A DNA stretch of 64,000 nt from Patellaria atrata CBS 101060 (lineage: Eukaryota), in assembly GCA_010093705.1 (NCBI GenBank), contig MU006093.1, positions 367,557 to 431,556 of the forward strand. The letters run 5' to 3'. A program made the translations under genes and the position numbers. The notes under the pieces were generated by a model. It made no database searches and had not been told where the DNA came from. It saw only the letters and a program-made list of their open reading frames with translations. This document shows positions 1 to 64,000 of this stretch, one piece after another. The first letter of the stretch is position 1. Every line of letters starts with the position of its first letter.

Positions 1-1
1 T

Positions 2-217
2 CGGTTTCCACGATTATCTATACTTGCAATTGAGATCCTCTCAATTCCAGCAATGAGCGATGAACCAGAACGAGTGTTTTCAGCAGCTCGTCGTACGGTA
101 TCATGGGAAAGATCACGCTTAAGTTCAAGAGAGTTAGAACATACTGAATGTCTTAAACATTGGGCAAAACAAAAAAATTTATTGAAAGGTTCGTACGATT
201 TGTTTAGTTTCACCTAA
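2..217 (+). CDS. hAT transposase, C-terminal dimerisation domain (5'-truncated by the window edge)
   Basis: Frame +2 translates RFPRLSILAIEILSIPAMSDEPERVFSAARRTVSWERSRLSSRELEHTECLKHW...FT*, matching the hAT dimerisation motif (P.LS.LA..ILSIPA.S...ERVFS). Stop TAA at 215-217. Not in the supplied ORF track. Confidence 0.88.
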   Translation, partial: RFPRLSILAIEILSIPAMSDEPERVFSAARRTVSWERSRLSSRELEHTECLKHWAKQKNLLKGSYDLFSFT

Positions 218-319
218 TGGCTACTGATCTCAGACACACGTAAAGGTACAGATCACGTCTGAGTGCTACCAACAGCCCTGGATAGCTAGGCAAAGCAGAA
301 CACCGAAACGCCAGAACGC

Positions 320-886
320 TTAAACGCCAAAGAATACTTCGTACGAAGCTCTGCTCAACCAATGATTATAGCATTTTGGGGAGTAGCCCCTCATCGTCAT
401 CCAGCACAATAGCATTCCCAGGGGCGGTGCCGTCAGCTCCGTCAACCCCTGAACCAGGTCCAAGCACCCTGGCTCCTTGAGCAGGCTTATCTGGACCACC
501 AGCTCGTACGGAACAGCGTGCTGTATGGTCGCGCCATTTGCAGTTGGCGCATGTTCCGCCAAAGTGTCCCTCAGCGCGGTGACAACTAAGGAAGGGACGG
601 AAATCTCTCGTACGACAAGCCGCACAAGGATCAACGTCACCTCCACGAGACTGGATAAGAATCCCATTGACATATGACTGCCTATGAGATCCAATCTGCT
701 CGGTGTGATAGAGTCACGTACGAACTCAACATCAACACCTCCACCGACGGCCAGAAGTGCTCTATTCTGTGGGCTGTGACACCACGGAGCCAATTGCTGC
801 TGTGTTACGAGTAGCACCGGGTTGCGGTTCGCGTGAGCGGCAGCCGTGATCGCTGGGTTATAGAGAACTACTTGCGTATTGGCCAT
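320..886 (-). CDS. Hypothetical 188-aa ORF inside the hAT element, convergent with the transposase
   Basis: Uninterrupted ATG-to-stop ORF; no recognisable domain. Confidence 0.3.
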   Translation of the reverse strand: MANTQVVLYNPAITAAAHANRNPVLLVTQQQLAPWCHSPQNRALLAVGGGVDVEFVRDSITPSRLDLIGSHMSMGFLSSLVEVTLILVRLVVREISVPSLVVTALRDTLAEHAPTANGATIQHAVPYELVVQISLLKEPGCLDLVQGLTELTAPPLGMLLCWMTMRGYSPKCYNHWLSRASYEVFFGV

Positions 887-1664
887 ACTATAGTCTTATT
901 AGCCTTCGTACGATAGGTTTAAGCTGAGTACTTACACTTTGAGTTACTAAAATCAAAGATTGAGAAGGAGAGAAGAAGAGAAGAAGAGAAATTCAAAAAA
1001 AAGATGTATTTTATACAAATTGGCAGGTAGGCAGGTGGGCCAGTAGACAGGTGGACAGGCAGGCACGTAGGCACGCCCTCGTGCCTTCTATCTTAGAACA
1101 GCTATAGATGTTATTCATAGCTATATAATCCCTTCGTACGAAGAGTATCTTTATTTTAATTAAATTTCTAAGAAAACGATAATATTTTAGTTGAATTCTA
1201 AAGAATATTAAAAAATCTTAAAATGCCAAGAGTATTGTTAAGGTATTATGATATTCGATACAATACCGATGAAATACCGAGAATACTAATACCTTATCGA
1301 TACGGATCGTTGGCCACACTGTTTCCCTTTCCCTTTCCCTTTCCCATTCACTCCATTATCCTTGATTTGTTCTTATTGTCAACTTATTCACAACTTCGTT
1401 TGCTTCCTCACCCTCCTCATTTTCGCTCCAGACCTTTTCATCAACTCTGTTTTCCAGATCTGTACTCAAATTTCTTCCATCTATCGCCTTACAACTCCCA
1501 GGAGGAGACTTCTCTGTTCTTCTTACGCTCAGCTCTGAGAACATCGGATCCAACTTCACCCAATACCCCTGACAATTGTCGAAAAGGGTATTCCCAACGC
1601 TTTCGATCCCGTTCCTTCCCAAATCTTCCCAGCTTTACCCCTCTTCGTCTCAAAGGTCTTCACA

Positions 1665-3462
1665 ATGGCGGACGATATCGAGAAGCAACTCTTGGCTCTC
1701 GCCGGCGATGAATCTTCCGACGACGAAATCACCGATTTCCCTTCCAAGAGCCGCTCACCCTCTCGAGCTTCCTCCCTAGAAAAACTGGCCGAACCCAAAA
1801 TTCAATCACCCCCACCAACCGAACGTCGCGGAGTCGCTAAAAAGATGACGAAAGCTGCAAAAGCTGCTGCCAGAAAGCGCAGGCAGGATTATTCTGAGGA
1901 AGAGGGAGAAGCGTAAGCTCGCCATGATTATTATAATTTTTGCAACGTTAATCTTGGACGTGTTTCTGACTTATTCTCAAGCTCCTCTCCGTCATCTCAA
2001 AACTCCCTTGGTTCTGGAGCAATGTCTGAATCAGAAGATGATGCTCCTGCTGTTCTCGAGGATGACGATGTCATGTTTCCTATCGATGGTGTCTTTTACT
2101 CGGAAAAAGACAAGGATGAGATCATGGCTCTGCCAGAAATCGAACGTGAATTCAAACTTGCAGAGCGTCGTGAGGAAGCTGAGAAGCGAGCGCAGGATGC
2201 AAGTCTTCGGCGCATGCTCCAACAACGTAATGCAAATGATAAGAAACGCAAAGCAACAGATGAAGATGATGGTCAACGCAAGAGCAGCAGGCAAAAGACG
2301 AAGGCAAGTGAATCGCTGGAAAAGTACAAGCGCCAGAGAGAGCAGCGCGGCAAGCAGAGGAGTGATAGAGAAAACAAACCTCGAGATCGTCGCTCCGCGT
2401 CAAAGGAGAAGTCAGCGTCAGATGTTGATGCAGAGGGCGATAGCGACGACTTTGACCGTCGCCCGACTCGTGAGGAAGCACTCCCCGACCTGAAAGATTT
2501 CCAACGTATCAAGGTGGGCAGGTCCAATTTTGCCAAGGTTTGCTTCTATCCAGGGTTCGAGGAAGCCATTGCAGGCTGCTTCGTACGAGTTAATGTTGGT
2601 GTAAACACCGAAACTGGCCAAAATTCCTACAGGATGTGCCAGATCAAGAGTGAGTTCTATCATCTAGTGCGATATCAAAGATGACTGGGCTAACCATGGG
2701 TCACAGAATTTATCGAAGGCAAACCTTATCCTCTCGAAGGCAAAGAAGGGAAGATATATCACCCCGATCAATATGCCGAAGTCTCTCAGGGCTCCGAAGT
2801 TCGCTCTTATCCGTTCAACTCTTGTTCCGACTCACCATTCACCGAGGTAAGAAAGGCTCCCCCATCATCCCTCCACTAGTTCTGACGTTTTCCAGTCCGA
2901 GTTGAACCGCTACAAAATGCAAATGACCAAAGACGGCATGAAAATGCCCAAGAAGTCCTTCCTCGTCAGCAAATGCGATGACATCCAAAACTTCATCACC
3001 CGCCAGTGGAACGACCACGAAATCCAAGCCAAAGTGGACAAGCAGAACAAGAACAAAACCTTCAACCCCAACAAAGTCCTCACCGCCAGCGAGCAAACCC
3101 AATCCCGTCTCCGCGAGCTCAACAAGGATATTCGCCGCAAGAACATCGAAAACACGAACCTAGCACTCATGCGCGAGAAACAGGAGCGCATCAAGGCGCG
3201 TAAGATGGCAGCTCAACGCGCCAAGGAGGAACAGGCGAAGAAGGAACTCGCGCTCCTTCAAGTTCCGAAGAATAAGGCTATCGATGAGCTGTTCGAGAGT
3301 GGTGAGAGTAGGGCCGGCACCCCCGGTGCGAGTGGTAGCGAGGCGGCGAAGAAGAAGAGTACCAGGGAGACGGATAAGAGGGGTATCCCTACTTTTAAGA
3401 AGAGGAATATGGATGATGATCTCATCGCTGCTATGGATTTGGGGATTGAGATTGACATCTAA
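1665..3462 (+). CDS. RTF1: RNA polymerase II-associated Paf1 complex subunit Rtf1 (Plus3 domain), 4 exons
   Basis: N-terminus MADDIEKQLLALAGD; histone-modification-domain-like 'EKDKDEIMALPEIEREFKLAER'; Plus3 'KVGRSNFAKVCFYPGFEEAIAGCFVRVNVG'. GT-AG introns ~1913-1981, 2650-2706, 2847-2895 restore one frame; ends LGIEIDI*. Confidence 0.92.
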
Positions 3463-4319
3463 GATTGGTGAGATGGGTTATTTCAGGTTTTATTTGAAGC
3501 CTGTTGAGTGTTATCGTAGGGGTGCATTCACCGGTTCTTATCACTCTTCACCTGGTGGGTATTTGCATTTAGCGCGGTGTTTCGGAGGCTTTGATTGGGA
3601 TTTAGTCTTCTGCGTTGGTAGAAAGACTGGCGAGATGTATGTCGGGTAGTTGGGTATGTTACAGTCGAGTCGACGGATGCAGCTTTGGTCTCAGATAGCA
3701 TCGAGACGGGTTTGAGAATGAGCATTTGAGCAGAGTTGTCAGTCAGATTGTTGGTAGATTGAATATAGTCTGAAACATTGGTCTGTTCTGAGTCAAAGTG
3801 TGATGTGAATGCGTGGTTGATGTCTGCCATAGAACTACTTCTCACGCTGTCAAGGTATTTCTAGTCTCTCCTCCGCTTTAAAAGACAACCCTCATCAGTT
3901 TCTACGGTCTAATAAGAGTTATGAATGCGTCGTTGATGTAATCGTACGGTCCTGGTATACCTTAATAGATATTTTGGGTCTCCCAGGCTTTTGAATGAGA
4001 TAGATAAAGTAACATAATGACACCCCTACTCCTCCTTCCTACTCGCGCCGATATATAGTGGAGAGAGTCCCTCAACTGCCGCAAAATCTGCCATACATGC
4101 ATGATATCAAGGAGCCAGTGACATGATATCCGTTACCATACGCATCTGCTCGGTACACTCATAGTTCTACGGAGCTACGTGAATGATTTATATCTTAACA
4201 GTTGATTATACACAGTACGCACAAACTTCAACTCGAGCGTAGATATTTACCGCGTCTGCATTCATGCTGAATCTGAAATAGTGAGGAGCGGAATCCCCTG
4301 GTTCAAAAACACCTGCGCC

Positions 4320-4354
4320 ATGCTATGCTATGCTATGCTATGCTATGCTATGCT
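4320..4354. repeat. (ATGCT)7 pentanucleotide microsatellite
   Basis: Seen directly, just downstream of the histidine phosphatase gene. Confidence 0.9.
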
Positions 4355-4373
4355 TGATGCCACAAAATCATAT

Positions 4374-6606
4374 TCACAGCTCCCCTTCCACATCTCCCCC
4401 CTGACCCACGGTCCACCTTCTCTTCATCCCCTTTTCCCTCTCGTTCACATCTCCGCTCATGATCCTCGTTGGACTTGCCCAGAGTCCCGCTGGTGTCCCT
4501 CCTCCGACTCCTCCTGGTGAACCCCATAACTGTGTTCGCAGCGGTGGAGCCTTCTTCGGAGCGTCCACTTTCTTCTCAGGCGCATTTGTCCCCTCAAAAT
4601 CAAGCACCATATCCCTCCCCGGACCGCCACCGCTCGCATCCGCCTTGTTCGCCTCCGAGAAGATTGTTGCGAGTGAGGGAGGCTTAGGCAGAGGGGACCA
4701 CAACCCTGATGCGGTGGAAGATTGAGATGGAGTCCATAGACCTGCGGTCGTGCTCGAGGTGGTGGGAGTGTGAATGCGCGAGGTGGTTGGGATAGGGGAG
4801 TTGGAACTCCGTCGTATGCTACCAAGCATACTGCTAATCCCGTGATTATGACCAAGTGCCGGTTCGCCGAGATTGAAGGAAGCGTTGATAGGCGCGCCGG
4901 CCGCCGCATGGGAGCCGGGTGTATAGTTATACCTTCGCCTGTTTTCCGGAGCGTTGGGCACAACCTTCGGGGAAGGGAGATGGTGGACGACTTTTGCAGG
5001 ATCTACACCAGGACGGAGGTGTTCGGTCGAAGCGACGAGGCGCATTTGATATCCCTCGGAGAGTCTGGAATCAAGATACGACTTCTGATTGGATGGGGTC
5101 CTGTGGAGGATAGATTCTCTCCTCCTAGGGGTGTCAAGACGGCAGGCCATAGTGAGGGAGGCCATGCCAACATCTAGGAGGACGGGTTGGTTTGTAAGGG
5201 CGCCAATGAGGGCATTGCAGCCAGCACCGTGGGTAACAAGGATGAGGACGAGATCGGTATCATCGTCGAGTTCATCGGTATGGTTCTCCGCGACGGCCGC
5301 GATTGTGGGGTCACTGAAGGACTCGGGTGAGTTCTTGTACCAGTCCACCATCGAATCGATGCCTCTCCGGAATCGCCTATGCATGGAACTCCATTCTTCT
5401 CCATACTGTCCACCATCACCCCATTCTTGAGGTGGACGCATGCTGTCCCAGTTGTAGTCAATATCCACGCAAGCATCTCGAGCATGGTCGACGTATCCGC
5501 GAGGTATTGGTTCTGAGGGTGAAACAGCATAAGATGGAACCGGAGCTATATAACGGGACCCGTCTCCTTTCGAAAGATGAGTCTGCGGCTTAAGTGAGGA
5601 CCTGCTACCCGTACTTCCAACACTACTGTGACTGCTAGCACGGTCTCGACGAGGAAGTGCATGACTCAAACTCTCCAAATCCTCAAGAGGGGATGGGCTT
5701 CCGTGACCATGCGGAGTGTATGTCGGAATATTACTTCTACTCCACCCGCCAGGAAAATGTCCCGTGTGAGATCTGTTAACATGAGGTGTTGCGTCAACAT
5801 ACTCTCCTCGTCTAAGGAGGTCTGCCTTGGCTGTGGCTACCATTAACGCAGATTCCGGAGGGGGTGTAATGAGATCAAAGTAATCTGGAGATAACCACTC
5901 CCCTAGGAATGCGTCAACACGAAGTATACTTTTCTCAAAGTGTTTCTTTATTGCTGATTTTCTCAAAACGTTCGATGTAGGCTCGTCTTCCGGTTCCGGA
6001 ATGCCGGCAAGAACAGGAGATCTTACCTCCATAGGCCTCATATGAGGAGAAAGAGGGTGAGAAGATGTCAACTTGGTGGAATGGGAATGACTTCTATTTC
6101 GAAGCGATGGAGCTGCTGGATCGAATTGGGCCAATCCAGCACTTATTGCAATTGATGTCTGAACACATCTTAAAAACGGTGAGCTATGAACCACGACCTT
6201 GTGCTTTCTGTGCTTCTTCTTTTGGGAAGGGTCTTGTGATCTATTTTCTTTCAAACTCTCTCCTTCTCCAAAAGCGAAGTTCTCGAGCCCATTGTGTCCA
6301 CGTTCACCATTTGTGGGAGTTCCGCCATTGATCTCTTCGTCCCTGGTATGGAGAAGGCTAGCAATCCGCGTTCCCAAAGCTCTTGCTTGTGTCCATCCAC
6401 CATATGTCAATGGAGGGTCATAGGGTGCAGGAGAAGTGAGGTGCCAGGTCTTATCAGCCGCATCGAGTCTCGCTCCATGCCTGCTAGGATGTTAGCGAAT
6501 TGAAGCTGGGGAGGATAAAGGAGCTATGGGGTATGAAAATAAACATTCAGTTCGCTATACAGCAAACTTACCTTGCAACAATAATGACTGCTGGTGAGCG
6601 AGTCAT
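4374..6606 (-). CDS. Histidine phosphatase / phosphoglycerate mutase family protein, 2 exons
   Basis: Exon 1 MTRSPAVIIVAR plus intron 6481-6571 gives the catalytic RHG motif (VARHGARLD). Also SSPFLRCVQT, LGEWLSPDYF and LVTHGAGCN motifs. Confidence 0.88.
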
Positions 6607-7435
6607 GTCAGTTACCGGCAGAGCTAAATGCTACGAACGATTTTTTGTTTCCGGTGTTTTGAAAGTGCACATTTACAGTCCGGTAGCTAATATGCATCTG
6701 TCACATGCGAATTCAGGTTGGTATTACAGCAACGGAGTGGTTGCAAATAGGGCGAACATGTATGGAACTGAGAGCAATCGCCATCAAGACTCGAATTTCC
6801 AAATCATTCCTTTAAAGAAAATAACTGTGATGGAATTGTTTGTCACAAAAGTTTGCGCGTTCGGAGATGGAGAAATGGCCGGTTGCGGGGTGGATGTGAC
6901 GGGAGATGTGGGACATGCGCGTCCGTTTTTTTTGTCTGACGTTCTGACGCCATACCATTACTTTTACTGTTCGTCATGAGCTCTCTAATTTACTAAATTA
7001 ATCTATTTTCAAGTTGATAGTAGTCAAAATGCACTAATCTAGTCCACTATATACTTAAAGCATTCACTTGGGGTTGACCTTTGAAGTTATTAAACAAGTA
7101 AGGAATAACTTATCACTTATTTGCAGCATTTCTCTTCAGTAGAATTTGGTAGGTGTGTTCTAAAGTCAATCTTAATGATTTTATTTTCTGTCAGAAGTAA
7201 AACTCGAATATGTCGTATAACAGTACTAGATGCACAGATGCAGGCACACACTTGACCTGCGTTGCTTAAACCTGCAGCCTACTGTACATTACAAGTACAA
7301 GTGTTGTATCTTATCTCAATCAAAGGAATGTATCCAGTTGACGGACTAAATGTTGATGCTCCTTTCCCATCAACTTCGTATGCAAATGGTATGGAAAAAA
7401 AACAAAAGCACTTTTGTATGCTCAGAGGAATCTTT

Positions 7436-8604
7436 TCACTCGAGATAATCACCACCTGTCTCCTTATGGATAACGTCGAACAACGGTTTCGCGCTGAACC
7501 AGCCTGCTTTTGGTGTCCCTACAGCTTTGTAGGTGAATGCGGCTTCCTGGTCTCCAATCTTTTGGGTCTCGTGACCCCTTCCAGCAGCTGCAGCGTCTGC
7601 CATCAACTGAGCGTGGCAGCATTTCTCGAGGCTGACAAACCAGAAAATCGTCTCCTCGATGGACTTTCCGACTGTGAGCAACCCATGATTCTGCAACAAG
7701 GCTGCTTTATTATTCCCGAGAGCGGCAGCAATGTCTTTGCCTTCCTGCTCAGCTAGGACAATTCCGTTGAAGGACTCATACAACACGTGGTCCTAAATCT
7801 GGTTAGCAACTACATCAAAAACTTCTCCATGCTCTTATGGGGAGAAGCGCCTGCCTACGTTGCTAAAGGGGGCTCAGACATGATGGTGATTCACAAGGGC
7901 TGAAAGATCTAGGAAAGAGCCTTCGAGCTTGTTGAAATATTCAGATACTCACATCATAGAATGCACATGAATCTTGTGTGATAATATCAAGCTTACGGCC
8001 AAGTGAGCAAAATGAGCGGCCGTATATGCTGTGGCTATGTGCAGCTGCCATGACATCTGGACGGGCCTGATGAATTGCTGAATGAATCATGAAGGCTGCA
8101 GTATTGAGAAGCTTGACAGGGCCTCCAGCGATGATCTCTCCTTCCTCGTTAACCTGGATGAGATCTGACTTCTTGATCAAAGAGAAAGCCACACCGAACG
8201 GATTGACCCAGAAGGTTTGAGGATCAACCGGGTCCTATGCAGTCTTTAGCGTGTTGATGCAGGTACAACGCTGTTTTTAGAGACTACTTACTCTGACAGT
8301 GATATGGCCAGCAACTGAAATCACAGAATCCCTGTCAGCTGAAGATGAGACGATGGGGACAGCTCGGCAAGACTTTACCTCCTTCATCAAAGCCATACTT
8401 CCCGAAAACCCTGAATGCAGCAGCTAAGCGTCCTTTTAGGTACTCTCGCTCCTCATATGGATCATCAAAGGTAGGTGGACTGGGGAACTTCAACGCGCCT
8501 ACCTTGGCCTTTGCTTCACTAAGGCCAGGCTCGAGAGTATGTGCAGTGGGCTTCGTATCCGCATTGTTGGCGGCTACAGTGTATGTTGCTGACGGTGGCG
8601 ACAT
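7436..8604 (-). CDS. Class II aldolase/adducin domain protein, 4 exons including a 23-nt micro-exon (8292-8314)
   Basis: GFDEGVAGHITVRDP reconstituted across introns; 'IHSAIHQARPDVMAAAHSHS' metal-binding histidines; 'LLQNHGLLTVG'. Confidence 0.9.
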
Positions 8605-10020
8605 TCAAACTCTTTTATTATTCAACGACTGTTGTGGGTATGGAGAATGGAAGGGAAAGATTGAATGAGAAAGGAAAGGAATGAGGAAGGTGAAGGATGG
8701 AGATGAGACTGCAGAGAAGAGGAGACGAAAGAATAAGGTTCAAGAAGAATGCAAAGTAAGCCCATGGTCCGAAGATCCCACTCTTTCTCGATTAAGTCAC
8801 CAGATGGTTGATCTGTGAAGTCGCGATGTGCGGGGTGGGACGTGGCCGTCATTCAGTCGACATGCCCTCCACTTGGTTCAAGGCGTCCAGATTCACCTCT
8901 CAACCTTCAAGGAACTCGTTCGGCCATAGCACGGACATGGTACAGCGACGGGATAGACAGCCTCTCATCCTTCTTGTTATTATTCAACACTATATCTGCA
9001 TCGAAGGACGCTAGAAGGCGCACCGAAGAGTGTCTGCATTTCAGCTTCAAGCCAGACTCTGGGCAGCAAACCTTGGATTCCTATCCCGCACCGAACAAGC
9101 AGAAGCCGCGCCGATAAAGGCTGAGAAGGGCTGCTCTCGTGGCTGTTCATGGTACCGTCCAAGTACCTGTTCCTATAGAGTTCCGAGGAGTGCGAGGCTA
9201 GGAGAACTACGGTGTATGAAAGAGGCTTGTTAGAACTCCAAGGCCCCGAGAAGAACGGTGTAGACCTACGCCTATGGTCGGTTACGGACGCTTGAAATAT
9301 CCTTTCATTGGCCGTTGTCGGTGTTGGGTCTAGGAATAGATTCATCTACCGGCATGCATCTTTAGATTTTCAGCATGAGCTAGAGTCGCCTTTTCACTTT
9401 GCGATCACCGACGGGAGCACGAGGAGGTAGGTAAGCATCGTCTATCGTTGCTTGAGAAAGAGATGTGTTGATGAGTAAGAGGGGGGACACACGACAGAAA
9501 CTCTACCACCAAGAGACACATGGAGATGTCCTTTGTCGACTTTCAATTCTGGCGGAACGTCTGTTTGACAACTTCAGGACGTTTCTGGGACGTCCTGACA
9601 AAGTTTTTGTCGTTTCGGTTAATCATCAGGCGACAGCGCGCTGCCGTTATGGAGAAGATTTCCTTAATCCCTATCACGGCCTGTACTTTCTACAACCCGC
9701 TTGAAACGCCCTCACTCCTCCCATGCCCAGCCCTATACGCAACTGGTTGAAGCCTATAGTCTAAGTATGGACTTAAGATGTGAGTTAACATGAGGACTAT
9801 CGGTTAACATCTAATATCCGTGAATCGGGATGGGGGATTCAAAAAGGCTTGCAGGCTTGTGCAGGCTCATTGCATGATACGGTACTAGGCCTGACGAACA
9901 GGTCAGTACCGCGATTACCTAACTACAAGTACTAGCAAGCGTTGCCGCAGCCCGCAGAGTGCGCAAATTTGGACCTTGGGAGTTAGCCTCGCGCGCCCTT
10001 CTCATGTCATGATTGCAGGG

Positions 10021-10028
10021 ATGACTCA
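10021..10028 (+). promoter_or_regulatory. Possible Gcn4/CpcA (AP-1-type) site ATGACTCA upstream of the homeobox gene
   Basis: Exact TGACTCA about 220 nt before the ATG at 10246; a single 7-mer could be chance. Confidence 0.3.
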
Positions 10029-10245
10029 GGATCAAGCTGGATGGCCGTAATGTGCAGAATTGTATGTGCCAAGCTACTCTTTACAACCATACTGGCTCAT
10101 CTTACTATTTACTTACAAACCCACCACTTCCAAAATTTCCATTCTTCATGAGATTCAATTCTACATTCATCGTCTCAAGTCTCCCTCTTCAGCCGGGCCC
10201 AATTTGACCAGTTTCAATCCAGTCGTCATCCCTTATCTCGATAAG

Positions 10246-12949
10246 ATGGACTTCAGTACGGAGACAACACCGGAAGAACAGCAAAACATTGCTGAATTCT
10301 TCGATTTTGGTGATGCAGCAATGCCAGATGTGTCAGACGTAGTGGCCGATCTCGGATCAGCAACCACTGCGGCTGTATATAGCTGCCCTTCTCATCCAGA
10401 AGGCGATGGGTTAGTACATGTCTCAATATCAGCTCTCACAGTCCTCCGTATCCCAAACACCATACACCTCACAATGAAAACCTTCCTGGTCCCTAAGACC
10501 ACAGAGATATCGAATACTAGCCTTTGGTCTTATGTCACACTCCCCCAATCCATACAATCATCCCTCTTCTGAATGATTGACCCACACTCTCCCTTCGGAT
10601 AGTCTTGAAACTGACAGTATCAGATGTCTTTGTCACGGCTTCATAGATGAATACCGGATACCTCAAGACTCTTTACTCCAATTGAGTGAGGATGCTTTTG
10701 ACTACAACTTCTCCAACTGGATCCCAAGATACTCGAAGCCAGAACACGCTTGTGACTACTGTCATTCAAAAGGTCTCGAATGTTTCATTGTGTATGAAGG
10801 ACAGACAGCATGCTCTTCGTGTACAGCTCTCTTCCGTCCTTGCAGTTTCAGCCAGACCGGATGCGAGGTTCGACCATCCAACGCTTTAGACACGCTACAT
10901 GTAGTTCGTGAAGATGCTTGCCAGGAAATAGGTAATCTCACGGGCATCAAACCCTTGAGATCACTTGCCGCTAAAAATGATGAAATGGAGCGCAAGAAGA
11001 GTGGTATCAGGTTCCCTAGAGCGGCAATCAAGATCCTCAAAGATTGGGTGGAAGAACATTATGATCATCCCTATCCCAACGAAGAAGAGAAAGAGGAACT
11101 TGTCAACAAGACTGGTTTAAAAGCTACCCAGATCACCAACTGGCTTGCAAACGCACGGCGTCGTGGAAAGGTACGGCCAAAGAGAGGTCTTTCCCCTTCT
11201 GCGCGCTCTGCCGCTATGCCTATTCCTGGCAGTGAAGGCAAAACATGGGATAAAATGAATCCCCTTGAAAGATGGCAGCACTCTCCTCCCGAGAACGAAC
11301 CTGCACCTTTGACGGCCATCGCCACCGCTGTAGAACATTTCAGCCCTCCAAAAGACGATCCCTTCCAGGAGAGTGGAGAACTTCGTGGATTGTATGATTC
11401 GAGTGCACGATCGAGTAAGGGTTCTGGAAGCCATTCTCTGATGAAGGCACCTTCAATCACTTCACTCGAAACTGGCCGATCAAGTGGATCCATCGGATCT
11501 TACGGCTCTCTTAACTCCGCCTGGTCTTACGGATCTCGTAACAGTTTTCAGTCACACGGTTCGCTAGGCAGTCGAGATAAGCGTCGTCGACGTCGAACAG
11601 CTCCAAAGCCTCCCCGAAAGAGTGATCCCGCGGAGTCGGGACGTATCTTCCAGTGCACATTTTGCACCGACAGATTCAAAAGCAAATACGACTGGTGCAG
11701 ACACGAGAAATCCCTCCATCTAAGCATGGAGAAGTGGATCTGCGCTCCCCTCGGGGAAACAATTGTGTGCGATATCTCCGGTCGCCAAAAATGCGTCTAC
11801 TGCGATACCTTAGACCCATCCCCAGAACACCTCGAAGCCCACAACCACAGCGCGTGCGAAGAAAAGGGGCTAGAAGCCCGCACATTCTACCGCAAAGACC
11901 ACCTCCGACAGCATCTCCGCCTCATGCACGGCTGCAAGATGATTGAGTCCATGGACGCCTGGAAGATGGAGACCCCCCACATCCGCTGCCGCTGCGGTTT
12001 CTGCGGGCAAACCTTCGACACCTGGTCGGAGCGGTGCGACCATCTAGCCAAGCACTTCCGGAACGGCGCACAGATGAAGGACTGGAAGGGCTGTCGTGGC
12101 TTCGACGAGCACGTCGCAATGCAAGTCCAGAACGCCATCCCGCCCTACCTCATCGGCAACGAGGCGAAAAGCCCCATCCCCTTCAGCGCGACGAATAAGA
12201 CGACCTGGGCCCACAATATGACGTTCACTAAGGACCTCGAAGCTATCATCCCGACGAATTACGACTGGTCCGCCCAAGATGGACAGAGCTCCTCCGCGGG
12301 CTTGACGTCGTCGGGTGGTTTCACGAGCCCGAATCAACCTGGCATCACCACACCGGATACGGCGGACATGGTGATAGCGCGGAGTACGTGCTGGGAGATT
12401 CTGACGACCAGATTAGGTCAGTTTGTGAGAGAGCAACATGCGCTAGGGAATGTGGTTACGGATGAGATGTTGCAGAAGCACGCCCGCGTCCTCCTCTACG
12501 ACTCTGACGACGAGTGGAATCAGACTGCTGCTGATAATGCGTGAGTTGCCCTTCCCCAAAAAGCCCCAAACAAGAAACCTTGAAAACCCCATCCCCGTAA
12601 CCTCAACCCTATACCCTAAACCTCGATCCTAACCTCCTCTAGCGAATGGCTCCAATTCTTCAAACAAGCCCACGGCCTCGATCCCGATCTGTGTCCTCAC
12701 TTCTTCTCCCCCACCTCTAACTCCAACTCCAAACCCTTCCCCCCCAACCCCGCAGATCTCATGGAGGATCTAGGCATCTGCCACCTTAAGTCTACCACGG
12801 ACGGGGATACGGGCTGCGAGGATATGGATTTCGATCAGGTGCTTTTTGATCGGAATTGGAATGGGGATGGGTTTGGGGGACTGGAGGGGTTTGGGGGGTT
12901 GGAAGTGTTGAGGGAGGCGGATTGTGTGGGGTGGGAGGATTGTCCGTAG
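10246..12949 (+). CDS. TALE-class homeobox + C2H2 zinc-finger transcription factor with an N-terminal Zn2Cys6-like Cys pattern, 3 exons
   Basis: Homeodomain 'HYDHPYPNEEEKEEL...QITNWLANARRR' (PYP loop extension). C2H2 'FQCTFCTDRFKSKYDWCRHEKSLH' and 'CGFCGQTFDTWSERCDHLAKHF'. Introns ~10410-10623 and 12541-12642 join in frame to the TAG at 12947-12949. Confidence 0.88.
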
Positions 12950-13475
12950 GGAGGAATTTTCTTGAAGGGGGGTTAAAAGGGGGAAGGGAGCGAGGGGGTG
13001 GTAATGGAGGTATGATGATATGATTGTGTCAGGGTGACGGCGTTTTTGGAAGGGCATTGGAGCAGATCTTGTGGCGTTTTCCGTTCGTCGTTTAGTGGGA
13101 AGATATTGAGAAGAATGGGTGTCCGTTCTTGTTATTGGACAGTAATCAGAAGAAACATAGTAGAGCAGAGTAGACTCTGATTGCGGTAAGTACTGGGTTG
13201 TAGACTATAGTATGAGAATATTCGATGGAGCTTTTTTATATTTTTGAAAACATTACAATTATTATATTAAGCCTCATGGACTTCAACTTAATAATAAGCT
13301 ATGGAAAGTTAAATTTTCACATCTCATAAAGAGGGGAGGAAGGTGTTTGAAGTGACATCGGAAGTCCTAAAATCCGGCGTTTCCGTTTTGGGAAATCTGA
13401 GATCACGTCAACTCAAGCTCTCACCGACGCTTTCCACACAACATCAGCATTCTCAATAACATTCCACATAGAACC

Positions 13476-15875
13476 ATGGCGCCCGATAGAGGTACTGGAT
13501 CAAATCCGTCCAAACTTTCAACCATAGAGTCCGAATACACGAACAGCTCAAGGGCTGATAACGACTATGACGACGAAATCGATGAAGCAAACCCCGACCA
13601 CTCCAACTCCCATACCCCCGCCGAACCTCAAAATGACCTCGCGAGACGAGCAAGCGAACCTCAAAACTTCACTCTCCGCGGTGTGCTAGTAGGCCTCGCA
13701 ATTGGCGTCGTAATCTGCTTCTCAAATACCTACTTCGGTCTCCAAACCGGCTGGATCAGCGGGATGGCGATGCCCTCTGCTCTGATCGGCTTCGCGTACT
13801 TCAAGCTCGTCTCGCGCCTTCTCAGCTACCCCTTCACGCCCGTCGAGAATGTGCTCGTACAGTCGGTTGCTGGGTCTGTCGGGACGATGCCGTTGGGCTG
13901 CGGGTTCGTCGGGGTCATCCCCGCGCTGGAATTTCTGCTGAAGCCGAAGGAAAACGGGCCGTTGAGTATTAGCTTGTGGAAGTTGATAGTGTGGGCGGTG
14001 GGGATATGCTTTTTTGGGGTTGTTTTTGCGGTTCCGTTGAGGAGGGAGGTGATTATTAGGGAGAAGTTGAAGTTTCCGAGTGGGACTGCTACGGCACTTA
14101 TGATTGGAGTGTTGCATGGGGAGAAGGGGGATGCAGGATTGATGCTGCAACAGAGTCGTGATTTGCCCCTCAGAGGGCAGGAGGACGAAAGTGATCGACT
14201 TCTCCCGGCTGATACGGCGGATCGGTCCCTGGAACTTAGTCGCACTCGGAGCTCTAGAGATGCTGGGCAAGGAGATGAAGTAGAGCTAGGTGCTACTGAT
14301 CATGATGACTGGAAAGTGAAGATCAAACTCCTAACAGTCTCATTCGGGATATCTGCTCTTTATGTACGTATTCTGTCTGCATACTTCGTATCAATAGACC
14401 GTTTCTTCCACGAGCTTATTCGTATCGCAGACCGTTGTATCATACTTCATTCCTCAACTACGTGATCTACCTATATTTGGACTTCCACTTGCTCACAACT
14501 GGTTATGGACTTTCAATCCATCTCCAGCATACGTAGCCCAAGGGATCATCATGGGTCCCTCAACGACTCTTCACATGCTGTTCGGAGCGATCATTGGCTG
14601 GGGTGTTCTCTCACCTCTAGCAAAGAGTAAAGGTTGGGCTCCCGGCCCAGTCAGCGACTGGACGACCGGTAGTAAAGGATGGATCGTTTGGGTAAGTCTC
14701 GCAATTATGCTTGCCGACTCCTTCGTCAGCCTCGGCTGGGTCATCCTCCGTCCAACAATGTCGATAATCCGCGATTACTACCCCGAAGCCCGTCGAGCAT
14801 TCCAAGAGCACTCCTGGAAAGAGATATTTACCTTTCAGATCCGTCTGAATAAGGGCTACTCCGCCCTCCGCCCAATCATTACCCCCAACGACCTCTCCCT
14901 AACCAAAAGCGTAACAAACGGCCCAGAAGAAGACGCACCACCGGAACATCTGATCTCCACCCGCACGACCCTAATCGGCCTCATCCTCTCCCTCTCCCTC
15001 TGCATCGCAGCAGTCCACTACTCCTTCGCCGGCCTGATCCCCCTCCTCCTCACCCTCCTCGCCTTGGTCCTCGCCCTCCTCCTCTCCGTAATGGGCGTCC
15101 GCGCCCTCGGCGAAACAGACCTCAACCCCGTCTCCGGCATCTCAAAACTTACCCAACTCCTCTTCGCCCTCGTCACCCCGCGCGGGTCCAAAAACGCAAT
15201 CATCGTCAACCTGCTCGCGGGCGCTTTGTCCGAGTCCGGCGCCCTGCAAGCCGGTGACCTTATGCAGGATCTGAAAGCAGGACACCTCCTCGGCGCGGCC
15301 CCGAGCGCACAGTTCTACGGCCAACTCATAGGAAGCGCCGTCGGTGCCGTCCTGAGCGCGGGAGTATATAGGCTCTATACGAATGTTTATCAGGTCCCCG
15401 GCGGCCAGTTCCAGATCCCGACGGGGTATGTGTGGGTTTTCACCGCGCGGCTGGTCACGGGGCAGGGGCTGCCGCCGATGGTGCCGGAGTGGGCGCTCGG
15501 CGCCGGTGTGCTGTTTGCTGTCACGACTACGGTGAGGACATGGGGGGCCAGGACGGGGTGGGGGGGTGTGAGGTTTGTGCCGGGGGGGATTGCTGTCGCT
15601 GTTGGTATGTTTACCTTTTGTTATTGCCACTTACTGTGACTGCTCACCGTAACTTGGATTCGACTCATTCAAACTGACGCTTGGAAGGCATGTATAACGT
15701 CCCCTCCTTCACGCTAGCCCGCACGATCGGCGGGTTGATACACCTGTACTGGCATACCTATCTAGGCCGCGAGGAGACGCCCGTTATTATTCTAGCCAGC
15801 GGACTGATACTCGGGGAGGGCCTGTTCAGCATTGTTAATCTGCTTTTGGCGAGCTTTGGCGTCCCGCATCTTTAA
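13476..15875 (+). CDS. OPT-superfamily oligopeptide/metal-chelate transporter (YSL-like, yeast YGL114W type), 3 exons
   Basis: NTYFGLQTGW, ENVLVQSVA, LKFPSGTATA, RALGETDLNPVSG and LMQDLKAGHLLGA motifs; many TM segments. Confidence 0.92.
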
Positions 15876-16239
15876 TCCCAGTTTGTCTGTATCTTAGGAA
15901 TTGTCGGTATACTTTTTACCCGACACGTTCGACATAGGTGTCTCGATGTACAGCCAGGTTTCTCTAAATATTCATGTCTCGTTATAGTACCAGCGGCTGT
16001 GTAATCTCCTTCGGGGACCCCATCTCATCACGCGTATAGATCATTCAAAGTCCTCTTCATCCCAGTCGACATATCATTCAGCAGTCAAGCTAATCCTGAC
16101 CAACTGTAAATCACCGCATCATTAGTCTAGACCAAATATACCATCACACGGGTATATAGCATAAACACACATCCCAAATCACAACACCACAATAACCAAA
16201 CAAACCCCAAACGCCATCCATATCACCCATCTCGCCCCC

Positions 16240-18606
16240 TCACCCTCCCCCATACCTAACCCCCGTCCCCACCCTGCCCTTCCTCCCCCCCTCCTCCTCA
16301 AACACCAACTCCACCCTCCCCTCCCCCGCCACCTGCACCCTAACCCTCCTCCTCAGCGTCCCCAGAACCGCAATCCCCGCACACGTATCCCGCAGCGCCC
16401 ATCTCGGCGGCGCACTCCCCAGCGCCAACGCCGCCAGCTCCGCAAACGTATCCCAACAGCCGCCCGTCTTGCGCGTCCAAGCTAGGACGTAAAAGGTGTG
16501 CGCGCAAGCGAGCACGATGTACGAAGCCAGCACGACCAACGCGAGGGAGTCGGACGTGGAGCGCACTCCGTAGCCAAAGCCGGTGACGGCCTGGCGCATG
16601 TGGAGGGTCGTGTAGCGGGCGTTATCGGCGGGGGGGAGGGTCGGGCTCCAGGCGCGGAGATCGACGGGTTCATAGGGGTTGGGGCGGTTGGTGTAGAAGA
16701 GCGGGCGCCAGGTGTCGGTTCGCCCGCTGTTTTCGGTTGTTGGGGTGGTGTCCCAGGTCCGGAAGGCCCCGGTCCGGGAGAGGGCGTCAGCGAAGAGGGT
16801 CGCGAGGACGTGTTCGAGGTAGCGCAGCGCGTAGGCGTCGCCGACTTCGACGTAGGTGTCTGCGTACTTGAAGCCGGCGGTCGCGAGGAGCGTTTCGAGA
16901 ACGGAGCCGTTCGGGGCGCTGGCGGTATGGTGGGCGGATGGGATGGTGGTGAGGGTGGTGAGCCAGGCGGGCGAGACGGTGATGGGGTGCCAGGAGCCGT
17001 TGATGGGGAGGAAGGTCGTGCGGAAGAGGGGGTTGAGCACGTCGGGCCAGGTTGGCGCGGCGGGGGAGCGGAGGATGTCGGATTGGAAGGCGACAAAGTC
17101 GGTCCAGACGTCTGCGGCGGCCCAGCGGGCGTCCACGGAACAGGCGGAGAGGACGCGGGTTGTGGTGCTTTTCCAGGGGAATTCGACGACGATGCCGGCG
17201 GTTACGGTGCCCCAGTCTTCTGTCTCGACAGAGCTGGGGTCGAGAACGGTGGCTCGGGTTTGGTTTGAGGGACCGTAGCTGGCTAGTGCGTCTATGGAGA
17301 TGTTCTGGAGACCGACGTATGCACCGTGCAGATTGTAGGATGGGTGGAATTCTGGCATGGCTGGAAATAACAGAGAGGTGGAGTTAATGTCGACTGTTGC
17401 ACTGCGACATGTCACTCGAACAACTGGTACGGAAGATCGAATTGTCGTTATCTGGGTTGAGAAGTACTGAAAGCGTGAGAGTGGAGAGCTTCGCTTGTGG
17501 AAAAGTGGCGCATTAATCGCTGCCAGATACCAGTCGCTCCTTAGTCTTCGTGGTAGGTTAATAGTTGGGCCGTGAGTAGCGGCCATGTAAGTCTCCCTAG
17601 AACTTGCCCAATGACCAATTGCGCCGGTGATGGTTTGGGGCGCCATATGATTGTTTTTGCTTCTTACGAGGATGCCGTCTCCTAGAGCAAAACCACTTTG
17701 TCCGTCCGTCACCCGACGAAACTTTTGTCGGTCGTCTATCAACTCTTCGAGTTCAAGCTGCGAGTATAGTGTCCCTTGTCGGCTTGAAGAGTTACCAATA
17801 GCAGCCGAGGCAAAATGGTCCATTAAGGGCAAGAAACCACCAGTAGGACAAACTGCACTTAAGTATCCTTTACTAGACTGACAATCAATGCTTTCCCCAA
17901 AATCGTTCGTGTAATTGGGCATATAGTGTGACATTTCCACGTGTCTAGGCCATAATTCTTCTCTCGATCCGTTGATATAGAATTCCGTGGACCCTGCCGG
18001 GTACACTATCTGCCGGGGTATAATAAGAATAGCGGTTGCAGGTCCTGCTGTTGCTGCAATAAAGCCACAGAATACTATCAACAAAGATATCGACCAATTC
18101 GATATACTAGAAATTCCAGCAAGGAACTCAGGGGACCAGAAAAAACTGGCCTGGGTGAACGTCAGGCCCGAACCATATAGTCCAAAAGGGAGCCCGTTAT
18201 TGAGTAGATCATGCCTGATTCGGTGGAAGAGGACGGTCCCCACACTAGCAACCATGAGTAGTTCTTGGGCTTTCGCCGCTACCTGCAGAAGAGCCATGTT
18301 TATAGGGGTCGAATCCTGCGGGCCTGCCAATTCAGCGCCAATGAAGTATCCAGTCATATTGATAGCGATTATTGCGACTGAGACGGTTAAAGGTATTATG
18401 TGTACGGTACTTCTTGACAAGGCGACCCAAAAGGACTTTTGAATGACTGTTTTTCGTTGTTCTGATGAATGTAGGCCGGTGAAGGGTCGCAAGATCGAAA
18501 GTGAAAGGAAGTCGAGGCCCAATGCTCGAAGAACATAACGGATCTGAAGGTTCTTCTTCAAGGATATCTTGAAATAGCCCTTTGAGGGCCGATTAGGAGA
18601 GGTCAT
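16240..18606 (-). CDS. Uncharacterised fungal membrane protein (N-terminal TM helices, large probably extracellular domain, C-terminal TM)
   Basis: Single long ORF, probable ATG at 18606 (MTSPNRPSK); hydrophobic segments at both ends; several N-glycosylation sequons. Confidence 0.75.
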   Translation of the reverse strand: MTSPNRPSKGYFKISLKKNLQIRYVLRALGLDFLSLSILRPFTGLHSSEQRKTVIQKSFWVALSRSTVHIIPLTVSVAIIAINMTGYFIGAELAGPQDSTPINMALLQVAAKAQELLMVASVGTVLFHRIRHDLLNNGLPFGLYGSGLTFTQASFFWSPEFLAGISSISNWSISLLIVFCGFIAATAGPATAILIIPRQIVYPAGSTEFYINGSREELWPRHVEMSHYMPNYTNDFGESIDCQSSKGYLSAVCPTGGFLPLMDHFASAAIGNSSSRQGTLYSQLELEELIDDRQKFRRVTDGQSGFALGDGILVRSKNNHMAPQTITGAIGHWASSRETYMAATHGPTINLPRRLRSDWYLAAINAPLFHKRSSPLSRFQYFSTQITTIRSSVPVVRVTCRSATVDINSTSLLFPAMPEFHPSYNLHGAYVGLQNISIDALASYGPSNQTRATVLDPSSVETEDWGTVTAGIVVEFPWKSTTTRVLSACSVDARWAAADVWTDFVAFQSDILRSPAAPTWPDVLNPLFRTTFLPINGSWHPITVSPAWLTTLTTIPSAHHTASAPNGSVLETLLATAGFKYADTYVEVGDAYALRYLEHVLATLFADALSRTGAFRTWDTTPTTENSGRTDTWRPLFYTNRPNPYEPVDLRAWSPTLPPADNARYTTLHMRQAVTGFGYGVRSTSDSLALVVLASYIVLACAHTFYVLAWTRKTGGCWDTFAELAALALGSAPPRWALRDTCAGIAVLGTLRRRVRVQVAGEGRVELVFEEEGGRKGRVGTGVRYGGG

Positions 18607-19574
18607 TCTTCCCGGGGCGGTATAAACTGAATCATAGACATTCAAACGCGGGAATGATAACGAAAGAAGGACGAAATGTGAAGAAATTAAAGCGTAGCGT
18701 GAACTATTCACTAAGGCAGTCTTGATGTAAGGTAAGATATGAACTGAAAAAACATATCAAGGAAAAGGCATTGTAGCTAAAAGAGAAGTTCAGCTGGATA
18801 GATATGCGATGTATTCAAAGCCACAAAGTAACTGGACCAATATCATTCCTCGAAGTGAAGAGTATGCGGAAGAGATGTGTCGCGCATCGAAATCTCGATG
18901 ACACTGAGCGGCACAGTTGCTGCAGGGGTTTGCTGCATACTCCATGATATACAGTACTCCAGCATTCCAGCAAATGTCCGCCACGGCGACCAAATTCAGG
19001 GCTCAGAAACTGAATTCTACAGTACCAATTGTAAAAACATCCAATACATATCCACTCCTTTTCATAGACTGTGCAATTCTATCCCTAGCCATGCGCTGAG
19101 AATGGCTATGTGACTTCGACTGGAGCAAACTTGAGGTCAATTACGGACTGGATCGTTATACGAGGATCTTTACTAGAGTTAAGTTAGATCTGTGCCTTGC
19201 TATGCAGCGCTTCTGGGCCGTTGAGTGCGGGATGACCCTAACCTCCGGACATAGGAAACTAGTGGGATCTCATGGTGATGGGAAAGAAAGGAGTTTGAAG
19301 AAACTGTGCCGCATCAGCCGCTCGCGTCTCGCTCATTTAATCTTCCAAAAAGGGTAATGCCAAGTTATCTGTTGCTTGTGGCGGCGTATGTTGACTGTGA
19401 TAGGACGGGGATCCTGCGTTTTGACCCTTACGATCTGTTGCCGGCGGTTCCCTAGATCTGTTTCATGAAACATCTGCGAAAAACTTGTTGTGAGCAGTAT
19501 ATTTCACAAGGCATTTGGAACATAATAACCCCAAAGTTATCTTTAGAAACTCAGTCTCATGGTACTCTCGTGAC

Positions 19575-20818
19575 CTATAACTTCTCAAACGTAGGTTTCC
19601 GCTTCTGCAAGCCTGAAAGTAACGCATTCTTCACGTCCCTCGTTTGCACCATGGCCGCATTCAACACAGCCGTATACTTCAACCCATCATCAACACTGTG
19701 ATCACGACTCCAGTTCAGCAACTCCTTCGTCGCCACTGCAGCCACAGGACTCTTTTCCGCTATCGTACCTGCGAGCTCAAGGGCGGCAGTCCAGCCTTCC
19801 GTCTTACTTCCATACACCCCACTCACCAGCCCGATGCTGAGAGCTTCGTTAGAGTCAAACACTTTCCCGGTTAGACAAGCGGTCTTTACCCAAGACATGT
19901 TGGAAACCGCCTTTGGGAGCCGCGAGAGCGTTCCTATGTCTGCTGCGAGCCCGATGTCGATTTCTTTGATGGAGAGTCGAGTGGAAGTAGTGGAAAGTCG
20001 GATGTCGGTAGCGAGACATATGTCGAGGGCCAGACCATAGGAAATTCCATGGAGAAGTGTAATAATTGCTGGCAGTGTTAGAATATCTATAAAGGGGAAA
20101 ACTGAAAGGGAAATTACGTTTCTCGCATTTCTCAAGTGCTGTAATGCAGTCTTGGAATTCGAGGATGTGCCGGCGAATATCATTCGCTTTCTAGATAGAC
20201 AGTTGGTATCATAGGATATAAAGACTGGAGAAAACTCGCGAAAAGTCTGGAATTGCGTGCAACAGGGAGGTATACTCTGGCCACGTCTATATCTGGTGAG
20301 TTACCGCTCAGGAGACCCTGAGATGCTGCTTGCACATCCAGTCCAGCGGTGAAGGCACGATCACCAGCACCAGTTAAAATTATACAGCGAACTTCGGGGT
20401 CGTAGGACATGCGTCTTATAAGTTTTGAGAGATTAAGCCACATACTGGGGAATCGTCAGTATGTGTGTATTCGCTCTGGCGCAAGAGGCCGAAAAGCATT
20501 ATTCTATAGGAATGAATCATATTCCGTAAATTAATTGACTAGTATTAGGCTCTTCTTTCATCAAACATGCATTGAAATCTAGTTCAATTTTGAAGAAAAT
20601 GATATGATTACTGCATAGAACTCTCAAATATTGACGAAAACGAGCGGCAAGTCAGAGAGTACTGGTTGGAAATTGACGTCTTTTCAGAAGTGGGATCGAG
20701 GTACATACATCTCTATAAATGCGTTTAACTTATCAGGTCGGTTGATCTCGACATGGGCGACATATTGTTTGGGGAATGAAACGTTGAAGTACTCATACTG
20801 GTACGACTCGGAAGACAT
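19575..20818 (-). CDS. ECH1: Delta(3,5)-Delta(2,4)-dienoyl-CoA isomerase (crotonase/enoyl-CoA hydratase family), 4 exons
   Basis: VEINRPDKLNAF, ILTGAGDRAFTAGLD, RRHILEFQDCITALEKCEKP (exon recovered by hand) and KEIDIGLAADIGTLSRLPK. C-terminal PTS1-like ...FEKL. Confidence 0.88.
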
Positions 20819-21915
20819 GTTGACTAGGTGGGAAGATCACCTCAGAGATTGTATAGAAAGTAGAGGTGGTAATCGGGGAGGGTCAAAGTTGAACCGTTGC
20901 TCCTAAAGTGTAAAATGCGGTTCTTTCATACATTTTTTGTGTATAAGGATGAAATATAGAAGCTTTAGTGTATGCTGAGGTGAGATGCCGAGGTCCAGGA
21001 CAAGTAACCAGCATCTGACCTCCTTTGAACTGGGTTATCTCAGAGAGCGTCGGCCTCATCAGGATGACTTCTTCATTGCTGTACACTTTGTATCTATTGG
21101 CTTACTATGAGTATGGTATTTGGTTTGTTCCCATCCATATTACATCAATTAGTCCAGTTGTTATGTACTTTCGTACGATTACCTAAGACCCTCGTCTTTC
21201 GAAATTGAATACCTTTAGAGGACTCAACTTAGCAGAAGTGCGGTATCTTGTTCAGTCTTCCAGGGGGATCATAAGGCGATAAACAATCCGGTGACTCGAA
21301 CAAATTGAATTCTTATTGATGAATTAATCCAAGTAAGGGGAAATTTACAGAGTGTTCAGGTTGCGAATAAATGCATCGAACATCTGATTAGAAGTAGGCT
21401 TATCCCAATTGGGAAAATTGCCGCCTACCTAACCTCAAACTTTTGTCGCGTCTCTTCCTATATTCAACTCACACTTAGATCATACTAGCACTTTCAACTA
21501 ATGTCTTACGAAGTTTATATATCAATTTCATCGATTAATAGCGTGTTATATACCCAGATTTCAGTCTTATAGGCTCTTCTGCCAACGGTTTTTCGTGTAG
21601 TATAATCCTTTCAAGGTCCATATCTACGCCCCTTTCCGATTCCATTGTCGACATTTTACGTTCTTGTTCTTACCTGTCAGTCCAAGGGTTTGATTCAGTC
21701 ACTTATTATTGGGAAATTTTACGACCTATCATTCTATTACACACTGTAAGATTGGACACAGAGCAGGAAGATTCGCGCATTGGATTTCCCACCAGAAACT
21801 CCCTGTTCTGCTCTTTTGCATCAGTCGAATCGTCTTCCTTTTCCGTAAAGCTATGCTCTGTCTCTTGTGATCTCACTCTCCTTTCTCCATCACACACATT
21901 TCCCAAGTCGACGTC

Positions 21916-23253
21916 ATGAATCCGTTCAGAAGGTTCCATAATTTCCGATATGAAAGGCTTCCAGGCGGTACATATACGGTGAGAAAGCTGCCATCTTCCA
22001 CCATCAAGCTTTCACTCATGTTTGGCATTTTCTATATCTTGACCCTTCTACTCGTCCGACATTACTCCTGGCGGGATCCCACATCAGTCTTCTTCGATCC
22101 CGAGACGGCCTACGATCCAATATATTCCGTAGTTCGAGAAAAGCAAGCTGTAGAATTCATGCAGCAGTTCCACGGATTTCCCGGAGGTAACGACAAACCC
22201 GGAGGCAAGAAGATCTGTCTCGGGATGGCCTCCATCGCGCGCAAAGGCGTGCGATACTTCCGCGCTGCCGTGGGTTCCCTGCTCGACGGTCTAGACGAAA
22301 TAGAGCGATCTCAGATCCATCTCATCCTCTTTATCGCACATACGGACCCGAGTGTCCATCCCGCCTACAATGAATCCTGGCTGCACGACGCGGCAGATAC
22401 CGTCCTGCTCTATGACCTCGATCCCGACACCCTCTCCCACGTCCGCGCCCTCGAAACCTCCGGCTTCACGCAGGAAAAAGCGCTGTTCGACTACAACTAC
22501 CTGCTCCAGTCCTGCATCGCGACCGAGCTACCCTACATCGCGATGATGGAAGACGACATCCTGGCCCTGGACGGCTGGTTCCACCGCACCCGGTCCGCGC
22601 TCGAGATGGCGGAGTCCCGCTCCGAGAAACCCTTCCTCTACCTCCGCCTCTTCTACACCGAGCAGTTTCTGGGATGGAACAGCGAGAACTGGGCGATCTA
22701 CTTTTTCTGGTCTCTCTGGACCGTGCTCATCCCGACTTCAGCGCTGCTCCTCATCCGCCGATGCGCGCCTAATTACCACGCCATGCTCTCCGATCGCCGA
22801 ATCTTCATGCTCACCTTCGTCTGCATCCCGCTGTGCATATTACTCTTCTTTGCCGCCGGGCGCGCCACGGTCCTTCCCATCCCCGCGGGCGTGAACCAAA
22901 TGAACGACTTCGCCTGCTGTGGGCAAGGCCTCGTGTTTCCCCAGGTGAAAGCCCAGAATCTGTCTCGATGGTACGAGATGAATCTCGCCTACTTCGACGT
23001 CAGAAAGAATGGGTTAGCGGACATGTTGACCGAGGAATATGCAAAGGAGCACGAGGAAGTGCGGTGGGCGATTACACCGAATGTGATTCAACACGTCGGG
23101 CGCAAGAGCACGAAGCAGAAGGACCAGAGTGATAGGCCACACCCGCTGACAGAGGCGGAGAAGATGTTCAATTTTAAATTTGAATTGAATGATGCAGGAC
23201 GCTTGCGGCGGGAGCACGAGCGGGTTTTGAGGGAGATGAAGGCGGGAAAGTAG
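21916..23253 (+). CDS. Membrane-bound GT-A-fold glycosyltransferase-like protein (PGAP4-like fungal family)
   Basis: N-terminal TM; 'YIAMMEDD' acidic motif; 'YLRLFYTEQFLGWNSE' followed by two internal TM helices; 'CCGQGLVFP' and 'IQHVGRKS'. Confidence 0.7.
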   Translation: MNPFRRFHNFRYERLPGGTYTVRKLPSSTIKLSLMFGIFYILTLLLVRHYSWRDPTSVFFDPETAYDPIYSVVREKQAVEFMQQFHGFPGGNDKPGGKKICLGMASIARKGVRYFRAAVGSLLDGLDEIERSQIHLILFIAHTDPSVHPAYNESWLHDAADTVLLYDLDPDTLSHVRALETSGFTQEKALFDYNYLLQSCIATELPYIAMMEDDILALDGWFHRTRSALEMAESRSEKPFLYLRLFYTEQFLGWNSENWAIYFFWSLWTVLIPTSALLLIRRCAPNYHAMLSDRRIFMLTFVCIPLCILLFFAAGRATVLPIPAGVNQMNDFACCGQGLVFPQVKAQNLSRWYEMNLAYFDVRKNGLADMLTEEYAKEHEEVRWAITPNVIQHVGRKSTKQKDQSDRPHPLTEAEKMFNFKFELNDAGRLRREHERVLREMKAGK

Positions 23254-23548
23254 GCATGATTGATGGATACCCTGTGATTAACAGTAATGCGATATAAGTC
23301 TTTTGCCTCACTATTCACCACAATATTCTGATCCTGAGCTGAAAGCTTTTGAAAGAACCGGTTCCGCTCATTCATATCATTCAATGTGTTTTTGAAATTC
23401 GTACAATGCATTTTCTGAAAGCTCCCTACCCGTAAAGGAACTGCCGAACAGTCCAGTAATCGGAATTCACGTGCCGGATCTGCATCCATATATGCGATCT
23501 CCTTTACAAAATCCCAGTATCTCCCCTACCTCCCACATTTCAGTCATT

Positions 23549-24891
23549 CTAACCGCTAGCCATGACTCCCCAAGCCCTGATCTTATTATCGGTATAGCCG
23601 GCAAATAGGGTTTGACCATCTGCGCTCCACGCCAACGAGATGCATTCTGGTTCTCTGCTCTTCTTGCCAACCTCCAAGTATTCGGGCTTAAGTTCATCAA
23701 CCTTGCTCTTCTTCTCGAGATCGAATATGATGATGCTCGAAGCCGTGGCAGCGCACAGCCAGTAACGGTTGGGGGAGAAGACGAGCGCGTGGATCTCGTC
23801 GCCAGCGGTAAGGGAGTAGAGGTGTTTTGACTCGTTAAGATCCCAAAGCATGGTGGTACCGTCCTTACCACCAGAGGCGCAGAGAGAGCCGTCGGGAGAG
23901 ATGGTAACTGTGTTGATGTATCCAGTATGGCCGGTGTGGTCGGTTTGAATGCGGCACGAGGCAAGTTCCCAGACCTATCATTTCGTCAGTCAACAACATT
24001 TACTTATTGTGATCGGATGATAATGGTAAGAGGTCGATTCAGTATCAGAGCGGTTGGTGAAAAATGTTCTCATAGCTCGAAGGCTCTGAAGTAGCAAATA
24101 CTTAAAATTTCGCATAGCATCATTTGGGAGTAAACCGACCTCCACCAAGAAACCAATTTAAAAGAAGACGTCTACATACCTTGACCATCTTGTCCCATCC
24201 CGCACTGACGATAACAGGGTTCTGAGGGTTGGGGCTGAACCTCACGCAAGATACCCACTCAGTATGACCCTTCTCGGTGATGGTATACTTGCAGTCACCC
24301 AATGTGTTCCACAACTTGATTGTTCTGTCGCGCGAACCCGAGACGATTTGGCGGTTGTCAGCGGAGAAGGAGACGGAGAGGATGTCGTTTGAGTGGCCGA
24401 TGAAGCGGCGGGTGGTGTTGCCGGTTGAGAGCTCCCAGAGACGGAGAGTCTTGTCCCAAGACGAGGAGAGAGCATAGGCACCGTCAGAAGAGATGACCTA
24501 GAAGATGAGCAATTAGCAAATTGAGCTGGGAAGTAACCACTCCCCATGTATCCATGATGTCCTTAGCCGAGGCGTTAGTAAGAAACGAGATTGAGAAAGA
24601 CGTACACAATCCGAAACGAAGTGGGAATGGCCGTGCAGACTCCTCTTTGGGTATCCGTATGAAGATTCATCGCGGGTCAGATTCCAGATTATAAGGGTCT
24701 TGTCGCGACTTCCAGAGAGGAGCATGTTGGGGCTGCATTAATCAATCGTTAACTTATAGTTCAACACAAGTAAACCCTTCCAGAATGTCAAATATCACAG
24801 AACAGACGCACTTCTCCAAGGACGTAGCCAAACTGGTGACCCATCCTGAATGGCCCTCAAGGGTGCCCCTTAGCACGAGTTGCTCACTCAT
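23549..24891 (-). CDS. cpc2: RACK1 / Cpc2 / Asc1 WD40 ribosome-associated protein, 4 exons
   Basis: [51 protein letters not shown] and [14 protein letters not shown]. Confidence 0.97.
24041..24126 (-). ncRNA. snR24: Box C/D snoRNA U24 (snR24) in the last RACK1 intron
   Basis: Minus strand: box C ATGATG (24123-24118); guide TATTTGCTACT + D' CAGA; C'-like ATGAGA; TCACCAA...CTCTGA box D. Flanking stem GAGGTCGGTT/AATCGACCTC. U24 is established as hosted in the ASC1/cpc2 intron in yeasts. Confidence 0.9.
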
Positions 24892-25883
24892 GGTTGGTGG
24901 TGTGCTTTGGCCGACGAAGTGATGAACGGAAACTATAGTGCGCGAGCAGAAATTAGCCTGAGTCAAGATTGCGACTTCTTTGAATTTGGGTCTTACACGA
25001 TCACTACGAAGGACGGATGTAGAGTAGAGGTAAAGATTCGGCGCAAGAACAAAAGTTCGTTGTTGGTGAGGTCGAAACTGTGAGTGTGCGGACCGAATGA
25101 ACTAAACCCGAAGGGGAAGCAGTTAAGCGAATAGCTTCAAGCATTAACTACGCAGTGTTACGGAGTTCAACGAAGCCTTCAAAGTAAGATTGAGAAATCG
25201 CTATATCAGGTCAGATGCAACACTAACAGCATCATGGGCTAGCGTAATATTCTGTTCTTCACGATTAGGTCATCAAGTTCCTAGAGAAACCGTACCGGAA
25301 CCGGTGCTACGGTGTAATTGTTATGTATTTGCTTACTTACTTTCAAGGGGGTTCCGACGTCATGTATAAAAGGTGGAAAATGTAGGATGAGTTTACCCTA
25401 TAGAAATGGAGGTTGGTAGATTATTCAAGCGTACAGATTGTCAACCCCAATCAGGGTGTGATAGTGATTGAATTCAGGAGCATAGCATTCCAGTGACTTT
25501 ATGATACACATATCCCATCTCCATCATTCTATGATCTTAAAGCTCATCTGAAGGGAAATAGAAGTTGGAAATGGAAAGATGCCAAACCGACCGATTCATT
25601 CCACCAACACCATTGTGCCCCGCCATGATTCGCATGAAACCGTAGACACATCATACCGCCGCCGGAAAGTCCACGTAGATGCACAGAAGCCCAACGTCCT
25701 TAAATAGTTCCATACCATAAGAACAAAGTGGCGATGATGATGCTTCTACCGCGCACGTTTCCACACTCTTCTCTCATCACCAACTCTCAACCTCTTGATG
25801 GGGGGTTTTCTTGGTATTACGGGCTTTTCCTGTCCGGTTTCGGAACCGTCCCTAATTGTTTTATCCAAGATCCTCATTATCCT

Positions 25884-28800
25884 TCATCCCCTCTGATTAA
25901 AAAACCAACTTGTTCTCTTGGAGCTTGGTTCTTGCTGTAGACTGCTCACTATTGGGACTGTAGCTTGTTCAGCGCCGCCTCCGCCTCTCAGCGGTTTCGC
26001 AATTCGCGACCCAGCACCGCCGAAAGCAAAACTTGCTCCTGAAGGTGATGCAGGCCCGCCAAGGCCTCTAGTGGAACCCTGTTTTGCCGCTTCGAGTCGT
26101 TCTTTGACTGCGGTAAGTTGTGCTTCGAATCTACAACCAGGTGTCTTAGTATAAGTTCATTCAATAAAGGGGTACAGGGTACATACCGATGGTTCGAAGC
26201 TGTCAACTTTTCTTGACTGTCCTGCAATAAGCTTTCGAGGCTGATAATCCTATCGTTTCTTGCAATGAGTTTACGTTCCGCTATTGCAACCTCTTTCTTG
26301 AGAGCGCCATTCTGCTCGACTAGTTGTCGCTGCACGACAGTAAGCTGCTCAAGATTGCGCTCGAGGAACGCCATCTTCTTCTGTTGGGCACGATTGTTCG
26401 AGGTACGGAGAACATTGTTGTATTGTTCTCGAGTTTCATCGAGAGAAATCTCCAGCTCGACAACCTTGATCGACGTAATCAGTACCAGTACTAGTATCAT
26501 CAATAATGTTTTTGTACTTACTCTTTCACACCGATTCTGTAGATCCCGCATCAAGCTCTTCTTCATGGCGTCAAACTCCGCAAGTTGCTGTTGAACGGAT
26601 TTGCCACCAACAGCACCGTTCACCCCATTGGTACCTGCATCGCCGTTCAGTCTCTGTTTAAGAGCGTCAATCTCCACAGTCAATGCTTTATTCTCTTCGC
26701 TCTTCCGTGTGAGATCATTTTTGAGCTCGTCGAGAAGCTCGCTCTGCCCTTCTTGTCGGGATTCATACGCAGCCGCTAATCTCGACTTTATCTCTTGAAC
26801 ATCTATTTCTGCGACATTTTGTTCGAGCAGCTCCTCATATTCTTTTTGCGTCTTCTCTAGACGCTGTTCGAGAGCGTATCTGCGCTGGAGATGCGTCTCG
26901 TCTTGTTCACCGCGCTCGTTTATTGCAAGCTCCGCTTGTCGTACGATTCCTTGCGTCTCAAGTAATTTTTGACGGAGGTCAATGAGCTCCTCCGGTGCAA
27001 TTGCCTCTCCTGCCACGCTCATATCATGTAGTGCGTCGAGCTGCTCGATCACCTTCCTAATACTTCGCTCATTGTCGCTGAAAATCTCTCCTCCAAGGTC
27101 AAATCCAGCCATCATTTGAGCCATACGCTCCGCCTTCTTCTTTTCTTTTTCATCCAGAAGGACACTACTCTCCTTTGCACTCATTTTTGCATCTAGGAGC
27201 TGCTGCTTGACCTCGTCTAATTCTGCAGTTAATTCCGCGTTGGCTTCCTTGAGTCCGTCCATAGTAATGAACTGTTCTTTAGCCTCGAAATTAACCCTCT
27301 CGATTTGCATTCGTAGATCGCTCATTTCCGAACTCAACTTCTCATTCTCCTTATTAACACGCCCTTCGTTTTCCTTCAGAGATCGTAGCTCATCCTTGAC
27401 CTCCTTCAAACTCTTCTCCGCGTTTGCGATTGCAGTTTCTTTCTCGGCAAGCTGATCCTGCAGTTCGTTCTCCCGTCTTAGAAACTCTTCTCGTTCGTCC
27501 TTGTCAAGCACGATGCTTGGAGTACCTGCGCGCTCGAGCTCCATACGTGACTCAGATCTCGTCGGTGTTTCCGATCGTCTCGTTTCCTGCAGTCGTGATG
27601 GTGTCTCTGCGCCAGACCTTGGAGTTGCGGGAGTCCTCCTTGTCACAACACCTTCTTGGCCTAGTGATGGAACCCACCTCTCCTTTGGTACGGATTCACC
27701 ACTCCGCCATAATTGGACCTCACCTTCTAAAGTCGACACATAACTCTCAAACGTAGTAACCTGTGATTGAGCCTTCTTGAGTAAGGCCTTAAGTTCTGTA
27801 GGGCTAAGTTCAGCGTTAACCTTAGCCTTGTTCTTAATGGACTTCGCGCGCATGCCAAATCGTAATGTGCTGAGCGTTTCCTCTGCGTTGTAACTACTGG
27901 GTGAACAATTTATGATGAGTGACGTTCTTGAGTTACCTCCTAGCGATTCTTGAAGGATACGGGTGAGTTTGGAGTCTCTGTATGGGATGTGCGTAGATTT
28001 GCCATCAGTAAGAGAATTGATAACCATGCCCAAAGCACTCAAACTCTTATTGATTTTCTTCGCTTCTTCAAGAGTCTGTCCGCTGGCGCCGGTCTTTCCG
28101 ACCTTTTCACTACCCGCAAGATCAACGAGGAAGAGCTGTCCACTTTTGGCCGATCCTGTCTCTACATTCTTTTGTGTGACGGTAATCACGAATATCGAGT
28201 GTGATCGCGAGGACTCCTGGTTCATATTTGTGGCTGCAACTGCTCTGGCCATCCCCCCTCTTCGCATGACTTCGTACACTTCTTGTACGCTAGAGACGTA
28301 GATTTCCAGCAGACCTTTGACGTAAACTCCCCTGCTCTTTTCCTCATGAACGGGTAGGTTGTCATTTTGTGGTTGTAACAAATCCCTAATTCTCTCCATA
28401 TAAATCTCCATGTAACTTACTCTTACGGTGTACTCAATATTCCCGGGACTCGCCAATATACTTGCAAAGATTTGTTCCACAATACGAGGAATAATACCTT
28501 TACCCTCATCATCGTCGATATCTGAGCCCATCATGGTATAAGATTTACCCGCTCCAGTTTGGCCGTACGCGAAAACTGTTCCATTGTAGCCGTTAAGAAT
28601 ATCGTCAACTGTGTTCTTGATTGAGAATTCGAAAACATCGGATTGACGCGAGTTCATGTCAAAGACACGATCGAAGGTAAAGGCTCCAGCAGCATCTTTT
28701 GACTGAGTATAAAGTTAGCGCTAGTAATCAGAGTTTGAAGCTTGAAGTTCTGCCTACGCTGATACTGCATGTATCCTGAGTTTCGAACGCTACAACTGGC

Positions 28801-29132
28801 TCTCCACCACTAGCAATTTCGATTTTGTTCTGCGGCCTGAAGCGCGCCACCACTACATACTAGTTAGCATGGTTCTTCCTCAACATATTGTCCTTTACGC
28901 CTCGTATCCATTCCTCGGCCACATTACTGGCTAGTTCCGCATGGCGTCTCCTTTCAGACTCGATTCCGCGTTCCAATATACCCCACCTTCTCGATGCCTT
29001 CCTCTTGATATCCAGAAGTAGACGTACCCTTTATGCTATTATAGCTCCTACAGTAATATTAGTAAGTTCTCTAAACATCAATTCATTGACCGTGTGTGCA
29101 GAGGCGGGAGTTTCGAGAAAGACTTACGCCAT
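25884..29132 (-). CDS. kinA: Kinesin-1 heavy chain (conventional kinesin, KinA/Nkin type)
   Basis: MASYNSIKVVARFRPQN assembled from micro-exons; P-loop YGQTGAGKSYT; NQESSRSH; LVDLAGSE; coiled coil; tail SRIAKPLRGG...KRTSWFF. Confidence 0.95.
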
Positions 29133-30045
29133 ATCAACTCAACAGCGGCTTAACTGGCCCCACGGCCCGCCAAGTGACAATCAAGACGTATATGTAGCTG
29201 TTCAGTATTCGTTGCACCCAGGACAAGTCTCTTCGCTTCTTCCACTTAGACAAGCTCGGATTTGTGTATGTGCTTAGAGTTACAGTGGAGGGTAAAATAT
29301 CCAGGGAGCCGTTTGTCAGATAAACGCGAGTCTCAGTATCCGGACAGGGCGCAGAGCCTCAAACTCAGACATGCAGTATTAGAATGAATACTCGAGAGGT
29401 TAATCAGAGCGGTGCGAGAAATTGTCTCAAGTTGTACGGATCTTGTTGAAAGCTGGTCATTATTTAGAGGGTTGTTGATAGCCAAGAATCGCGGACATGG
29501 GGTCGGTGGTTTTGATGTTTACGTGATGCCCGCCCACCACGTCCACGCAGTACAAGGTACCGTGCTAATGGCTTTCTGGACCGCGTAAGAGCACAAAGGG
29601 GTTATAGTTAGAGAGCCCGAAGATGTTCAGCTTACAACAAATTTGAACATTGTACAGACGTTCGAAATTTATTGATGTATTTGGGGCATTAATGCATTTC
29701 CTTCATCATAACTATGCAAGTTGCAGGAAACACCCCCCCACAGCCTCACCTTGAACGCCAGTACAGTAACCCAGAGGAAAGCCCACCCTATGCACTTGAA
29801 TCAGTAACACCAAGACCAGAGAACCTTTCTACCCACGCCCCATACTCCACCGCGGGAACATCGTTCCAGAGGATGTAATAAACAATGGATGCCCGGGGAT
29901 AGAGTCGAAAGCAAGGAAAGACTGTCTGACGGAAAGATGAACGCCATATGTAGGCGGTTGGGATGAAAGAAAGATGTTCAGCGGGTCGTTGATATGTCAA
30001 TAGCGGTAGTAGGGCCCGTCGAGTGATGGCTCGAGTGAAGGGTTA

Positions 30046-31022
30046 TTAATCCTCCCAGCTCTTTTCCACTGTCTCCCTCACACGCTTCACGTACTCCCTT
30101 CGATTGTCCTTGAAAAGGTTCGATGCTTCCACATTAGCTGGCGAGGCAGTATTTGGATCATTGAGAAGACTGTTAGATGACTCAAATTAGTTATTACTCC
30201 GATCAACTGGTTCCGGACTCCAATTCGGAAGTTTACGTACCTCTGAATGCTAGTCAGGATAGCTGCTACATCATAAGTCGGGCTCCACCGATTCTGCAAG
30301 ATATCCAAGCATAGTTCACCAGTCCCATACACATTCGGATGGAACATCTGACTGATAAACTTCACTCCTGGTGGCTTGTTGGGATAGGCTTCCTCGAAGT
30401 GCATGACCAGACGAAATGTCCCATCCTCAAACGGGGTATCAGCGGGACCGATAATCACGGCATTCCTATAAGCGTTGTTAGCAACATGTTACATAGGCTC
30501 TTAGAAGTATGAAGCTTGGAAATCGGAAAGACGAGTGGAGGGGTACTAGGAAGATAACAGTGATTCAAGTATCGGTTGGGCAGAGGATTGGATATCAGAA
30601 CTTGACTGTATTAAGCCGAGTGCGCTTGTGATCGTTTTGAAGAAGCTAATGAAGCTATCGAGACCGCCGTCCTACCATCCCATGTATCGGTTGTAGAGAA
30701 ATGTGCTCAGGTAAGATGAAGTAGCAATGTGAACGAGAAATCGAGAAGAATATGCCATACCAGGTCATGACATTATCAGCAACTGGACTTGCAGAGACGC
30801 CGGCTGGGGGATCGGTTTGCATGCGCTGCGTTGCTTAAGTTAGCCCCAATTGTTTAAACAGCTGCCCCATCTTCTATATTACGCGCGAAGTTGTCTCTCT
30901 ACTACAATATCTTCTCTTTTCCGCTGAAGATAAGGAACACATACACCCCATGCTTTGGGGTGGGGAAAGGGTGTACCCACCTTAAAATCCCGCATAAGTC
31001 TTCGACGCGCTGAAGTCGACAT
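30046..31022 (-). CDS. RAD6: Ubiquitin-conjugating enzyme E2 Rad6/Ubc2, 4 exons
   Basis: [28 protein letters not shown] and [25 protein letters not shown]; ends VEKSWED*. Confidence 0.96.
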
Positions 31023-31631
31023 TATTGCAAATCTGGTTCTCCAAGCTTAATTTAGTGACGAGCGTTTGATGGAGATTCGGTAACGGTGGATTATGATGGA
31101 GGTCTGCAAGGGATGGAAATGTATCCCAAGGTGAAGGAGGGTTGATGTTTGATGTGAAGGTTAGGTGGAGGTTCAGGTCCTCATATGACTTTGCAGGTAG
31201 AACCATACCCTGTTTCAAAGGCGACAAATACTTGCCACTACCTTTGAGAAATACTCTCTTGGCACAGCGCTTTTGGGAGTAAAAAAGTTTTCACTTGTTT
31301 GATCTTTCACAAGGTGATTTCAATTCGCAATAGACCCTCCATTTCGTTTGACAATGGTCAATGGTACTAATAAACACATGGTAGAACTTACTTTTCGGCT
31401 TCCAATATTCCATAAGTCCCCAGATCATCCGGACCACCGTAAATTAAAATCCCCCAAGTCTATACTACAATGAAATATACAATAAAAAGTCGAAGGGGAG
31501 AATTACCTAGAGCCCGCCATAAATCATCTATATGCTCTACATGCCGCCCCCAACGCCTTTCATTCTTGTGATTCCATAGTTTTACATTTTACTGTTGGAG
31601 TAGATCTCTCCAGTTCACTTCCTGTCCCAGT

Positions 31632-33779
31632 TTAATAGCGGTTCCGAGTGGATCGGTCAAAGTTGTCTCGACCGAAACCCCTATCCCGATCTCCTCCGAA
31701 ACCTCCTCTAGAACCACGATCTCCTCCGAAACCTCCTCTAGAACTCCGGTCTCCATTGTCGTACCTATCCCGCTGGGGCCGTCCCATACTTCCCCTATTG
31801 TTATCTCTGCCACGGGATGGCGCCGTGTCTCCAAAGAGATCATCTCTCCCTGCTCCCGAGTCCCTGTTGCTGAAGCCACCCCTATTTCCAAAGGAACCTT
31901 GTCTGCCGTCAGTATCGAAGGATCGAGGGCCCGCGACCATATTTATGCCGCTAAGGTTGCTTAAGCGTAATCTCGACGCTAAAGTTGGAGAAATCGATGG
32001 TGGTTGTGACATTCCCCATCCATATCGCGCTAGTTGATTCATGGAATCCATAAGCCTCTGCTTGTCTGGATACCATTGGTAAATACCAAGTTGCGCAAGG
32101 TACATTTTGTTTAGATCTTCGAGAGGAATCGTGCGATAAGCCTGGCCAATAGAGTTGAGGATATTAGCAACAGAGACTGGTACCTGTGCCTCTTTGGTCA
32201 TATTAATATTAGGCGTCAGAAGAGATGTATCAACTTCAAGTGGGATATTCCGTAGTCGTCTTCGAACCTCCGGGTACTCAAGTTCCGATACGACGAGCCA
32301 ACCTTGACCCTCTTTTCCGGCACGAGCGGTACGACCTATTCTGTGGATGTAAGTATCTGAGTCGTTTGCTAGGCCCATCTGAATGACGTGCGTGACATTT
32401 GGGAAGTCCATGCCACGAGCCGTGACATCTGAAGAGACCATAATTGCGGATGTAGCTCTCCTAAAATAGCCAGCCGCCCTGGTACGCTGTTCCTGACTGA
32501 GTTTGGAATGGATCTCGAAGACGCGGGTACCAGGTAGGGCCGAAGTTCCATTCACACGGTTACTGGGCAAATTTCTGAGGACTGAAGAGGCCAAGGAGAC
32601 TTCTGCTGTCGAGTTATAGTATATCAGCGCTTTGAATGGCATTTCCGGTGTTGCAGCGGCAATTTCTCTCTGGCAAAGCTCGACCAGACACGGCAAGTTA
32701 TTTTCGAACGCACCCGCATTAACGACTTTTTGAGGAACGCGTTCATGAGTCGGCACTTCATCATCCCTAACACACTTGACAAAATCGAACCCAGGTTTAA
32801 GAGTTTGTCGAACGATGCCGATGATACCCTTACCAACCGTAGCGGAGAACATCATGGTCTGGCGATTAACCTGTTCGGTCGGGGGAAGGGCGGCCATGAT
32901 ATTTTGAATTTCTGGCCAGAAGCCTTGATCCAGGAGTCTGTCCGCTTCGTCGAGGACCAAGCATTTAAGAGCAGGGGCTTGAACACCAGTATATGGGTCG
33001 TTGAGGATATCGTTCAGGCGGCCTGGTGTACCCACTAAAATATGACAACCTTGCTGCTGAATGCGTCTGAGCCCCTCTCTCTTCTGTGTTCCTCCTACAG
33101 CAGTCTGAACAACTAGCCCTGTGTTCCTGACAACTCTGCTGGCTTCTGTGGCAATTTGTTCCGCTAATTCCCTAGTGGGGGATATAATGAGAGCACGAAT
33201 ATCGGATGCGCTGGCTCTACTACCCCTATACGATCGTACTCTGTTCACATGAGCCAATTCTGGGTTATCCCTAAGGATATTCTGGACTAAGGGTAGAAGA
33301 AAGCCCAGGGTTTTTCCGGTTCCGGTTTTGGCCTGCGCGATTCTATACATAATTAGCAGAAATTTAGAATAGAAGGAGGGTCAATCATACATATCGTTGC
33401 CTTTTAATGCTTGGCTGATGGTTTTCGTTTGGACTTCAGTCATAGTCTCTAATCCCATCCCTTGAGTAACTGCTCTCACGACATTCTCATGTATCAACCC
33501 ATTTTTTTCCAAGTCGGCAAACTGTGTGACAGTAATATTCCCACCCGAAGCGTCTCCATTGCCACTATCCGTGGGTGCCTGTGCCTGCGCTTGGGCACTC
33601 TGACTCTGCCATGCAGATTGAGTAAACGTTCGAACCGCGGATGGAGAGATAAATGCCAATCGGGACAATGATGATGGTGTCTTAGTAAAGCTTGCTGCTC
33701 GTATAACTTTCGATGAGAATTGGTGATTACATATCGAGCGTGGTAAAGACGCAGGGCATCTTCTTAGGGCCACTAGCAT
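31632..33779 (-). CDS. MSS116: Mitochondrial DEAD-box RNA helicase (Mss116/Cyt-19), 2 exons
   Basis: Arg/Ser-rich presequence; AKTGTGKT, SPTRELA, LDEADRLL, MFSAT, ARGMDFP and YIHRIGRTAR motifs; RGG-rich tail. Confidence 0.9.
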
Positions 33780-34191
33780 GTTGGAAGAACGAAACAAATG
33801 TATAATGCGAGAAGCAGGTATACAGCTGACAAATTGAGTATTAAAAGAAAGTCTGGAATATGGGAAAGTTACTAAAAAAGTTCGAAGGTCGAGATACCTT
33901 CGAACTTGATGAAAGATAGGAGTCGTGAACTGAAGGCGATGAAAGACTTGGAGTTTCAAGAACTTTTTCGATATCAGGGTACGCTAGCAGATATCGTCCG
34001 TGCGCAACCTCTAGCTTGACTTGCTCACCTCCACTCACTTGGCCGCGTCTGCCCTGGATATCAAACTCGGTGGTTTCTAATATCTAAATTTCTAGTCGGT
34101 TGGAAGAACCACATATTCATTATCTCATTATTTATCAAGTCGCTTTAAGTACAAGTATCATGTCCGTTTGTCAATCGTCTCATTTGCCTCG

Positions 34192-35289
34192 TCATTGCGT
34201 TTCTCTCCCCCTACTCGTCGAGCCTGTTTCTGTCACTCCAAAAATTACCATCCCTTCTCCAACACCCTCGTGAACACCACCTGCTACACCTCGCATCCAC
34301 CAAATCACCGCATCGTTCAAAGCTTGTCCGACTTTTCCTCCGTTCATACTACAAATAGTGTTACCGATCGCGATGCTTCTCCTAACCACCCTCTTCATTG
34401 CGTTCAAACCTCCGCGAACCACGCTCTCGCATATCCGATGCTCTCGCTCATAACCATACGCACGTCCAATCAGCGATCTAACATGAGGAAGAAGAAAGTG
34501 AACGAGTAGAGAGACATGTATTATTGCTGCAGCTAGAGCTCGGTGTAAAACCGATGGTAGATTTTCTTTTGGGGGATCGCATAAATTTGACGTGGATCGA
34601 TTAATAGAGGGTATAATCACTCCTTCAGATAGAACGGACTTTAATTGCGGCTTCGGAAGACATGCGTCTATACTAAGCTTCTCGACTGTTGAGAGATCTG
34701 TTGGGAGCCCACGGAGAAGGTAAGTAACAGCATGAATGTACAGCTGACGACTGAGGGAAGGCAACCGTTCTTTCGTATCATTGGCGAATGTGGACGACTC
34801 TTGCGCTGCTAAAGTAAGGAGATTTACGCCTTAGAAGTTAGTCTGGTTCAAATATCCAGGAGACCTTTCTCTACCTTGATTTGCATATTTCCAGATGATA
34901 CCGCTTTCGGACTCAGCCACACGGGATGGTAATGGTGAGAAGTAAGACGATGCAGGATACTCGTAACCGGAACCATCATTCTGACCTCTTTCCGCTTTCA
35001 CGCTCTTTTCAAACTCTGGTACTGGGAATGGAGGCCCTTCATCTGAAATAAAGTAAGGTGGAGGAGGGGTTCGCGTGCCTGTGGTCGACTCTTTCGAGGG
35101 TGATCGCAATTCAGTAAACGATGCAAACGACTGCCTTATCGACTGTATCTTAGGTATCCTTCTCTGAACCAAGGTTGGCAGAATTTTGTACAAGAGAGAA
35201 GGGCGTTTTCCCTCAAATTGAATCGCTGGGATAGCTTCTAGGTTTCTAAGAGCCGAAGTGTCGCGGAAAGAGTCTCCTGCTGGAATCAT
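34192..35289 (-). CDS. Conserved hypothetical fungal protein, 2 exons
   Basis: Two ORFs (34831-35289 and 34192-34764) joined by a GT-AG intron after 'SGIIWKYANQG'; protein-like composition. Confidence 0.65.
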
Positions 35290-36031
35290 TTCTTAAAAAT
35301 TACCTGACTGAAATTTTTTTAATCTATTTCAGCAGGAGAGAGTAGAATTTAAATTAAGATATGGTGCCCCAACGATATTCTATACTTATCGTGTAGCAGC
35401 GACTTATCATACTCCGCATGTGAAACTTCCTGACTCTGAAGGGTTGCCATTCCTAATATACCCTAGTTCTAGTGCCGCTAGTCAAACGTCTTTTTCACAT
35501 GAATTTTAACTCCAAAAAAGCTCCAATTGGAAGAATAGAAAATTACACGCTTCTGGGCTGAACTCTATCCATGTGAAGGAATCCAATTCTATGTCATATT
35601 TGTGGTTAAGTTAACCGGATGAGTCGGGCCTGAAGACCTCCTGAAAAGCTCACATCGGACAAAGGCACAGAAAACCTCTCGGATCAAGAACTAACCGCTA
35701 CATCGCAATATCGCAACATCGGATGCATCACCAGTACAAGGACATTTTTGGGTCTGCAGCTCATTCAAGCTTGAGTGTACCTTAGACTAACCAGAACGAA
35801 CTTCTTTGCAATCAAATTAGCAACACACAACAGGGGAAGAGCCGAACTTTTCGATAATCATTCTTATTTACACCTAGTAGTAAGCTACCATGCGTATGGC
35901 AGGTGTATATTGACTGACTAAAGCGGAACGCAACTTGGGAGGAGATCTATTGACCTTGTATTGCCCTTTCTAGCAAATCGTACATCGAGATTCGAAACGT
36001 ACAACCAAGTCAAGTACGACGAATTAGCCGA

Positions 36032-37217
36032 TCACAAAAAGTGCTTTGTGAAATTCTCACTCCAATCCCAAAACTGCTTCGCAATCCCCGTTCCGCCTTG
36101 TTCTTTGGTTCGTGTGGATTTAATGACCCCAAATTTGGGGTCATATAGCCTGCCCCAAGGCACTACGTAAGCTCCATTATTACTCGATGTGATATCCTCG
36201 GACCACCCTGCGTAGAGCTCTGTATATGCCCCCAGTACGGCAGGATAGAGCAGCCAGTCCTAAAGAGTGGTTAGCAGATATCTACATTAGACGAAAGAGA
36301 GAGTATATGTATAGGAGCCCACCAATGTAAGCGATTCGGACCAACCACTATATCGTTGTAATTCTGTCCTTAGATTCCCTGGGTTGAACGCAACTGAGAC
36401 CAGTCCTTGCTTGCCGAATCTTCGCGCTACCTCAGTTGCGTAGAAGATATTTCCAGCTTTGCTCACCGCGTAATTCTTTTTATTATCCCATCTGTAGGGC
36501 TTCCACTCTCCGTTCACTAGGTTGATTCCTACATACGGCGCGTACACGTCTACACCTATTGATGCAGCCCAAGTAACCCGGACGGAGCCAGGTCGAGACT
36601 TCGCAGCAGTTTTAAGAAGGATGGGAAGCAGATTATGTGTGAAGATAAAGTGGCCCAAGCAGTTGGTTCCCATCTGTATTTCGTTTCCTTGAGCATCTTT
36701 CGTCCCCAGAGGAGGGAACATCACTCCAGCATTGCTAATTCAATATTAACAAGGTATTGAAAAGAGCGTATAATGGACGTTGGACGGAGACTGAGTGGAT
36801 GATTTAACTAGAATCAATAGGAAAACGCAACAGGGCAACTTACTTAGTCAAAACATCCAGCCGTTCTTCTCTCCGCAAGAAGTTCTCTGCAGACTCCTTG
36901 ATAGTTGCGTGATCTGCTAGGTCCAATAGTAGGAACTCTATCCTACCTTTGCTATCGGGGAGGTCCTTCTTGATAGAATCAATTGCATTTCTACCCTTTG
37001 ACTCGCTTCGTCCTGCAATGTAGACTGTACCATTACGTTGATAGAGGATTTTGCATAGTTGATATCCAACCCCGGTATAGCCTCCCGTAATGATGAAGAC
37101 ACGGCCAAATTGATCAGGAAGGTTCTTTTCTGTGAGGGTTGGCTCAGCAATGAAAAATGATTGATTGAAAAACCGGGAGCAGAAGGTTATCACAGAGTCC
37201 AAAGGCCAGGGTGCCAT
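36032..37217 (-). CDS. Short-chain dehydrogenase/reductase (retinol dehydrogenase/WWOX-like), 3 exons
   Basis: ITGGYTGVG, LDVLTNNAG (across intron), catalytic YAVSK and NPGNLRTEL; ends QFWDWSENFTKHFL*. Confidence 0.9.
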
Positions 37218-38935
37218 GGTTCTTATGAATTTGTCCCTTTAACTGGTGCTTAATCACCTCGGCTTTCAAAGAGTAAATAGATAAATACTTGAACAGTATG
37301 TGAAAAAAAGTTACAACTGGAATGTTGCTCCGTGGGGTTTCACTTCAGATTCAGTTCACGGCATCAGAAGCCCTTGAACTCGTGAACTGGTAGATTTTTG
37401 CGTCAATGTACCGGTATGTACTTTTGTAGCATTCAGCGCCAGCTACAACACTTTTCTCGGTTTGACCTTGACGTGCTTTTGATTTCGGAAGTGTGTCGTT
37501 AACGATTGCCTTAACTAGTCTAGTGGGTAGAGTTGTACCTGACAGTACCTTGTTGCCTCGCTCACTACGACAGCGTATCAACATCGTCAGACTTCTAACG
37601 ATCTATCCGCACATTTGAAGAGTATATTCGAAACTTTTTAGGGATAATAATGGTATCTAACTGGACATAACGATGAATGAATCCCTCATCTTCTCAGCAT
37701 TATAGAGCCTGATTATTCACCCTACAATTTTACCGTTCAACTGGGAAACATATGAAGCACTTCGCGGTGGCCGGTAAGCAGCTTTGAGGTTAGTGAATTA
37801 TAACATTTTCACAGTAACAAACGATAATAAAGCAATCGGATATATCTTTAGGTTGAAACGAGCCATCAAGTCAGCTTTAGTCCTACCACGCGCGCCAACC
37901 TTAACGCCAGGAACCGTCAGCGCTTACAGTTTTAGAGTTCACGAGATGCCATCAATGCAACGCTACGGTACTATTTTCTGATTGCAGATATTCGACTTCT
38001 GGTCTTCGTAGATACTATCTCCAACTCGTGCGCATTATATCATTCAGTATTATCTTCGTTTGATAATATTCTTGTCCATTTCAGCGATTTAGAAAAATCT
38101 ATATCATTCATACGAGTCTTCCATTATACGCTTCACCCAAAATTGTTCACACATTCTATATTTGCAGCGTCTGAAGACGAACCCATCCATTAGCCTTTCT
38201 TAAATCGGTACTCGAAACATATTTCCTTCTACAAGCATTTGATCCCAGCGGTATGGGTATAAGATCCCTTGGACCCAACTGACCAAGTACTATCCATGCA
38301 CCCAGATCTGATCTCGAAACGTTAGTACTTAAGCTTAAATGTCCTGGCGTTGCTTATGTACAATACAATATTCTACTCATGGCAGCCACCAACAAAAATG
38401 TGAGTATATTCATTTGCTAGATACCTTACAGTATTTTCAAGTTATGGACTATATCTTTCAGGAATGTACTTAGTACAAACGCTAGCACTCGCCACTAACC
38501 CGGTATGCTTAACTGCATGACCAAGGGAACATCCGCAATGTGTATTGCCGCCTGTTTGGAAACCAATCACGTCTAGAGATACTGCGATCGGCTCGGGATG
38601 ATTTCTATATTCTAGTATCGATCACAGATAGCTTCTATTTCAATGGATACTGTTATACGATCTTGTAAGCTTTGGAGCTGAGTTACCACATCCTCAACCT
38701 TCTGTCATGTTCATAGCCGAACTTTGGTGAAACAATCATCAGAGAATGTCAGCGTCTATATACAAAGTTTTGACGATGATGGGATTGGCAATACTTTGTA
38801 AAGGTAACTGAAGTCTATATAATAAAGATGACCTGACTCCACTACTCAACACTCCAATTCGATCTTCAGTTCAACCTTTCCTTCATTTACTTCTTTCTTT
38901 CCGTTGTATCACATTCTTTGCATTTTTTTTTAGCC

Positions 38936-41254
38936 ATGCGTTCTCGGCTTCCTTTCACTCCAATTCTGCTTCTGTCATTTTCTATCTTAGCGGTTGCATT
39001 ACCAACCTTTACAGAGGGAAAAAGCACCGCTCACTCCATCGTTTCGAGACAGGCTGGACCTGCAAACGATATCGAACTGACCGGATTCGAAGGGTGCGAC
39101 GAAGCAAGTCGTCAAGCAATTGAAGATGCGTGGGATAGTATGCTAGAAATAGCAGATTCTGTAAAAGGGAATGTTCGATTCTCTGGATATGTAAGCAAGA
39201 CCTCGCAAAAGTCAGGGGCTTCGAGCGCTAACATAGCGAATCCTCAGGCTGAGCGGGATTTTCTTGGCCATGAGTCTTTGAACTACAACTATCAGAGTTA
39301 TCTGAAAAGTAAGTACAGTTGTCTACAGAAGCACGCACTCGTTGACCTGATATGTTAGCTATTCTTGAGCAAGCGTCCACTTTTAGGAAGGGCGATGAGT
39401 TCGTAAGGCCAATCAATGTTCGCTGTGATGACTTCCTCAACCGAGGAGCCATTGATCCCGTAGAGGACTGTCCCGCTGGTACCAGAAGGGCCGACTACCG
39501 TAAATGTAGGTACTCATATCATCTACGCAATTGAGAGAATACACTAATGCGTCATTGTTCTCCATCAGGCAGGAGCCGCTGTTGGCGAGCCTACTCTGCG
39601 GACGGGAGAACAACTTTCAGTGCTGGTGCAAGGGTATACACAAACAGCCAGCTTGGGAGTAGCGCCCCCCTTGCTACAATCAACTTCTGCCCCGGATTTT
39701 TTAGCATTCCCACTTGTGAATCCACTATTCAGAAATATGGTACTTCCACCAACAATTTTGACAGATTAGAGATGTGGAACTATCAATGCAAGGGTTAGTC
39801 CTCTGCAAGCCCTGTACGGTCTGGACGAGTGACTAATCGATTAATTCCCTCACATAGGTTATGCTGTTCTGCACGAGCTGTTCCACATTCGAGAGTTTAC
39901 TCAGCGATTATCACCTGAAAGTAACGAGGTCCTAGACAGGACAATTCGTGTAAGAGAGCCAGGAGGACAATTCATAACAAAGCAAGCATACAGTCCAGTG
40001 TTCACAAAAGTGTTAGCTCATTGGACCCAAAACACGGGATATTGGGTCTCAACAAACGGTAGTGTCCTCGAAAATCACGCTCGGCCCCAGTTAACATGGA
40101 TTCAGCGGACAACTTGGCCCAGTACTCATTAGCCAAATACGTCGAGTCTAGGATCGGAGAGTATCCACGGCATCCTGTAGTATTCAACACCGATTTTGAA
40201 CAGAGACACCCCACTCGCTTCGCAAGGTCGCTGTCCCAACGGCAATCAGAAGAAATTCCACCTTTCACAGAAGATGGTACCGCAGTTGCGATCACCGACC
40301 TAAACGTTCTCGCCTCGGCATTAATGGTCACTCCCGAAGAAGCCCTCACTCTATATGACGCGACCGAATTGGGGTGCAGCGATGCAAATACAGAAACTTC
40401 TTGTGTTGATGCGGCAACCAACCCCCCGATTGATCTCGATGCTACAGCTGACGATTCCTGGAATATACCTGATGCTACTGAAGACGGCCCTCCACGGGCC
40501 GCAGAGCCGACTGCATCCCCTACCCCTTCCCCCTCGTTGACGTGTAATGGTCTTTCGAACAACAAGTACATTGCGCAAGCAGATCTCGCAGTAGATATTC
40601 TTGATTTCTGTGGCCAAGCGGCTGCGCAAGGTGTCCAGGACGTCGACTCCGGTTCCATCGACAGAACATATCACCAAGGGACTCCTTCAGAAGTACATGT
40701 CGCAATCGATTGGCCTTCCGGGTCTTCTTGGACGCCTAACCAAGACGAGTGCATTAGCTGGATGAATCATGTTTCGGATGGTACGGCTCTCCTTATTGTA
40801 CTATTTCACTAGCACGTTCTGACTATCTTAGATTGTGATGGCAATGATCCGAATAACCCAATGAACTGGAAAGGTTAGTGATGTTGCTTGTCGTTTGAAT
40901 GATTAGATAACTGACAATCTGGTAATAGGCGGAGGGACAATACAGCTCGGGGAGGTTACCTATAGAATAAGTCCTGTGGCACCACGACATCCGTTCCCTA
41001 AAGCAGTTGGGGGTCATATCGAATGCAGCGGACTCAAGTTCTGGCTCAGTGGGAATGGATGGGCGAATATTGATTGGGGGAAGAGAATCTTCGACGAGTT
41101 CAACGGCTGCCTCGGATCAGGTTACGACTTCTCCTATGGACTGGGTGATGATGGTCGTGAATGGACTGCTACCGGTTGGATGGGTCCAGGACAGGGCAAT
41201 TGCGTCCACAACGCGATCCTTACAGCCGGAGGTCCGGACATTTATTGCTCTTGA
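38936..41254 (+). CDS. Secreted multidomain protein: N-terminal HEXXH zincin (M35/deuterolysin-like) domain plus Cys-containing C-terminal domains, multi-exon
   Basis: Signal peptide MRSRLPFTPILLLSFSILAVA; 'TINFCPGFF'; VLHELFH at ~39866-39886; 'NADN' across an intron; Pro/Thr linker; then 'DFC...CDGNDPNNPMNWKGGG' domain. Confidence 0.75.
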
Positions 41255-42477
41255 GCTTGCGGTGAGGTCGGTTTCTTCCTACTTTTGCTCTACTAGTACT
41301 ACATTACATTCTTCATTTTTATTCTTTACCTGTATCATCAATCTCCCTGCTTAACATGCGTTTAATCGTAATACGATATCTTTGATCGATTTGTTCTCGT
41401 AGCACAAGTATAATTCACATTGGTTGGGATCGTTAAATCCGTCTACAATCCTGATTTGTTCTATTTTGATGATTTTTATTTAGTCCATTCTTCCCTCTTC
41501 AACCTTTCCGTGGTTCCTGTCTCTCCTTCATTTGCTTTTCCTAATGCTGGATAATCGGATTATCGCTGGCACTTCGACAACAATCACAGCTCGAAACATG
41601 TTTCAAAATTTCTATTGAATACTGGACCCAATGAACCGCCTGTTCATTTGGGCCTAATTCCAATACGAGGGTTTGATACTCCCTTCGACATTAAGGGGGC
41701 GTGGGAGGTAAGAAGCGTGAGTACACTAATGCGTATTCCTCAACGCAAAACTATACGAAAATTCTATGGCGAAAGCGATTTTCGTGCACTTACGTAGAGG
41801 ATTGAGCCTCATGGTTGTTCTAAGTGGAAGTTGATTGGGACTCGTGGTTGACGTCTGCAGCAAACATCCAGTAGGTCTTATTTCCATCAGTCACACAGCA
41901 GCTGTTTGCATCCAAAACAAGTCGTACAGATAATTTCCACAACGTCACCCAGTACGTGGCTCCCGCACGTGGCCGCTCAATTCTACATGAGCACCGAAAT
42001 TGTGGATCATTGCAACAGCGGGAAAGTCTAATCGAGTTTGAGTGGGAAAAGTCTGAATAGACTCATCAGAGAAACCCGAGATGCAGGTGAATCGTTTCAT
42101 ATTTATGATCTGCGCTCTCTAGCAGACTTGTGCGTTAGTCGAAAGAAATTCTGATACAGCTTAACATTTCAACTACCAGTGATAGGACTGCATTGTTTCG
42201 ACGCCAAGATCTCCGCTCTCTTGGCCGCTCACTCAGCCTCTGGACAAACGCAAGCACTTATGACATAGTTGAGTATGTGTTGTCCGATAATGAATGTCAG
42301 AGATCCGAAAAAGGTGTTTCCTCGGTAAATGTTCCTTAATGCGGTCAGACGACCATCGGAACTGGCTGTACATAAACTTCTATTTCCCCGATCTTCAAAA
42401 TTTTAAGAAATAACATCTCGGGAGGAACATTAAGAATCTATCTCTGAGTATATTTTCAGTCAAGGGTGCTCTCAAAA

Positions 42478-43075
42478 ATGCAATTCAAGAAAATCTTCGC
42501 CCTAACTGCTCTCTTGAGCTTTGCTGTTACCCAAGACATCGACAACGACGACGTTCCCAATCAATGCCGGGCTATATGCGCTCCAGTAGTCACACTTACC
42601 CAGCGCTGTGACCGCGAGAACGATGACAACGATAGCGGATTCCTCAATTGCGTCTGCAATGCCACTGGCAGCTCTTCCGAGATTCCCACTTGCGAAGCAT
42701 GTGTTGCAAATTTCGACAACGATGGTGCAGACAACGGTATGCCCGTTCACGCCCAGTACTCCATCAATTGACTAACGTTCCTCAGATGTGAACGATCTAA
42801 TCCGCTCCTGCACCTTCACCAGAATGTCTTATACGTCTGGCCTGGAATCGGCAACCTCAACAGGCGCGTCGACCATGCCAACGACCTCTGGTAGCCTCTC
42901 GACAAACAGCGCTGCTTTGTCTTCGATCCTTGATGCGGCATCCTCGACTCTAGCGGAAGTGACGTCGCGTCTGAACGCCGCAGATCCAACCTCAACGGGT
43001 GCTGGTGCGGCTACGGCTCTGCCTGTCGTGGGCGCGGGTGCTGGGTTCGTTCTGGCTGTTGTTGGGATGCTTTGA
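42478..43075 (+). CDS. Small secreted Cys-rich, probably GPI-anchored protein (CAP22-like), 2 exons
   Basis: Signal peptide; 'VPNQCRAICAPVV...FLNCVC...CEACV...LIRSC'; Ser/Thr-rich stalk; hydrophobic C-terminus. Confidence 0.8.
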
Positions 43076-44480
43076 GCGGGAGAAAGGTGGAACATATGAA
43101 TAATGATTTGGAACTAGTAGATTAGCTGCAGATCAGGCGGATGTTCCATGGTCTTTTCTGCATGATGCATCGATGCATGGATTCACGGTCTCTACGTAGT
43201 TAATCGGATATCCTCTTTTACTTTCCATGAACTTGGGAATATTATTACACGTGCAATTGGCGTCGTGTCCACAGTAGTTATACAGCTGGGACTGTTAACT
43301 GGGACGAGAGGTCGGATGAAGATGTCAGGTTAGAGGTTGGGGGTTTGAGGTGGTGCCGTTTGAGCCGGCGCGACGTCAGCTTATGGTTACGGAAAGTGGT
43401 CGTGTGCGTTACGCGTAAGTGGGTATGATTGGCTGAGATTGTGATTGCTTGGCGACCTCACTCAACATCACTTGGATTTCACAGAGCGACAAACCAGCTT
43501 TTTAATTTTCAAACGCTAGTTTCTACCGATAATGGCCACTGAGGACCGTTATGTTTCCTATGAAGCAGTTATTGGACGCAGGCTTGAGGATCAATGATTT
43601 TCTCTCACCATACCATATTTTTATATTCCATATTGGTGCTGAAAATCCAGTATCTTCTCACCGGAGATTGATGATCTCTCCCCTGCTTCATTAATTTGAG
43701 TATGAAAGCTCTGCGCATTTCTGGAGATGGAGCAAATTCGCCTGGGCCACTCGTTTTCTCTTTAACTTTCTGTCGATACTATTAGTTGTGTCATATCCCT
43801 TTTTGAGGCAGGCATCCCAGCTGCTTTTGAAGATGTCCTCTTGAAACATGACGTTCAGGTTTCAATTTATTGAAAGAGTTGGTGTAGGTTGAGATATAGA
43901 GGGTTTGACTTCTTCGGACTTCCTCGTACCGTAAATACATTCTAGAAGTAGAGGGATCGGTCAGAAATGTGATACTAACCAGGGTTCATGACTTTACACG
44001 TGATCCCTCGTGTTTGATGCATTCACCCTTATATGACACCCAATCAGCTAATGTGAAGCACTTCTTGCTTTCAGTGGAAACCCATGGTTCCAAAATATTA
44101 TCAAATCAAAAAACATTGATTGCGCCTATTAAATATACTTGCTAGTTATCATAGGATTGTGATATCTTGCCCTACGTCCTATATACTATAAGCAGTATGT
44201 GAATTTCTAATATTTACACAAACGTTGCTGGCAAATGCCGTGTGTCGCGTCAAATGTTATTGGATTTCAACCACTCGGAGTTCACTCCCGTCTAAAGCGT
44301 GGGGGTAAAAATAGCTTTACTTGTAGTCCAACATCGGCCCGACGATTTTCCAGATCCGCAAAAGCTCTCCAGCCACGCAGCAAATTGCCGCAAAGCTTCA
44401 CATAAGCTCCAATAGCTCTCTCATACGCAATTGGAGGCCCTAAATCTCCCCTTATAACTTCCCACTGATACGCCTTCGTC

Positions 44481-47400
44481 ATGGGAAAGCGTGGGAACAA
44501 GAATGTACGTCTCACATGCTATCAATATCCCATAACGGCTGTAAATACAGCCACTGACATCACCGAGTAGGGGCGTGGACGTGGTAGAGGTAGAGGAGGT
44601 AGAGGAGGCGGCGGAGGAGGTTCTCGTGACGGCTGGCGAACCAATTGGACTGCCATCAGCAAGGAGCATGAGAAGTTTGAGAGATATTACAATAAATTGG
44701 GGATTCTGGAGGAGGGGGAGAAAGAGCAGTTTTGGGAGGCAATGAGGAGAGAGCTACCGAGTAGTTTTCGGTTTGCGGGAAGTAGAGGGTAAGTGGTTCA
44801 TCATATCATATACGAACCTTGAGCATAGTTTGTTAAACTTTTGCTGCCTTCTTCCTGTCTACAGACACGCCCTCGCTGTCCAGAAGCATCTCATCGACCA
44901 CTACATCCCCCAAATCACGTCCGTGCAATGGGAGGGCAAGAATGTTGACCCTCCACGCCCGATCGAGTGGTACCCTGAACGGCTCGCCTGGTCTATGAAC
45001 ACACCCAAACAGGTGATCCGCAAGTTTCCACCATTCTCGGCATTCCAAAAGTTTCTAGTATCAGAGACTACAGTAGGAAACATCACCAGGCAAGAGGTCG
45101 TTAGCATGATTCCGCCCCTGCTCTTGGATGTAAAACCAGGGATGAAAGTCTTGGATATGTGCGCCGCGCCCGGTAGTAAGACGTCACAACTCATCGAGAT
45201 GGTTCATGGAGGTGAAGAAGCAAGGGTAAGGGACATCATACGTAAAATCAAAACTGAGGAGGGCAGGGAATTAAGTCCTGATGGATTTGAAATTGAAGTG
45301 GAAAAGTCTTTCGCGGCTCAGGAGGGTGACTGGACCGATGATGGAAGATCGACCGGTCTACTCATTGCGAATGATAGTGACTATAGACGAGCACAGATGT
45401 TGGTACACCAGGTCAAGAGATTGAATTCGCCAAACTTGCTAGTTATGAACCACGATGCGACGATGTTTCCTTCTATCAAGCTTCCAACCCCGCCCGGTGC
45501 GCGAGGGAAGTATCTCAAATTCGATAGGATTTTGGCTGATGTACCCTGTTCTGGTGACGGTACAGTGAGAAAGAATCCAAACATCTGGAAGGATTGGCTA
45601 CCCGCAAACGCACTTGGGCTTCATACCACACAAACTCGCATTCTTGTGCGAGCATTACAGATGCTTAAGGTCAAGGGGAGGGTGGTGTATTCCACATGCA
45701 GTCTAAATCCTATTGAGAATGAAGCTGTCATCGCTTCAGCGATTGAACGTTGTGGTGGTAATACAAAAGTCAAAATTTTAGACATGAGTGATGCTCTACC
45801 TGGACTGAAGCGGAAACCTGGTTTGACTGATTGGAAGATTATGGACAGAAATGGGAAGATATGGGATTCCTACGAAGACGCAAGAGATGAGTTAGGCGAA
45901 GACAATCTGGGGCGAATTAGTGATACTATGTTTCCTCCTCCTCCCACCTCGGAGGACGAACGCTTACCCCTGGAGAGATGTCTCCGCGTATATCCTCATA
46001 TGCAAGACACTGGAGGGTTTTTCATCACTGTGCTCGAGAAGTTGACTGAGATCCGCGCTAGAAATGAGAATGCTCCTAGAACGGAAAAGTCTCAAATATC
46101 AGACAATGCTATTAAAGATGAAATGTCTGAAAGACCAGCACCGATATCAGATCTTGTTGATGAGATCAAGAATAGGACTGAGAACGGAGTTAAATCATAC
46201 GAGACGAGCGAAGCACTCGAGGCAGTTGCTCCTATCACAGAGCCGGATAACGGTAATTATTCTGCTGCAGTACGGCAAAATACTCCCCCACCCGCTAAAC
46301 GGGTTCTCGAAGAGCAGCTAGACGGTGGTTCTTCCCCGAAAAAAGCCAGACTGCACGGTACTGCTGAAAAGATTGAACACTGGCCACCACCACCTGCTAC
46401 ACTTGTAGATGAACGAATTCGGTCTTCGGAACCATTTGATGAGGTTATGGAAGAGGATACAACCGAAATTAAGGAAGAAAATGCACCTGCAATCAAGGAA
46501 GAAGATAAAACAGGAGCTAAAGAAGAAGATGCACCCTTAATTAGGCAAGAGACGACAGCATCGGATCGTTGCAAACCACCCACCAAAGAATACAGTGACT
46601 ACAAAAAGAAGTCGTCCGGCGTACACGAAGAACCATTCAAGTACCTTAACCCCGAGCATGTGGAGCTCGAAAGAATCTTCAAATTTTATACACTTTCGTC
46701 CCGGTTCCCGCGCGACCGCTTCATGGTACGCAACGCCACGGGCGAGCCGGTCAAATCAATATACTACACCTCAGTTCTCTCTCGCGAGATTCTGACGGAG
46801 AATGAGGGTAAGGGCCTAAAGTTCGTGCACTCGGGAGTTAAGATGTTCGTCAAGCAGGATGCACAAACTCCGGAGATGTGCCCGTGGCGTATCCAGAGTG
46901 AAGGCTTACCGATCGTAGAGGCTTGGGTCGGTGAGGAGAGGATTGTTCGACTGTACAAGAGAGAGACACTGAGAAAGCTCTTGGTCGAGATGTTTCCGAA
47001 AGTGGGCAATGAGAGTTGGAAGGAGCTAGGCGAGATTGGGGAGAGAGTCAGGGATATAGGTGGTGGATGTTGTGTGCTGAGGGTCGAGAAGAGCGATGCT
47101 GAAGATGGATTTGAGCAGCGAATTGTACTACCCCTTTGGCGTAGTGTATGGAGCTTGAACCTTATGTTGCCAAAGGATGAGAGAAAGTAAGTTTTCAAAC
47201 CGTTCCCTGCTTGTAGGGGATCAGTATTCACTAACAATATACTCACAGAGCAATGCTTCTCCGTCTCTTCAATGATGACACTCCCCTCATCGATCACTCA
47301 CAAAATCGTAATAAGCCACCAACACCACGAGACATCTCACCCTCGCTATCGGATGTCTCAATCGATAATGACGCTGAGGGAGGCGTCCTACTCGACCCGG

Positions 47401-47729
47401 CTGCTCGAGAAGCAAAAGCTGGAGAAGGCACAGCCGAAGCTCAAGAAGTGGAAGCAGCCAAAGCAGCGAACATTACAGCGACAGCCGCTGATGCCATGGC
47501 GGCGGATGTCGAAATGGGCGATGAGCCAACTAATGTAGTGACCGAAGAGCAGGCGATGAAGAACGAGGGGATGCTAAGGGCGCAGAGGTTTCATGAGAGG
47601 GATAAGGTGGATGAAACAGAGTTGGGTCAGGTGGGGGACGCGAGCGTGGGTCGCTGGGTTGGAGAAGATAAGCTTGATGGTGGAGAGGAGAGGAAGTTAG
47701 GTATAGAGGGTGGGGGATTTCAGGGATGA
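44481..47729 (+). CDS. NCL1: Multisite tRNA (cytosine-5)-methyltransferase (NSUN2/Trm4), 4 exons
   Basis: RGG-rich N-terminus; RQEVVSMIPP, DMCAAPGSKT, ADVPCSGDG, YSTCSLNP and DTGGFF motifs. Confidence 0.93.
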
Positions 47730-48183
47730 TGTGGAACGGTGTAGACAAAATTTGAAGTTTATATCTATAGAAAGTCTAAGAGACTACTTTTTTCATTCGA
47801 CCTCGTCCCTCTGCGCGCACAAGTTGCGTACAGGACAGTTTCGAGTTTTGTTCTGAGCAAACCGACTGTTAGAATTGCTAGACATTTGATGTATGAGACA
47901 TGTCTCAGAAATGTTGATACGAGCTAGTTCATCTTATAATTGAGAATGGTACCTTAGCTTGGTACTATTAGAGGCATCTCATGTTCATGAACGTGCTGTA
48001 CTGTCCCTACCTCGTGACTTGCGGATTACCTTTGATACTGTACATTTGAATGTACGGCCCCGATCACCCGCACCTAAAACTTTCTAGTGCTTTCTTTTCT
48101 GTACGATGCCAAAAAAAAAAATAAAAAAATTTCATCTCTAACGTACAGCAAGTACTTCACAACCAAACCAGCATAAAAGTTGG

Positions 48184-48192
48184 AAAAAAAAA
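48184..48192 (-). terminator. RNA polymerase III oligo-dT terminator of the tRNA-His gene
   Basis: Run of about 9 T on the minus strand, 5-6 nt after discriminator A73. Confidence 0.8.
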
Positions 48193-48197
48193 GAACT

Positions 48198-48355
48198 TGG
48201 CGTCACCCGGAATCGAACCGGGGTCGGAGCGGTAGTTGAGGAGTCCAGGTATACCTGGACGTTGATCCACAACGCTACGTGCTACCACTACCTGCTTGGA
48301 GGTTAGTGTGTGACGATCTTGATGATGGTGGAAGAGACGCTTACACCATGACACC
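48198..48355 (-). tRNA. tRNA-His(GUG) with two intervening sequences: a 53-nt GT-AG insert in the D-stem (48292-48344) and a 34-nt canonical 37/38 intron (48233-48266)
   Basis: After removing both inserts: GGTGTCA TG GTGT AGTGGTA GCAC G TAGCG TTGTGGC CGCTC CGAC CCCGG TTCGATT CCGGG TGACGCC A. This is a full cloverleaf with an intact B-box, followed by an oligo-T terminator. Confidence 0.9.
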
Positions 48356-49008
48356 TGATAGATGGGCTATCGTCCCATATGAGTTGAAAGCATTCGGACT
48401 GTTTGAATACTTATTATCTTGAAAATAAGCTGCTGATGGTAGGTCAGCCATGCATTGTCTGGAAGTGTGCTGTTAGCCGCAGGTGGGGTTATGGAGAGCA
48501 GGCTCTGGGTGATGCAAAGGCGCGTCAAAGAGCAAGCTTGGAGGCTACATTATACGGAGCTTTACTCGATGCTTGAGCCTGGAGAGACAACTTTGCACGC
48601 TTGATAACGGCTATCGCTAAAGGATATCTGGCCTTAAATTTGTCCCCAGAGCTGGATATTCGTTCTAACCTACTAGACTTCTATACCTTAAAGCGAGAGA
48701 CATATCGAGTGCTGCACAGTAGTGTTCGTATAAACCATCTCATCAAGTGTTCCATATCAATTCTCAGAGCTTCAGTTTGGCTTTTGCAAATTATTTTGGC
48801 TGATTGCTGGTTCGTGGGCTGCAGGAGAATATTGACTGCGAGATCGGAATAAGGTTATCTTATCAGTGATCTGACCTGTCGCTTAGTCACGTAATGCTTG
48901 GCATCAAAGCTCAAACCCCAGAGCCTCAACTTCGAGATTCTTCCGTCTGCAGCTTCCGCAGAAAATACTCAAACCACATCATCAACTACTCCATTACTAC
49001 TCGTCAAG

Positions 49009-49863
49009 ATGCCAAAATATAAGTTCTCCCGTCGCTTGCTCTTTGAAACTCTACTGACAATCTAAGAACTCTTCTGTAGGTTCACCCAATCGCGAAAAGC
49101 CGTTCAAATGCCCATACCTAACAGACTATAGGCGATTACTGCGATGTCTACCTCACCCACGACTCGATGAGCGTGCGCAAAGCCCACAACAGCGGTCGCA
49201 ACCACCTCCGTAACGTCGTAGAATACTACCAGCGTTCGTACCCTCGTACCCTTCCTCCACTCTCCCCCAATCCAACAAACCCACACTAACCCTCCCACGA
49301 CACCAGAAATCGGCCACGAAAAAGCCCAAAGCGTCATCGACTCCATCACTTCCTCCTACGCCGCAGCCGGCCAATCAGAAAGCAATCCAATGCTAAACCC
49401 ACCCCCCGGCGGACCCGGCGCCTTTCCACCACCCCCCTTCGGTTTCCCAGGTACCTTCCCCCTCCCCCCTTCTCACCCTCCGACTAACCAAACCCAAGCT
49501 GGCATCCCACCCCCCTTCCTCCCCCCAGGCGGACGGGGCATGCCTCCCAACCTCCCCTTCCCACCCCCTAACATGCCACCGGGCCAACTGCCTTTCCCGC
49601 CGCCTTTCCCCCCTCCAGGAAACATGCCGCAAGGTAGCGTTCCACCGATGGGCGGCACACCGCCGCAAGGGATGCCGTTTCCGCCGCCGAACATGCCGTT
49701 CCCACCGCCGCAGGGTATGCCGTTCCCGCCGAACATGCAGGGAGGACCGGGCGGTATGCCGTTCCCGCCGCAGGGGAGCCCGCCGGGTGGGATGCCTTTC
49801 CCGCCGCCCGGGCAGGGGCAGGGGAGTCCGCCGGGTGGTATGCCGTTCAGAGCTCCGATATAG
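49009..49863 (+). CDS. YHC1: U1 snRNP protein C (matrin-type zinc finger + Pro/Gly/Met-rich tail); intron 1 is AT-AC and exon 2 is 6 nt
   Basis: [54 protein letters not shown] reconstituted with introns 49019-49069 (AT-AC), 49076-49131 and ~49234-49306. A probable in-frame intron at ~49451-49498. Confidence 0.92.
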
Positions 49864-50674
49864 CTGGGAGGGAGGTCGGGGGGATAGCTCAAAGGGTTAT
49901 TTGATGGATGAGAGTGTTGGAGTCGCGATGCGCGGGACTGACAACGATATACCTGGCATTTACGGGATGCGAAGAAGACGCTAGTTGTTGCTGTTAGCTG
50001 GGCCGGAATGTCGGTGAGGTCGTTCCTATCTTGCTTGCGGTTGCCGCGGTCTCGGCTAATGCGGCGTTTGGGGGTGCAGTATAGTTCGCGGTGAGATTTC
50101 TCAGGGAGGAACTTTAAGCATCTAAAATGTAATTCTACAAATCAAGGATTCGGTATTAGAGTAAAAAATATTGACAATCTCGCTGACAAACGTTGTGGTA
50201 CTGTTGGACGAAGAATCGTTGCGTCTGCTTTCGCTCCCGTAATTCGTGCTCTATCTGAACCTTCCTTCAGATTCGACATCAAAGTCCCCTTTTCACATAT
50301 ATCGTTTTAGTTCCCTTTTCGTCTTTAATCATATCTACCCGTCTCTAGGTATACATACATGCTCCCTTCCGTCTATCTCATAACCCGCAAACGTACTATT
50401 TTCATAAAGACATGATGTCAGAAAGATGGACGGGAATCACTATCGCACAGAAGGAAGAAAGTTTCAATTGATTCATTTTTCGATTTCGCTACAGATAGAT
50501 AGCCATTAATATCCCAGTGAGCATTTTTGCGCTTACCAAAAGATTTCCCGCCGTTGTAATCAACACCATGCAAAGCAAAGTACCACACCCCTAAAGAGGT
50601 AGTGCAAGGATGTAATTTACAAACCTCCCCCGCTGCATCTTTTTCTCGTTAAGTTCCGCTCACGTAGAGCAACT

Positions 50675-52080
50675 CTACTTCTGGTTCTCAGGGCGAAGGG
50701 AGCGGACAGCCTTACCCGCCCTCCAGATTTCTAAGCTCCTAATCTCATCCAACTCCTTCTCATATGCCTCCCTGTAGTCAGGGCGGCTGTTATATTCCAA
50801 GCTACGCTTGGTCTCAGAGCCATTGGCAACGCTCTCGTACAGGTCCTGGAAGACCGGCTTCAAGGCCGTTTGGAAGCGTTTGCTCCAGTCAATGGCACCA
50901 CGTCTGGCAGTAGTCGAGCACGCAGCGTACATGTAATCCATACCATTAGCACCAATGAGGGGATACAAGCTCTGCGTGGCCTCCTCGACGGTCTCGTTGA
51001 ATGCCTCAGACGGGCTGTGGCCGCGCTCGCGGAGGACCTCGTACTGGGCGAGGAACATGCCGTGAATACCGCCCATGAGGCAGCCACGCTCGCCGTAGAG
51101 GTCGGAGTAGACCTCCTTCTCGAAGGTGGTCTTGTAGAGGTAGCCAGAGCCGACGGCGACACCGAGAGCAACGGCCTTCTCCTCCGCCTTGCCGGTCACA
51201 TCTTGAAAAACGGCGACGGAGGAGTTAATACCGCGGCCTTCACGGAAGAGAGAGCGCACAGTGCGGCCGGAGCCCTTGGGAGCGACGAGGATGACATCGA
51301 TGTCGGAGGGGACGTCGACTTTGGTGAGGTCTTTGAAGACGGGGGAGAAGCCGTGGGAGAAGTAAAGGGTCTATTGATGGTTAGGGCTGAATCCATGAAG
51401 GCATAATTTAGGCTCATCAGGATGTACTAACCTTGCCCTTGGTCAATTGTGGCTTGATGTGAGGCCAGGTCTCGCTCTGTGCGGCATCACTGAGCAAGTT
51501 CATGATGATGGTACCCTTGGAGATGGCCTCATCGACCTCGAAGAGGTTCTTGCCCGGTACCCAACCGTCTTGTTGAGCTTCCTTCCATGATTGACCATCC
51601 TTTCGGACACCGATTATGACATTCATGCCATTGTCTCGGAGGTTGAGACCTTGGCCGTGACCTTGAGAACCGTACCCAATAAGGGCTAAGGTGTCATCCT
51701 TGAAGTACTCCTACAATTCAATTAGCTTCAATTGCACATAAAAGACATTGAGATAGGTATATTAAAGGTATTGGAAACTTACATGAAGCTTCTCTCTCGG
51801 CCAATCCGATCGTTCTGCAATCGACGTCAGTACCAATGCTATACCGTTTATACAAAGAGTATTGCCTACCGAAAACCTTCTCCTTGGTGCCAGCAAAGTC
51901 AATTGTCTTGACACCCCTCTTCTGCTGCACTGGGACAGAGACAGCAGCTCTTGGAGCAGTGGAATAACCACCTCTAGCAGCAGCGTTGACAGCAGAGACA
52001 AAAGTCCTGCGCTGGACAGCAGGCTTAGCCAATTGATTGACGGAGCTGCGGAGAGCTCTGCTAGCAGTTTTCGAGGCCAT
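50675..52080 (-). CDS. ILV5: Mitochondrial ketol-acid reductoisomerase, 4 exons
   Basis: Presequence MASKTASRALR; IGYGSQGHGQGLNLRDNG; NLLSDAAQ; SDLYGERGCLMG; RSLRPENQK*. Confidence 0.96.
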
Positions 52081-52662
52081 TGTATGTGAATTGAAGAAGT
52101 TGTGAAGCTCGAGGAAAAGAAGTTTGTCTGTAGTGGGAAGAACAAGTTTTTGTAGTAGCCCAGATGTTTGTGTGTAACGGACTTTTGCAGTGAAGCAATT
52201 CATCCGGAGAACCAGGATTTCTCCCCGAATCATGCCAAGGCTGGGGGTGTACAGCCGAAATGTACACGATGTATGCGATATCGGCAAAAGTATTACCATA
52301 AGCGGTAATGCGCTCTATATTGATCTTGAAGTTGGTGATGACTGTGTACATAAACCAGGAACATAACCGATGCATTGTTGATCAACCTCGTATTTCAGTA
52401 ACTTCACCCGATGACGCACTTTCTCAGCAGAGGCATTTATTTTCCAGCTCTCATATCACTTCTATATCTTCTGAGCCGACTCTCGCTCTCGCTATCTCAC
52501 TAGGAAGACTATTATCACGCATGTCGCCTCCAAAACGCTCCAAATGCTCTGTGCATATGCATATTCCACTATGGCCATCTTCTCCAGAGTCCCATAACGC
52601 CAAGCGGTTATTCTCGTAGCGGTCGTATATCATTACCCATCTAGCCTATTTGTTTGGAACTA

Positions 52663-53446
52663 TCACTTCTGCACTCTCTCGTAACTCTGTCCCTTGACGG
52701 AACCTCCCGTCATAGACTGTCGAACATTCCTCTTGAAACCTTCTCTATTCGATTTCAGGTCCTCTGCGGCCTCCTTGTTCAATGGATCTGACGCATTCGG
52801 CTCGAGAAACAGGAACTAGAAAAATGTCAACACCAAACATTACCGTGTAGCCTACTTGGGGGTACAACTGACCTGTAGACCAACAATCACCGCATTCAGA
52901 TTGAGCACCGGTTTCCAGTCTTCCCTCAGAATGTTCAGGCAAACATTCCCTTCCAGGTCAATATTGGGGTGATATATCTTTTGTGTACACTTCACTTTGG
53001 GCGGATCGTGCGGGAAGTTCTGGTTGATGGCGAAAGTGAAGTGAAAACTCCCGCCTTTGTACATGCCCTCGTCTGGCTCTATTGTAAGGGTGAAGTTGAG
53101 AATATCGTCAGGGTTGGGAAACTCTGTTTTCATCGTCGACCCGAGGGATAGCTCTGAGAGATCTAGAGAGAGAGTCAGCGTCGTCTGAGAGTATACAGAG
53201 CGGCGTGTGAGCATTCTGCTCGAAGGAGATGATGTTCCTACCTTTTTGTACCCGTAGTTGTGCTGCTGTGACCTTCTTCTTCTTGCCCCCCGATGCAGCG
53301 GTCTCAGCCTGCTGCTGTTTTTGCTTCTGTACACTTTGTCAGACCTCAGCCACCGTATAGGGTACATGCCCAAGAATGGGAAGATTGAAACCTCCCTAGA
53401 CTCAGCGCGATGTAGTAAAGCGTACCATATTCCATATCTTTAACAT
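52663..53446 (-). CDS. UBC12: NEDD8-conjugating enzyme Ubc12, 4 exons
   Basis: [56 protein letters not shown] and [18 protein letters not shown]. Confidence 0.95.
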
Positions 53447-54035
53447 TGTGGCGGATGCGGAGGAGTTGGGAAACGAAGATGCGCGGGGATATCGAACGCT
53501 TTGTGATGTGCAAAGTGGTGATAGAAGATCGAGAGCGCTAATTCAGATGATGTCAAAAAAGTAATCAAGAAAATCAAAGTCTGTATTGTTATTTGTGTAT
53601 GTGCTGTAGAAGACTAGTTGGTGATGAGGATCTAGAGACAATGGAATGAGACATCGAACTTGACCCAAAGCCCCACCACGGTGTTCATGCAACACGACTG
53701 CATAATTCTCATGCCGTCCAACACTACAAAGCGAAAACATCGCGTTCTTATAGGGGAGTGTATCCGCCCCGATATACTGTACGATCGAATAGAACCTAGA
53801 ATGGATACTACTTATCGAGAACGAGGTGACCCTCTTCTGTGAGGTTCGCAGTATCCTCTTCTAACTGGTATCGGGCAACTCAACCATAGTTCTATCTCTC
53901 CTCAAATACGTACGAACTCCCATCTCCACAAACTGCCGTTCACACTGACATTTTTCCAGCATTCAAGACCACGCCCGAACCTCACCACCCCAAACCCCAT
54001 CACACAATCATATCCCGCCGTAGCCTTACTCTCCA

Positions 54036-54895
54036 ATGTTCCCCCAACTACCGTCTGAATCCCTCACCGTCCCGCCTTCCTTCACTACGACGATAATCCC
54101 GTCCATCCGACCCTACCTCCCCTCCTCAACACCATTCGGTTCGGTGAAAGACCCAACCCTCCCCTACACGACCCTAACCTACGCCAGCGCAGTCGATGGC
54201 TCCACCTCCCTCTTCCCCAGCGGCGACGGCACCTGGCAGCGAACAGTCCTCTCCGGATCTCTCGCCTCAGTCCCAACCCACTACCTCCGAGGCTGTCATT
54301 CCGCCGTCTTAATCGGCGTCTCGACCGCCCAAGTGGACGACCCATCCCTCAACTGTCGTCTCGAAGGTATGCAGGCTACGGAGGGACACGGTTTGTGGCC
54401 CAACCGAGGCCGCTGATCCTGGATCTAAGAGCAAGGTGGGATTCCCGACATTCGAAGGTCATCCGTCTCGCGCGGGAGAAAAAGAGGACGTTCCCGTGAG
54501 TCATCACCACTGCCGGCACCAACCCAAGCTCGGAGAAGCGGGCAGCGCTCAGGGAAAATGGAGGACGCTATATTGAAGTCCCACTATTTCCAAATGGGCG
54601 GCTTAGCTGGCGAGATGTTCTAACCGCGTTGAAGAAATGAGGGATCGAAAGCGTGATGGTGGAGGGCGGTGCAGCAGTCCTCAGAGCGCTTCTGGGTCCG
54701 GAAGGAAGAGGACTCGTGAATTCTGTGATCGTGACGGTGGCGCCAACCTGGCTCACGGAGGGCAGTTTGCGGGTTACCCCACCGCGGATGACTGACGAGG
54801 AGGGCAAGCCCGTGGAAGCGGTTAGGTTGAAGGAGCCAAGGTGGATTCCGGTGGAGACGACGTGGTACTTTGTGGGAAGTTGCCGACTCTTTTGA
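54036..54895 (+). pseudogene. RIB7: Disrupted RibD_C-domain reductase (Rib7-like riboflavin pathway reductase)
   Basis: TLTYA...THYLR...AVLIGVSTAQVDDPSLNCR, then a frameshift near 54369 into AGYGG...QPRPLILD. In-frame TGA at 54497-54499 (P*VI, where PWVI is expected) and at 54638-54640, just before GIESVMVEGG. Confidence 0.78.
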
Positions 54896-56164
54896 GCGAG
54901 CCGGCTCCCGTAAAGAGTATTTTCGGGGGAGAGCCGAGCTATTCAAAGGGTCTTTCCCCGGGCAAGCCGAGACCTTCAAAAGGTCTTTTCACTTGAGGGA
55001 CTCTTAGCAACGAAACTGCTACCAAATCCTCAAGCAGGAATCTTTTTAAACCCGCATACACTCCCTCCTCTTCCTTCCCGCCCTTACAGCAAAAGTAAGA
55101 TATCCTCTATCCCTTTCATCCACGTCAAAATGAAAACATATATACGCTGTAAACTACAGACTCACATCATCATCTTCCCCTATGTACGAAAGTAATAACC
55201 GCACCCACCAATATTATGTAATTAGACGATGGTTCAAGCACCTCTTATAGTTGGCACGGGTATTAGTTCGGCTATGGCTAAAAGAGCACTGTGTACTAGA
55301 ATATAATACTCAATATTATTCAAAAGTCCATTCGACATGATATTCGAGATAAAATCTTGATAGTTAATACCCCTTATCCCCCTATTAGGTTCCCTAGCGT
55401 CCTACCGATTCACCGATGACCGCTCCTTTAAACTAGTACCGTACCACTAGCTTCCATTACGATATCCTCTCTACCTTACAAACACCAAACCCAGGAATGG
55501 GAAGGAGTGTCCCACCCATATCTCTCTCCACGTCAATGGAAACTCCCGATCTAGACCACGGCTTAACTGCGAGCAACAACGTAGCGCGAAAGGACATAAC
55601 TCGGTTCGTCCTCCAAGACGTGGGTTTAGAGACGTACGCACGAAGACGAAGTCTACCTTGATAGCGAATTGCGCGAGGGAAAGGGGAGATGGTAGAACGG
55701 GATACTGACAAAGGCTACCCTAACGCGGGGATGAGGAATATGGGCAAGCGGAATACCAATCACACACACCCTCAAAACGTCATTAATAAAATCTCAAATT
55801 TGCAAAGCTACCAGATTCTAACACAAGCGCATCCGATTAAACCTCCAAACCTAACAAAAATTGTGAGGGATTCACTCGATTACCAGAAAGATTCGCCGCA
55901 GACTTCGCAAATCGGGAAGACAGATAAAAACTCCTCAGAGCACAAAGGTTCATGAAATTTCTTTCTCCACTCGACAAATATCTTATCTTACATACCCTTT
56001 TTCTTTTATGATGATGATGATGTGATCGCCGCCCTCACGTCATGCTAATAATCGATCCCATTTTTTGGTATCGTACCCGTCCTTGCAACACATGATAATT
56101 CGCGGGCGATGGAAACCCCCTCCGTAATTCTATTCTTCGCTTGATGAAAATTGAGGTAATCCGC

Positions 56165-59149
56165 TCATCTCCTGGCGAAGCAGCAGAGGATACCCGACTT
56201 GCCCAAGAACCACAGACAACCGAGGAAGCGGATGAGCGACAAGATAGCAGTAGCCCAAAGGAGAGCCTGGAAGAAGCGGGCGGTACGTTTGGAAGCACCG
56301 GACTGTGTAAATAATTAGCATTTGAGCATCTTCTGATTTTCAAAATCGATAAACTTACTGAAAAGCCAAATCTGTCAAAGTTCTCGCTGGTGATGACGAC
56401 GGCTAGAAGCGCGTTGGAGAAGATCCATGCGGTGGTCAAATGAGTACGGAAACTCTTATAGGAGTCCTCAAGGGTCTTCTCAGTGTTCTCCACTGGAGGT
56501 TTATACGCGGCCAATGCTCGCTTAACAGTCTGCTCAAACTGGCTGTCGATGTCGGCTTGTGGTAGGTCAGGCTCCTCAACCACCGTGTGTTTGCCGTCCT
56601 TAGTCTTCTCGGTTGTGGCTGAAGGGAGTGCATCCGCTTTGTCTGAACCTTTGGTACCCCAGGAAACATCATGCCAATTGCTGAAGGCGTAAACGTTGAG
56701 AATATTGATGTACGATGACATGATGAGGAGATATTGCGGGAAAGAGGTGAACATGTGCCAGGGATCCAAGTAGAGGAAGGAGGCTACAAAATACAGACCG
56801 AAGGTTGCAGCAAGGGCGATGATGATGATACCAACACCATCTGATGCGAAGAATGAACGGACGAAATCCTCAGTCGAGTCGGTATCGAGTTGTTGGGACT
56901 CTGGGCTAGTGAAAGCTCTGACCACGAGATAAATTGACAGAATGATCAGGTAAAATTGGATAGCACCAAAAACGACGAAAGATGTAACATAGGTCCAACG
57001 GGAACCCTTAGGACGATTACCGAGAGCCAGAATGAACTGCAGGAGAACAAATCCGAGATACAAATACTTAAGAACCGTATTGAAGATGGGTGTGACAGTG
57101 GTACCGAAAGGCCAGGCGGTATTCTTGTTCGCCTCAGTAGGGAGACCAACCAAGTCCATGATAACGGATGTTGTTAACCAGAAAGCAGCCAAAGCGAACC
57201 AGGAGAGGAAGACCGTGAAGACGTTGTACAGCATCTGAATGTGGAAGAAGAACATGCGAACCAAGTTGTGACCGGACTTGTACATGCGGCCGAAGTGCAT
57301 CAGAGAGTAGATACTGGCAGCGAAGGAACCGTTCAGCCAACGTCTACGCTGGCCAATGAATTCTGGGGCACCCTCCGGTACGTCAGTTTCACCCTTGGAT
57401 GCCTTGACGTACGTCAAATGCCACTTTGAGCCCGCTTTCGCGACCAATTCGAAACAGAGAATACGATCCTCGGCCAGGAACATGTTTTTCTTGAAAATGT
57501 TCATACCCTCAATACCCTTCTTACCGAGAATCTTTGAAAGTGTGTGATCACCATGGAAATACTGCTCAAGAGGTCTGCCCATAATAGCACGGAAGCGATA
57601 GGCAGAAAAGGCACCGGGTAACACACTGACGTATCCGAAGGATGATTCCAAGGGTTTATCCAGGATGTTAGAGATCTTGTATTCGAAGTTCTGAGCGGCC
57701 ACAAGCGGATTCAAAAGATTCCTCCAGCCTTTACCCAACATAGCATGGATTTCACCGCAAGCACCCCCAAGATCCTTATCGTTGTAGAAAGCTTCCCATA
57801 GAGCAAGGAGCGACTTGCTGCCAGGTTTGGTACCAGCATCGAGAAGAATACAGATTTCTGGGTTCAAGATACGGCCAAAAGCGGTGAAAAGCCACCTATG
57901 AGAGTTAATCTTCTTGCTATTCTTTTGCTTCAAGCAGAACATCATCTGCACTGGAGGCAAAGTGCTAGGGCTGTCATCGTGTGGGCGGATGAGCTGCTGG
58001 TTAGCAGTCACGGAAAGCTGTGTGGTGTATTCGAACTGTCCAATATTAGATAGGGGAAAAATTGAATCCATGAATATACTCACGATGTGGGCAACTGTCT
58101 CCTTGCCGTCGATATCCTTCTTCATAACACCATCCTGGTAGATACCGACGGTAGCGAGAAGATCGAGAGTACCCTTGTCACAAGGGTCGATACCGTCGAA
58201 AACTAAACACACCACAATCTTCTGCCACGCTGGACCACCTTTGTTCCAGAATTCAGACTTCTTCAGATTGACAATATCACGAATATTTTGCATAACACCG
58301 TGTAGGGTACGCGCTGTAAGAATTTTGTCTTCGTTATAATAGGTGATGGCGATAAGAAGCTCAGTGTGTCTGTTATACATGGCAGGTCTCAAATTGTAGC
58401 CATTCTTAAGAGTGAAATCGTTTGGATCGCATGTAGCAGCAGTGTCTAATAGTTCTTGTTAGCAAACATTGCTGCGGGTAAGCCCGGAACACACATATCG
58501 CGTACATCTCATGTGTGTGAACTCCTCACTACCGCCGCTCTCGAGGTCATTCCTATACTTTGCTTGAACAGCATTTTGGATAGCGCTAGGAACCGGATAG
58601 TCCGCGCTCAGAACTGCTCCCTGGACGAGCTTGACTTTACGGGTAGCGTTACGCTTGAGACCACCCGCGCCTGCGGCGGCAGTACCTCCGGGTTGCATGC
58701 GTCGGTTCCACTCTTCAGTTGAGCCGGTCTCGCTTCTACTATACGGGGAAGAAGATCTGACTGGAGCGCCATAGGCTTGTGATGTGTCATCCAGATGACC
58801 CGAGTATACCTCTGGACCCTGGTCATAGGGAGCGTTGTAAGCGGTCCGCGAAGTGGTACTGCTGTCGGCGTACGTCTCAGTTAAGCTGTATGCAGATACT
58901 GGTCGATGCTGAGGGCCATTTGGGTCATTGAAAGGATCGTGGTGAGCGCCGGTTGGATTGGGATGTAAGAGTGAGCGCTCGACCTCTTCGTCATCGGAAT
59001 CGTGTTGACCTGGGTGATTGTATTGCTGAAGGCGTGATATCAGAATTGGATAAAGAGATGAGTAGCAACTTTAGGTAACTTACTTGACCTGGAGGTAGGT
59101 CGTTCATCCTCTGATGATCACCATACCCTCCATGCCCTTGGTAAGCCAT
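56165..59149 (-). CDS. chsB: Class III chitin synthase (ChsB/Chs-1 type), 5 exons
   Basis: [35 protein letters not shown] and SWGTKG motifs; ends CCFARR*, typical of class III. Confidence 0.93.
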
Positions 59150-60134
59150 GGCTTTGTCTGATCAACGAGATCGATCCCCTCAGCGACCAGCAAAGGACAG
59201 CTTGTTGATAGGGAGATAGAAGGAAATAGGGTATTGGGGATACACGGAACGAATGCTAGAACGAGAGCAACGAGGAATGTGGAGAATGAGAGAAGAGGGA
59301 ATGGGTTACGAGATGAGGAGAGTAGCAAATATTTAGCTGAGGGTGGTGGAGCAGAAGCTGAATCGGGAGGAAGATGGGCAGTTCAGGTTGGCTGCCAGGA
59401 AGGGTTTAGGCGGATGTCGGGGGGTGCTTGGCCTTACAGCTCCCTTGGAAGAAGAAAAAGAGAAAAAGAGGCGCGACAGAACAAGACCGTGTCAGGTTAA
59501 CCAGTCAACTGGCACTCACTGCCAGCCGAAACAGCGCGGTACGCTTTGTGCGCCCGTGTTTTGTTAAATCTGTACACGCTGCGGCCGCACCGGCGAAGCT
59601 TGTTGGTTCGCTCACTTTCACTGATACAACTCTCCGCGTTTCAACTTGATATCCTCTATTTTCCTTGAATATCTTTTTGCTCGAATTAAAAGGGTCAACA
59701 GAGCCTCATGACGCTTGAAACCGAGGTGGTACTGTGACTATAGAATAGGGACAATCGATCTCCTGAGCCACTCCCTCCCACCTTTATGTTGATCAGATAC
59801 TACCCTACCAAAACGTCCTGACCTCGTAAAAGCACAAAGAAATAGTTTAACACCGCTGCATTCTTGTCGCAGTAACATCACGCTATCCCTCCACCGCCTA
59901 TGAAAACCGTTCACTCTTTTCTAGTCCATGCGGCGAGACCTTGAGGATTTCTTTGATGTGAGGTACCCAGCCACACTTCGTTGCTGACTTGCGATGCCCC
60001 TAAAAATAGCTTTGTATCATAACCTTCCATTGGTACCCTCAGCTCAACAATCCGACATCCGAAAGACCGTATCTGAATATCCTCGACGAAAATTCTTCGT
60101 TTAAGAAGAAGATTTTAAGCCTCCTTTCAGACTG

Positions 60135-60200
60135 TGCTCTTCTCTGCTCTTGTCTGCTCTTCTCTGCTCTTGTCTGCTCTTCTCTGCTCTCCTCAGCTCT
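60135..60200. repeat. Tandem 10-bp minisatellite (TCTCTGCTCT/TGTCTGCTCT alternating, about 6 units)
   Basis: Seen directly in the chitin synthase upstream region. Confidence 0.85.
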
Positions 60201-61154
60201 ACTGCAAAAAGCAGCTTATTTTCTGCATGAAATCGCCTATCCAGGCGAAAAGCTTGGTAAGGTATTGGCTTGAACTCAACCTTTTCCCAACCGTCAAGCA
60301 CCGTAAGCCGCATTATTTTAAGTACTCACTCTTATATACCTTAGTCATTCTCGTCCAAATCTCTTCTTTTACGCGCAAATTAGCGGTGATCCTTCTCTCA
60401 TCTGGGGCCTTGGACACAGCATCAAAAACTTATGCAGCACCGTTAAATCAAACGTCTGACACAATATAAACGCTTGTGTTCCGCTGTTACTGGAAAGCGT
60501 CTAACCCGAACTTTTGTAAGTTGTCAAATGGTTCAATAAACGATGGCACAGCTATCAGTACCGCTTCAACGCGGTGAATCTTTGCAAGCTGTCACTATAT
60601 GCATATATCATATACATCTATAGCGTATCGTTAAAGTTGCGTCTTCAAGCGCGCGTACCACTTATCCTATTCTAGGAGAATTCATATACTTCTTAGCATC
60701 ATGTCGAAAACATATCACACACAAACTGTGTACATTATTGTAGCAATTTTGACAGAATCACAAAAAGCACTATCATGACGTCAAGGATTATCAGCTCGAG
60801 GTGTAGTCAAACTAATCAAAGCGATGGAATGCATTCTTTATTTCTTGAACCCCTCTTGTTGCGTTCCACAGTCTTCACTCTCGTACATTTCGCTTTACAT
60901 AAAATGCTATACTATTAAGAATGACGCGTTGCTCCGTTTCAATGCCCTGTACAGTCAAGTCAGACGCCTTTTGGGGGTTTTACAGCACGGTAACGGCAGC
61001 ATCATGACAACAATAAAGCAACTTTCTCGCACTTATTTAGTCATTGCCCACTTGAATGATGCAGTTCCTTTAATATACAAGAAAACCTCACTGTATTAGT
61101 TGAGGTTCAATGTAAAGAGACTTACAGTACCTTCTACAGAAAACCCGCTTTATC

Positions 61155-62133
61155 ATGGTGATTTCGAATCCGCCAAAATCGATCGTTGATCTCGTTGTCG
61201 TCTGCTGCCATGCCATTTGGAACGGTCATTCTTCCTCGTCTCCAGATCCGTACAAGGAAAAGCAATGGATCCTCAAAGGATTCCAACGTAGCAACCGCGA
61301 AACCGGAAAACAGGGAGAGCATTTGTCATTCATGAGGCATATTAATGAGGCCATGCTATATCTCCTCAGTACAGATAGTGAACTTCAAAATGATCCAGCA
61401 CAGACACTCGTGATGTTTTCCGGTGGACCGACATCCAAAGAAACCGATATCAGTGAAGCATTTAGCTACTGGAAAGCTTTGCATACTTGGGATCACGTAG
61501 AAATCATGGGTCAACTCTACCCAAACGGTAGAATAATGCTGGAAGAACACTCCACAGATTCCTACCAAAACTTCATCTTCTCAGTATTAGAGTTCAGGAA
61601 GCAAATTGGACACTATCCACGTAACATCCATATCATTACGCACGGCTTTAAAGGTCCGCGATTCTTGGACCTACATGCGAAAGCACTACAATGGCCAAAG
61701 GAGAGAATAAGCGTCTATGTACGGAATCCGGAAATGTCACGTAAGTAGCACATAACCTTTCGCCTCCCGTTGTATTTTTCCTAGATTTACGTCGGCAATC
61801 ATATTTTGTATTTGGCATTCGACAACCAGTAGCCATTCTAACCTTATCGTAGGTGCTGAATTGGAGGAAACCATTGCATTAGAGAAACAGAACGGCTACC
61901 TACCTTTCGTCTCGGATCCTTACGGCGCTCACGCGTCGTTGTTGGATAAAAGGAAGGTTCGTTGCTGGGACGAAACTAAGTTCAGAGCTTATATGTCTCC
62001 CTTATTAAATGAAGGTGAAGAGGGTGTGCTGCTGACGCGGTTGCTCGATTGGAAAGGCGGTGAGAGCGGAGATGAGTTATTCCCAGATACTCTGCCGTGG
62101 AACGAGACATCAAGTGCAGCAGGATCGTCGTAG
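61155..62133 (+). CDS. DUF218-like conserved fungal protein (yeast YOR238W type), 2 exons
   Basis: LVVVCCHAIW, FSGGPT, SEAFSY, EEHSTDSYQNFIFS, ITHGFKGPRF and DPYG motifs. Confidence 0.8.
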
Positions 62134-62426
62134 AACGATCTCTCAAATTTGCCATTCGGCCTGTTGTGAAAGCTCTAGTATCAGCATAGTATCACAGGTA
62201 TTTGTGCTGATGTCGGCCCGAAATCTCGGTGTATCCCCTCTTGCCGACATAATCGGGTAACCCTAGCATCTGTCCGTCCCGAGTATGACGAAGGACATGC
62301 TCCCCACCAACTTGTACCATCATCCCACTTTCTTCGTCACAAGCTCCACGATGCTTTCAAAACATAGGTCTACATTCTTCCAAATTGCCGTTAGGATTTC
62401 AATATCAATTCCATCAGACTCCCAAA

Positions 62427-63660
62427 ATGGGTGATCCGTCCCGCGCACCACCCTTAACCCGCGCCTCCGTCATTGAAGCCCACGAGCTCATCAAGGAATA
62501 CGTCCATCTCACCCCCGTTCTCACCTGCCACACACTCGATACCATTGCCTCAACACCGCAGGAGTTCACGGCACTGTCCGATACGCCTCACGACGGTCTA
62601 GACGTACCAGCAAAACCAAAGATCAGATTCTTCTTCAAGTGCGAGAACTTCCAAAGAGTCGGCGCCTTCAAAGTCCGCGGCGCATTCCACGCACTGAAGA
62701 GATTAAGCAAAGAAGAACTAGAGAAAGGAGTAGTGACACATAGCTCCGGTACCTACCCACTCTTGCTTCCAACCCTCCCTTCAAATTAAACCAGACCCAG
62801 GAAACCACGCCCAAGCCCTCGCCCTCGCAGCCCGCACCTTCAACATCCCGGCGCACATCGTCATGCCAACAATCTCCACGCCCTCCAAAATCGCCGGCAC
62901 CCGCTCCTACGGCGCCCGCATCGTCTTTTCCGGCTCCACGAGCCAAGAGCGCGAAGCAGTCGTGTCCACCGTGATCGCCCAAACGGGCGCGACCCTCGTC
63001 CCGCCCTACGACCACCCCAACATCATCCTGGGTCAGGGCACCATGGCGCTGGAGCTGGAAGCGCAAGTCACGGCTCTGCTGGCGCCCTCGGAGGGGCCGA
63101 GAAAGCTCGACGCCGTCATCACTCCCTGCGGCGGCGGCGGCATGCTCAGCGGCGTCGCGACCGCCCTGCTCGGGTCCGGCATCCGCGTCTTCGGCGCCGA
63201 GCCTAGCTTCCAGGGCGCCGACGACGCCCGTCGCGGTATCGCGGCCCGCGAGCGAGTCACGCACGTCAAGTCCCTCACTATAGCTGACGGGCTGCGCACG
63301 CCGCTCGGCGAGTGGACGTGGGGCATCGTGTCCGACCGATCAAAAGTCGCGGGCGTGTTCTCTGTATCGGAAGATCAGATCAAGGCGGCGATGCGGCTGG
63401 TGCTGGAGAGGATGAAGGTGTTTATCGAACCGTCGGCTGCGGTTCCGCTGGCGGTTTGTCTGTTCAATGAGGAGTTTAGACGGCTTGTTGAGAGGGAGGG
63501 TGGGGAGGAGGGGTGGAATGTGGGCGTTGTGTTTAGTGGGGGGAATACGACTGTTGAGGCTGTCGCGAAGATCTTTGAGACTACGGATAGGAAGGAGGAG
63601 AGGGCTGCGGGGGAGGTTGGGGCGTTGGGGGAGAGGGAGGTCCAGGACGTTGCTGGATAG
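62427..63660 (+). CDS. PLP-dependent serine racemase / threonine dehydratase family (Sry1-like), 2 exons
   Basis: FKCENFQRVGAFKVRGA (PLP lysine), THSSGNHAQ across the intron, PCGGGGMLSG, IADGLRT, IEPSAAV and FSGGN. Confidence 0.92.
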
Positions 63661-64000
63661 GGGTTTGTGGGTAGTAGGACTTCGAATGAAGTGGAAACTG
63701 CTGTATTTAATCACAGTGTAATGTCACCGGGGTCACTCACATCGATGAAACGAGTAATAGCTTCTCTCAGACTCGTAGCAAACTGATAAAAGTCTCGTAA
63801 TCTGATGAGTGCACAATCCAGTTACCCAACCGTGAACACGGGATTGAAGATAAAACACTGTACTCCGCTGACTAACTGAATTCATCGACACACACACACC
63901 ACAAAACGCTCCGAATAGACAATGACATCCCCACCGAACAATATATATTCAACACCTCACGAACCCACGCATCCCAAGCCCCCAAAGTTAACTCGCAACA

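Follow-up and report, generated by a model that had tools for sequence, protein, structure and literature searches.

A tRNA-His gene of a Dothideomycete fungus with a putative spliceosomal intron in its D-stem

With two inserts of 53 nt and 34 nt removed, positions 48355-48198 on the minus strand of the 64-kb stretch of DNA analysed here (the window) read as a 71-nt tRNA-His(GUG). We consider it probable, at roughly 0.65, that this locus is a functional nuclear gene for tRNA-His(GUG) in a Dothideomycete fungus, and that it carries two introns of different kinds. The sequence of the 53-nt insert supports the view that it is likely to be removed by the spliceosome. The parts of the gene and of its surroundings are the following.

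48406-48418, minus strand: AT-rich, TATA-like element, 51-63 nt upstream of the 5' end of the tRNA and a candidate for an upstream promoter element of Pol III
48345-48355, minus strand: exon 1 (11 nt; ARAGORN drawing), tRNA positions 1-11, with the 5' acceptor strand, U8, G9 and the first two D-stem bases
48292-48344, minus strand: 53-nt GT-AG intron of spliceosomal type, between tRNA positions 11 and 12
48339-48344, minus strand: 5' splice site GTAAGC of this intron, in agreement with the GTRNGY consensus
48302-48307, minus strand: branch-site motif ACTAAC; 48303 is the predicted branch A, followed by 11 nt of intron
48292-48294, minus strand: 3' splice site CAG, with an AAG 3 nt upstream
48267-48291, minus strand: exon 2, tRNA positions 12-37, with the remaining D-arm, the 5' anticodon stem and the anticodon GTG
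48233-48266, minus strand: 34-nt tRNA intron at 37/38, of endonuclease type, with an internal 7-bp hairpin (fold of -12.3 kcal/mol)
48198-48232, minus strand: exon 3, tRNA positions 38-73, with the 3' anticodon stem, a 4-nt variable loop, the T-arm, the 3' acceptor strand and A73
48184-48192, minus strand: T9 run, a Pol III-type terminator, 5 nt past the tRNA 3' end

An earlier note on this DNA had placed a 53-nt insert in the D-stem of a tRNA-His gene, at 48344-48292 of the minus strand, and had held that its removal restores a complete cloverleaf. The borders proved correct to the base, and ARAGORN calls a 71-nt tRNA-His(gtg) when both inserts are taken out. In the ARAGORN drawing, exon 1 and 48199-48205 form the 7-bp acceptor stem of the spliced product, which also has a 4-bp D-stem and a 5-bp T-stem. 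When the 53 nt are removed and the 34-nt insert is left for ARAGORN to place, the call becomes Asn(gtt); the His(gtg) identity thus follows from setting the second intron at the canonical 37/38 position.

The GTAAG donor, the ACTAAC branch site about 11 nt from the end and the CAG acceptor described in that note are all in place. A three-signal test, defined as a GTRNG start, a YAG end and a YTRAY motif with its A 7-30 nt from the end, is passed by 3 of the 127,894 segments of 53 nt in the window (both strands, true introns and the insert itself included), and the splice signals of the insert are not a chance occurrence. Because GTA is repeated at both junctions, the insert can be drawn in four registers that give an identical spliced product; just one of these has GT-AG borders. 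The terminal CAG yields the correct tRNA. Reading on from the branch A, one meets the preceding AAG first, at a distance of 8 nt, and a 50-nt removal up to this point still gives an ARAGORN tRNA call, 3 nt longer. The AAG could therefore compete as acceptor, which would leave three extra bases in the D-stem.

The length of the insert had been likened to that of local mRNA introns, and the comparison is borne out: 53 nt stand against ~62 and ~76 nt for two introns of NCL1, whose extents were taken from the breaks in the tblastn alignment of the deposited protein (matched stretches 100% and 99.4% identical). Both NCL1 introns start with GTAAGT, and the one at ~47187-47248 has CACTAAC, as in the insert. 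Further intron candidates of the window with flanking open frames measure 48-72 nt. The protein encoded next to the tRNA gene is itself a member of the NSUN2/NCL1 family, and all 744 of its residues searched agree, at 100% identity, with a record of Patellaria atrata CBS 101060.

Introner-like elements, which van der Burgt et al. reportedly described in Dothideomycetes in 2012, are said to be a known route to new spliceosomal introns, and to be multi-copy and near-identical when young. Their fungal class is that of the window gene, but apart from a 33-nt stretch that overlaps the first 12 nt of the insert, no match of at least 80% to it was seen elsewhere in the contigs of two source-like DNA runs (X1 and X2), in which filters may hide records. 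A third run, X3, covers just unrelated portions of the window, and the runs gave no joints. A recent introner-family origin of the insert was rejected, as X1 and X2 showed no second copy.

The earlier note had also proposed a scan for tRNA halves split by GT..AG inserts. A search of metagenomes with a tRNA-His D-arm/anticodon pattern returned 97 loci, among them 80 uninterrupted prokaryote-type tRNA-His genes and 5 fungal-type genes, and 4 of the latter 5 carry an extra insert. The fungal-specific form of the pattern had no match in genome_contigs or viral_contigs, and tblastx found no flanking genes common to the five fungal-type loci and the window. In one gene, L050, a 54-nt insert with GTAGGA, ACTAAC and CAG lies in the D-stem at positions 12/13. 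Three others (L023, L044 and L063), which are orthologues of each other, are interrupted in the T-loop at 55/56 by inserts of 58, 50 and 57 nt, respectively, with GTAAGT, CTAAT or TTAAC, and TAG. After removal of the insert, each of these four genes gives a 71-nt ARAGORN tRNA-His(gtg). The fifth, L089, is the most like the window gene (10 of 71 positions differ) and has no D-stem insert. Judged by its HET-domain gene, whose best matches are 29-44% identical (31-37% over stretches covering at least 40% of the query), the L050 host is a filamentous ascomycete of no assignable class. A tRNA-like element lies downstream of the L050 tRNA-His.

A GT-AG register, G at +5 and a YTRAY branch placed 10-12 nt before the end are common to all three insert families; the joint chance of these signals is ~1e-4 or less per insert. 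No AG intervenes between the branch and the terminal AG in L050 and in the T-loop introns. The T-loop inserts are exactly GT...AG with no register ambiguity, and both D-stem inserts, being ambiguous in register, can be drawn at 11/12. This ambiguity would fit an ectopic intron cut by the tRNA splicing endonuclease, or by some other nuclease, and then ligated, its GT-AG ends being incidental; the gene already relies on the endonuclease pathway for its 37/38 intron, and ectopic endonuclease-type introns exist in a red alga, as described in the available text of PMC3728597. However, under strict hBHBh' geometry no bulge-helix-bulge was found at the 53-nt insert, whose central helix has 0-3 of 4 pairs and whose outer helix has 0 bp across the four registers, nor at any ectopic insert of the window gene and its relatives (no more than 3 of 4 pairs in the central helix and 0-1 bp in the outer one). 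In the four 37/38 introns tested, by comparison, the outer helices reach 4-6 bp, with 4 bp for the 34-nt intron of the window gene. By its position at 37/38 the 34-nt insert counts as an endonuclease-type intron; the 53-nt insert lies at 11/12. A bulge-helix-bulge reading of the 53-nt insert was rejected, since the geometry fails in every register. The signals shared by the three families, the unambiguous borders in the T-loop and the conservation of the introns at their splice-signal ends likewise speak against excision by a nuclease, which we regard as highly improbable.

The T-loop genes give a view of how such a gene is maintained. Any two of them agree at all 71 exon positions, and the intron is invariant over its first 14 and last 12 nt. 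The middle of the intron is 38-88% identical between loci (38% invariant) and the flanks 65-90%, with 85-90% conservation over the ~100 nt upstream of the genes. On this pattern, the exons and the splice signals of the T-loop-intron genes are judged to be under purifying selection. Since the exons were kept as the flanks diverged by 10-35%, an ectopic GT-AG insert is compatible with long-term function.

For the window gene itself, the comparison rests on covariation. It differs from L050 at 15 of 71 positions, all of them in stems, with six compensatory pairs and no change at an unpaired position; the compensatory pairs number four against L089 and seven against L044, and differences at unpaired positions are 0 or 1 throughout, 19 of the 71 compared positions being fixed by the search pattern. 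The D-stem inserts of the window gene and L050 both have the splice signals, yet their interiors are not alignable. Their alignment score of 30 falls within that of shuffled sequences (mean 29.1, sd 5.4; 896 of 2000 shuffles reach 30), and homology of the two inserts is unsupported. They share no sequence beyond the signals and lie 1 nt apart, and two independent insertions may have come after the changes behind the covariation of the window gene with L050. Exon conservation and compensatory changes in intron-bearing genes nevertheless argue that these are working genes, from which the inserts would have to leave exactly at their GT-AG borders. The presence of similar inserts in the same tRNA of related fungi suggests a role of the spliceosome in the production of a tRNA.

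These data also bear on the proposal that the locus is a dead copy, a tRNA-His gene recently inactivated by an intron-like insertion in a genome where uninterrupted copies elsewhere decode histidine. Correct initiation might be lost with the split A box, gene finders pass over the locus, and L089, the closest gene, does without an insert. Yet the exons are undecayed, and differences from the relatives fall in stems, where they are compensated or wobble; the sole exception is one non-pair position, which is unpaired in the window gene, in L050 and in L089 as well. The terminator and the B box are intact. Inserts are present in 4 of the 5 fungal-type genes, and among the 97 pattern matches none shares the 12-37 sequence while lacking an insert. 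The orthologues interrupted in the T-loop, as described above, keep all of their exon bases amid diverging flanks. A weaker point, as filters can hide records, is that X1 and X2 contain neither a source copy of the insert (at least 80%) nor a second match to the 35-nt 3' exon, although matches of 30-33 nt are reported there. Taken together, inactivation of the gene is unlikely.

The B box and oligo-T terminator claimed earlier for the window gene are both found: the B box is intact at 48209-48218, with the match GTTCGATTCC, and the T9 run covers 48192-48184. No T run of 4 or more occurs in the 188 nt from -30 to the tRNA 3' end, and the longest T run within the 53-nt insert is 2. T-run terminators follow 5 of the 6 genes, 5-16 nt beyond the tRNA, and AT-rich stretches ~30-60 nt upstream are also seen in the other fungal-type genes. 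The A box is split by the 53-nt insert; by eye, of the 11 letters in the A box of the spliced product, 8 are retained at the 5' junction and 7 at the 3' junction. In type-2 promoters the Pol III start site is set by the A box, and if the start followed the 3' half, exon 1 would not be transcribed. The T-loop introns of L023, L044 and L063 begin with the B-box-like GTTCAACCCC, a motif that occurs only twice in the 128,000 positions of the window, and inside these introns it sits at almost its original position.

Splicing is normally coupled to Pol II, and the spliceosome might act here on a Pol II or read-through RNA; RNase P and RNase Z would then free the tRNA from it, with splicing gating the output. 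Besides the usual coupling, the disturbed internal promoter boxes (the A box in the window gene, the B box in L023, L044 and L063) and the conservation upstream of the T-loop genes would agree with such a host transcript. Against it stand the terminators just beyond the tRNA in all but one of the genes, the lack of an earlier T run in the window gene and the B-box-like motif retained in the T-loop introns. Moreover, no minus-strand ORF of at least 70 aa overlaps the intergenic stretch that holds the gene, and Pol III transcripts can be spliced, as in the case of fission-yeast U6. We therefore view a Pol II host as quite unlikely and retain a Pol III transcript that is spliced by the spliceosome.

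In the proposed pathway, Pol III would start upstream of 48355, helped by the AT-rich element, the intact B box and the partial A box at the junction of exon 1 and the intron, and would stop at the T9 run. The spliceosome would then remove the 53-nt intron in the nucleus by means of the GTAAGC donor, the ACTAAC branch and the CAG acceptor, and the joining of positions 11 and 12 would allow the D-arm to fold. Only after this folding would the ends be processed and the 34-nt 37/38 intron be removed by the tRNA splicing endonuclease (TSEN) and ligase; G-1 and CCA would be added as in other eukaryotic tRNA-His. Extended to the relatives, we lean slightly towards a model in which tRNA-His maturation needs the spliceosome in at least two Dothideomycete lineages and in one unplaced filamentous ascomycete. 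The inserts would then make up a third class of nuclear tRNA introns, acquired on more than one occasion (11/12, 12/13 and 55/56) and spliced from Pol III transcripts before the endonuclease pathway acts, and the T-loop intron would supply the B box.

In the literature searched, with subscription-only papers outside its scope, we found no tRNA gene described as having a spliceosomal intron, and reviews describe tRNA splicing, in their available text, as independent of the spliceosome (PMC10275265, PMC13149111). The 34-nt insert of the window gene is of the same kind as the canonical 37/38 nuclear tRNA intron that these accessible portions describe (PMC10275265, PMC13149111). The 53-nt insert, in contrast, lies at 11/12, is unrelated to the anticodon loop and has mRNA-type signals. 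Ectopic and multiple endonuclease-type tRNA introns are found in Cyanidioschyzon merolae and in archaea, according to the parts of PMC3728597 and PMC4033280 available. As in the window gene, tRNAs are interrupted there outside 37/38, including in the D- and T-arms, sometimes by two introns, and are missed by finders. Those introns, however, are marked out by a bulge-helix-bulge fold and lack GT-AG and branch signals, and the window insert is the reverse.

The known non-coding hosts of such introns of spliceosomal type comprise U6, U1, U2, U5, U3 and rRNA. An intron of mRNA type occurs in the gene for U6 snRNA in Schizosaccharomyces pombe and other fungi, and splicing of S. pombe U6 has been shown by experiment (accessible text of PMC5855946, summarising Tani and Ohshima 1989, 1991, and Canzler et al. 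2016). Like the U6 introns, the inserts described here are short, have a canonical 5' site, branch and 3' site, interrupt a small structured RNA gene of Pol III type that ends in a T run, and are unconserved in sequence apart from these signals. Unlike U6, the host is a tRNA with a second intron of endonuclease type, and its splicing is a prediction from sequence. Because a tRNA has no part in the spliceosome active site, an explanation by reverse splicing at the catalytic centre does not apply. The fission-yeast U6 intron holds a B-box match, as far as the available part of Frendewey et al. 1990 goes, and the B-box-like motif in the T-loop introns is a parallel to it. If the model is true, the intron-borne B-box-like motif of L023, L044 and L063 would be the second example, after fission-yeast U6, of a promoter element in a spliced-out intron.

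Further cases are the spliceosomal introns in U1, U2 and U5 snRNA of Rhodotorula and in rRNA genes (PMC5855946) and those in fungal U3 snoRNA genes (PMC5832005), both sources being cited from their accessible portions. The present inserts resemble them as GT-AG introns in RNA genes that are computed from their signals and are patchy among fungal lineages, but differ in that the host is a tRNA and that two splicing systems meet in one precursor. The hosts of the U1, U2, U5, rRNA and U3 introns are Pol II or Pol I transcripts. Spliceosomal removal from a tRNA, if true, would mean a new way in which tRNAs mature, would make the capacity to translate one amino acid dependent on the splicing machinery, and would offer a natural system for studying spliceosome action on an uncapped, structured Pol III transcript and intron gain in such RNAs. 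Should the genomes concerned have no tRNA-His(GUG) genes besides these, the decoding of histidine would rest entirely on splicing of the pre-mRNA type.

That standard finders would overlook the locus had been anticipated, and both ARAGORN and the Rfam tRNA model do miss the gene. On the raw 64-kb window ARAGORN reports 0 tRNA genes with intron mode on or off, and it finds the tRNA after in-silico removal of the 53 nt; the Rfam tRNA model scores 16 bits on the 3' part, which is below its gathering score of 29. The same two tools miss all five interrupted genes (the window gene, L050, L023, L044 and L063). Such genes, if the reading is true, would be invisible to current tRNA annotation, and through this blind spot isotypes could look absent from fungal genomes. 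An intron-aware scan of the window and the five loci, in which 398 candidate GT...AG inserts were removed and ARAGORN was run on each product, revealed no additional interrupted tRNAs and recovered the five known genes.

The window's tRNA-His(GUG) gene lies on the minus strand and reads as the earlier note had described it, the 53-nt insert included. Its parts, as read from the sequence, are as follows.

48355-48345, minus strand: 5′ piece of the tRNA, 11 nt
48344-48292, minus strand: insert of 53 nt
48291-48267, minus strand: rest of the D-arm and anticodon loop, 25 nt
48266-48233, minus strand: second insert, 34 nt, at the canonical position 37/38
48232-48198, minus strand: 3′ part, 35 nt, with A73 as last base
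48192-48184, minus strand: T9 run, five bases past the tRNA end

In the raw 64-kb window ARAGORN found no tRNA, with intron mode on or off, and no Rfam match reached the gathering score, the 3′ part giving a partial match of 16 bits to the tRNA model; standard finders thus miss the gene, as had been predicted. When the 53 nt were deleted in silico, ARAGORN detected a tRNA with an anticodon-loop intron, and removal of both inserts, the second at 37/38, gave a tRNA-His(gtg) of 71 nt whose cloverleaf is complete, in line with the claim that exact excision restores this structure. The His identity depends on that canonical placement, as ARAGORN calls Asn(gtt) when it positions the second intron itself. 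A73 and the 4-nt variable loop are also consistent with a eukaryotic tRNA-His.

The borders of the 53-nt insert are dictated by the tRNA and were not chosen by us. GTA is repeated at both junctions, so that four registers yield an identical product, and only one of the four has GT-AG ends. The insert then begins with GTAAGC, contains ACTAAC, whose branch A (48303) is followed by 11 nt, and ends with CAG, in agreement with the signals first noted, with the caveat that an AAG 3 nt ahead of the CAG is the first AG past the branch. A GTRNG start, a YAG end and a YTRAY with its branch A 7-30 nt from the segment end coincide in 3 of 127,894 53-nt segments of the window (both strands, real introns counted). 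Two introns of NCL1, the adjacent tRNA m5C methyltransferase gene, were inferred from the intervals that separate the tblastn matches to the deposited protein (long matched stretches 100% and 99.4% identical); they measure ~62 and ~76 nt, both start with GTAAGT and one carries CACTAAC, so the likeness in length to protein-gene introns of the window holds. Given its signals and this comparison, the 53-nt insert is in every sequence respect a typical local intron.

Metagenome contigs were searched with the D-arm/anticodon pattern of the window gene (19 fixed letters and 6 free). The 97 loci obtained were classed by ARAGORN: 80 are uninterrupted tRNA-His genes, taken as prokaryote-type from their encoded G-1 and absence of introns, two (L074 and L089) were called solely with an anticodon-loop intron, and 15 received no tRNA call. 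By reading, these 15 comprise six loci without tRNA context, three cut at record ends, two defective or truncated tRNA-like pieces (L013, L071) and four fungal-type tRNA-His genes bearing an extra insert. Four of the five fungal-type loci (L023, L044, L050, L063 and L089) are therefore interrupted outside 37/38.

Ectopic inserts (outside 37/38) in fungal-type tRNA-His genes of the metagenome contigs
L050: 54 nt, D-stem, positions 12/13 by the GT-AG rule, one base off the site in the window gene; GTAGGA, ACTAAC, CAG
L023: 1448-1505, 58 nt, T-loop, positions 55/56; GTAAGT, CTAAT or TTAAC, TAG
L044: 3051-3100, 50 nt, T-loop, positions 55/56; GTAAGT, CTAAT or TTAAC, TAG
L063: 3051-3107, 57 nt, T-loop, positions 55/56; GTAAGT, CTAAT or TTAAC, TAG

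Each T-loop insert has a single possible register. In L089, the gene closest to that of the window, a 26-nt 37/38 intron is the sole insert. With inserts deleted, ARAGORN returned a 71-nt tRNA-His(gtg) for all six genes (that of the window and the five loci); the Rfam tRNA model detected L089 at 47.2 bits and missed every interrupted gene. L044 belongs to another Dothideomycete, because the nearest relatives of its neighbour, an Ino80-subunit-1 gene, are in Lophium mytilinum (63%) and Pleosporales (57-59%), and L050 to a filamentous ascomycete, the best hits of its HET-domain gene (29-44% identical, mostly 31-37%) being spread over several classes.

Three of the loci have further features. The tRNA-His of L050 lacks a T run; ~100 nt downstream of it, within 30-176 (minus strand), a piece resembling a T-arm and 3′ acceptor strand precedes a T8 run. 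ARAGORN makes no call there at default settings, and the piece could represent another tRNA, interrupted or degenerate, that forms a dimeric unit with the first. In L071 (607-644) a prokaryote-type tRNA-His 5′ half stops directly after the anticodon, with unrelated AT-rich DNA beyond; either a split gene or a tRNA truncated in the way that integration sites leave behind would look like this. L074 (minus strand, ~410-434) has a long GC-rich insert past the anticodon of its tRNA-His and looks like an archaeal intron-bearing tRNA.

L044, L063 and L023 are orthologous loci with alignable flanks. Their 71-nt exons are identical at 71/71 positions in every pair, and the first 14 and last 12 nt of the T-loop intron are invariant; pairwise identity is 38-88% in the middle of that intron, 85-90% over 100 nt upstream and 65-84% over 200 nt downstream, and an indel of 3 nt distinguishes the 37/38 introns. 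From the flank rates we infer a neutral expectation of 7 to 17 changes per 71 bases, and the absence of any exon change against it indicates that this gene is under purifying selection, with the intron present throughout the divergence.

Compared with L050, the window gene differs at 15 of 71 positions, every one in a stem and none at unpaired positions: six pairs are changed on both sides yet still paired, two change to or from G-U, and one change touches a stem position unpaired in both genes and in L089. The same stem pattern was found against L089, with 10 differing positions and 4 compensatory pairs, and against L044, with 17 and 7, 19 positions being preset by the search pattern in all of these comparisons. 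The D-stem inserts of the window gene and L050 share no alignable sequence beyond the splice signals, so the paired changes could be older than two independent insertions. That the window gene is a recently killed tRNA-His copy seems to us unlikely. With the threshold set at 80%, neither the 53-nt insert nor the 35-nt 3′ exon was matched by a further contig of the source-like DNA runs X1 and X2, which did give matches of 30-33 nt; this argues weakly against a recent origin of the insert from a multi-copy family and against a second, identical gene free of it. Another contig of these runs matches window positions 48333-48365 (exon 1 with 10 nt of leader before it and 12 nt of insert after it) over 33 nt with 3 mismatches; to judge by the letters around it, the matching piece sits in what looks like coding sequence of Myb type read from the other strand, and by rough estimate the match is near the edge of chance.

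Away from 37/38, the tRNA splicing endonuclease requires a bulge-helix-bulge. None of the ectopic inserts showed one in any register: 0-3 of the four central pairs could form, and the outer helix reached 0-1 bp, against 4-6 bp for the 37/38 introns in these genes. Excision of the ectopic inserts by an endonuclease route is therefore very improbable, the splice signals also speaking against it. Self-splicing, which needs far larger inserts, was excluded by size. The conserved stretches of the T-loop intron coincide exactly with its splice-signal ends, and in view of these ends, the missing bulge-helix-bulge and the small inserts, removal by the spliceosome is the best-supported reading. On this comparative evidence we assign a probability of about 0.65 to a spliceosomal intron in a functional tRNA gene; the original reading of the insert as spliceosomal has thus gained comparative support. 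In budding yeast the endonuclease is cytoplasmic, and the enzyme takes its measure from the body of the tRNA once folded, so that the D-stem intron would be expected to leave first, in the nucleus.

Between 30 nt upstream and the 3′ end of the window tRNA there is no run of four or more T, and the B box is intact; together with the T9 run, this would fit transcription of the whole unit by Pol III. The A box is divided by the insert, with 8 of 11 spliced A-box letters present at the 5′ junction and 7 of 11 at the 3′ junction (by eye), and an AT-rich element 51-63 nt upstream has similar counterparts in the other fungal-type genes. A Pol II transcript as host RNA, which we rate slightly below a dead copy, would change the polymerase alone and retain the spliceosomal reading. 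As a spliceosome-processed Pol III product, the window transcript would resemble the U6 RNA of fission yeast.

In L023, L044 and L063 the B box is split by the T-loop intron, whose invariant start carries the B-box-like GTTCAACCCC, identical in all three and 4 nt from the expected start of the split B box. Of the window's 128,000 positions, only two carry GTTCRANNCC, and one of these is the B box of the window gene. Because the motif is rare and invariant in three loci, it may serve as a Pol III promoter element located in the intron and kept by selection. Fission-yeast U6 reportedly has its B box within an intron, a putative likeness to these genes.

Spliceosomal introns in RNA genes are described for U6, U1, U2, U5 and rRNA in the U6 review PMC5855946, and for fungal U3 in PMC5832005; the reviews PMC10275265 and PMC13149111 state that tRNA splicing is spliceosome-independent. 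No spliceosomal tRNA intron appears in the portions covered of the literature searched, including tRNAscan-SE 2.0, reviews on the diversity of tRNAs and a survey of fungal tRNAs, and a report may exist elsewhere. mRNA-type introns in non-coding RNA genes are known; new would be a tRNA host, beside an endonuclease-type intron.

The window tRNA gene is flanked by two plus-strand genes, and no open reading frame of at least 70 aa overlaps its stretch on either strand. The nearest gene, the NCL1/NSUN2-family methyltransferase gene (44481-47726, plus strand), is convergent with it, its stop ~470 nt away, and the adjacency of a tRNA-modifying enzyme is probably coincidence. Of its protein, the 744-residue stretch searched is 100% identical to the Patellaria atrata CBS 101060 protein, the next named relatives being other Dothideomycetes at ~60%. 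Downstream of the tRNA locus, 49222-49863 (plus strand) holds a long open frame rich in proline and glycine, in which 14-residue units recur. At the start of this proline-rich region, 49132-49216 matches X3, a run from another organism, over 85 nt with 9 mismatches at a word depth of 481, far exceeding its other pieces, and is a conserved or repeated element.

What the first reader, a model, noticed from the sequence alone, without database searches (positions are those of the whole stretch)
49019..49075. U2-like AT-AC intron plus a 6-nt micro-exon at the start of the U1-C gene
Seen: ATG CCA AAA T|ATAAGT...TACTGAC...AAGAAC|TCTTCT|GTAGGT...TAG|GC GAT TAC TGC. Only an intron running AT (49019) to AC (49069) yields the conserved MPKFFCDYC zinc-finger start. 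Apart from its first and last base it looks U2-type: ATAAGT is GTAAGT with G1>A, and the branch is CTGAC. It lacks the U12 donor ATATCCTT. Established: ascomycetes lack the minor spliceosome; reciprocal first/last-base changes to A...C can rescue major-spliceosome splicing in yeast; U1-C stabilises U1 pairing with 5' splice sites. Inference: a natural non-canonical donor in the gene for a 5' splice-site recognition factor suggests a feedback sensor.
Basis: partly seen in the sequence, partly recalled or inferred. Interest (0 to 1): 0.8.

Follow-up and report, generated by a model that had tools for sequence, protein, structure and literature searches.

The report
Conserved AT-AC intron in fungal U1-C
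The gene for the splicing protein U1-C in this fungus opens with a rare intron that starts with AT and ends with AC instead of GT and AG, followed by a six-base exon; many related moulds, black yeasts and a lichen fungus share the oddity, which helps explain why the gene is so often mis-annotated.

Summary
Window 49009-49863 (+) encodes U1-C (Pfam zf-U1). The conserved start MPKFFC, including the essential zinc ligand Cys6, is obtained only by removing a 51-nt intron that runs from AT (49019) to AC (49069). A 6-nt micro-exon follows (49070-49075), then a normal 56-nt GT-AG intron.

Independent read-based contigs show the same letters. The intron has the U2-type AT-AC donor /ATAAGT, a CTGAC branch motif 12 nt from its end, and no U12 boxes.

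At the same position, 5 of 80 related metagenome loci have AT-AC and 13 have GT-AG or GC-AG. None is mixed. Read-through gene models give the same covariation: first base A with a last-base C or pyrimidine in 14, G with G in 11, mixed 0. AT-AC maps to Dothideomycetes, Eurotiomycetes and a Lecanoromycete. GT-AG maps to Sordariomycetes and Leotiomycetes.

Two transcript-like Aureobasidium contigs, 97% identical, show one form with the AT-AC intron retained and one with it precisely removed.

It is a new, deeply conserved member of the known class of U2-type AT-AC introns. No RNA was available for this organism. The "feedback sensor" idea is untested, and the simplest version of it would give positive rather than homeostatic feedback.

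The parts
49009..49018 (+). Coding part of exon 1: start codon, Pro, Lys and the first base (T) of codon 4. The 5' UTR extent is unknown.
   Evidence: The same 10-nt exon end (pattern ATGCC.AA[AG]T) occurs in all 18 intron-bearing related loci.
49019..49069 (+). Intron 1, 51 nt, with ends AT...AC. Donor ATAAGT is 49019-49024. Branch motif CTGAC is 49054-49058 (A at 49057, 12 nt from the end). The last bases are AAC. If the intron is retained, an in-frame TAA follows at 49063-49065. An AG at 49065-49066 must be bypassed; using it would create a TAA.
   Evidence: Letters confirmed by read-based contigs. Homologous AT-AC introns are in L016, L020, L037, L062 and L066.
49070..49075 (+). 6-nt micro-exon TCTTCT. 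It supplies bases 2-3 of Phe4, all of Phe5 and base 1 of Cys6.
   Evidence: The same micro-exon followed by GTAGGT is in L016, L020, L045 and L066 (L066 as TCTTTT). L059 has TTTTCT with GTATGT.
49076..49131 (+). Intron 2, 56 nt, canonical GT-AG (GTAGGT ... CTAAC at 49118-49122 ... TAG).
49132..49233 (+). Exon 3: the rest of the U1 zinc finger (Cys6 bases 2-3, Cys9, His24, His30).
   Evidence: Pfam PF06220 zf-U1, E 2.5e-17, 62.8 bits (cut-off 22). Residues 1-32 match profile positions 7-38 of 38, so the first 6 profile positions lie upstream.
49234..49306 (+). Intron 3, 73 nt, GT-AG (GTTCGT ... CTAAC at 49286-49290 ... CAG).
   Evidence: An intron at this place is also present in L016, L020, L059, L062, L064, L066, L074 and L077.
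49307..49450 (+). Exon 4 (conserved [17 protein letters not shown] segment).
49451..49498 (+). Intron 4, 48 nt, GT-AG (GTACCT ... CTAAC at 49484-49488 ... AAG).
49499..49863 (+). Exon 5 coding part: proline-rich repetitive tail and the stop codon (49861-49863).

Best explanation
Window 49019-49069 is a genuine spliceosomal intron of the U2-type AT-AC class ("AT-AC II"). It is the first intron of the U1-C gene of a Pezizomycotina fungus. The encoded protein is closest to Dothideomycete ones.

Shown:
- The letters are real.
- Only this excision, together with the 6-nt micro-exon, restores the invariant MPKFFC start and Cys6.
- The homologous intron in relatives is either A...C or G...G at its two ends, never mixed.
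- In a related genus (Aureobasidium), a transcript-like contig has exactly this AT...AC segment removed.

Inferred:
- The major spliceosome removes it. U1 pairs with +2 to +6 of AUAAGU. The A at +1 and the C at the last position replace the usual G-G contact needed for the second catalytic step.
- The 3' end is probably chosen by distance from the branch point. It is the first usable AC, 11-12 nt downstream of the branch A.
- With only 6 nt between the two introns, they are probably removed one after the other, in either order.
- The AT-AC state probably arose once from a GT-AG intron at the same position, in the common ancestor of Dothideomycetes, Eurotiomycetes and Lecanoromycetes.
- It has probably persisted because each single reversion (GT-AC or AT-AG) would cripple splicing of an essential gene. 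This is a compensatory trap rather than a dedicated regulatory device.
For: Gene identity:
- zf-U1 hit.
- Clean 208-aa five-exon model.
- MPKFFC and the finger are invariant in 23 of 23 aligned homologues.
- Changing Cys6 to Ala in yeast Yhc1 is lethal (PMC3985668, abstract and passages).

Uniqueness of the join.

Letters: 0 differences in read-based contigs at depth 317 and 417.

Signals:
- /ATAAGT equals the strong consensus of known U2-type AT-AC introns (PMC5029451 passage).
- The branch motif is CTGAC.
- 0 of 6 AT-AC introns contain ATATCC or a CCTT[AG]AC box.

Comparative DNA, 80 loci:
- 60 have a contiguous MPK[FY]FC start.
- 5 are AT-AC, 12 are GT-AG and 1 is GC-AG at the identical phase-1 position.
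- L045 has exon 1 joined to the micro-exon.
- 1 locus is cut at its 5' end. None is mixed.
- AT-AC introns are 50-57 nt. Their donor is ATAAGT in 5 of 6 and ATATGT in 1 of 6. The branch A lies 11-12 nt from the end in 6 of 6.
- The 10 distinct GT/GC-AG introns are 51-151 nt, with that distance 9-25 nt.
- The AC used is the first AC after the branch A in 5 of 6. In L037 an earlier AC lies only 8 nt from it.

RNA-level evidence in a relative:
- L037 and L045 are 97.2% identical over 941 nt, share 22 of 22 nt of the 5' end, and end within about 18 nt (5') and 10 nt (3') of each other.
- L037 keeps a 50-nt AT-AC intron and lacks intron 2. L045 has exon 1 fused to TCTTCT and keeps intron 2.
- Their exon-4 peptide is identical to Aureobasidium proteins.
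- Aureobasidium genome-based models read through both introns (MPKYK...[Y/H]SSVG: P0061, P0232, P0234, P0235, P0239).
- The A. pullulans EXF-150 model P0122 starts MPKFFC.
- Control: L015 against L041 is 100% identical on both sides of a 100-nt GT-AG intron at the same site.

Read-through signatures in 294 proteins:
- Both ends are decodable in 25: A with C or pyrimidine in 14, G with G in 11, mixed 0.
- Every GT/G case that shows an exon-4 peptide carries the motif seen in named Sordariomycete or Leotiomycete proteins. Every AT/C case that shows one carries a Eurotiales or Dothideomycete/Lecanoromycete-type motif (taxonomy).

No U12 splicing in Pezizomycotina (PMC2846911 passage).
Against: - No RNA from the window's own organism could be examined, so excision there is inferred.
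- L037 and L045 are taken to be transcripts because they are co-terminal and lack the other introns. I could not see the sample type. If they are genomic, they show precise intron loss at these borders rather than splicing.
- Dependence on the major spliceosome is not tested. No genome was held in which to look for U11, U12, U4atac or U6atac.
- The protein signatures fix the first intron base. They fix the last base only for the LFC/VFC cases. In the micro-exon read-through cases they distinguish only pyrimidine from purine.
- The counts are not phylogenetically independent (5 of the 14 AT cases are Aureobasidium).
- The single-origin claim rests on a class-level phylogeny that I recall, not one I computed.
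- The window's last three intron bases are AAC. The other five are CAC (4) or TAC (1), so this copy has the least typical 3' end.
Confidence: 0.78

Rival explanations
1. Regulatory reading. The non-canonical ends make intron 1 a rate-limiting or U1-C-sensitive step, so that U1-C output is coupled to the cell's capacity to recognise 5' splice sites, or is simply throttled.
For: - U1-C hydrogen-bonds the pre-mRNA backbone from -2 to +3.
- A +1 mismatch oligonucleotide (+1C) competes better for U1 snRNP when U1-C is present (PMC4383343 passages). The mismatched +1 therefore lies under U1-C's footprint.
- The state is conserved across three classes.
- One transcript-like contig (L037) retains only this intron.
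- AT-AC introns are rare in fungi: 0.03% of RNA-seq-supported introns in one study (PMC4084796 passage). Finding one in a 5' splice-site factor is a notable coincidence.
Against: - Untested here.
- If U1-C helps its own donor the loop is positive, which does not stabilise the level of an essential protein.
- Sordariomycetes and Leotiomycetes have GT-AG or GC-AG at the same site, and 60 of 80 loci show no intron there, with a near-identical zinc finger.
- L045 shows the opposite intermediate: intron 1 gone, intron 2 retained.
- Conservation is expected from the compensatory trap alone.
- The coincidence argument is made after the fact.
Confidence: 0.12
2. Artefact or dead gene: an assembly or sequencing error at the two intron ends, a pseudogene, or a functional transcript that uses another start or exon.
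For: - No RNA evidence exists for this organism.
- The runs laid may be the same sample as the assembly.
Against: - 0 differences at depth 317 and 417 in independently built contigs.
- Two coordinated errors would be required.
- The same AT-AC structure occurs in 5 independent loci and in at least 10 genera or unnamed lineages of read-through models.
- The frame is intact over 208 aa.
- No other MPK[FY][FY]C-coding stretch exists in the window.
Confidence: 0.02
3. The intron is removed by something other than the major spliceosome: a cryptic minor spliceosome, or a non-spliceosomal route.
For: - The AT-AC ends.
- The 11-12 nt distance from branch to 3' end lies within the range I recall for U12-type introns.
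Against: - The donor is /ATAAGT (or /ATATGT), not /ATATCCTT.
- There is no U12-type branch box in 6 of 6.
- The branch motif is the ordinary fungal CTRAY, as in introns 2-4 of the same gene.
- U12 components and introns are reported absent from Pezizomycotina (PMC2846911).
- Homologous introns in sister classes are ordinary GT-AG.
Confidence: 0.03
4. The micro-exon is skipped and 49019-49131 is removed as one AT...AG intron, giving a protein that starts MPKC.
For: - It is in frame.
- Ten public gene models start MPKC directly before DYCD.
Against: - All ten MPKC models come from lineages whose donor begins with G, so they are predictor artefacts of micro-exon skipping.
- An A at +1 combined with a G at the end is the pair reported to block the second step unless the last base becomes C (PMC1557818 section 20).
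- MPK[FY]FC is the start in 162 of 294 proteins, and no model that reaches the true start has any other start.
Confidence: 0.02

Closest known systems
U2-type (type II) AT-AC introns of animals (SCN4A/SCN5A, TAF2 and others; Sheth et al. 2006, PMC1557818, section 20 read in full)
   Same: They have AT...AC ends and a donor that matches the U2 consensus apart from +1 (strong /ATAAGT consensus, as quoted in PMC5029451). They are conserved in orthologues and very rare.
   Different: This one is in filamentous ascomycetes that lack a minor spliceosome altogether. It is a ~51-nt fungal intron with a CTRAY branch 11-12 nt from the end. It sits in the U1-C gene and is followed after 6 nt by another intron. 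Sheth et al. mention fungi only as hypothesised cases in xylanase genes.
Engineered yeast intron with first-base G-to-A rescued by last-base G-to-C (Parker and Siliciano 1993; known to me only through citations in PMC5029451 and PMC1557818; original not read)
   Same: The same reciprocal pair A(+1)/C(last) in an otherwise canonical major-spliceosome intron.
   Different: This is a natural, fixed and anciently conserved allele of an essential gene, not a laboratory double mutant.
Endogenous AT-AC intron nested in the S. cerevisiae RPL30 intron (Gould et al. 2016, PMC5029451, passages read)
   Same: An AT-AC junction in an ascomycete without U12 machinery.
   Different: The RPL30 event accounts for 1-2% of transcripts, is non-productive, and has a donor unlike /ATAAGT. 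The intron here is the obligatory productive route and has the consensus donor.
U12-type AT-AC introns
   Same: The terminal dinucleotides, and a short distance from branch to 3' end.
   Different: There is no /ATATCCTT donor and no U12 branch box. The host lineage is reported to lack the minor spliceosome.
Autoregulated snRNP and splicing-factor genes (for example U1A, and U1C acting on U1-70K in humans; recalled, no paper read here)
   Same: An unusual RNA-processing signal inside a gene for the machinery that reads such signals.
   Different: No regulatory evidence exists for this locus, and the expected sign of the loop would be positive.

Membership tests
U2-type (type II) AT-AC intron | The intron begins with AT and ends with AC | tested here: met
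   Letters confirmed in read-based contigs.
U2-type (type II) AT-AC intron | The 5' splice site fits the U2-type consensus except at +1 (/ATAAGT) | tested here: met
   ATAAGT at 49019-49024. Consensus as quoted in PMC5029451. 5 of 6 homologous AT-AC introns have ATAAGT and 1 has ATATGT.
U2-type (type II) AT-AC intron | No U12-type donor or branch boxes | tested here: met
   0 of 6 AT-AC introns contain ATATCC or CCTT[AG]AC. The branch-box motif used in this test is recalled.
U2-type (type II) AT-AC intron | Borders preserved in orthologues | tested here: met
   5 related loci and 14 read-through protein models, across three classes, with perfect covariation of the two ends.
U2-type (type II) AT-AC intron | Excised from RNA exactly at these borders | tested here: inconclusive
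   For the window's organism there is no RNA run. In Aureobasidium-like contigs, L045 has the segment precisely removed and L037 retains it. Their RNA origin is inferred, not recorded.
U2-type (type II) AT-AC intron | Splicing depends on U1, U2, U4 and U6 snRNAs, not on U11, U12, U4atac or U6atac | not testable with these tools
   Literature only: U12 splicing is reported missing in Pezizomycotina (PMC2846911). No genome was held.
U12-type intron | /ATATCCTT-type donor | tested here: not met
U12-type intron | Conserved branch box close to the 3' end | tested here: not met
   The spacing (11-12 nt) would fit, but the motif is CTRAY, with no shared CCTT box.
U1-C / Yhc1 (Pfam zf-U1, PF06220) | zf-U1 domain above Pfam's gathering score | tested here: met
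   62.8 bits against a cut-off of 22, E 2.5e-17, for exon 3 alone.
U1-C / Yhc1 (Pfam zf-U1, PF06220) | Zinc ligands Cys6, Cys9, His24 and His30 behind an MPK[FY][FY] start | tested here: met
   Met only with the AT-AC plus micro-exon model. The columns are invariant in 23 of 23 homologues. Ligand numbering is from PMC3985668.
Stwintron (spliceosomal twin intron) | A splice signal of an outer canonical intron is interrupted by an inner canonical intron, so that canonical GT/AG ends appear after the first excision | tested here: not met
   Read from the sequence. The bases that abut the exons are A (49019) and C (49069), whatever is removed inside. Removing the internal GT...AG segment 49023-49066 also breaks the frame.

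The most novel reading that the evidence does not exclude
The AT-AC ends are kept by selection as a sensor. Recognition of the +1-mismatched donor needs U1 snRNP fully loaded with U1-C, so productive U1-C mRNA is made only in step with functional U1 particles. Alternatively the slow intron sets a ceiling on U1-C. The adjacent 6-nt micro-exon enforces ordered, mutually exclusive recognition of the two introns. This would be a built-in quality gauge of 5' splice-site recognition, conserved across three fungal classes.
Probability: 0.1. Interest if true: 0.8.

Novelty: new member of a known kind. Interest (0 to 1): 0.5.

Why it matters
- It is a natural, anciently fixed counterpart of the classic A(+1)/C(last) rescue experiment. 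It sits in an essential gene of genetically tractable fungi (Penicillium, Aureobasidium) that have no minor spliceosome. That makes it a clean system for asking how the major spliceosome handles non-GT-AG ends and how a 3' end is picked without AG.
- It shows how a compensatory pair can be locked in for a very long time.
- Together with the 6-nt micro-exon, it explains why public U1-C models in Pezizomycotina so often lack the first zinc ligand. Only 162 of the 294 proteins fetched here have a correct start, in a sample that is not unbiased. It also gives a simple rule to repair them.
- The location in the U1-C gene invites, but does not establish, a regulatory link.

Tried and rejected
- RNA evidence for this organism: no RNA holder was listed. 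The two runs laid were DNA contigs.
- Whole genome: none is held, so there was no search for U12-type snRNAs, variant U1 genes or other AT-AC introns.
- Earlier findings of the scan: nothing.
- Rfam on the whole window: 0 matches.
- Taxonomic placement of loci by summed tblastn bits: abandoned. Fused gene models and proline-rich tails inflate the scores. I used the exon-4 peptide motif instead.
- The apparent closeness of the window to L074 (83% over 254 nt): L074's exon-4 peptide carries the motif seen in named Sordariomycete proteins and the window's does not, so I attribute the match to conserved coding sequence and base composition rather than relatedness.
- Third protein search, meant to place the L046/L051-L056 GT-AG group: no close named relative was found, so it could not root the character.
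- DNA alignment one search used wrong coordinates for three loci. It was replaced.
- Literature: searches found no paper describing an AT-AC intron in U1-C. Many hits were polyketide-synthase domain strings ("KS-AT-ACP"). One search was badly designed and uninformative.
- Readings considered and rejected: stwintron; a single AT...AG intron that skips the micro-exon; use of the AG at 49065-49066 (creates TAA); another start codon or exon; a U12-type intron.
Full report
**What is in the window**

ATG CCA AAA T ends at 49018. The next bases are ATAAGT (49019-49024). A CTGAC branch-like motif lies at 49054-49058. The segment ends ...AAGAAC at 49069. TCTTCT follows at 49070-49075. Then comes GTAGGT (49076) ... 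CTAAC (49118-49122) ... TATAG (49131), and then GC GAT TAC TGC.

Read straight through from the ATG, the frame stops after 18 codons, at TAA 49063-49065. The stretch from 49134 is a U1 zinc finger: Pfam PF06220, 62.8 bits against a cut-off of 22, E 2.5e-17. It matches profile positions 7-38 of 38, so the first six positions of the domain must be encoded upstream.

The full model has exons 49009-49018, 49070-49075, 49132-49233, 49307-49450 and 49499-49863. It gives an uninterrupted 627-nt frame of 208 residues starting MPKFFCDYCDVY. Introns 2, 3 and 4 (56, 73 and 48 nt) are ordinary short fungal GT-AG introns with CTAAC branch motifs.

**Is the AT-AC reading forced?**

A script tried every exon-1 end, every micro-exon of 1-30 nt, and the direct join.
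- Six joins with a micro-exon give MPK[FY][FY]C.
- Only one of them has a GT donor for the following intron and a known terminal pair for the first. That is exon 1 ending at 49018 with micro-exon 49070-49075, making intron 1 AT...AC.
- The direct join 49018|49132 gives MPKC. It would be an AT...AG intron, the combination that stalls splicing unless the last base is also changed (PMC1557818, section 20).
- No other stretch on either strand of the window could encode MPK[FY][FY]C.

A nested ("stwintron") solution is excluded by inspection. The bases touching the exons are A and C whatever is removed inside.

The missing residues matter. MPKFFC and the whole finger are invariant in 23 of 23 aligned homologues. 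In yeast Yhc1, changing Cys6 to Ala is lethal (PMC3985668, abstract and passages). Cys6 here is T 49075 plus GC 49132-49133.

**Are the letters real?**

Only two runs hold the stretch. Both behave as DNA, and they are one sample and one study. Their Logan contigs cover 48700-49400 with 0 other letters and 0 gaps, at word depths 317 and 417. This may be the sample the assembly came from. Even so, it is an independent assembly of the reads, and two coordinated errors would be needed. No RNA run was found.

**Relatives, DNA**

A profile of 23 correctly started U1-C proteins (A1) was used to fetch 80 metagenome loci, the best 80 of 309 confirmed. Sorted by script:
- 60 have a contiguous MPK[FY]FC start. 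These are intron-less genes on long contigs, or spliced transcripts.
- 1 is cut at its 5' end (L060).
- 18 carry an intron at exactly the same phase-1 position after ATGCCNAAR-T. Of these, 5 are AT-AC (L016, L020 and L066 with a micro-exon and second intron; L037 and L062 without). 12 are GT-AG (L059 with a micro-exon). 1 is GC-AG (L074).
- L045 has exon 1 already joined to the micro-exon.

L052, L053, L054 and L056 are 98% identical, which leaves 10 distinct G-type introns. No locus combines A with G, or G with C. From 6 (with the window) against 10 and 0 mixed, Fisher's exact probability is 1/8008, not corrected for shared ancestry.

The AT-AC set is tight:
- Length is 50-57 nt.
- The donor is ATAAGT in 5 of 6 and ATATGT in 1 of 6. 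G at +5 and T at +6 are invariant.
- The branch motif is CTRAY.
- 11 or 12 nt separate the branch A from the intron end in 6 of 6.
- The last three bases are CAC (4), TAC (1) or AAC (the window).

The G-type set is looser. Length is 51-151 nt, +5 and +6 vary, and 9-25 nt follow the branch A.

In 5 of 6 AT-AC introns the AC used is the first one after the branch A. In L037 an earlier AC lies only 8 nt away. None of the six contains ATATCC or a CCTT[AG]AC box.

**Evidence at the RNA level, in a relative**

L037 (1045 nt) and L045 (1030 nt) come from two samples of one series.
- They are 97.2% identical over 941 nt and share the first 22 nt around the start codon.
- They begin within 18 nt and end within about 10 nt of each other.
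- They carry the whole coding region without the downstream introns. That is the behaviour of transcript contigs. The sample type itself was not visible to me.
- L037 retains a 50-nt ATAAGT...CTAC segment and has TCTTCT fused to exon 3. L045 has ATGCCGAAAT fused to TCTTCT and retains a GTAGGT...CAG intron.

Their exon-4 peptide is identical over 45 residues to Aureobasidium proteins. Five Aureobasidium gene models made from genome assemblies (P0061, P0232, P0234, P0235, P0239) read MPKYK...[Y/H]SSVG before DYCD. This is a read-through of T|AT AAG......xAY|TCT TCT|GTA G. So in that genus the genome holds both introns at once.

The simplest reading is that L037 and L045 are two half-spliced forms of one architecture, and that the AT-AC segment is excised precisely. 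The A. pullulans EXF-150 model P0122 starts MPKFFC, and that exact sequence is also on record from Logan assemblies.

As a control for the approach, L015 matches L041 at 100% on both sides of a 100-nt GT-AG intron at the same site.

**Relatives, proteins**

Three searches and one cluster look-up gave 305 proteins. Of these, 294 contain DYCDVYL.
- 162 have a correct MPK[FY]FC-type start (one MPRFFC included).
- Many of the rest are read-through or mis-spliced models whose wrong N-termini betray the DNA.
- MPKY[KN...], or the shifted frame C[RQ]NI[SC], means the first intron base is A. MPKC..., or C[RQ]NV, means it is G.
- ...LFC before DYC means the last base is C, and ...VFC means G.
- [H/Y/N/D]S[SF]VG means a pyrimidine before the micro-exon, and [Q/K/E]S[SF]V means a purine.

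Both ends are decodable in 25 proteins: A with C or pyrimidine in 14, G with G in 11, mixed 0. Five of the 14 are Aureobasidium.

Named carriers of the A-type donor:
- Dothideomycetes: Aureobasidium spp., Saccharata proteae, Neophaeotheca triangularis, Microthyrium microscopicum, Sporormia fimetaria, Rhizodiscina lignyota and Clohesyomyces aquaticus.
- Eurotiomycetes: Penicillium capsulatum, P. atrosanguineum, P. oxalicum, P. rubens and P. maclennaniae. Polytolypa hystricis shows the pyrimidine acceptor only.
- Lecanoromycetes: Lambiella insularis.

(lineages checked for six of these species; the rest are recalled.)

Named carriers of the G type are Sordariomycetes (Gaeumannomyces, Geosmithia, Colletotrichum, Trichoderma, Thielaviopsis) and Leotiomycetes (Hymenoscyphus, Golovinomyces, Rutstroemia). 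Their classes are recalled.

Sorting by the exon-4 peptide gives no exception. Every G-type protein that shows the peptide has the motif seen in named Sordariomycete or Leotiomycete proteins. Every A-type protein that shows it has a Eurotiales or Dothideomycete/Lecanoromycete-like motif.

The window's protein is closest to A. pullulans (67.5%) and Rhizodiscina (69.5%) among the proteins fetched. The organism is therefore probably a Dothideomycete.

**How it most likely works**

Shown:
- The intron's position, ends and signals.
- Covariation of the two ends.
- Conservation across three classes.
- Precise removal in an Aureobasidium-like transcript contig.

Inferred:
- The major spliceosome removes it. 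The donor is the /ATAAGT that characterises the few dozen known U2-type AT-AC introns (PMC5029451 passage; PMC1557818). The branch motif is the ordinary fungal one. Pezizomycotina are reported to lack both U12 snRNAs and U12 introns (PMC2846911).
- The A(+1)/C(last) pair is the one that restores the second step in engineered yeast and human introns (cited; originals not read).
- The invariant +5G/+6T and the fixed 11-12 nt from the branch to the AC suggest two things. The rest of the donor compensates for the lost G:C pair with U1. The 3' end is picked by distance rather than by an AG-reading factor. In the window and in L062, an AG three bases upstream has to be passed over; in the window it would create TAA.
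- Because only 6 nt separate the acceptor of intron 1 from the donor of intron 2, the two are probably recognised one after the other. L037 and L045 suggest that either order occurs.

**Evolution**

The same intron position is shared by both states. The A-type occupies Dothideomycetes, Eurotiomycetes and a Lecanoromycete. The G-type occupies Sordariomycetes and Leotiomycetes, plus an unplaced group (L046, L051-L056, L059).

With the class-level tree as I recall it (the first three classes together, sister to the latter two), a single GT-AG to AT-AC conversion in their common ancestor suffices. The rest is explained by intron losses (for example the 60 contiguous loci) and by gain or loss of the second intron. 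I could not root this, because one search failed to place the unplaced group.

Once fixed, the pair is trapped. Either single reversion should damage an essential gene. Long conservation therefore needs no extra function.

**The feedback-sensor idea**

There is a rational basis. U1-C contacts the pre-mRNA backbone from -2 to +3 and gives extra stabilisation to a +1-mismatched site (PMC4383343). But nothing here tests it, and several points weigh against it.
- The loop would be positive: less U1-C, poorer recognition, still less U1-C.
- The zinc finger is virtually the same in A-type and G-type lineages.
- Whole classes do without the feature.

I give it about 0.1 as an added function. A related and weaker version, a slow intron acting as a throttle, is equally untested.

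**Comparison with what is known, and novelty**

U2-type AT-AC introns are a described class.
- Sheth et al. counted 15 in human, 6 in mouse and 3 in fly. They mention only hypothesised cases in fungal xylanase genes.
- RNA-seq-based fungal annotations report about 0.03% AT-AC junctions (PMC4084796).
- F. graminearum has a validated handful of non-canonical sites (PMC3577648).
- AT-AC is rare in fungal annotations generally (PMC7072748).
- S. cerevisiae has one minor, atypical case in RPL30.

In eight informative full-text searches I found no description of an AT-AC intron in U1-C or of its distribution. Some database models (A. pullulans EXF-150, A. novofumigatus, A. luchuensis) already have the correct N-terminus. 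The splice is therefore implicitly annotated in places, but not discussed.

I file it as a new, unusually well conserved member of a known kind. Interest is moderate (0.5). It is a neat natural experiment in tractable fungi and a practical fix for a widespread mis-annotation, with an intriguing but unproven link to the function of the gene it sits in.

Noticed in passing
Proteins P0001-P0305: Public and metagenomic U1-C models of Pezizomycotina are often wrong at the 5' end. Only 162 of 294 have an MPK[FY]FC-type start. Many of the others lack Cys6, start inside the finger (MSVRKAH...), skip the micro-exon (MPKC, 10 models) or are fused to neighbouring genes (up to 780 aa). The sample is biased, because the first query carried intron-derived residues.
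   Followed up: partly
L074:~1100-1210: A GC-AG intron (GCAAGC...CCAG, 51 nt) sits at the same phase-1 position in a contig whose exon-4 peptide is Sordariomycete-like. It is a third terminal-dinucleotide state of the same intron.
   Followed up: partly
L016 (donor) and proteins P0078, P0087, P0103, P0305: A Penicillium-type variant donor, ATATGT, occurs in place of ATAAGT. Gene predictors use the GT at +5/+6 as a false donor, which gives the recurring wrong peptide ...RCRNIC before DYCD.
   Followed up: partly
L020, L066; proteins P0020, P0064, P0077, P0089: Many AT-AC introns end ...ATGCAC. The intronic ATG seeds spurious ORFs that start MHS[SF]VG (intron tail, micro-exon and the start of intron 2).
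   Followed up: no
window 49065-49066; L062 (AG 9 nt after the branch A): An AG lies 3 nt upstream of the AC that is used, and must be ignored by the spliceosome. In the window its use would create a TAA. In L062 it would insert one codon.
   Followed up: partly
window 49499-49860 (+) and 49473-50141 (-): The C-terminal exon is a proline-rich repeat (GMPFPPP-like units). The 222-aa antisense ORF over it is a glycine-rich mirror image and probably not a gene.
   Followed up: no
L001-L014 and other loci on contigs up to 240 kb: Sixty of 80 loci have no intron at the MPK|F position. Several of them are on long genomic contigs, so the intron has been lost, or was never present, in a number of lineages. 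L062 (AT-AC) shares an upstream neighbour region with some of these.
   Followed up: no
L045 against L037, proline-rich region: L045 has a one-base difference in length relative to L037. It shifts the frame of its called protein (P0125 ends differently). This is either an assembly error or a strain difference.
   Followed up: no
window 1-64000: No Rfam family reaches its gathering score anywhere in the window.
   Followed up: yes
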